Shown: positions 1 to 64,000 of the stretch, in pieces
Position numbering within the stretch: the stretch's first letter is position 1
How the letters are laid out: every line of letters starts with the position of its first letter
Assembly (NCBI GenBank): GCA_964057225.1
Contig: OZ059894.1
Coordinates: 16,058,001-16,122,000 of the forward strand
Length of the DNA: 64,000 bases
Origin: Auanema rhodensis
Taxonomy: Eukaryota > Animalia > Nematoda
Direction of reading: 5' to 3'
Position numbers and translations under genes: made by a program
Notes under the pieces: generated by a model
What the model was told of the DNA's origin: nothing
The model's input: the letters and a program-made list of their open reading frames with translations, nothing else
Database searches by the model: none

Positions 1-2292
1 AGAGAGAAGATACAAGAAAGAGCTTACGTCAAAGATCGCGTTTCAGGAAAAAAAACTAATTTCATGCATCAGATAGTAGATGAGTGAAATGTTGTAGAAG
101 TTAGTTTCTCATTTTCGGTAACAATATAAACGAAACTTACTAATAAAATAAATAGGAAATACAGATAGATTTGATAGATTGTAAAATGAGGTAAAATCGG
201 GATAAACATTAAAAGACAAGGTAACCTGCTCCAGGGGTAGTGGCATGCCTAAATAGGCTCCTATTTGTCTCCTGAAGGACATGAACCATTCATTAGGTTT
301 GCCAGGTACTCTATAGGCTACTGTCCATTTTGTCCCTCAAACCTATTCCCTTCTCCTCTCTCCTTCTCTCTTAACTCAAGTCTCCTCTCATCTTCCAGCA
401 TTCTTAAATGGTAGCCACTTAGATATGACCGGAAAGATTATAATAAGGTTTTCGGTTCATATGTGTCCATATTTGAGTGTAAGTCCTCTCAGATTCTATT
501 CAGATGAATTTACCTCAATGTCTTCTAATGTGTAGGGACTTGAAGCCTCTTTACTCTCGAAAAGATGGTTTGCTTCTAAAAGGAAATGAGCTACCCATTA
601 AACGATAGATTATTTGGCTCCAAAACAGCAATAACACACATTTCAAAAAGTGAAAAGATGAAATGAGATAAACCGAGAGAAACAATAGAAAATAAAAATA
701 AAAGAGGGCTCAAAAGGAAAAAACCATAAATACGACAAAAAAAAAGAGAATTTCCTCTGTGATTCGTGAACTGAAACCACAACGACCATGTAAAGCTTTC
801 ATGCTCGTTTTTGCTTTTATAAAAGATGATGGTAGCAGCTGGTCAGGCAGTTAGTCAGTTACTGCCAGCTATGCTCATAATGTGTATCTTATACATCTGA
901 AGAATGAATATCTTCTTTTGGTTGTCTGTTCTCTCTTCATCTTTCCTTCTATTATTCTATCAACGTTATCTTATTGCTACAGATCTTATTAAAAACCGTG
1001 ACGAAACGCAATTAAATGACGAGACGTAATTAATATTAAGCAAATCTATCTAAGGAGTTAATGAGAATATAAGATGAGTCCACCACAAGACATATAGCAT
1101 AGACAATGAAATAAGAACATATCAATTCATTTCTTTACAATCTATTACATTAACATAACTATATGTATATGCATATATATATATATATAAACATATGCTT
1201 AACTATAGAATAAGGTATAGATTAAGATCAATAGATAATAATTAGTTTGTTTTATGAGATATATCTATATCTATCTATATATATTGCTGATTGTTTATAA
1301 AAATAGATTAAAAGCTATTATTTTCATAAACAATATTAGAATGCAATTGATTGAAACAGTAAAATGAAAATTACTTTAAGATTTTATAATTATAAGAATA
1401 ATTCAATTATAGAAAATAATTATATATAGCCAATAGAAATGCTCCAAATGAGCTATGTTTATTTAGATTTTAAATTCATTATGATATTATTAATTTTTTT
1501 TCAATGTTTTTCACAAATTCAATCTAATATTCCAAAAGAATCGGATGTAAATATTAACGTTTCACGCAAATACTCAGTATTTCCTTTTCAGTTCATGAAG
1601 ATACACTGGTTGCGTTTTGTAAATTACATGATATAAGACTAAATTGATAAATTATTTCTACATTTCTATAATATATGAATTATTTGGTTTATTTATGAAT
1701 TTTAACAATTATTATTTTAGTCAACATCTTGACAAATAGCTAGAAAAAGCGAGTGAAACACAATTACGATGACCTATTGAAGAAACAGATTACGTAACCG
1801 TATGGCACATCCCTAACAGACAGCTGAGATTCTGTGAATTTGTATAAAGGAAAGGTCGAGCCCAGATTGGGGATTACCAACCAGCCTATCCTCCTAGAAC
1901 CAGCTATGAACCAAATGTCGCTGGGAAAATTGGCAACCAAGAAAAATACTTGAATGCAGTCACAATAATTCTTCTTCAAAAGTAATCTGTGAATCTCACC
2001 ACCATTAAGATCCCCTGTTCTGTGTTCAGTACTACAATGTTCTACAGTTATAACACATTGTTGGTTCTACAAAGTTTTATTCAGCAATAGTACACTCAGA
2101 CACTCGAAGAGTGGACAATGAAAGTACAAAGAATGAAATGTTTGAACGTAACAATTGCTTTTTTTCACTAAGAGCTTAACCGAGTTCGGAAGAGAAAATC
2201 CACAAGAGTTATTAATCGAATTTATTAGATAATTAACTACAAAGCACTGAGATGAAATGGGCTCTGCAGGGTATATTTAAAATATATGCAAT

Positions 2293-5200
2293 CTAATAGT
2301 AAGTCTCTCTTTCGACCCATCCTCCTGGATAACGACGAATAAGGTAACGACGGATTTCGTCATAGATGAAGATGATGATGGAGAATGGAAGAGCACAGAA
2401 CCACCAGGAGAATCTATAAATACGTTGAAATTAATCCGAATATTCATTGAATTTATTTACCTGAGTCCATACATACGGAGACCGTTGTCAAGTCCAGGGC
2501 AGTAGCACATGAACCAGGCAAGAGCGGTTTCGAAGACAAGACCGAAGTTAAGAGTCCAGTTACCCATACCTTGTTGAACAAGGGAGTTTCTACGGGTCTT
2601 AGAGATGATCAAATCAGCCCATTGTACAACGACAATAGAAACGAAGTAGGCGGTTTGGCAGGTGTGTTCAAGGATCTTGCGGTTAGCGAAAGTCTAAAAT
2701 ACGAAGTTGAGATTAGAGCTTACAAATTAGACTGCTTACCCATTCTTGTCCGTAAGAGTCCTCGACGTTGTTGTAAGCACGGGAATCCCATTGAGAACGG
2801 ATTTGATAGAGGTCTTTGGGCCAGAATCCGTTATCAGCCATAATCCAGAAATAGGTGAAGAAACCAGCAGAAGCCTAGACATTAATTTTTGAATTTTAAT
2901 TCTGAAGTATATATTTCTTACCTGGATCATACCGATCTGACCATAAGCCAAAGAAATAAGACGTTCGTTTACAAGTTTGTCACGGACGGGGTCACGAGGT
3001 TGACGCTTCATGATGTCGGATTCAGCCTCTTCGTAAGCCAAGGAGATAGCAGGAACCATGTCAGTTCCGAGATCAATGCAGAGAATGGTGACAGTTCCGA
3101 GAGGAAGTGGAATACCGAAGAGCATGTAAGTCAAGAATGGAGAGATTTCGGGAATGTTGGAGGTGAGAGTGTAAGCGATGGATTTCTTGAGGTTATCGAA
3201 AATAAGACGTCCCTAAAATTTTCAAAATAAATTTTGTAAGTTTTAACGACAGAAACAAACCTCTTCGACTCCGACAACGATAGAAGCGAAGTTATCATCG
3301 AGAAGAATCATGTCAGCGGCTTGTTTAGAAACATCAGATCCAGCAATACCCATAGCAACTCCGATATCAGCCTTCTTGAGAGCAGGAGAGTCATTGACTC
3401 CATCTCCAGTTACGGCGACAATTTGTCCTTGAGCTTGGAAGGCTTCGACGATAACGAGCTTTTGTTGTGGGGAAGTACGGGCGAATACAATTTCTGAGTG
3501 GTGACGGATAACCTAAAATATAAGATTAGAAACGATTGTGTTTAAATTACTTACATTAGCTAATTGTTCTTCGTCCATCTCACGCAAGTCGGAACCGTGG
3601 ATAACGGCAGCCTTAGCTTCACGGGGGTCAACTTGATCAACTGGGATTCCTCTGCGGACAGCAATATCTTCGACAGTTTCAGTTCCCTCGCTGATAATTC
3701 CTACGGACTTGGCAATAGCTTTAGCGGTGATAGGGTGATCTCCGGTGACCATTACGACTTTAATTCCAGCAGAACGGCACTTAGCGACAGCATCAGGTAC
3801 AGCGGCACGTGGAGGGTCAATCATAGACATAAGACCAACAAAACGGAGACCCTTGAGTGGGAAGTTAACATCTTCAGTATCGAATTTGAATCCCTTGGGG
3901 AATTGGTCCTTTGGCAATTTGAAGTCGCAGAATCTATAAAGTTAGAAATTAGGTAAGTGAAAATGAGGCATAAGTGTACCCAAGTACACGTTCTCCCATT
4001 CCTCCGAGCTCAAGGTAGGCATCGTTGAATTCTTCACGTTTCTTCTCATCGAGCTGTTCTTCCTTTCCTTGGAGAAGGATGGTGGAGCAGACATCAAGAA
4101 TTCTCTCTGGGGCTCCCTTCATAACAAGAAGATACTCCTCCATGTCTGGGACGTCGTGGATAGAAACTTGGTATTTATTGGTAGAGTTGAATGGAATTTC
4201 AGCAATCTTAGGGTGCTTCTCACGAACAGCCATGATGTTACCCTAAAGTTCTTAAAATTAGTTAAACTGTGAATTAGCTTGATACCTGGGAAAGTTCAGT
4301 GAACTTAAGAAGAGCGATTTCAGAAGCATCTCCAGTACAGTCACGCTTAAGAACTGGGACGTCTTGTTGTCCTCCCTTGAACTCAGCTCTATTACAGAGG
4401 GAAGCAACGCGGAGAAGAGCGTTGAAGGTTTCTCCAGATTTCTTACCAGAGCTAGAGCTCTGGTTCTCAGTGGTGTCACATTCCTCGATCTTTTGGTCAT
4501 ACCACATGTGAGCGACAGTCATTCTGTTTTGGGTAAGAGTTCCGGTCTTATCAGAACAGATGGTAGAGGTAGATCCAAGAGTTTCTACAGCTTCTAAGTT
4601 CTTGACCAAGCAGTTCTTACTGGCCATTCTCTTGGCAGTGAGAGTCAAACAGACAGTTACAGTAGCAATCAATCCTTCGGGTACGTTGGCGACAATGATA
4701 CCGATGAGGAAAACAACAGCGGTAAGCCAGTGATATCCAAGAACGAAAGCAATGATGAAAAATGTAACTCCGAGGAAAACGGCTACTCCAGTGATGATAT
4801 GAATGAAGTGCTCGATTTCACGGGCGATGGGGGTCATTCCTGTGTCCAATCCAGAAGCCAAGTGAGCAATACGTCCCATAACCTATAGAAATTAACTGCT
4901 CAAAAGCCCTTTAAGATATTATCTTACAGTTCTGTCTCCAGTGAAAACGACGATACCCTTGCAGGTACCTTCGACAGCATTGGTAGAGAAGAAAGCAACA
5001 TTACGGGTCTCAAGTGGGTTGTCATTGGTGCAATCAGGGGAGCGACTCTGTGGTTCAGATTCTCCAGTCAAAGAAGAGTTATCGACCTTAAGATGAGACG
5101 TAGCGAAATCAGTCACACTTTTCCATTACCTTGAATCCGAAAGCAGAGATAACACGGATATCAGCTGGAACACGATCTCCACCCTTAACCTCGACGATAT

Positions 5201-5982
5201 CTCCAACAACAAGTTGTTCGGTGTGGATTTGCTTCTTCTGGCCATCACGGTAGACAAGTGCGAACTGAATTGGAAATATTGAACTAAGATGCTAAGCAAG
5301 GACAATAGTCTTACAGTGGGGACCATGTTCTTGAAGGAGTCCATGATTTTGCTAGACTTGCTTTCTTGGAAATATTGGAAACAACCAGTAATGATAACGA
5401 CACTCATAAGTACAATTCCCAGGTAGAGGTTATCCTTTGATGGGTATTCCATGGTGAAGCAATCGACACCGTAAGCGATGTAACATAAGATAGCTCCAAC
5501 CTGAAACATATTATGTTCACTTTATATAAATTTCATTTTTCAAACCCAGAGGAGCATGGCAAATCCTCCGAACAAGTTCTTACAGAACTTAACCCACTCT
5601 GGAGTAGTCTTTGGTGGGGACAAGGCATTAGGTCCATCTCTGTCAAGATGTTCCTGAGCCTTTTGAGTAGTCAGACCCTGAAAACAATGTCATCAGATTA
5701 TGATTAAAAGTTCTTCTGCTATACAGAAAGATAAGCATTTATTTGAATTATTGATTTTGAAAAATGATACTTTTATTGTATTAAAATCATAAAGATAATT
5801 TCACTTACAGTTTCGATATTGGTTCCATATCTGACTGCCAACTCATCCAGAGTGATCTTATGTTCGTCCTATAAACGAGAATAAGTCTTTGCATCAAAGA
5901 TAAAACATTTTCTGCATACCATTTGGACTTCCTGTTTCAATTCTTTCATATCATTTGACTTCGCTTCCTTGGTCTTCCCCAT
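2293..5982 (-). CDS. eat-6: Na+/K+-ATPase alpha subunit (multi-exon)
   Basis: Spliced translation starts [21 protein letters not shown]. It contains [15 protein letters not shown] (phospho-Asp), [27 protein letters not shown] and TGDGVND, and ends ...VERETYY-TAG (2293-2295). A TTTTCAG acceptor lies 7 nt before the ATG. Confidence 0.97.
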
Positions 5983-6847
5983 GTTTGACCTGAAAAATAA
6001 AATAATGTAAAAACAACATGGTTTTATCGAAAGCGAATATGAAGACTAGAAAATACGAGAACGAGGAAAATCATTAAATTCAACGAGTTGTTGGAAGATG
6101 TCTACATCCAAGTTTAGAAAAAGATGGCAGCGCAAGCGGTCGCGTCGCGACTTAGCTCTTCAAAGTCGAGCTGCTCATGAATGAAGTAAGCTCCAGTATC
6201 TCATGGAAACCTCAATCTAAACGTTGGATGCTTAGAAACATCGAGAGCGTTTCGTATATTAGAATCGATATAAGACAGAACAAGTCGAAAATCTTTCGCC
6301 GACATAAGGTGCTGATAGATGACACGGAAACTCCAGCTGCAACCTGGCGCAAAATCGATTACAACTTAGCCCACTCTCAAAGAAGCAACATTACAGCATG
6401 CAAACTTTCAAATTAATCTAAACGGATTCGGAATGCACTAGCTAAAGAATATGTTGGAAAATTTGGCCAATCCGTTTCAAACTTTACAACCTTTAGAAAC
6501 GTTTGCTCGCTGCTAGCGGAGTGCTAGCGCTTGCAACTTATTGGTAGGCAAAGGTACAACAGACGAATGGAGATATAAGCAGTAGGAAGCTTCGAACTAA
6601 TTTAGTTTGTTCAGCATCGAAAAGCTAAAAGATAAACAGAGGAAGGGGCGAAAGCAAAGAGAGTGAGGGAAAGTTCTGAGACGAAAAGGAGGAAGGACTA
6701 GGCGAAGGTGCTATTGACCGCGGCCTGGCAGCTAGATGTGAAAGGCATAGCATTCGCTTAAGAGACGCAGACGACAGAAAGCAAATGAATAGCGCAATCG
6801 ATAATAGCTGGGCTGCACCACTGCCACGAAGCACATAGAAAGATGAA

Positions 6848-6886
6848 GAGAAAGCTGAAAACAGAGAAAGCTGAAAACAGAGAAAG
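6848..6886. repeat. Short tandem repeat (gagaaagctgaaaaca x ~2.4)
   Basis: Directly visible 16-bp direct repeat upstream of eat-6. Confidence 0.8.
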
Positions 6887-9626
6887 AGAGGGACAAGAAA
6901 GAGAAGTTCTGGCTGCGTTTTCACAAAGCGCAATGTAATGGCATACATAGCATACAATATTCTTAGGCGGACAGTCTTTTAATAACTTTGCCGTCAGAGC
7001 AATTAGCATCGCTGTGGAAACTTCCCCGATGTCTTGGGAAAAATTGCCTTGTTTGATGGCAATGTATTGATACGGCATCCATTTTAGTTTTGTTTTGAGG
7101 GAATCGATTCTTTCACGAAGACGCGACTAAAAGCAGAGCACGAGTAAGAACAAGATTTGAATAGTTCGGCTTTAAACCTCCTGAGAAATCTCGGACAAAA
7201 TTTAGGTATTGAAGGTTCAGTGCCAAAAACTTTTGAATACTTGCATGCCGTTTACAAGCTGAGCTCGAGTAGCTATCCTTAGAGCAATCTTTAAGCTATG
7301 CTAATTATAAAAAGATTTGATTAAAAAAGTTATAAAAATTCTATAAATCTACTGAATACGCTAAAAAGTTGGAAAATTGAAGTTACCCTTCAAATTTTGC
7401 CAGACGATAGTTGTTTATTGTCACCTGAACTCATTGTTAGATGATGAGAATAGAAGCAGGCAGAAAACCGGTCCTCCTCTATTTCTCTAATTTGTGCGCC
7501 CGGAAGTTGCCTTGACAATTATTGTTGTCTATTTACATCTTACTCTAAAGATAGCTAGAAAAACATAGGCCGGGAATTTGGAAGAATGCTAAATAAGGAG
7601 GAGTGTCAGCGTGGATATATGAGTGTTGTCGAAAGCTGTAAAAACATTCTCAAAGTGATTATTCTGGTCATTTGAAGTGACATACATCATCGAAGAGATG
7701 ATAAAACAATATATATTGTATGAAAACCTTTAAGGAGAAGCTTAAGAAATAATTGTTTATGAAGAAGGCTTTGAATATTAAAAGAACTTGGTGCTCGCAA
7801 CAATCAAGCAAACAAGTCTGTTGGCTTCTCGAAGCGAAGAAAAGATTCTTCTTCTACAAACAGTACCCAAACAATGAAATGAAGTCAATAAAATAATCCA
7901 CAAACTGTTGGGCCATAAGAAAATGCCTAGTTGAAACAGAAAAGAAAAAGAAAAGAAGCAAACATTGTATGGAAAAGTTCCCTAAGAAATCCTTAAAAGT
8001 CATAGCAACAATTCTATACTACACCCTAATCGTCTTCAGAATATGCAAACACTATGTACATGTTATCTATGTTATCAGGGTACTAGCAACGCATTATGGC
8101 AAAACGTAATTAAAAAGCTGATAAGACGTCGAATTGCTAACATTAGATACATACGGTTGACTTCTAAATGTATCTTATGATTCGTGTCACCTCTCAATAA
8201 AATCATAGAAAATGAATTCCATAAAAGATGAAAGAACAGAATAATGCTTATAATGATAGCACTACCGGAACGAAAACTTCAAAACTCACGTCAATACAAT
8301 TGAAAATCAAGTCAAAATGCTAATTATAGAATTGGCGAGAGCTAAAAACTTCTTGTCTGTTGGACTAAAAGAAGAAGAAGTCTTTCTTGTTCGTCACTCT
8401 GTCTATACATACAGTCAATATAGTGAACAAGATGATAGGAGAAAACGGAAACGGTGAACACAGTAGTACATGAGGATAGCGATGAAGTTGATATCATTTG
8501 ATGGGCACGTTGAGAAATCAACGAAGAACTGTTGATCCGTACAATTTAGACGGAAAAGAGAAACGTATAGATGCTAACGGAAAGAGGAGGTGAAAGGAAA
8601 TATGATCTATCAAACTCACGGTCTACAATGAGAGACATAGATACAATAGTTTTGAGAGAAAGCGTACGAGAGACAATACGTTGATCAGAGAGGGTCGATT
8701 GATCGTGGGTTCATCGCTTGAGAAATCATTGATTTGTTTGTTCGGAAATGTCTTTTCAATGTGAAAGGCAGACACAGGCAGCGTGTTTCGAAGTAGCTAT
8801 CTTTAGAATCTTTAAATGGTATTGTGGATATATTCTTAAAGAATTATGTATTGTTCAGTTATAACATAGGAAAACGTAAAGTAAATAAGGTAGATTGACA
8901 TAACTGAAATTGACGTCGATGTTCAGCACAAAACCGTCAAATGAACTCCATCAAAGACAGCGATCAACACGGGTCATTCGGGTTCAGGCATCGTAGTGGA
9001 ACAATTTCGGGTTTTCTTCATTACTTTAACAGTTGCTACTTTTAAGAATCCTTTTTTTTTAATTCCCAAATGATTCCAATACGTCTAATCATTAAAGGAC
9101 AAAATAAAAAATAACTTTTTTTTTCGATAAAAATAGAATACAGATGGTTATTTGAATGAAAAGTGTAAATGTTTAACATTGCCATTTAGTTAGTCACTTT
9201 TTTAGATAAAGAGTTTTTGTCTGGGAAAGACAGTGCAAACGAAATATCTAAGGATGAATTCACATCTGGCTCTGCAGCCAAGTTGAATCATCTGGATGAA
9301 CCCTTGAAAACATTGTACGGTATTTAAAATAGACAAAGGGTTCTTCTCATTTAATCTGAAGAGACAAACATTAAATTCGATTGAGAAAAAAGGATAAATG
9401 TCAAAACAAATTCCAACCGGTCATTGTGCTCATGAGCCAAAAAAGTTGAAACATTTCACGCCACGTCACGCGCGTCAAATTAGATTTTTATTTTATTAAC
9501 ACAATTAGATTTAATCGGTTCATTCTACAATTACTTCACCGAAAATCTTAAAAATAATTCTTTTCTTTCGTCGAAATCAATATTGATTGAAAGAAAAGAA
9601 GTTTTTTTTAAATAAAATATCTTCAA

Positions 9627-11052
9627 ATGATATCTTTTGTTCTACTGCTGAACTTTCTACTGACTTGCCTGTCTACAATAGTGATCTTAAAATGCTTCAA
9701 AAAGCCGGTAAGTATATTGAATATTGGTTTCTAATAATTTCTTTTTTTTTGTTTTGTTAAAAATTAAAATTAGAATTGTTTTTTGTTGTTATTATAGAAG
9801 ACACCTCAAGTCACCGAAACAACTACTACTCAACAGTATAACCAGGTCATTATTCAACTTATACTTTTGAAATAATTAAAAGTAAAAAGTTAGCATATAG
9901 AGAGAATGAAAACTTTACAGACAAAACAAAGTAGAAAATGCAGGACAGAAACAGAAGATAGACGTAGTTCCGATGAAAATTTATCAAGAGATGAAAAGCA
10001 TGGCAAAGAAAGGCATGGAAAAGTACGAATATGGTAGGCAGAAACATAATTGAATTTCGTTTTCTTCCAGCATGATACGCAAACGACTAGAACGAACGAG
10101 CAGGTAAAAGAAAGACACTATGAATCTGTGAGAAAACGTTTTCGAATGATGAAAATTGCGTTGCGACAAACAATTACAGAAAACGAAAAAGGAAGATGAC
10201 AGAAAGACATTACTAAACGAGAAAAAGATTGAAAATAGCAAGAAGAAAGAAATTAAAATAGAACAGAAGGATCAGATAGGTGACTATGAGAAGGTCATAA
10301 AATGGTTTCAAAACTTTCTATCAATTCTCGTTTAATACATACATGCATTCAAAATGACATTGATACAGATGACGGATGATAAGCTCGCAGACAACAGCTC
10401 AGATGACTCAAAAGAAAAGGATAAAGAAAAGATAAAGGAAATTGAAAAAGTGGACAATAAACAAAGTAAAATAGGTATATATTATTTATATTTATGATTA
10501 ATTATATGTTGTATTCATATTATTATTTATTCTAGAAGATAGCAACATCACCAATGTTCAAGAAGATCCTATAAGTGTGTATCCCTCACCCATGGTATGG
10601 AACACAACAAAGGGAGAACAGGTTGGCATGAAATTTTTAATCGAAATATTATGTTTCTTTCCTTTCTCAAGATTTTGACTATAACAAATAAAACAAAAAC
10701 CACATTGGCAATCAAGATGAGATGTTCGAACAATGATATTTACCTGTTAGATGCTACTGAATTGCAGAAAATTTAGAAAAGATAATAATTTTAGGATGGT
10801 GCCAGTCTACTTTCAAATTAAAGGGGAACAAGCTTGCACTGTGAAAGTAACACGATCAGAAGCTCCACCAAGTCCAGATAGAATATCTCTTGTTTCGGCT
10901 GAGGTTTCATTCATTTTTTTTAATTCGATCCCATTTTATAATTCAAGATTGCTTCGGAGTTGACTACTCTGAGAGAAATACAAGCATTCTTTAAAGACTA
11001 TCATGGTTCTACAAATGAGACTAACTTAAATCTTGTACCTGGGGGAAAATAA
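9627..11052 (+). CDS. MSP (major sperm protein)-domain protein with N-terminal hydrophobic anchor and Lys/Glu-rich linker
   Basis: N-terminus MISFVLLLNFLLTCLSTIVILKCFKKP followed by K/E/D-rich exons. C-terminal exons ILTITNKTKTTLAIKMRCSNNDIYLMVPVYFQIKGEQACTVKVTRSEAPPSPDRISLVSAE...NLVPGGK* fit the nematode MSP-domain pattern (xIKxxCSxNxxYxxxPVY). Middle exon boundaries are uncertain. Confidence 0.75.
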
Positions 11053-11165
11053 ATACAAGCTTTTTTGTTTTTATAAATTTTTCATTATATACAAAAAATA
11101 ATTATATTTATAATTTAATGTAAATAAAAGTTAAAGATATACCAAAAAGGGAAAGGGGGATATTT

Positions 11166-13056
11166 CTATAATTTGTAGGAATATGAACCGTTTCGCTTTA
11201 ATGTTTCCGACAACTTATATTCTCGTTCTTTTGGATCTGCAAAAATAACGGAATTATTCTCAAATCTATATCATATAACTTACTTAAATTATGCCAAAGA
11301 ATAACCTTTTCAGCAATATGACGTAGTCCTACGCTTTTAGCCCATTTCATTGGACCTCCTGTGTTTGCAGGCCAACCAAATCCGAGGATACTGTATCATG
11401 AATCAGAATTTAATGTATTATTATCTTAAAACTCACAATAAGATATCAATTAAAGATTCGTCATGTATCATTCCTTCTTCTAAACATAAAAATCCTTCAT
11501 TAATCAAAGGAAATAGAATAAATTCAACAATTTCCTGAAAAAAAAGAAAATCATAGAGTGGGGCGTAACAAGGGATGAAATACCCGATCACACATAAGTT
11601 GAATATTTGGTGAAGCATCAGAAGCCAGTGTTTGAATTAGAAACTCAACAGCTGTATCATTTTCCTTTTTTCTTGTTACTTGATCATATTTATAAAATCC
11701 TTTTCCTATAAAAGAAATAATTGAAAAAAACATGTAAAGATTGGTGTAACCTGTTTTTCTCCCAAAACGTTTTTGCTTCAAAAATTCGGTTTCCAAACTG
11801 TTTAGAGGAACATTATTTTCATTTTTTACTTTTATGGCAACGTCTAATCCTAAATATTGTATTAATATAATTAAGATTATAAAAAATAATTGTTAACCAT
11901 TCATATCAATCAATGTGATAGGTCCCATTAGAAATCCTTGATGTGTTATGATATTATCAATATCCTTAGGTAATAAGCCATATTCATACAACAGCTTCAT
12001 TGACTAAATATATGCCAAATTTCATAAATATTAAAACGTTATAAATGATAGACCTGGCCAATATACACTGCTAGGAGACGATTAAACACAAAATTTGGAC
12101 AATTTCCAACCAAGACAGCAACCTTAAAGTTTTTATTTTTTCTTAATTATCAATAATAAATATTTTACTTTTTTCATGTCTTGACAAGCTTTAAATGCTG
12201 TTGCTACAGCAGTTCCAGAAGTATAAGATCCGAAGACAATCTCAACAACACGAATAACATGTGGAGGATTGAAAAAATGAATTCCAACAACTCTAGATGG
12301 ATCTTCAATAACGGAGGCCATCTAAAGCTATCAATTAAGTTTTATATACAATAAAAGTAAAAGTCACTTCATCAATGTTCAAACTTGATGTATTTGTTCC
12401 GAAAATAGCTGTTTTTGGAAGAATCCCATCCAATTTTTGGAATAATTCCTTTTTCATGCTCATGTTTTCAAAGATAGCTTCAATAATCTAAAAGAAAACA
12501 AATAAAATATTAGGTTTCTCTTTAAAAAAAACTTTACCAATTGGCAATCTTTCAATAAATCTAAATCTGTAGTATACATCAAAGCATGTGATTTCAATAA
12601 TTGAACATCATTCTCTTTCAATCTTTTCAAAGTTACTTCTCTTTTGATTGTTATATCAATTTCCTTGCGACAAGCTTGAATAGCCTAAAATATTTTTTCA
12701 TTTAATAAAGTAATAAAATAATAAATAATAATTTATTTTTACTTCATATGTGTGTTCAACAACAACTGTTTCATATCCAGCAAGAACTAATGAAATTGCA
12801 ATTCCTCTACCCATCGTACCTAAAGTTATTTATCATTTAGAACTTAAAGATTTTAAGGAAATACCTCCTCCAATTACTCCAACTCGTTTAACTTCAATAG
12901 CAGAACTGTTTCCATGATCATCACCATTAGGAAGAGTCCACTTGAAAAAATTTTAAATAAGAAAAGAATAAATTAAATTTATAATACCTGAGTAGATTTT
13001 ACATAAGCATTTGACATATATTCTTTAACATTAGCAGGTAATTTCAAATGATTCAT
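11166..13056 (-). CDS. 3-hydroxyacyl-CoA dehydrogenase, ech-8/ech-9-like (peroxisomal beta-oxidation)
   Basis: Spliced: MNHLKLPANV...WTLPNGDDHGNSSAIEVKRVGVIGGGTMGRGIA (Rossmann GxGxxG), GTNTSSL, VGIHFFNPPHVIRVVEIV, KRFGRKT.KGFYKYD, FPLINEGFLCLEEG; ends ...GSYSYKL*. Confidence 0.92.
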
Positions 13057-13394
13057 GATAAAAACTTAAATAATTAATATAATTATAAATTATAAGAAGA
13101 AATATATTATATATATGTCTAAATGTATGACAATAGTTGTACAATTCAACAATTTTTATCATTCGATTAACAAAGGTCGAAATGGAAATAGACTACAATG
13201 TAGTCCATCTCAAATAATCATATTATTCCTTAAACTTATTGTTTTACTTTCGGATTGTTTTCCAATTTTAATTTGAATAACTACAAAAAAACTTATAATT
13301 CAACTTTTTCATAACAATAATCATTGAATTTATTGCATTTTCTTCTATAATTGGCTACAGAAAGTTGAAAGTTTTTGAAATAAAAATCATTTAT

Positions 13395-16300
13395 TCAATA
13401 AATTCTATTGGATAGAATATGATTATCGGATTTCTTCGGTATTCTTTTCTGAAAATCCTTTGTGATTTCTTGAATTATTGGTAAATATAAATCCGTTGTT
13501 GCATTTAAACCGAAAACAAAATCTAAATGAGTGTATTTGAGCAGCTCAACACTTCCAACTATCGTATGATTCATTGACTTCAATATAGTTTCTCTGAAAT
13601 CAAAATATAAAACTATTCTAGTCAGCATTAATGAAAACCTGATATCATCCGTATCGGCTAATATGTCATCTTTGCTCCAATATATATAAGTAGGTGTAAC
13701 AATCTTTGTTAGATTGTATGTAGGAGGTGTACTCTAAAATATCATAACTGATAACCAACATATACCAATGTTGTAATACTACATTGAATCTTTGTATTAT
13801 AAAGCCTTTTCTCTAAAAAGGGTCAGGCCAACTTTTCAGCTCGGAAAGCCTGGGCTCGAGAAGGACGGAGAAGAATCGAAGAACTCGATTCAGGCACCTG
13901 TTGTCCTATACAAGCCTCTCTACTCCAAACTCTCTCTGAGAATGGATAGAAGTCTCATCATCCCCTTTGTCTAACGAACTTGCGCCGCACGGTCAACAGA
14001 TATGCACTTGCAGCGTATCTCTTACGGGTGCACAAGCATCAATAAAATAGAAAAAAGTTCACTGTCCTCTTAGTAGAACTACATCATGCAAATAGCAACT
14101 TCAAAACCAATTCGAAATTTTATAATACATACAGTTCTTAAAGGAACTGTAGCAAACAAAAACAAAAGCTATTTTATATTCAAAGGGTCAGGCCAACTTT
14201 TCAGCTTAGAAGGCCCGGGCTCGAGAAGGACGGAGAAGAATCGAAGAACTCGATTCAGGCACCTATTGTCCTATACAAGCTTCTCTACCCCAAACTCTCT
14301 CTGAGAATGGATAGAAGTCTCATCATTCCCATTGTCTATAAATGGAATGCCAATCTGCGACTACTTATCCAGTTGCAATGTATCTGATATGAGTGTTGCA
14401 ATAATTTTGAAACAATTTTGAAACGTTTTAATGCTATGAAAGTTCTAAAAGAGTTATTTCTCATCTATTTTTGTTCTTTCTGATCGAACACTACAGGAAA
14501 AACAATCAATGCGGTCAATAAATCATTTTGCAGGTGAATCACGTGCCCTAGCATTCTGTGTCTCCTTCACAATTTTATTATCAAAGGGTCAGGCCAACTT
14601 TTCAGCTTAGAAGGCCCGGGCTCGAGAAGGACGGAGAAGAATCGAAGAACTCGATTCAGGCACCTATTGTCCTATACAAGCTTCTCTACCCCAAACTCTC
14701 TCTGAGAATGGATAGAAGTCTCATCATTCCCATTGTCTATAAATGGAATGCCAATCTGCGACTACTTATCCAGTTGCAATGTATCTGATATGAGTGTTGC
14801 AATAATTTTGAAACAATTTTGAAACGTTTTAATGCTATGAAAGTTCTAAAAGAGTTATTTCTCATCTATTTTTGTTCTTTCTGATCGAACACTACAGGAA
14901 AAACAATCAATGCGGTCAATAAATCATTTTGCAGGTGAATCACGTGCCCTAGCATTCTGTGTCTCCTTCACAATTTTATTATCAAAGGGTCAGGCCAACT
15001 TTTCAGCTTGAAAAGCCTGGGCTCAAGAAGGACGGAGAAGAATCGAAGAACTCGATTCAGGCACCTATTGTCCTATACAAGCTTCTCTACCCCAAACTCT
15101 CTCTGAGAATGGATAGAAGTCTCATCATTCCCATTGTCTATAAATGGAATGCCAATCTGCGACTACTTATCCAGTTGCAAGGTATCTGATATGAGTGTTG
15201 CAATAATTTTGAAACAATTTTGAAACGTTTCAATGCTATCAAAGTTCTAAAAGAGTTATTTCTCATCTATTTTTGTTCTTTCTGATCGAACACTACAGGA
15301 AAAACAACCCACGTGGGCAACGTGAGTCACGTAGACCAGTATTTTCTCCTTGAAATCTTAATACGGTTGTGTTTTTTCGTGAGTAAATTATATACAGATA
15401 TCAAATGTTTCGAAAGATTCGAACTAGTTTTAGTATACAAAGAAATCTAGTTACTGTACCTGTCCATATGCTCTTCTGTTTGATTCTTCATTTCCGTAGT
15501 CAAATTTTTGAAGTTTTTGGCTTTTAACCAACTTAAAATAAAATTTTTAATAGTTTAATGAAGTAATTCTAAGATATTACCTGTACCCAATGCAGAAGAT
15601 CTTTAGTTGAAGTTGCTGCAGGCATGTGACACATGTATACACCAACTCTTGTCTAATTCATAAATATATATCATACTCATATAATATATAATAATTACCA
15701 TATTAAACTGTGTTTCTTTGCCATCTACAATTCCAATATCAAGTGTGCATATATTTTGTCCAATCGGTAAACTAAATAAATAATTAATCTAAACTTGCAA
15801 CCATCGATGATGCTAAACCTGCAGAGAGTACTTATAATTTTCTGCAAAAATTTTGGAAACATCAAGGGTGAATTTGGAACACGAGATAATATAATCTATA
15901 ATATATTATTATATCTAAATAATAAATAATCTCATTTTTTACTTTTACAAAATCGATTAAACGCGATCCTAAGTACTTGAACAGTCCTCCAATATGTGAA
16001 ACTGTTGCTACAGGGGCAAGAGCATGAAATTGTCGAATCTATAAAGTATCAAAACATATTTGTGGTTAGAAAATAATAAAGAAGACCTTTTTTCCAAATT
16101 CAGGTTCATCAGCTAGTTTAGCAAACATTATAACTGTTCCTTGTGAATGTCCTATATAGTAAAGACTTTCCTTAATATTTTTGTTTATTATTTTCTAATA
16201 AAGTTTATTAAAATCTTACTTCACCTGTTTCCCGTAAGACATAATCAATACTTGATGATAAATCATATTGAGACATATCTTGCCATCTGAAAAAAACTTC

Positions 16301-16886
16301 TTTTTACCAAGAAACTTCTATGGTACTAAACGTAAAGTTCCAAAATCGTTCGTCATCTGGACCAAATCCTACATGTTTTTGGGAAGCTGGAGTTCCGCGA
16401 GAGTTTCCAATCCAAACATCAAAACCATGATCAGCGAACACTGTACCTAAACAGTATGAGGGTTCAAATAGAAAAATACATATAAGATGTCAATAACCTG
16501 CAGACTGTGAGGGTAAATTGGCTAAATAGTTATAAGAATCAGAGAACAGGCCATGTTGCATGAATACGACAGGTTTAATTGAGTTTGAAGATTCTGAGTA
16601 TTAGATCGACATACATATAATATTTAAAATAACACAATACCATTCTTTTTTCCTGTTATTCTATGTAATTCCAGAATAAAATCATCTTCTGTACGAACAA
16701 TGTGAGATTCTGAAGAATATCCGAAAAAGCGAGCAATTTCGGGCTACAAAATAGGAAATTCAAGAAAAATATACGTTAACATACCACTGTCATATAACAT
16801 TCTGGATCAAGAGTTGCTTTTACATATTCGGAAAAAATTAATAAAATCGATAAAACAGGATAAAATTTGAAATTTAGGAAGATCAT
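13395..16886 (-). CDS. Lysosomal acid lipase-like (lipl family)
   Basis: Signal peptide MIFLNFKFYPVLSILLIFSEYVKA, then DPECYMTV, ILELHRI and nucleophile elbow YYIGHSQG. Catalytic Asp region WSKDDILAD and His region YTHLDFVFG. A 1.7-kb intron (~13735-15460) carries the repeat/ncRNA array. Confidence 0.93.
13817..13972 (-). ncRNA. Candidate box C/D-type small RNA, copy 1 (PSE-driven)
   Basis: Minus strand reads AAAGGG-G-AUGAUGA (C box 13955-13961) ... CUGA (D box 13823-13826)-CCCUUU, a perfect 6-bp terminal stem. Internal hairpins include GAAUCGA/UCGAUUC. A PSE-like motif lies upstream. Confidence 0.7.
14001..14030 (-). promoter_or_regulatory. snRNA-type proximal sequence element (PSE/UM1-like); further copies at 14366-14395, 14767-14796 and 15168-15197
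   Basis: Minus strand CACCCGTAAGAGATACGCTGCAAGTGCATA versus CACTCATATCAGATACATTGCAACTGGATA in copies 2-3. The block is conserved exactly 27 nt from the RNA's conserved 5' end while the spacer is not. ACCCG-N5-N6-CTGC matches the spacing of the C. elegans PSE (ACCCG-N5-TGTCGG-CTGC, recalled). Confidence 0.65.
14181..14337 (-). ncRNA. Candidate box C/D-type small RNA, copy 2
   Basis: CAAUGGG-A-AUGAUGA...CUGA-CCCUUUG terminal stem; paralog of 13817-13972. Confidence 0.65.
14582..14738 (-). ncRNA. Candidate box C/D-type small RNA, copy 3
   Basis: Identical to copy 2. Confidence 0.65.
14983..15139 (-). ncRNA. Candidate box C/D-type small RNA, copy 4
   Basis: As copy 2, with a few substitutions, some shared with copy 1. 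Confidence 0.65.
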
Positions 16887-18012
16887 CTGATATCTCAGCA
16901 ACCACAATGAAACAGTTGTCAGTATTGAGAGTATGTTTGTGTGACTCAGACAAATGAAAAAAAAAGAATTGAGGAAACAATTAGTGAAGAATAAGATACT
17001 AAGGTCATCAATGTGATAATATAGGCCATAGATTGTGAACAATTACTATTTTTAGGTTTAATTTTAGGAAAAATGATAATGTTTGTGAACATGTTAAGGT
17101 TTGTTGATGCGGGGGTATGATAAAATGATGATAATTGAACAATAAATGACTAATTATATTAAATATAAATATATGTATGTATAACTATATTATATAATTA
17201 TAGTTAAATATAAAGAATATTTGAAATGTTTTTCTTATTTGTCATGCCAAAGCCTTAATTTCTTCTTAAATTTTAATAATATGAATAATAAATATAAAGA
17301 GGAGACTTGTTATAGATAGATTGATTTTGACAATTCGCTTTAAGGCAACTAGATTTTAACAGATAACTATTCACATATTATTATTATTTTGTTTTTGATC
17401 TTCTAGCAAAAGATGAACAATGACAGTTGTAAGAAATACTTTTTTCTTCACCAAACAGTATTTCTATCTGAGGATCGTACTGAAATCTTGCACTAGTCCG
17501 ATTGGCTTATTTTGTTGAAAGTTTTGTCCTTTTTTACCCAATTGACCTCAAAAAATACTTTGTTTTTCCTTATATAATCAGAAACTTTTATAATACTTAT
17601 GAGTTACCTCACTGTAGTTCGTAATAAAAACTGGTTAGTTCAAGCTGAACTCCCTATTAAAATCTGGAAATGAACAAGATTTTTCCATAGTTTTTTTTTT
17701 ATAAAATTTGTTATTAAAATGTTTCTTTCTAATAAACAAACTTATTCATTTATAGTTTCAAATAAAAAAAATAGTTTTGTTTTCGTTATTTTCATTTACC
17801 TGTAGTATTCAAAAAAAAAAACTTATTCATTCAGTATAAAGTGTGAAATATTTTTGCAAACAAGTCATTATTTTCCTTTCCTTTCTTCAATAAAATCCTT
17901 TTAAACCTTTTAACTACTTAACTAAGACGTTATGACCTGAATTTCTTTCATTTTGATTTAATTTTAAGTACAAAATCATTATATCAACATTCACAATTTA
18001 GGAAATAAACAA

Positions 18013-19213
18013 ATGGCTGTTTTGTTTTACATCATTTTCATTATATTACCATATAACTATCAAGCTTTTTTCTTAGGAGATAATGGAGGATGTCAATCAA
18101 GGTATATAATTCATTTTAAAAGAAAAAAAAAAGAAATTTAAATGTATTTTAGTCCATGTATGCCTTTCTTACAACTACCTGCACGACAACCATCATGGTA
18201 TGTTTTTTCTTCTTTTCAATTATATTATTATGATAAATTTTAAAAAAGAATTTCAATAAACAGAATTCTGCAATATGGTTGTATCTACTATTACAAATTA
18301 TTTTTATTTAAATTATTTTTTCATGTAATATCATTGTATTTTTGTTATTTTTAGTTCACCACCTTGTAGTCCTCCACAACGTGTTCCTGTTTTAGTATCC
18401 GAGCCAGCACCTTGGTAAGTTGATCATGTTTCAAGTTAAGAAAAAAACTTTTATTTAAGCTCACCATGTAATTCTGATAATTATAATCCGAAGTTTATTG
18501 CTTTAACTCCAGCATGGTATTAACATTCATATCAAAAGCTGTTGATAAAAATTTGTATTTTCAGTTCACCATGCGATAACAACAACAATAATCAAAACTA
18601 TAATCCCGTAGCATATCAATCTGCATATAGCCCTCAGTATGTTCCAACTTCTCTTTATCAGATAACTCCCCAAGTCGTTCCAATGCCAATATTCTTATCA
18701 ATGATAACATCAGCAGCACAGTCTAATCGACCGCCTCCGGCTTCACCAGTTACCTCATTCGTACATATGCCTAAGTCTGCACGCATTTCTACACCGTCAG
18801 CTTATGCCTCTGCTGTCACAGTAGAACCACCCAGTTATAGAACGTCAGGTGAAGAGACTGTTGCAACATTTGAAGTGCCACGCTATGCGCCAACTCATGC
18901 TGTTTTTGAAAAAACGAAGTATGCAGAACCCGACACATACAAATTTTCTGGATCAGCTACCGTAAAGCCCAAATATAATGAGGAAAATAATGAATATCGT
19001 ACTACTGATTACAACTATAGACCTCCTGTTCCAACATCTCCAGACGAAGAAAAAGAAGAATATGAATCATTGGGAAACTTTGGAACAGGCTTCATGAAAA
19101 CTTCATATTCTAATCCAAGTAACTTAAGACATGCCATTGCAAACTTTATAAAGCACGAAATGAAAAAAAAGAAAAGTTCAAGTACATCAGCCAAGTTTGA
19201 TTATCGTCTTTGA
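18013..19213 (+). CDS. Secreted Pro/Tyr/Ser-rich protein, divergent cuticlin-2-like
   Basis: Signal peptide MAVLFYIIFIILPYNYQA, then FFLGDNGGCQSSPCMPFLQLP. Four short exons are joined by phase-2 introns, giving repeated CSP(P)C motifs. The long last exon is ORF 18542-19213. Confidence 0.75.
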
Positions 19214-20634
19214 TTGTTTTTTTCGGTACATTTTTTGGAAAAAAAGTACTTTCACTCTTGTTTGTAAAAAAGAATAATTGTCAGTAACCTATGTCATTAT
19301 ATATATATATATATAGAAAGTGCTATATTAATAAATAATTTGAAATATTTCTACTTTTAATTTACTTTTTTCATAAATTTTAAGTTTATTATGATTGAAC
19401 GGCTAACTTATCACATATATTTCAATGGTTTTTATTTATTTTAATTCTAAATATATGTAAGTAAACAATTTAAAGATTTTTTCAGTAAAGGAAATAATAT
19501 TTAAAGAATAAATAATTAATATAATATTTAAATATATACAAGAAACAAACGTCTTATGAAAATGGGGCTTTTTAAACATTAAAGCTTAAGAATATATATC
19601 AAAACTTAAATATTTATAGCTTTATTAAAATCTTAAAAATGAAAGTTAATCTTACTTCAAATAATGAAGTTGAAATAACATGAATGATGAAAAAGCTGGA
19701 ACTTGGAACAAATTTTATCTATGCCTCTTGTAAAATGAAGATGAATTAGCAACAAAACCTTTGAATTAATCTTATTAAATGAAATTGGCGACCTTGTTCA
19801 AGTTTCAATGCTTTTAAGAGGACAGGATGTTGAAGAATGCTTTTTCATATTTGCCAACAACGAAAAAAAATTGTCAACTTAATGAATTTAAAAAAACTAG
19901 ACCTTTAATTATTCCTCGTTTAACACAGCATGATGTCATTTTTAAGACCATATGTTTCTTTCATTAGGTACTTTATATGTATATATATGGTTAAAATGAA
20001 TATAGATTAATGAGATTAAAAACAGAAAGTTCCGCAGAAATTAGGAGAAGAAGTAAGAAAAAGATGAATAGATTTGAATTGAATTTTGCGAAATACGAGG
20101 GAAAACAGAAAAAAATGGAGGCGATTGAATAAATAGCCTTACGCTGCAAGATTTGAAGAAGAGCGAAATAAGTTATAAATCCACCTTATCCGTTAAAGAA
20201 AATGTTCAAATTAACTAAATGGCTGAAAAACCCGTTTGAATTGTATTTTAGAATATACCACCTTGGTTTCGCACTTGTTGAACATATAATTGAGGATGAA
20301 CAGGCTGACTAAATTGTCATTTATGTGTTTCAAGTTGCATTGATAGAACCTGAAAAACATTTTGAGCCATGAGATTTTCGACCTCTAAAAAAGATTTTTG
20401 AAGCATAAAACTTGATAATGTTGTCATCTTTTAAGGAATTAGATAACCTGTCTTCACTTAGTTAAGCTCGTGTATATATAGCTAACCTCATCCAGTAGCA
20501 ACATCATCTTCTCCTCTTATGAAGCTTTCAGTAGCTTGAAGTGGCATGTAAGCTTTCTATTGAAGCTAATGTCAAACATTCTTTTATCTTTTTTAAAATT
20601 TTATAAATATTCTTAATTTTAATATTTTTAGAAA

Positions 20635-21045
20635 ATGAGATTCTTCGTTGTTGCTTTTGCTTGCATTGCTGTTACTCAAGCCTTTATCTTCGGTCCCTTA
20701 GGAGGAGGAGGAGGCGGCGGATGTGGATGGTGAGTTAAGCTCTTTCAACTTAAATCTTTTTTTTTTAATTCTGAAAGTTAACACTTTCATTGTCAAATTG
20801 TTTCAGCCCACCACCACCACCATCTTGTGGTTGCGGTGCTCCTCCTGCACTTCCACCACTTCCACCTCCACCATCACCTTGCGGTGGATTCCCACAACCT
20901 TCATGCGGAGGAGGATATGCTTCTCCACCTCGTGAGTTTTTCACACCACAAGACTTAATAAAACTTATGTTCTTTTTCAATTACAGTTCCACCACCACCA
21001 CCTCCACCACCATCTGGATACGCTACCTCTTATGGAAAGAAGTAA
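20635..21045 (+). CDS. Small secreted cuticlin-2 (CUT-2)-like protein
   Basis: Three coding exons: MRFFVVAFACIAVTQA-FIFGPLGGGGGGGCGCPPPPPSCGCGAPPALPPLP...SGYATSYGKK*. TATA box at 20472 and a 5'UTR intron. Confidence 0.88.
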
Positions 21046-24000
21046 ATTCAATGATTCTGAATTCTGAAAAACTTTGATTTTTCATATTTGTATATGTTTG
21101 TGATGATAATTATCTTAAACAATCAGAATGAATAGTCTTTCCGAAAACTGTTTAATTTCAATTTTTTTCCACAATTATATTCCCCATTTTCAAGTAAAAG
21201 ATTATAACTATATTATATGAAAGATCTTTCATCTTTCATGTCTTTTGAGCCACCTGCTTCTGGGCCATTTTCTATTTAGAGGCTAGAGATTCAATGTCAC
21301 AAAATGAATGATAAAGTAATTTCTCTCTCAGAAAATCTGCTTTCCCTCTGTCCTCAATTTGAAAGTGAATAATAGATAAACTATCCTTTGGTGTTTCAAC
21401 AACTCATCATGTTAGAGCATCTTATACTGCCGCCTGTCAATGAAAATCTTTGGTATTTTTCATTATTTCTTTTCACTCTCTTTCTCTTTCTATCTCTCAT
21501 CTCTTTCACCTGGTAATTTATCAAAATCTGCACATGGAAAGATGGCTGAGTATTGCCGAAAGCCGGTTAAGACGCTGTCCGTCTAGTCAGATAAGGCCCG
21601 ATGATGACTACTACGAGGACCAAGGAGGCTTCCTTGACAGCGGCGGACCCTGACGGCGCGCTTATCGCAATTGCGCGTCGCGAAAGCCGTTCAGCTCTCG
21701 TTGTCCTTCCTTGTGTCATTTCATTTATTACGGATTTTGGTATGGCTTCAACGGCAAAATTTCCGTTTTTCAATCTGCAGTATCATATCCTCTGGATAAA
21801 TGTTTCAGAGAAACAAAGCTAAAAACCTGTCGAAGGTTCGATTTTGTTCAAGAAGGAAGTCGCTTAAGATTTCAATAGCATTTCTATTGATATAACGCTG
21901 CTTTATTTATTATTTTCGGAAAAAAGTTGATGTTTTCTCCACTTGAAAAAGGTTTCAGTTCAAAATCATTAAAAGGTTTAAACTAAAATGTTGCAAAACG
22001 AAAGAAATTGAACGTTTTGATCTATTGATAATTACAATAATTGTCCTGTTAAATCGTAATTACATGTTTCAAAATTAAAACAAAAAGGTAAAAAAAACTT
22101 TTAAGATAACTATATCAGGTATATATGGTATATTAATGTTTAAATATTAAAAAAATATTTATTTTTTATTTAAAATATAAATAAAATAAAAATTTGTAAA
22201 AATACATAAATATTATATATATTTTCTCCCATTCACTTACTTAATTCTTTCTTTTCTTTTCTCAATTTATATCTATTTTCCTAAAATAAGGTCATTTATA
22301 GGATAGGTGCTATCGAGGTTTCCTTTATTCATCATAAATATATATATCTGTTCATCTGAATATAAAATATTAAATTTTCCCACGAGGACAACATACCCTA
22401 ATTGTCTCTTTGAAGTCATTTATAATTTCAGGTTTGAAAAAGAAATTTCGCAAAATATTTTTAGAAAAGAAACATTTTTGAATTATTTTGAACCTCCTTG
22501 ACCTGTTTTTACCGATTTTAGTTGATCATTCTTCGCAAAGGTGGAGAGATTTGCCAGCTACATATCAGCCTAAAGAGAACTACGTAACCAGAATGCCAAC
22601 TATACTTTGCAGATGACCTCGGAAGCTCTCTTCTGCTCAACCAACTGATCTTATGTTGTCCTTGATGTTAAAGAATGGCATCGGCAACATGGCCTCTCAC
22701 TCAAATTTTACTTGAATGAAGGTAACATCAGAATATCCGAAGAAGATACATATGTACATGTACTACATGAACCGTTTTATCGTTTAGCCATAATCCTCAA
22801 AATTGATTCTAATGTTCTGGCTGTCTGGATACGGGTCGTTGTACGTTACATCCAGAACGATGCGCTCGAAATGGAAAGTGTCTTGAAGCGGGTGGGTGAT
22901 ACGATCATAAAAACTAAACTTCTTCTTTCATTCTACGTACTCCGTCTAGTTCAATGATTGCCATTTCATTCATCTGTCATTTCTTTCTATCGTAGCAGTC
23001 TGGAATCTCCTACGATTCGTGGTCCAGGCCATCATCTTCGTCCGTCTTCTGCGGTCTTTATCCATTCTTCTCCATCCACATCGAGGTCTAAAACGAGCGA
23101 TAACGAAAAGGACAATACGTAGACTGGATAAGAACTGTCTGAAATGGAATGTATCGCTTAAAGTGCATTCTGCACTATAATGGAGTTTTCCTTTTATCCG
23201 TTTCAAATCTGGAATTTCACCTCTGATCATCGTATTGTCATTCAAAAGATTCATTGACTTTTTTCATTATCCGGCTTCAAACTTAAAGCTCAAGAATATC
23301 AAAAAACAACTGTTCAATAGCTGTAATTCAAATGTGGAACAACAAAAAATGATCGGAACGGTCCTTGTTCAATCAGTTGTGAAAAGGAAAAACAGTTTTC
23401 ACTTCAAAATATGCATCGGAATACGAACATTACAACTGTGATTTTCTAGAATCTTCAAAGCTCTGCATAAAACTTATTTGAGATTTGCAATCGGTATTCT
23501 CTAAGGTCATACAAGCATGTATAGCTTACATCATTTTGGTTTTGACGTCACTGATCCGTGACGATGCCAACTGTAGATATTTCGATGACGCAGAAGACAT
23601 GGCCGATTTTCAAGGCTACTCTTGGGATTCCTTTGGCAAACTATCGACTTATATAACAACCAGAAAACTGTTTGTGATGCAACATCAGTATGAGTAAAAG
23701 AAAATCAAATGTTGAAATGATAATTTCATCATTAAACTATAAAGAGGAATTCAAAATGAAATTTGACGTATATATCACGTTGATTAGAACCGGATATGGT
23801 GATTCTGATGATGATGTTGATGATGATTAACTAAAAATACAACAAGACAGAAAGCTTCTTCATCCTGTGACATAATGCTTCATCTTGAGAAAGAATTTCG
23901 CAATAGGGTAATCATCTGAAGTATTTCAAGCTTCTATCATTTATTAACACGTGAACGAAAAAGAAAGATCTAGAATGTGTTTCCTGAAGACATGAAGAAT

Positions 24001-25226
24001 CAGAAAAATTCGAAAATCCGGTTCATTGACCAATTTAGGAATAATGAGGATAATGCTTGCACAAATGTATGATAACCATGAATAAAATGAACTTTTTATG
24101 AAATTAAAAAGTTTTATTTTCGTTTAAACTATCATAGAGAATCGTATTTAGAACATGTCATCTATTATATCTTCAATATCCTCATTCTCATCTTTAAATT
24201 GAACTTCAATCCAATTTTAATTGAATGTTTTATGAGAACAAAAAGTTAAATGTCCATATTTAAATCTATATGGCTATTTTTATCTTTTAACGTCTCCGGT
24301 GGTCTTCGAGAAAAAAAAAGAAGCAAAAAATCCTTTTTGGAACGAAAAATTTTATATCCAAAGTTTTTGAGTGATTTTTCGTGAAAAGAAAAAAGGATTC
24401 CAAATGAAACATTTGAAATTGAGATCAAATATTATATGAATATAGTTAATAAATATATATTTATCTTATCATATACATATATAATTTAATTTTTTAAATT
24501 GTAAAATAATTTTAAATTATTCAAAAATTAGCATATTTCACATATACGTCTAAATGTCTTCACGTATCGTTTAGCATGTTCAAGTTTCAATTCGATTCAT
24601 TTTCATTCTGAATAAAGATGTAGCAATTGCATTCCATTGAGTTTCCGGAAATAAATCAAAGAGATCAAACATAGAATTGGAACTTTCTATAAGTGGAAGA
24701 ACCTTATTTTTATATTTTTTCTTTTCTTTATAAGAATGGTCTTAGAAAGAAATTGCACATAGAAGAATGATCTTATAGGGTCTTTGAATGATCATAATCA
24801 TAAGAACAGTATTTCTACTTCCATAAGAAAGTCTACACACAAGTAATTGTACTTTTGAGTATTTCAAGATGAAAAGTCTTAGAAACTACAAGAATTATAC
24901 CAACCAAAATACAAGATTCCTAACTTCACTTCAATTTTGTTAGGAAAGTTTTTTAAGTTCAAATCTTTGACTTCGTATTTCGGTTTATGCAAATTTCATA
25001 TATTTCTGTATGGTTATCAATCAAGCTAAGCAAGCAAAGAAGTTCATTTAATTAGATAAATTCGTTCAACAATTATCTTAATTTGTTTCTAGAGTACAAA
25101 GGCAACTATTAGAGCCAGGTTGGTATCTTTTCCTTACACTACCGCCTTACCGGTGGTCGGCTAGGGGGGCGGTAGCCTGATCACGCCCACCAACGCCCGA
25201 GGGCACAGACAATGGGCCGAAAAGTG

Positions 25227-25235
25227 GTATATAAG
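25227..25235 (+). promoter_or_regulatory. TATA box of cut-2-like gene (equivalents at 20472, 28356 and minus-strand 30581-30589)
   Basis: GTATATAAG / GTATAAATAG match the nematode TATA consensus GTATAWWAG. They lie ~65-70 nt before the ATG here and at 28356, and further upstream in the two genes with a 5'UTR intron. Confidence 0.75.
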
Positions 25236-25296
25236 GACGGGAATTAGACGGCATAGGCACCAATCTGGTGAATTCGCCTTCTCTTCTCAACTAATC

Positions 25297-49231: not shown

Positions 49232-52200
49232 ATGCCCTCTGGAACATTTTCTGATATAAAAAATTTACATGTGAAAGGGCATATCTCTATAGCTCGTGAC
49301 AAAAACCAGTTGAGAAAAGAGGTAAATATTGTCCTATTTATTATAGTTGAAGAATTTATTGAAGTTTTTAACATGTGGAACTGATGGGACCATATATTTA
49401 TGGAATGAGAAATGTTTTAACGCAAATGAAACTCCTGAAGTTGTAAATATTGGAGAATCTACTAACAGTTGTATAGTATGGAAGGTAATTTTAAATGCAC
49501 TGCTGCATTATAATACGTACTATTTAGGGAGAAAACGTTTATCTAGGATGTACTACGACTGATTTCCTTCTTGGAAATGAGAAAAAAATTATAGGAAAAG
49601 CCTCAATTAACGATTTAGGGAGCGTCAGTTGTGTAAGCACATACATCAATTTGTTTTCTTAACTATTTAATGTTAAGGCTTTGAACTTTGGTTTAGAGCC
49701 AACAGCAGTCGATGTGGGGGAAAAGTTTTTAGTTGCTGGATCTAGGTACCAGTTTTTATTTCACTGGTTTTTTCCACTACTTTACTTTAGTGACTTTACG
49801 GTGAAAATTGCCAAAATTGGAAAAGAAGAAACGTACGAAAGATTATCTTTAGAAGGTGAAATCCTATCTATAGCAATTTCTCCTGATGAAAAGGTTTGTT
49901 CACTTATCGCTCAATAACGTATTTTACTATTTTAAGTATTGTGCATTCTCGGTTACTAATGGTTCTGTTTCTATTTATGATTTGACTGAAGACGTGCCTA
50001 AGAATGTATTTTCGGAAAAGATGTTTCCTGGCATATCTCTTATAGAGTTTGTTTCTTGTACGTGAAAAAAAGAGTTTATTAACTTTTTTCAGCATAGAAA
50101 ATCCTCGTACTATTCTTGCTTGGTCTAGTTCAGGTCATGAGCTGTATGTCCCTTCTACTGGTGTTATCAAAATAGTCGATCCAATATCCTGGACAGTAAG
50201 CAACAAAATGTTCAGAGGAAAAGGCGTAGAAGTTGTGAGTTTTATTTTATAAAGTTGATCTCTATGTTTAACACGTAGGACGTTTTTTCTACTCTATGTA
50301 TTTCACCCTGCGGTAGCTATTTGGCATCATCAACTATTACAAATCATTGCTTTATTTGGAGAACTTCTGATAGGTATTATAAGCAAACTTCGTTTTGAAT
50401 GTCCTTTGATGTTTCAGAGAGATAGTTTCGCAAAACCATTATAAGAGGATCTCCCAAGGAAAAAATATTATTACATCTCTAGCATTCAGTCCAACTGAAG
50501 GACGTTCTCTGATTGTTGCTGACGCTAATGTAAATTGTTTTTTTTAATAGAAAATCATAATTCAATTCAGGAAGGGCTGAGTCTATGGAAAAATGCACTT
50601 CCTGCAGGTCTTGGAGAAATACCAACTGTAGCACCAGGACCAGTTAATGATGCTAGTATGGTAAGATCATTTTAGTCGTAAAATCTTGTGAGGCAATTTG
50701 ATTTCAGGATGACGATGACGATGATGAAGAAGATGCTCCTATCAAAAGACGCAATAAACTAATTCTCGATGAAGCTGATGATGACATGGATGCTGGACAG
50801 GACGATGAGGATACAAGACGTATTCGAACAGTCCTTGGTTCTTTCACATTTCAAATTTTTAGTCTCAAACGATATTGGAGCAATCAAAAAGAAATATGGA
50901 TTCACTGAAGAAACCACTGGTAGATTGGAGGATTTTGGCTTTGGACCAATAAGTCCTGGGCATCAGTCTAGGGAGGGAACCAATGAAATGTTTGTATTTT
51001 TTATTTTATTGATTTATTTTGATCTATTTAAAGGAAATCGTATGAGCCAACTACAATTACTAAAATTGTTGAATACGAACCTGCCGTTATTCCAACTCAA
51101 TTCGTCTCGGGTAGTACTCCATCTCACCATGTCCGACGCTACCTGGTATTTCTAAGGTTATTCGTTTTCAAAATAAATCTTATTCTTAGAAGTGGAACAG
51201 ATATGGCGTAGTACGATCTTTCACCGAAGAGGAGAATAACAGTTTAGAGGTGAATATATGTTTTATTGCTGATGCTTACTTGATATTTTTAGATTGAGTT
51301 TCACGATGCTAGTGTTCATTCGGAAATTATCATTGATAATTCTGCTTCGAATTATTGTTTGGCCGATCTTTGCGATAAAGCTATCGTATTAGCTAGTTCA
51401 CCTGATGAGAAAAATGGACAAAGGTTTTTTTTTACTAATGGTTGTTATAAAAATTTGGTATTCAAGTGAGATTCTTGTGATTCATATCTCCTCCTGGGAC
51501 CCGGAATCTCGGCGATGGAACACGAAGTTGCCTGTTCGTGATATTGCTGTTGATGTTTTGGTATAATTCATACCGTTTTCTATTCATCTACTAAAAATTA
51601 TAGGCTTCCTCAGAAATTATTTGTGTTGTTACTTCTCAACGCAATATTAGAGTTTTTACTCTTGGTGGAACCCAACGACATGTAATATGTCATCCAGGTA
51701 CATAAAGCATTTTGTCTCTGTTATGGTTTCTTTGTTTAGCTCCAATTCTGACCTGTGCTCTATTTGGAAATAAATTATCAGTTGCTTCTGTTAATGGCGG
51801 CGAATTTTATGAAGAATATCATGGATCTCGAAAAAGCAAAGCTCATTATCAAGTATGTCAGGTCTAAATGAGTCTTATCTTTAAATTCGTTCTTGTCATA
51901 GTATTCTGTGAGCTCTTATAATATGAGTGTTCGGGGCTGGTCAGGATTAGAAAATTCAGTAAATACGCAGAATCTTCCTGTTTGTCCGGGAAAAAGACCT
52001 TTATGGCTTGCGTACAGTAGTACTGGGCAACTAATAACAATGGATAATGATTGTATGTTTATTGAAGAAACAAATCTTCAACCGTTTCTCAAACAGATAT
52101 TGTTCGATTGAAGTCTCCAGCTGGTTTCTGGGTTCCAATCTTTGATGGTGCGAAAGAAATTCAAGATAAGTCTGACGGTATTTGGCCTATTGCTGTAGTT

Positions 52201-53450
52201 GAAGGAAATACTAGACAATTTCGGTGAGCAAAAATTTCTAATAAGATTTTTATTGAATACGTTTAGATATTTATATTGTAAAGGAACTAGACATCCTTCA
52301 TTAACAACCAAGCAAGTTCCTTTAATATCTGAATGGCACCTTCCATATTGCCAACCTGAAAGTGAGAAGTCCAAGTTGGAAGAAACCTTGTTCCTTAATG
52401 AATTACAGCAGAATGTAGCTAATGATATTGGTACAAGCTTATCGGTATGGTTAAAAATCATACCTTTCTGATGTGTTTTGTTCAGGAGCTGAACTCCAGT
52501 TATCTTCAAAACTTGGTCAAGTTGTTCGCACTTGCTTGCAAGTCAGAAAGGGAGACAAGAGCCTCAGAGTTGGCTTCATTTGTATCGTCATCCAAGGGAA
52601 TTCAAGTGATGTGTAATTATGCTTCTACTCTGAAGAAAAGTGCTTTAGCCGAAAAAGTAAATAAGTTCAAATCAATTTTAAATATTTCTTGTTGATAATT
52701 TGAAGGTGGCTGCAATTGGAAGGGAAAATTTAACTGACAGCCAGCCAATGGAAAGGAAAGCCCCAATTACTATAGCTCCCCGAAGAGTTTCTATGAAGAG
52801 GAGAACGATTGAGCCAGCTCCTTCCAGAATATCTGAAGTTATTGTTCGTTATAACGTTATTACCAGTGCTAACCTCGTATCTTGCAGAGTCAGGCTGAGT
52901 CAGTAGATGTTTTTGAAGAGCGAGATGAAGAGCCTAACGAAAATGCTTCTCAAATGAATGAGAGTCTCTTCTCTGAAAGTATTCCAATTCCTCTCACGCC
53001 TTTCAATAGAAATCCATTCAAGGTGAGCTAATGAACATTTATGGATAAAATTTGAATTGAACAATTTTGCTTTTAGCGTGCTGCTGATTCTGCATTAGAT
53101 ACTTCAACTCAATCTGTGTTTGAACAACTTGAATCATCTTTTGATAACACTAAGAAAAGATCTCGGGAAGAAGCGGTGAGTTGTAAATTTTATAAGTTGA
53201 GCACAGCCATATTTGTAGTGCATATATGATTATATGCGACTGTTAATGGCTGTGCAAAATCATCGCGAAGCGATAATTAAAAAGCAGTCGAACTTTACTT
53301 TCCTTCCGTAGATTTTGTATCTCGGGGGGTCTTAGCAGTTCGAACATTAAACACCCACACACCATTTTTTAATTAATTTTTTTTAAGACTCAATCATCTC
53401 CATTCCCATCCAATAAGAGACAAAAAAAATTATCTGATTGGAAAGTATAA
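49232..53450 (+). CDS. ctf-4: Ctf4/AND-1/WDHD1 replisome hub (WD40 + SepB domains)
   Basis: WD40 exons (LTCGTDGTIYLW, LAWSSSG, ISPCGSYLAS), FVSGSTP...RRYL.WNRYGVV, IEFHDASVH, RVFTLGGTQ, IWPIAV, YLYCKG..HP, KLFALACKSERETRA. Ends KRQKKLSDWKV*. Confidence 0.92.
53199..53349 (+). ncRNA. Intronic H/ACA RNA (ctf-4 last intron); predicted U2 snRNA pseudouridylation guide
   Basis: Hairpin 1 stem GCACAGCCAU/AUGGCUGUGC, H box AAAUCA (53257-53262), then a small hinge hairpin. Hairpin 2 stem UCGAACU/AGUUCGA with pocket UUACUUU/UCUUAGC, 14 nt before ACA-UUA. Confidence 0.85.
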
Positions 53451-53780
53451 CTGAAAATGTATGATATATGTAGCAATATTTTCTGTCTTTTATAATTGTA
53501 TTTACTTTAATTTGAAAAATACTAACATTAAAATTTTTGTGAATAAATTATCGTTAAAATTATGTTGGTTGCCTTATTATTCAAGTAAGATTTTCTTAAA
53601 GAAAAATATTTTGGAAATCATAACAAATAACAGTTAATCACAAACAGTTCTAGAAATATGCAATACCCAATTCTAAATGGTCCAACCTATTCTTACTGTT
53701 TATGCCTTTTTTTTACGCCATTTCGTATAACTATACTTCTCAGCTTAATTTAAAAGTGGGTAGATGGTATTTAAGTAATA

Positions 53781-56113
53781 TTAGGTAGCTGCTTTCTTTG
53801 GAGTTGTCTGTTTACTTCCTGGATTAGCCTTTTTAAGTTGTGAATGTTCTTCGTCACTGATGTCTGAGGGCATCACGCAATCCTGTAGGCTAAATAAATT
53901 CACCTTTAAAATAGGTCGAAATACCTTTGTTTCAGGGAGAAACACAAGTAGTATTGCCCCAATGCCGCATAATAATCCAACAGTTACAAATTTGATATAA
54001 CTTGTGCCAGTAGCTTCAGACCCCTAGTAATGCTTGTTAATTTTTTTGGAAGAAATATACTGACAATATGTTTGAACAGAGGGGCTAAAATAATTCCTAA
54101 ACTTTGAGGAACGTTTATTATCGAAAATGCAAACGATCGCACTGAAGTAGGCATCATTTCCGAAGCATATATTGGATGAATAGTATATGCAATGCTAAAA
54201 ATTGAAATCAATAAAGATTGAAGTCCATGTCGATTACCTGTTCACAAACTTCCCAGCTAACATGAAGCATGTAGGAGCCCAGGCAGAAGGTGAATCTGAA
54301 TACCCGAATAGTTGAATATATTTTTGAGAATTTTACTTGTAAAGAATGGCGCGACTGCCAACAAAACTCCTTGAAGGACGAGAGAAATGCCAATCACTTC
54401 CCTTCTTCCAAAATAAAGCATAAGAGGTATAACGATAAGTCCTCCTATAAGATTACAAAGATTAAGAAACTTTCTAGCTACATATTAATAAATTGTACCT
54501 GGAATTTCAACAAATGCTGAAAGCATGTAGGCTGTAAATCTGTCGCTACTTAAGTCTACAGACATAAATGATATTCCAAAATAGTACAATGCTAAACAGA
54601 ACCTAAGAAAATGTTTAACAGCGAGCGTATAGGTGCTTACTGGATATATCCATTAATTGCTAAATATTTTCTTATTGTGGCATTCTTAAAGACTATTATT
54701 GGTTCTTGCTTAACTTCTTCATCTTGAGGTGCGCTGTCACTATCCAAACAGTCTTGAATATTGATCTCACAGTTACTCCATCTAAAATATATATTTAATT
54801 TGCATAATTAAATTATGATTACTTGTTTGATGTTTGAATGTACTGCTTAATTTCTTTGCTTCTTTTTTTCAATACTAGCCAATGAGGAGACTCTGGCATC
54901 CAACTGAAACTATGATTTAAAAGATTTAGTAGAAAAAATCTTTACTAAAAATAAAGTACGAAGAAAATCCCAGGAAATGATATCATCATATACATCCATC
55001 GCCACTCATGAACAAATAAAGATAACAAACCAACCTGGATAACCGTTTGAATACTTATTTTCGAATAAAAAACTAACATAAAACATTCCAAGTGCCCACG
55101 CAAGAGTGTAAATAAGAGATATCCAAGCTCGACAGTGAGTAGATATAAGTTCACAGGTTAAAATAGCAACAATAGATATATATGTCTGTAATGATCAAAA
55201 TACGTATGTTTTTGAATGAGTTTAAATGACATCGCTTGCTCCCCCGATGATAAATCGACAAAGAAGAAACAATTCAAAGTTAGGAGACAAGGCTGCCAAA
55301 ATATTAACAACAAAGCTAAAATCATATTAATGTTTCATCACAGATATATCAAATATTTTTAGCATACGCTATTGTTAAGGAACCCAAAAGTACAGGTCTA
55401 CGCCCAATTCTATCAGCTAGAGTGGATGTGAAAGGAACAGTAACAATAGCTCCTTTAAAAAATCTTAAACAATGTACGGTTAGACAACATCGCTTACCGA
55501 TAGTAAAAAATATAATTGAAGCTTCTTTCCAGAAGTAATGCTTACATGTCAGTCCAAACTCTAGTACTATACTCGTTACTGGTTCACTATCACGTAACCT
55601 AGTGAAGTAATGTTAAGAAATAAGCGTTGCCCTCAAAATTACATTAGTGTGGTGTGTGATGTTTCGCCACATTGCTGTCGAGAAGACGTGTTGGTTAACC
55701 AACAGCTTTCATCTATATCTACGAGTGTATTCGTAACCTAAATCTACTGCTAGTTTAATTTCAAATGCAGCGAAACTCTTACAGACTCTGTGCAATTCAT
55801 AAAAGGATTTAATTGTATATAGCTCATAACATATACAGTTGAAGCATATGTGAAGTTCAATAACTGGCATAACAAATACCCAAAAGCTTGATATCTAATG
55901 ACATGAATCGAACTATTCGACTTTATATATAAAGGTTACCTCCCGCATACTCCATAAGAATCAACAATCTTATTTGCATCTAAATGTTTATATATCCGTT
56001 TTCTTTGATTCCTTTGTCGATAAGAAATATAATGATACCTTGACCCTATATTCTAAATTCAAAATCCTTAGTAAGCATTTAGAAATCACACAACCACTCA
56101 CCGATGACAGCAT
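53781..56113 (-). CDS. SLC22 / organic cation transporter-like MFS protein
   Basis: MFS motif A LADRIGRRPVLL, RFIIG, PESPHWL, IYASEMMPTSVRS, FLPETKD. Start MLSS|NIGSRY... inferred from splice sites. Confidence 0.9.
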
Positions 56114-59100
56114 ATTATAAATGATTACCGAAACTGATTGAAATGGTCCCAACAAGAAAATGTACAACATTTCTTTTAGAAATTTGATTTGACATGAATT
56201 GAGAATAATATATGTATTTATAGTTTTTATTTTCCATATTTCTTGGAAACAAAGTAATATGATGATAGTCTTAGCAAAATAATATTCAATTGCTGCAAAA
56301 TTTGAGGATTGTCTACTTGTCTAATGTAGGATTAGTTAAAGAATATAATCTATGAAAATCAAAAAATTCTATTATGGTTTGTGAATAATTTTTTCATAGG
56401 AAATAGAAATATAGTATGGCTTTGAAAAAATATTAATATTCTAGGGTTTAAAGTATATCTATTTTGGTTATTCACATCATTTTGATCAATGTTTAATGAT
56501 TGCTTTTCATGCAAAACTTGGTCGTCCAACTTCTTTTTCACGGCTAGACATGGATGAATGACCATTTTATAATAACCAAATTCGGCTTTTGAACTTTCTT
56601 AATATCCTCCAGGAATAACTAAGAGTTATGACGTTTGTATTTATAAATGGATAATGCATATTTTTGCTAATAATTGAACGTTATATGGTAAGATTTGTCT
56701 TCTTGAAAAAATGCTTAACTAATTTCTCCCTGACTGACCTTTTCAAGGGTGATTTCATGATAAATTTAGAGATCCGAATCTTTTGAGTTATTCACAGAGT
56801 TCTGGATCTTAAATAGGTTGACATTCTTCCGCCTTCTTATCTTTTTCTTCGAAATGCCTTTTCATTTCGCCTGACTTCTGGTTTTTGTTGTCTAATTTTT
56901 GACATATCAAAGCAAGCCATTAAAAAATGAAGCGTATTTTTTTAGTTGATTTTGATACTTGCAGCTTGAGAACTGGTTGAAAATGCAATTCAATACTGAA
57001 AGCTGTTATAGGTTTTTTCTGATATTAAATTTGCACAAGACTTATAATCATATAGTATATATTCTATTAAATGAATTTTGAAAATATATATTCACATAAG
57101 TACATATTAGTATGCTTAGGCTTTCATCTTAGTTGGAAATATTAATAAAAATTTATTCTTATTCGCTGTTTATATTTTAACTTCAAAAAGGTTGTCCCTG
57201 AAATATTTTCTCATCTTCGTTTCGTGGCTGAACTTAAAAATATTTTTGCCGTACTTGTGATTTAGTAATTGTTTTCTATAGTGAAAGAAAAAAAGGCACA
57301 AGCGATCTACTTAATTCTAAAAAAAAGAATTGAAGTCTCTTTAGAAAGAAGTGAAAAAAAGGAAATCAGCCCAACAGTATCAACATCTTATTCTTCTATA
57401 ACTTTTCATCATTTTGAAGAATTTGGATACAAACCTAATGGTTTTTTCTTTTTTTGCTGCAATGTTCTATAACGCTCCCTTTTGAAGGAAATTGAGTTTC
57501 TTTTTTTCTCAAATCTTTCAGTGAAGCAATATTTTCCAAATATAACGTATAACCTCAAAACAGTTCATTTATTTCATCTTTTTTTGAATTTATACACATT
57601 GAATAGACATTGAAAAACCATGTCTAAATCTGATGCTTTTTCGAAAAATATTATACATCACTGAAATATTTCGTTAGCTTTTCTTGATTTTTTCGGTAAA
57701 TATTTCTACATACATTCGCTTGTTTCCGTTTCAAATTGAAGCGTCATAGACCATGATAACTTCTCGTCGTATTATCCGTAGTCATAGTTTAGTATGACTT
57801 GAATAACTTCACATAAAGGTTATATCATAACCTGAACTCTTTGATATATTACAATGCAGAAGAGACCGACTGTCATTTTATCCTCAATGTCCCTCTCATA
57901 CATTTTCAAAATTTCATTTATATTTTGGTAAAGCAGTTTGATACAAAGTTGTTATTATTATATATCGATGATCTTCTTAAGATATTATCTGTGAGTTCAA
58001 GTTTTCAATCCATATACAGCAATCTAGTTGACAACATTTCCTGAAATTTTCTTAAAATATCATGTTTGCTAGACTGATCCGAGTACTATTTTAGATTTCA
58101 GATGATTAGGGTCCTACACTAGCCTTGTTCTTGAATTTTGAAATCTTCCACTTCATTCTTCATTTCTTTGTGTCCTTTGAAAAATAGAATAGAATGTTAT
58201 ATTAATTTGAAATAATTGTTTATCTAGAGGTAAAACAAGAGCTTTGATCATTATTATCAGATATGAAGTAACACAGATGTATTGTGGTGTGATAATATAG
58301 GAAATGTTTCTTTATCGTATATTTTGTGTATAATTAAATATAAAATTACAAAAAGTTTAGTATTATTATACATTTCTATTCCTTATAATTTTTTAATAAT
58401 TTTTGAGATTCTTTCACCTTGAATACTTTTGTTCTTTGTCTAAATATAAAAGAAAGAAATGTTTTTTGTTTCAGAAACCAAATGACAGCATATTCATTTT
58501 GACTCAAAGTACTTCTTATCCTTATATTGCTGTCAACGATGACAACAGACGAGTTTCTCTTGTCCTCTTGGCTTTTCTAGCCTCCGGCTCTGGCTTCAGG
58601 TCGGACTCAATTTCCATTATAAACATGAAAAACAGCGTTCATTTGCATGTCTAAAATAAAAAGAAAATAAAAGAAAATTTATTTAAAAGCCGTATTAGTT
58701 TCTGTCACATCCTATATGTATGTTCCTTATTTTGATTTTGCTTGATTCTCGCGTCATTCGTATGCATTGTTTGTTTGTTTGCTTTCCAGAAGTGTTCAAT
58801 GTTTTCAAACATTAAGCTTGACTTTCATACTTATCTTTATATGCTCGAAATAGAAATATCGTCGTTCTAAACACGGATTTTAAGGACCATATAAGGGCAA
58901 TCGTCTCTTTTTCTCGAATATCTGTGGCTTTAAAAAAAACATAATATGAACATATACGTATCATCTTCATTTGCTTCGTTTTTCAAATAAATAACTACTG
59001 ATATGAACATTTGAGAATTTCTATATTTTTGAAAACATTTTTAGTTCAAATTACCAGATTATACGAAGGGAATTTCTTATATTCTTTAAACAGTTTATAT

Positions 59101-61247
59101 ATTTTTCTTTTTCACTTGTTATGTGAATACTTAAGAGTACAAAATTTGCCCTATGATTAATTACAACCCTTACTACTACTGGCTTCATCTCTTCCTTTCT
59201 CTCTCTCTCTATATCCGTTTTCAATTTTTAAATTTGATTCAATATAAGTCTTTGTCAATTATAAGAAATTCATATTTAACCAAATACTTCAAGATTTTAT
59301 AAAGATATTCATTTCTTCTTATTATATTCTCTGAGAATTAAATGCTTAACATCACGTAGTGATGGAACTCTAACTCTAATGAAAAAATTAAAAAGAATTT
59401 TGTTTTGAAAGTTACTCCTTGTCTCAGTTTTTTCTTTATTTCCATGCAGTTCTTCTTTCTTTTTCTTCTTACAAGTGTTTAAGTTTAACATTTCGTCATA
59501 AACTTATAATTAACTTTAACAAAATAAACCAATGAAATATGAAAATAACAGAGTTTTGAAAATAAGAGGACTGGACGATGAGAGAGATAAAGAGACAGAT
59601 ATTAGATCTAACTTAAACGACATTCATATGGATTTCTTCAAGTTTCGAGTGGCTGCCTCGTATCTGAGAAAGTGAATTGTGGATGATGTCATGTAAATTG
59701 TATTTTTCTATTTCTCTAGTTCTCTGTATATATCAATAATTCTTACTCCTCTCTTCTTTATTTGCTATATCTTAAAGCATTGAGTGAAAAGGAGAAAAAT
59801 GAAAGTTAGAGAGGGTGAATGAAGCATGAGGTTGGTTATAGTATAGGAAAGAAGAAGTGAGCTTTTCCCAATTAGACGTTTGTCTGCCAAAAATAGTTAG
59901 TAGAAAACTTTGAACGAAACGAAGAAAGGCATATCATTTGATTTTTCATCTTCCTGTCTCTTTTTATTATTTGATTCAACAAACCTATATGAATTTACAT
60001 ATATATATATCCTTATAACCATAGCATACATGTTTATATATAGAAAAAAACCTCAATATAGAGTATTACGTATATGTTCATACATGCATACATCTATATG
60101 AAATATGCATTGCAGTTTTCTTTATATTTTTCCTCAAATTATTGTTACGACAATGACGTTCCTGATCATCATAGTGATGTACTAATTGTCTGAACTCTGG
60201 TTTTAGCTAAGACATCGGAATGTTTTTAATTCTTCATTTTTTAAAATTCTTCTATTTTTTTTGTATTATTATGAGCTTGATGATCATACGAACTGACACA
60301 GAACTTTAAACGAAAGGCTAACGAACTACATAGTTTCATGCTTACAACGAATCATCACAAGTGTGATTAGTTAGTTGGCAAATCAAAATATTTCCCATAG
60401 CGCTCAACCTCTGAACTTCAGTTTTTCGTTTCTTATTCATCTTGCTTAGTCCTTATTCAATAGTTCTATATGATTTTTGACAATCAACAACGTTTTCGAA
60501 AGGCGTTAGGAGCATTTTTCAATATGTTTATGAAAATAATTGATCTTTTATAGTTCAAAGATGAAACAATTAACAATGAGGAAAAAGAAAAATAGTCTGC
60601 AAGATGCTGTATATTCAAATGTTTTTTGTTGTTTTAATTTGTTGAGCATTTGATTTTTTGTATAATATCACAAATATTCAGAATATATAACTACATAACT
60701 TAACTTTGATTCAATTAATTTTTTTCCTTTTAAACCAAAACGATCGATGTTATGACCTGTGTCAAAGGAATATATTGAACTTTGGAGGATTGCCCCCAGA
60801 GAGTCAGAAATCATCCTTCTATAGGATGAGATAAAACTTAAGATGTTCTAAAAAAAGGTATTGAAATAGAGAAGCTTCACTTCAGGTCATAACATGGAGG
60901 AAGAAAAAATTAAATCTTCTAAGGTCAACTAGTATCCCCAAATTGGAACTCACATGCCGATATGCAGTGTATATGCAGGAAAGTGCAAGCGAAAAGAGGG
61001 AAGAAGAAACTTTCGAAGGATACAACTTAGTTCTGTTAAATGGAAAGCAAGTATTTGCATGATTTATCCACGTTTTTCTTGAAACTTTAAAAAAGAAGCT
61101 TTTGACAGGTTTTTAAAATATCTCCTCAAAAGCTTCCTTCTTCAATAGATGCTTGTATTTCGAAATAAAAAGTAAAGGAAAAAATTTGCTTTCAAACATT
61201 TATATTTTTAGATATTTTGGATATTTGGATATCTCATAAAACACTTT

Positions 61248-61266
61248 TTCTCTCTCTCTCTATTCC

Positions 61267-61305
<39 letters not shown>
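61248..61305. repeat. (TC)n microsatellite
   Basis: Directly visible, interrupted once. Confidence 0.9.
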
Positions 61306-61308
<3 letters not shown>

Positions 61309-64000
61309 TTCACAATATACAACTATATAAGACCTACACATATTTATTTTTCTATATACACACGTATGTATATACTTTTTAAAAGATTTTAGAATGAGAA
61401 TATAGATTGAGAATGAGAAAAAGAAAAAGATATATTTAAGTCAATTGTTATCAGGTGCAGTTAGCTGTATAATAGAATTTGAAAATAAATCTTGTTCTTT
61501 GATTTTCAAAAATCTTTTTTCGTTTCTCCTATCCATTTTTTCTATATCTTCCATATGTCATCATGATGTTTGCTTGCAGCTCATAAAATTACATTTTGCG
61601 TCAAAGGACTATGTAATTCGTTGGAGAAAATTGGTACTGAAGTTCTATGAGTGCTATTTCTAGGTTTTCAAAATATTGTTGAACTTTGTTCTTCTTAATT
61701 TTAGATTTTTTCTGATGTCATGTTGATATCTTTTACTATTTTTTAGAAAATGCACTCTGAATCTCTGACTTGTTGTCATGTAAAGTGGTCTTCTCAATAT
61801 ATGTCTCCTTCTATCAAGCCCCTTTCATAGCCCACACACTTTAATTTCTTTTTTTTTTACTTTTTTGAACTAAATTCCGAAAATAAACACGTGCATACGT
61901 GTGGAATTAATCAGCAATAACCAAACTTTACTCTGATATTTTTTTTAGAAACATTTAATGCTTTAACTATAGTAATCCGGAAATATTCTATTAATATAGC
62001 GTAAGCATTAGCAGCGCTAAAGATGACGCATGCTTTACAAGCTGCTTTTAGGATTAAGACTCAAAATGTGTGAAACATCTGACTAATTGTATTTTTCTTT
62101 GCTACTCATCATCATCATCGTCATCTTCTTCTTCATGCGTATCCGTTCCTTTTATTTTTCTAGCTCGTGATCATCATTTCTTGAAGAATCCTTTTAAAAT
62201 CTACAGACCAAAAAACTTTTAAGCAGGAGTGGTAGTAGGTTGGACTTCTAGTTCTGATCTCTATTTATTTCGAAAATCCAAAAGACCGCCTGTGAAAATC
62301 TTTCTCAATCTTTCAGATCTTTTACCAAAATCTCGAACAATTTTCTGAAATGGAAAAATGAAAACCAATATCTTTGCAACATTTGAAATTCATTTAAAAT
62401 TCCAGCTTCCTCTACTATGATAACTATTATTATTATTTAAAGTTTTGAATAGCTATCCTATCTTACTTTGAAAAATTAATAATATGTAGGCATGGATCAC
62501 ATTCAAGCGTATTGCAAAATTTTGAAATATGGCAACCAATTACTTTATAACTAATTTACTTAATGATGTCTCTATTGATATCATCCATTCATATTGGCAT
62601 ATCATTCAGATATTCATATAAACCCTTTCGAAATGCGAAGTTTGCTGCTCGAAGGGTCTGCTTCAACAACTTGCCAATTCATATTTAACTCATCTACGGC
62701 TCAAAACGCTAACACTATCTACCAATTTATTTTTTATTTTTTTTAAAGATCTCGTTCATATTAGATAAATATTATATATTTATAAATATTCAGCTGAACG
62801 AATGATCAATTGTACAGCTGCAAGATAAACTTTCTTATAGTCAAAAAAGAACTATTTATTATTTATATTATTATTTTGCTATTTATTATTTCGATTACAA
62901 TATATGTATTCTTATACATTCTCATCTATTTTACGTATTTGATACTCTTTTTGATGTAAAAGTTAGAAGTTATTTTCCTGATTCATTTGTTTATTTTCTT
63001 GGAAAACAACCACTCTGTGCGAATGTGTGTAAATGAAATACATAGTGCCACCTATTATGCATGTTCAACGTGATCCACGTGAAAATTAGCATATCATTTT
63101 GGTTGAAGCTATTATAATACTTATGATAAATCATAGTTTTATATAATCTTATGAAAGATAATAAATTAATTAATTATTTGAAACCTTTTAAGTTTCTTAT
63201 GGGTTTTTATCTTGCAATATACTAAGTGAATACTATGCCTAACTTCATCTATACACCAATTTTATAAATTCTAGTTTTTCTTTTTCCATTTAAAGAGAAT
63301 CTAAGCTGCAAATTTAAACATGGACTACTGAAGTGATACAAATAAAGCGTGCTAGAAAAATCACTTCCTTAAGTTAAAGTTGCCGAAAAATCCTTATAAT
63401 TTATTTAATCTTTCAAAAGTCATTCCAATTATTTTTTAATATGCATATACAAAGAAAAAAAGACAGAAATGTAGACATTTATCTTTTTCTTACTTGATTT
63501 TAAATTTTACTACTTTATATGATTATAAGATGAGTTGTCCCTCGAATTCAAATAATTTTTCATCTATTCTCCTATTATGTGGAAGAAGTAATAGCTGAGA
63601 GTTATGGTTGCTGTAGGAGAAGAGACAAAGAGTGAGAAAGATTTAGTATAAAACAGCGAAATAAAGAGGAGTAGACAGTGAAAAAGAGAGATAGAGAGAG
63701 AGAGAGTAGTTGGTAAGTAGTAGAAGAAAATATGGCACAAGCTTGTCTCCTCATCTATGTACTCGACTCGCTTTTCAAGTCTCTTCAGTTCATGTTCTTT
63801 GTCATATCTTGGAAATCAGAAGCTAATTTTGTCTTCTGACCATCACATCAAGCATTTCAATGTTGTAATGCTTATGGCCCATGATATGGGATGATGTTTA
63901 ATGTCAAAGAATCAGAAAGTAAAATTAAACTATGGCTTTATAGAGTTTCTTTAATGACCGTTTCTATTCCTGTATCAGATTCTTCTCAACTGAGTTAACT

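Follow-up and report, generated by a model that had tools for sequence, protein, structure and literature searches.

Four predicted PSE-driven box C/D snoRNA genes without an identifiable target in a putative acid-lipase intron of Auanema rhodensis

The locus, its copies and the host intron

Within the window (the whole 64-kb stretch of Auanema rhodensis DNA that was analysed) we found four minus-strand copies of an RNA element of ~156 nt, one of them diverged and three contained within a 401-bp tandem array. Copy 1 was placed at 13817..13972 by its sequence, by a BLAST homology boundary (13973-13817), by its fold and by a partial match to the model of the C. elegans C/D snoRNA sn2417 (13853-13967); its predicted +1 is A13972, its box C lies at 13961-13955 and its box D at 13826-13823, and a terminal stem accompanies the two boxes. 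Copies 2, 3 and 4 (14182..14337, 14583..14738 and 14984..15139, respectively) were delimited by BLAST homology to copy 1 and are carried by the array, which TRF called at 14171-15307 as a 401-bp repeat of 2.8 copies with 98% matches. TRF and BLAST together bear out the initial annotation, which had described a 401-bp satellite and four minus-strand RNA copies. The GC content is 48% in the RNA, ~39% in the array and 21–30% in the flanks.

A BLAST search of the 181-Mb assembly with copy 1 returned the four copies at the locus, with identities of 100, 95, 94 and 94%, and no fifth copy elsewhere in the genome. A looser genome-wide pattern, combining box C with a conserved 10-mer, gave two further matches where ~0.5 would be expected by chance; these have neither a PSE nor a C/D architecture and were dismissed as chance matches. 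A metagenome scan with the conserved 5′ motif of the RNA was blank. Because there are just four copies genome-wide, all of them here, the locus is a single-locus gene family and a dispersed repeat is excluded, which settles an earlier concern that the unit might belong to a dispersed transposon family.

The array lies in what we infer to be an intron of an acid-lipase gene (13734..15459, minus strand; 1726 nt, GT...AG, phase 0), the boundaries of which were drawn from the sequence and the reading frame; a neighbouring intron of the same gene is ~50 nt long. The upstream exon (15460..15531, minus strand, 24 codons) was placed by frame continuity with its flanking exons and had no match of its own in a PDB sequence search, and the downstream exon (13639..13733, minus strand) matched residues 302-328 of lysosomal acid lipase weakly (E 0.79). 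A further exon at 16307-16441 on the minus strand matched residues 79-125 of gastric and lysosomal acid lipases in the PDB sequence search (E 6e-8); Pfam gave no match to single short lipase exons. These exon matches, together with the frame across the GT...AG boundaries, uphold the lipase-intron setting proposed in the initial annotation. The RNA copies are in sense orientation relative to the host gene, and the 3′ end of copy 1 lies 83 nt before the 3′ splice site, a distance near the optimum for vertebrate intronic C/D snoRNAs.

Upstream elements, start sites and paralogue footprint

All four copies are preceded by a 30-bp block, 22/30 positions of which are identical between copy 1 and copies 2–4; the block is too short for BLAST alignment. 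We located the U1, U2, U5, SL1, U3, U6 and U4 genes of the same genome with Rfam models and then read their upstream regions, all of which carry a bipartite element composed of ACCCATA, three variable bases and A-ATACGG. A PWM was trained on 15 non-redundant upstream elements of the U1, U2, U4, U5, U6, SL1 and U3 genes, none of them from the locus, and was scanned across the 127,950 positions of the window, both strands included. The four minus-strand blocks proved to be its four best matches, with 25.6 bits for copy 1 (14001..14030, the top of all positions), 20.8 bits for copy 4 (15168..15197) and 18.0 bits for both copy 2 (14366..14395) and copy 3 (14767..14796); the blocks of copies 2–4 were also recovered by a pattern match. 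The next best position scored 11.5 bits, with a background of -26.9 ± 9.1 bits and training elements of 18.2–31.4 bits, which places the blocks among real PSEs, those of copies 2–4 at the low end. The PSEB of copies 2–4 is weaker (TACAT or TACCT) than that of copy 1 (TACGC; consensus TACGG), and because of this poorer PSEB in the other copies, copy 1 may be the strongest gene of the four.

Counted from the predicted start (A13972, A14337, A14738 and A15139), the TAC core has its T at -45 in every copy. The same T lies at -43 to -48, with a mode of -45, in the Pol II genes of this genome (U1, U2, U3, U4, U5 and SL1) and at -53 in U6, 8 bp further upstream than in the Pol II-type genes; in this species the difference could serve to tell Pol III from Pol II PSE genes. 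The initial annotation had proposed that the copies are autonomous genes, each with a PSE of the snRNA type at a set distance, and had suggested looking for the motif before the species' own snRNA genes: it does precede U1, U2, U4, U5, SL1 and U3, at the same distance, and the PWM scores and the -45 spacing support the proposal itself.

The same features bear on the choice of polymerase. A small RNA gene of the Pol III type, such as those of U6 and the stem-bulge RNAs, with a PSE plus a proximal element as its promoter, would fit with the PSE, which nematode U6 genes also have, and with the T5 run that follows copy 1, but the run is just T3 after copies 2–4, a reading of the sequence between PSE and +1 revealed no TATA-like element in the four copies, nor any GTATA-like element at -25 to -30, and the PSE stands at the spacing of the Pol II genes rather than that of U6. 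The absent TATA-like element and the T3 after copies 2–4 therefore disfavour Pol III, which we consider very improbable here. The four blocks have what is seen in nematode PSE (UM1) Pol II small-RNA genes, namely a PSE matching that of the species' snRNA genes and a fixed distance to the start with neither a TATA element nor a T-run terminator, though copy 1 has its T5. PSE/UM1 loci of C. elegans that lack a TATA produce capped Pol II transcripts; of 32 predicted ncRNAs of this type, 28, C/D snoRNAs included, are TMG-capped (PMC2527325, PMC2200864). By analogy with this precedent, and because the copies have no TATA, a Pol II-type spacing and mostly T3 ends, we infer transcription by Pol II and a capped product.

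Comparison of the copy 1 unit with the array unit by BLAST gave one significant HSP (13973-13817 against 14338-14182, 94%), and beyond it only 8-mer noise. The boundary of this homology falls 1 nt ahead of the +1 that the PSE spacing predicts. The block ends 27 nt before the boundary in 4/4 copies (28 nt before +1), and the spacer between block and +1 is ~32% identical, i.e. random, yet exactly equal in length across copy 1 and the array. Both observations had been made in the initial annotation, which reported that copy 1 is unrelated to copies 2–4 outside the RNA and the 30-bp block and that the block stands exactly 27 nt upstream in every copy, and both held on re-analysis. Copy 1 and the array unit are thus old paralogues that retain only the PSE, the distance from PSE to start and the RNA; such retention amid randomised flanks is what selection on a self-contained transcription unit leaves behind. 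Promoter capture was considered separately, by comparing the unit flanks with all fetched snRNA loci; this yielded a single 40-bp match of 80% identity, distant from any PSE, and the idea was rejected.

These results also weigh on the possibility that the RNA is an intron-processed snoRNA, spliced out of the lipase pre-mRNA and trimmed by exonucleases, with the PSE-like blocks having no role. The sense orientation within the intron and the position of the copy 1 end relative to the 3′ splice site are what such a route would need. Splicing-dependent intronic snoRNAs, however, occur singly within an intron and have no promoter of their own, whereas four copies share one intron here, the blocks are the four best PWM matches in 64 kb and stand at the exact Pol II snRNA spacing, and they are conserved between flanks that are otherwise unalignable; a tissue-restricted lipase would also seem an odd host for a housekeeping RNA. 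We therefore think it distinctly unlikely that intron processing is the mode of expression. For autonomously transcribed copies, release from the intron is a possible second route, because of the sense orientation and the 83 nt between copy 1 and the splice site.

RNA architecture, family resemblance and target search

The motif AUGAUGA starts 12 nt from the predicted 5′ end in every copy, so that 11 nt precede box C, and every copy has a CUGA directly followed by the 3′ strand of the terminal stem, with the 3′ end of the RNA just beyond. The stem measures 6–7 bp in all four copies and is built of GGG/CCC and A-U pairs. An RUGAUGA box, a CUGA box and a short terminal stem, the features by which box C/D snoRNAs are recognised, are present in all four copies, and we read them as the canonical box C/D arrangement; the AUGAUGA, CUGA and terminal stem ascribed to each element in the initial annotation were seen in 4/4 copies.

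A single-sequence fold of the RNA gave -54.3 kcal/mol (z -2.2) and three internal hairpins; in this MFE fold part of box D is paired into an internal hairpin rather than into a K-turn, which counts against the gene model. Where substitutions among the four copies fall in predicted paired columns, 4/4 keep the pair, being transitions to or from G-U, and the remaining substitutions fall in unpaired columns. Double-sided covariation is unobtainable from four copies so similar.

None of the Rfam families, snoRNA families such as U3, U8, U13 and U14 included, has a covariance-model match at gathering score at the RNA locus. Across the whole window, the only matches at gathering score were three to the H/ACA family ceN81, away from the RNA locus. 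These ceN81-like copies lie on the minus strand at 44340-44467, 44881-45008 and 46876-47003 with 51.8–52.5 bits (gathering score 50), and no PSE-type PWM match was found near them.

The only suggestive Rfam match of the RNA is to RF01222, the C. elegans C/D snoRNA sn2417, with 22.5 bits for copy 1 (cut-off 80), corresponding to E 0.067 over a 1.7-kb region and E 0.0068 over the RNA alone. Copies 2–4 score 16–16.5 bits with this model, and genome-wide copy 1 is its best match (E 1.7). At a permissive setting (E <= 10) the search added just three archaeal C/D families, at E 0.9 or more. The Rfam search suggested in the initial annotation thus returned no family at threshold and a weak but specific resemblance to sn2417. 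After box C the two RNAs share a 10-nt run letter for letter; in both it serves as the 5′ strand of a hairpin, with GAG and GGA closing the other side. Both also have an internal hairpin with a shared loop and a different stem, and a similar sequence just before box D. In contrast to sn2417, the RNA described here is ~33 nt longer, apparently owing to an extra hairpin of ~30 nt before box D. On this comparison we lean towards true homology between the two. We have not filed the RNA under RF01222 because all copies fall below the family's own threshold of 80 bits. Nothing on sn2417 came up in the literature, whether sought by its name or by its sequence. If the link is real, the first hairpin and one internal loop would be the parts conserved over a long distance.

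A second known RNA, CeR-2 (CeN21), is a U8-like C. elegans snoRNA with a PSE at ~-32 to -69, a TMG cap and no rRNA complementarity >10 bp (PMC2943600). It resembles the present RNA in its box C/D features, its few copies and its structured body (PMC2943600), and differs from it upstream of box C, where CeR-2 has a stem-loop and a 5′ segment pairing with 26S and the present RNA has 11 nt. Identity with CeR-2 was rejected on this architecture, the 5′ domain being absent here, and no pairing of such a domain with the 5′ end of LSU rRNA, as expected of a CeR-2/U8-like RNA, was found; CeR-2 may nevertheless be regarded as a functional analogue. The U3 genes of the same genome share with the locus a PSE, its spacing and a tandem array (371-bp unit), and differ from it in their >40 copies, compared with four, and in sequence, the present RNA showing no U3 sequence, no box A/B/C′ similarity and no Rfam U3 match.

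Possible targets were sought in one complete rDNA unit (18S, 5.8S, LSU and spacers) and in the U1, U2, U4, U5, U6, SL1 and U3 RNAs of the same genome. The rDNA unit used (L049, G000:C8:10976800-10984300) contains 18S at 751-2504, 5.8S at 2802-2952 and LSU at 3160-6646; the unit measures 6567 bp and is tandemly repeated on contig C8, with the SL1 genes outside it. Between the RNA and the rDNA unit there were 1–2 matches of 12-mers with at most one non-Watson-Crick position, compared with 2.2 in shuffles, and between the RNA and the snRNAs five uninterrupted duplexes of >=9 bp in which one G-U was tolerated, compared with 3.4. The best RNAduplex energy against the rDNA unit was -41.1 kcal/mol, where dinucleotide shuffles gave -44.1 ± 2.4 kcal/mol and 91% of them were at least as good. 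A single 12-mer match to LSU was set aside as chance, since it has a central mismatch and is worse for the sn2417 consensus. No antisense element of >=10 nt to rRNA or snRNA was found next to D or D′, and with respect to the rDNA unit, U1, U2, U4, U5, U6, SL1 and U3 the RNA is an orphan. The initial annotation had suggested an orphan or a new class: its orphan status stands, complementarity to this set not exceeding chance, and a new class is unlikely in view of the C. elegans precedent and the resemblance to sn2417. The would-be guide segment on the D′ side is paired within the conserved first hairpin, and a non-guide role is therefore weakly favoured.

An RNA that finds no target, in an array whose copies are young (98% identical), might also be a silent satellite or a set of decaying pseudogenes of a snoRNA gene functional elsewhere. 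There is no other copy in the genome to serve as that gene, old paralogues with randomised flanks have both kept the RNA and the PSE, and substitutions have spared the base pairs, all of which makes us give such a reading very little credence.

Gene model and genomic setting

We consider it likely that the locus comprises four autonomous PSE-driven genes within the lipase intron, each independently transcribed and all encoding one box C/D snoRNA of ~156 nt without an identifiable target. In this predicted gene model, the PSE, with its centre near -45, would be occupied by SNAPc, and RNA polymerase II, brought in by SNAPc, would initiate at the A that follows the first base of the block by 58 bp. 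The 5′ end of the transcript would be retained, probably under a trimethylguanosine cap, and folding would bring box C and box D together beside the 6–7 bp terminal stem, an arrangement on which the core C/D proteins would be expected to assemble. Most of the body of the RNA consists of hairpins, and it carries no recognisable antisense element; the RNA is for this reason an orphan, either a guide for a target beyond those searched or a non-guide, processing or chaperone-type snoRNA. A more specific proposal, which we put forward only tentatively and ourselves rather doubt, is that it is not a methylation guide but a lineage-restricted, capped and highly structured C/D snoRNA with a part in the processing or folding of pre-rRNA; functionally it would stand beside U8, U22 or CeR-2, and tandem duplication would be raising its dosage. 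The locus itself would have grown by an old duplication, separating copy 1 from the ancestor of copies 2–4, followed by a recent tandem triplication of the 401-bp unit.

The layout of such a gene is already known. In C. elegans the PSE/UM1 precedes 54 ncRNA loci, 11 of them snoRNAs (PMC2527325), seven C/D snoRNAs are TMG-capped (PMC2200864), and UM1 loci in introns reach expression far above that of their hosts and independent of it (PMC1474057), so that PSE-driven, TMG-capped, intronic C/D snoRNAs are documented there (PMC2527325, PMC2200864, PMC1474057, PMC2943600) and the novelty implied by the initial annotation does not hold. The present genes share with the C. elegans PSE/UM1 C/D snoRNAs, such as U3 and several CeN RNAs, a TATA-less PSE ~45–60 bp upstream and an intronic position, which in C. 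elegans is often combined with independence of the host; they differ from them in matching none at the Rfam threshold and in forming a small tandem array. Neither a new kind of gene nor a new mechanism is revealed. With this locus a nematode genome gains one snoRNA gene that is well delimited and probably functional. The locus also offers a clean case of paralogue footprinting, the promoter box, the exact start distance and the RNA being all that two old copies have in common, and provides an empirical PSE matrix and spacing rule for the species by which Pol II-type genes are separated from U6-type genes.

Tandem arrangement is general among PSE-driven genes in this genome. Every class that we looked up (U1, U2, U3, U4, U5, U6 and SL1) forms long head-to-tail arrays, with units of 727 bp for U1, ~2.46 kb for U2, 371 bp for U3, ~472–490 bp for U4, ~366–371 bp for U5, 226 bp for U6 and 252/504 bp for SL1; the arrays of snRNA, SL1 and U3 genes lie on contigs C1, C3, C4, C5 and C8 (loci L005-L046 and L057-L086), with at least 40–50 copies per class. 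The three-unit array at the lipase locus is a small instance of this habit, in keeping with the tandem amplification envisaged in the initial annotation.

Several minor observations were made in the course of these comparisons. In the U6 array (L067) a TATGTAAG-like stretch comes after the PSE, near -30. Alongside the arrays there are a few variant copies of snRNA, SL1 and U3 genes that lie dispersed, and U1 in particular occurs as two variants, dispersed copies and copies of the 727-bp array (seen on comparing L005-L009 with L010-L016, contigs C3 and C7), which differ in the first stem and in the flanks of the PSE (CACCC vs AAACCC). At the lipase locus, a CACGTG (E-box-like) palindrome is found at window positions 14946-14941, 14545-14540 and 15315-15310; copy 1 has none, and for copies 2–4 the palindrome sits ~176–208 bp upstream of the predicted starts, a distance within the range where C. 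elegans UM1 promoters require additional upstream sequence.

What the first reader, a model, noticed from the sequence alone, without database searches (positions are those of the whole stretch)
53199..53349. H/ACA RNA in a ctf-4 intron predicted to pseudouridylate U2 snRNA in U2/U6 helix I (human U27 equivalent)
Seen: canonical hairpin-H-hairpin-ACA architecture. The 3' pocket strands UCUUAGC and UUACUUU give 13 bp with GCUAAGA-[U]C-AAAGUG at the canonical 14-nt distance from ACA. Established (recalled): GCUAAGAUCAAAGUGUAGUA is the nematode U2 5' region just upstream of the branch-point recognition sequence, and this U lies in U2/U6 helix Ia next to the catalytic core. U27 is not among the human U2 pseudouridines I know of. 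The UUU in the guide fits the three-A nematode variant. The 5' pocket (AUUUGU/GUUAAUG) may address U2 stem-loop IIa, which is weaker. Inference: a lineage-specific spliceosomal modification guide (scaRNA-like; no perfect UGAG CAB box, loop 1 reads UGAU).
Basis: partly seen in the sequence, partly recalled or inferred. Interest (0 to 1): 0.75.

Follow-up and report, generated by a model that had tools for sequence, protein, structure and literature searches.

The report
Intronic guide RNA for U2 pseudouridine
A 151-base structured RNA in the last intron of a nematode ctf-4 gene is a conserved H/ACA guide RNA whose pocket fits exactly the one uridine of U2 spliceosomal RNA (U28, in the U2/U6 helix next to the catalytic centre) that was found pseudouridylated only in worms, so it is probably the missing guide for that modification.

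Summary
Window 53199-53349 (+) folds into hairpin, H box (AAAUCA), hairpin, ACA, with the ACA 3 nt from the proposed end (z = -6.45). It lies in a 212-nt intron whose splicing mRNA contigs confirm. The 3' pocket (UUACUUU / UCUUAGC, 14 nt from ACA) pairs 7+6 bp around U28 of nematode U2 snRNA.

They found it in no other U2 mapped by then, and it lies in U2/U6 helix I.

Orthologues sit in ctf-4 introns of Auanema sp. JU1783 and Caenorhabditis bovis. Twelve of 14 pocket bases are invariant, while six stem pairs carry compensatory changes.

No Rfam family matches. I found no paper that assigns a guide to this site, though three key C. elegans papers were not available.

Still open: expression of the small RNA, the species' own U2 and rRNA sequences, and the C. 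elegans copy, which is not in the ctf-4 loci of Elegans-group species.

The scan noted another U2 guide (aimed at U41) elsewhere in this genome, but not this one.

Verdict: a new member of a known kind, with a useful target assignment.

The parts
53176..53387 (+). Last intron of the ctf-4 homologue (GT..AG, 212 nt), which hosts the RNA
   Evidence: mRNA contigs of four runs skip exactly this stretch. An upstream exon hits Pfam Ctf4_C.
53199..53349 (+). Candidate box H/ACA guide RNA (about 151 nt; ends not mapped)
   Evidence: Fold z = -6.45. Orthologues found in Auanema and C. bovis.
53201..53255 (+). 5' hairpin. Its internal loop (5' pocket) is not conserved between species.
53257..53262 (+). 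H box AAAUCA (ANANNA), one nt after the 5' stem. It reads AUAUUA at the same offset in Auanema and C. bovis.
53263..53273 (+). Hinge mini-hairpin UCGC-GAA-GCGA. It is conserved in sequence; in C. bovis it is kept through U.G pairs.
53267..53274 (+). GAAGCGAU in the hinge, the reverse complement of U2 snRNA nt 1-8. This is a lead only.
   Evidence: U2For primer in PMC1276797; 8 nt in the window and Auanema, 7 nt in C. bovis; 4% of shuffled hinges do as well.
53288..53294 (+). 3' hairpin lower stem, 5' strand (UCGAACU)
   Evidence: Three of its 7 pairs carry changes on both sides across species.
53295..53301 (+). 3' pocket, 5' strand UUACUUU. It pairs with U2 A30-G35.
   Evidence: Identical in Auanema; GUACUUU in C. 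bovis.
53302..53329 (+). 3' hairpin upper stem and terminal loop (no UGAG CAB box)
53330..53336 (+). 3' pocket, 3' strand UCUUAGC. It pairs with U2 G21-A27.
   Evidence: Identical in Auanema; UCUUAGA in C. bovis.
53337..53343 (+). 3' hairpin lower stem, 3' strand (AGUUCGA)
53344..53346 (+). ACA box, 14 nt below the pocket top and 3 nt before the proposed 3' end
   Evidence: ACA sits at the same position in both orthologues.

Best explanation
The element is a box H/ACA guide RNA processed from the last intron of the ctf-4 pre-mRNA. After splicing, the hairpin-H-hairpin-ACA core would assemble with the dyskerin (CBF-5) complex and be trimmed to about 150 nt.

Its 3' pocket binds U2 snRNA. The strand UCUUAGC pairs with U2 G21-A27, and the strand UACUUU pairs with A30-G35. 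[quoted passage not shown]

U28 lies in the stretch of U2 that forms helix Ia with U6. The modification would stabilise an A-Psi pair next to the catalytic centre.

The 5' hairpin is needed for the two-hairpin particle but seems to carry no conserved guide.

Shown: the fold, the motifs, the complementarity, host-intron splicing, conservation with covariation, and Psi28 in C. elegans (published).

Inferred: expression, RNP assembly, that this RNA makes the modification, and that this species' U2 has the same sequence and the same Psi.
For: - Structure and boxes.
- Host intron spliced.
- Auanema orthologue in the orthologous last intron, with identical pocket strands and covarying stems.
- C. 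bovis orthologue found by covariance model: 58 bits, E = 4e-11, pocket GUACUUU / UCUUAGA, still 13 bp with U2.
- Across the three species, 18 pairs are 100% paired and 6 carry changes on both sides. Sliding the partner columns by 1 to 3 columns either way drops pairing to 25-43%.
- Psi at U2 position 28 in C. elegans, reported in no other U2 mapped by 2005, in U2/U6 helix I: PMC1276797.
- U2 nt 1-22 come from that paper's primer. Every reported Psi position is a U in the sequence I used.
- The chance of a random pocket fitting U28 this well is about 8e-6.
Against: - There is no direct evidence that the small RNA accumulates. The only runs found are mRNA contigs, which lack the intron.
- The species' own U2 and rRNAs could not be read, so neither the target sequence nor a better rRNA target could be checked.
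- Psi28 was mapped in C. elegans. No copy of the guide was found in the ctf-4 loci of C. briggsae (including +/-10 kb), C. remanei, C. sp. 36 or C. angaria. C. elegans itself could not be searched, so guide and modification have not been seen in the same species.
- U2 nt 23-36 rest on the conserved metazoan sequence plus the paper's numbering, not on a printed sequence.
- The long hinge (31 nt between the H box and the 3' hairpin) with an extra hairpin is unusual for H/ACA RNAs.
Confidence: 0.8

Rival explanations
1. It is a genuine H/ACA snoRNA, but its real substrate is an rRNA uridine. On this reading the U2 match is coincidental or secondary.
For: Most H/ACA RNAs guide rRNA. The rRNAs of this species could not be examined with the tools at hand. 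Roughly 1e-5 per site, over about two thousand uridines (my rough figure for the rRNAs and snRNAs together, not counted), gives a percent-level chance of some match somewhere.
Against: The match is to the one U2 uridine already known to be an orphan, worm-specific pseudouridine. The chance of that for a random pocket is about 8e-6. The two pocket positions that differ in C. bovis keep 13 bp with U2: one pair is lost at G21 and a G.U pair is gained at U36.
Confidence: 0.07
2. It is a genuine H/ACA RNA that can pair with U2, but a stand-alone pseudouridine synthase makes Psi28. The RNA would then be an orphan, or would act as a chaperone.
For: Some U2 pseudouridines are made by Pus1 or Pus7 in yeast and mouse (PMC5473140). 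Good complementarity does not guarantee activity (PMC5733568). No guide copy was found in the Elegans-group ctf-4 loci.
Against: C. elegans Pus1 does not act on U2. Twelve of 14 pocket bases stay invariant while the stems drift, which argues for selection on the guide function. Geometry is canonical: 14 nt to ACA and a strong upper stem.
Confidence: 0.09
3. It is not an RNA gene at all. It is a structured intron element, such as a splicing regulator or hairpins of some other kind.
For: No expression data exist for the small RNA. The reverse strand folds equally well.
Against: The H and ACA boxes sit at the canonical offsets only on the host strand. They are conserved in three species, and in C. 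bovis the element sits in a different intron of the gene. That fits a mobile RNA gene, not an intron-specific regulator.
Confidence: 0.03

Closest known systems
C. elegans snoRNA C50C3.14 (orthologue of vertebrate SCARNA15/ACA45), the guide for U2 Psi39/41/43
   Same: A nematode box H/ACA RNA that guides pseudouridylation of U2 snRNA. Its activity was shown in a yeast assay (PMC5733568).
   Different: It targets the branch-point recognition region, which is modified in most eukaryotes. The present RNA targets U28 in helix I, a site reported only in worms. There is no sequence or Rfam relationship between the two.
Vertebrate and Drosophila H/ACA scaRNAs (for example SCARNA8/pugU2-34/44 and SCARNA4)
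   Same: Two-hairpin H/ACA guides for spliceosomal snRNA, often intron-encoded.
   Different: Those carry CAB boxes (UGAG) in their terminal loops and reside in Cajal bodies. No CAB box is present or conserved here (loops read UGAU and UUUGU). None of them is known to target the U27-equivalent uridine.
Yeast snR81
   Same: An H/ACA RNA that modifies U2 snRNA.
   Different: A different site (Psi42), a dual rRNA/snRNA guide, and independently transcribed.
ceN81 (RF01658), the H/ACA snoRNA of the neighbouring eef-1G gene
   Same: An intronic nematode H/ACA snoRNA in the same conserved gene pair. It is present three times in this window and in C. briggsae eef-1G.
   Different: An unrelated sequence and pocket. 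It has an Rfam family, whereas the present RNA has none.

Membership tests
Eukaryotic box H/ACA guide RNA | Hairpin-hinge-hairpin-tail architecture | tested here: met
   MFE folds of the window, Auanema and C. bovis copies all give this architecture.
Eukaryotic box H/ACA guide RNA | H box ANANNA in the hinge next to the 5' hairpin | tested here: met
   AAAUCA at 53257-53262. AUAUUA sits at the same offset in both orthologues.
Eukaryotic box H/ACA guide RNA | ACA three nucleotides from the mature 3' end | tested here: inconclusive
   ACA directly follows the 3' hairpin in all three species, but the mature 3' end was not mapped.
Eukaryotic box H/ACA guide RNA | Pseudouridylation pocket with its top 14-16 nt from the box, closed by a stable upper stem | tested here: met
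   7-nt pocket strand plus 7-bp lower stem = 14 nt. The G+C-rich upper stem is kept through compensatory changes.
Eukaryotic box H/ACA guide RNA | Bipartite complementarity flanking a uridine that is actually pseudouridylated | tested here: met
   7+6 bp around U2 U28. Psi28 was mapped in C. elegans (PMC1276797). Not tested in this species.
Eukaryotic box H/ACA guide RNA | Stable expression and association with dyskerin/CBF-5, NHP2, NOP10 and GAR1 | not testable with these tools
   Only poly(A) mRNA contigs were found.
scaRNA (Cajal-body-specific H/ACA RNA) | CAB box (UGAG) in the terminal loops | tested here: not met
   The window's terminal loops read UGAU and UUUGU. The orthologues' terminal loops differ in sequence, and I saw no motif common to them.
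scaRNA (Cajal-body-specific H/ACA RNA) | Cajal-body localisation through WDR79/TCAB1 | not testable with these tools
   No localisation data.
Any Rfam 15 family | Score at or above the family's gathering threshold | tested here: not met
   No gathering-level hit at this place. The best sub-threshold hits are ceN80 at 18 bits (threshold 80), SNORA49 at 14 and SNORA19 at 15, on the three copies.

The most novel reading that the evidence does not exclude
The unusually long, sequence-conserved hinge may be a third recognition element. Its GAAGCGAU (53267-53274) is the exact reverse complement of U2 nt 1-8. It is kept in Auanema, and 7 nt of it are kept in C. bovis.

In the free RNA it is masked in a mini-hairpin whose other strand (AUCGC) mimics the U2 5' end. 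The guide would then clamp U2 on both sides of stem-loop I: nt 1-8 by the hinge, and nt 21-35 by the pocket. That would be accessory base-pairing of a kind described for box C/D guides but, as far as I know, not for H/ACA guides.

Alternatively, the hinge could stand in for the missing CAB box as a worm-specific targeting signal.
Probability: 0.12. Interest if true: 0.8.

Novelty: new member of a known kind. Interest (0 to 1): 0.6.

Why it matters
Psi28 of nematode U2 sits in helix Ia of the U2/U6 duplex, next to the catalytic centre of the spliceosome. It has been an orphan modification since it was mapped in 2005. Its authors asked explicitly for the guide so that worm genetics could be used on it.

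A specific, conserved, intron-encoded guide makes that test direct. One can delete the element or mutate its pocket and ask two questions: whether Psi28 disappears, and whether cis- or trans-splicing suffers.

The finding also illustrates how guide genes move. The RNA stays in the same host gene (ctf-4) in distant rhabditids but in different introns, and it has left the gene where ctf-4 lost its introns.

Tried and rejected
- **Rfam.** I ran Rfam at gathering threshold on the whole window, and at E <= 10 on the three copies. There is no family for this RNA.
- **Expression.** These confirm splicing but hold no intron sequence.
- **Orthologues by host gene.** I searched with single exons only and did not join exons.
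  - Found in Auanema sp. JU1783 and C. bovis.
  - No copy, with the model's filters off, in the ctf-4 loci of Nippostrongylus brasiliensis or two further strongylid assemblies (L003, L004; species guessed from accession numbers, not verified).
  - No copy either in C. briggsae (also +/-10 kb), C. remanei, C. angaria, C. sp. 36 or Pristionchus mayeri.
- **Metagenome pattern scans.** The strict pattern gave 0 hits. The looser pattern gave 40 hits, none of which passes the covariance model, about what chance predicts.
- **Species' own U2.** There is none in the window. The findings index by sequence was blank, which means nothing.
- **Literature.** Zemann 2006, Deng 2006 and Thomas 1990 are not held. 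Text searches for a guide assigned to U2 position 28 found only the mapping paper.
- **5' pocket.** It gives no conserved or two-sided match to U2 nt 1-52.
- **Rejected: ceN80 as orthologue.** Only a weak generic match to hairpin 1, with a different pocket.

Full report
**What is there**

As a single strand it folds at -54.6 kcal/mol, against -31.9 +/- 3.5 for dinucleotide shuffles (z = -6.45). The fold has these parts:
- a long 5' hairpin (53201-53255);
- an ANANNA box, AAAUCA (53257-53262), one nucleotide after that stem;
- a mini-hairpin in the hinge (53263-53273) and an A-rich linker;
- a 3' hairpin with a 7-bp lower stem;
- a symmetric 7+7-nt internal loop (UUACUUU 53295-53301 and UCUUAGC 53330-53336);
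- a G+C-rich upper stem;
- ACA (53344-53346), followed by UUA.

[quoted passage not shown] The reverse strand folds equally well, as hairpins do, but only the + strand has the boxes at the right places.

**Host**

The element lies on the coding strand of a ctf-4/WDHD1 homologue. An exon at 52447-52695 matches Pfam Ctf4_C at E = 1e-13.

Contigs of four RNA-type runs of the same organism (0 differences) skip 53176-53387 with GT..AG ends and stop near 53527-53539. The element therefore occupies 151 of the 212 nt of the last intron of an expressed gene. Those contigs are spliced mRNA and say nothing about whether the small RNA accumulates.

The element is single-copy in the window.

**Target**

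The 3' strand of the pocket pairs with GCUAAGA. The 5' strand pairs with AAAGUG (5 Watson-Crick pairs and 1 G.U). UC is left unpaired between them, in the canonical H/ACA arrangement.

Patton and Padgett (BMC Mol Biol 2005, PMC1276797) mapped nine pseudouridines in C. elegans U2. [quoted passage not shown]

Their cloning primer prints U2 nt 1-22, AUCGCUUCUUCGGCUUAUUAGC. With the conserved continuation UAAGAUCAAAGUGUAGUA, every reported position (10, 16, 28, 36, 39, 41, 43, 45, 46, 48) is a U. The stated equivalences also hold (U36 = vertebrate U34; 43 = vertebrate 41). U28 is therefore the U of GCUAAGA-U-CAAAGUG, exactly the uridine the pocket presents.

Nucleotides 23-36 are inferred in this way, not read from a printed sequence. 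Their other primers matched my recollection of the rest of the molecule.

In a simulation, a random pocket of the same composition reached at least 6+6 bp at U28 in 16 of 2,000,000 trials. It did so at any of 13 uridines of the region in 384 trials.

**Conservation**

I searched with single ctf-4 exons and with database proteins and did not join exons. This recovered ctf-4 loci of eleven nematodes.

*Auanema sp. JU1783.* The orthologous last intron (after ...KKR.REE) holds a 150-nt element (L002:5991-6140) with the same architecture. Compared with the window copy:
- both pocket strands are identical;
- ACA is at the same distance;
- the H box is AUAUUA at the same offset;
- the hinge mini-hairpin and linker are nearly identical;
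- the lower and upper stems differ by compensatory changes.

*Caenorhabditis bovis.* A covariance model of the 3' domain found one further copy, L005:4373-4464, at 58 bits and E = 4e-11. Its pocket reads GUACUUU / UCUUAGA. It loses the pair with G21 and gains a G.U pair with U36, so 13 bp with U2 remain.

*All three species.* All 18 modelled pairs are paired in every sequence, and 6 pairs carry changes on both sides. Sliding the partner columns by 1 to 3 columns either way drops pairing to 25-43%. Twelve of the 14 pocket positions are invariant. This pattern is the signature of a guide under selection for its target.

**Where it is not**

With filters off, the model finds nothing in the ctf-4 loci of:
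- Nippostrongylus brasiliensis;
- two further strongylid assemblies (L003, L004; species not verified);
- C. angaria, C. sp. 36 and C. remanei;
- C. briggsae, including 10 kb on each side;
- Pristionchus mayeri.

In the Elegans-group species ctf-4 has almost no introns: about 3.6 kb for about 1100 codons. A guide for Psi28 in C. elegans, if RNA-guided, must therefore sit elsewhere. I could not search that genome. This is the main gap: the modification is documented in C. elegans, the guide in its relatives.

**The 5' hairpin**

Its internal loop differs in all three species and gives no two-sided match to U2 nt 1-52. I read the 5' hairpin as structural.

**The hinge**

The stretch between the H box and the 3' hairpin is 31 nt, with an extra hairpin, which is unusual. 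It is the best-conserved part outside the pocket.

Its GAAGCGAU is the reverse complement of U2 nt 1-8. The match is 8 nt in the window and Auanema, and 7 nt in C. bovis. In C. bovis both changes in the mini-hairpin fall on the other strand and keep U.G pairs.

Four percent of shuffled hinges do as well against U2 nt 1-52. This is a lead, not a finding.

**Comparison with what is known**

No Rfam 15 family reaches threshold, or even comes near it, on any of the three copies.

The published worm U2 guide, C50C3.14 (the SCARNA15 orthologue), serves Psi39/41/43. C. elegans Pus1 does not act on U2. Text searches found no paper assigning a guide to position 28.

Prior description of a C. elegans orthologue therefore cannot be excluded.

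'Unique' is the 2005 authors' word. Later mapping in Trypanosoma brucei found 27-34 pseudouridines in U2. I did not check whether the equivalent site is among them.

There is no CAB box, so I do not file the RNA as a scaRNA. It works like one in that its substrate is an snRNA.

**Verdict**

This is a new member of a known kind, a box H/ACA snRNA guide.

Confidence by claim:
- about 0.9 that it is a real H/ACA RNA;
- about 0.8 that it directs U2 Psi28.

The scan has noted another U2 guide in this genome (for U41, in a kindlin intron) but not this one.

Noticed in passing
L005:4373-4464 compared with window 51250-51294 and 53176-53387: In C. bovis the guide sits in a different ctf-4 intron, between ...GIE and IEFH in the Mcl1_mid region. 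The equivalent intron in the window is a bare 45 nt. C. bovis has no intron at the position of the window's last intron. So the host gene is the same but the intron differs: either the guide moved within the gene, or one of two old copies was lost in each lineage.
   Followed up: partly
window 53267-53274 (hinge): The conserved GAAGCGAU is the reverse complement of U2 snRNA nt 1-8. In the free RNA it is paired with AUCGC, which mimics the U2 5' end. Four percent of shuffled hinges match as well.
   Followed up: partly
window 44340-44467, 44881-45008, 46876-47003 (- strand): Three copies of the H/ACA snoRNA ceN81 score just above Rfam threshold (52 bits). The single C. briggsae copy, in eef-1G, scores 144 bits. 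The window's species is therefore well outside the Elegans group.
   Followed up: partly
window 45571-46249 compared with 50427-51105: A 680-nt piece of ctf-4 is duplicated in inverted orientation at 95% identity, among the ceN81 copies. This is the scrambled eef-1G/ctf-4 duplication that another note of the scan describes.
   Followed up: no
window 53388-53450; L002 and L005 gene models: The window's CTF-4, and the Auanema protein by its Pfam list, end shortly after the Ctf4_C region. They lack the C-terminal HMG_WDHD1 domain listed for the C. bovis, C. angaria and Pristionchus proteins.
   Followed up: no
all ctf-4 loci except C. angaria L008 and the ones cut short (L001, L002, L005-L007, L009, L050, L051): The divergent eef-1G / ctf-4 gene pair is conserved from Pristionchus through strongylids, Auanema and Caenorhabditis.
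   Followed up: no
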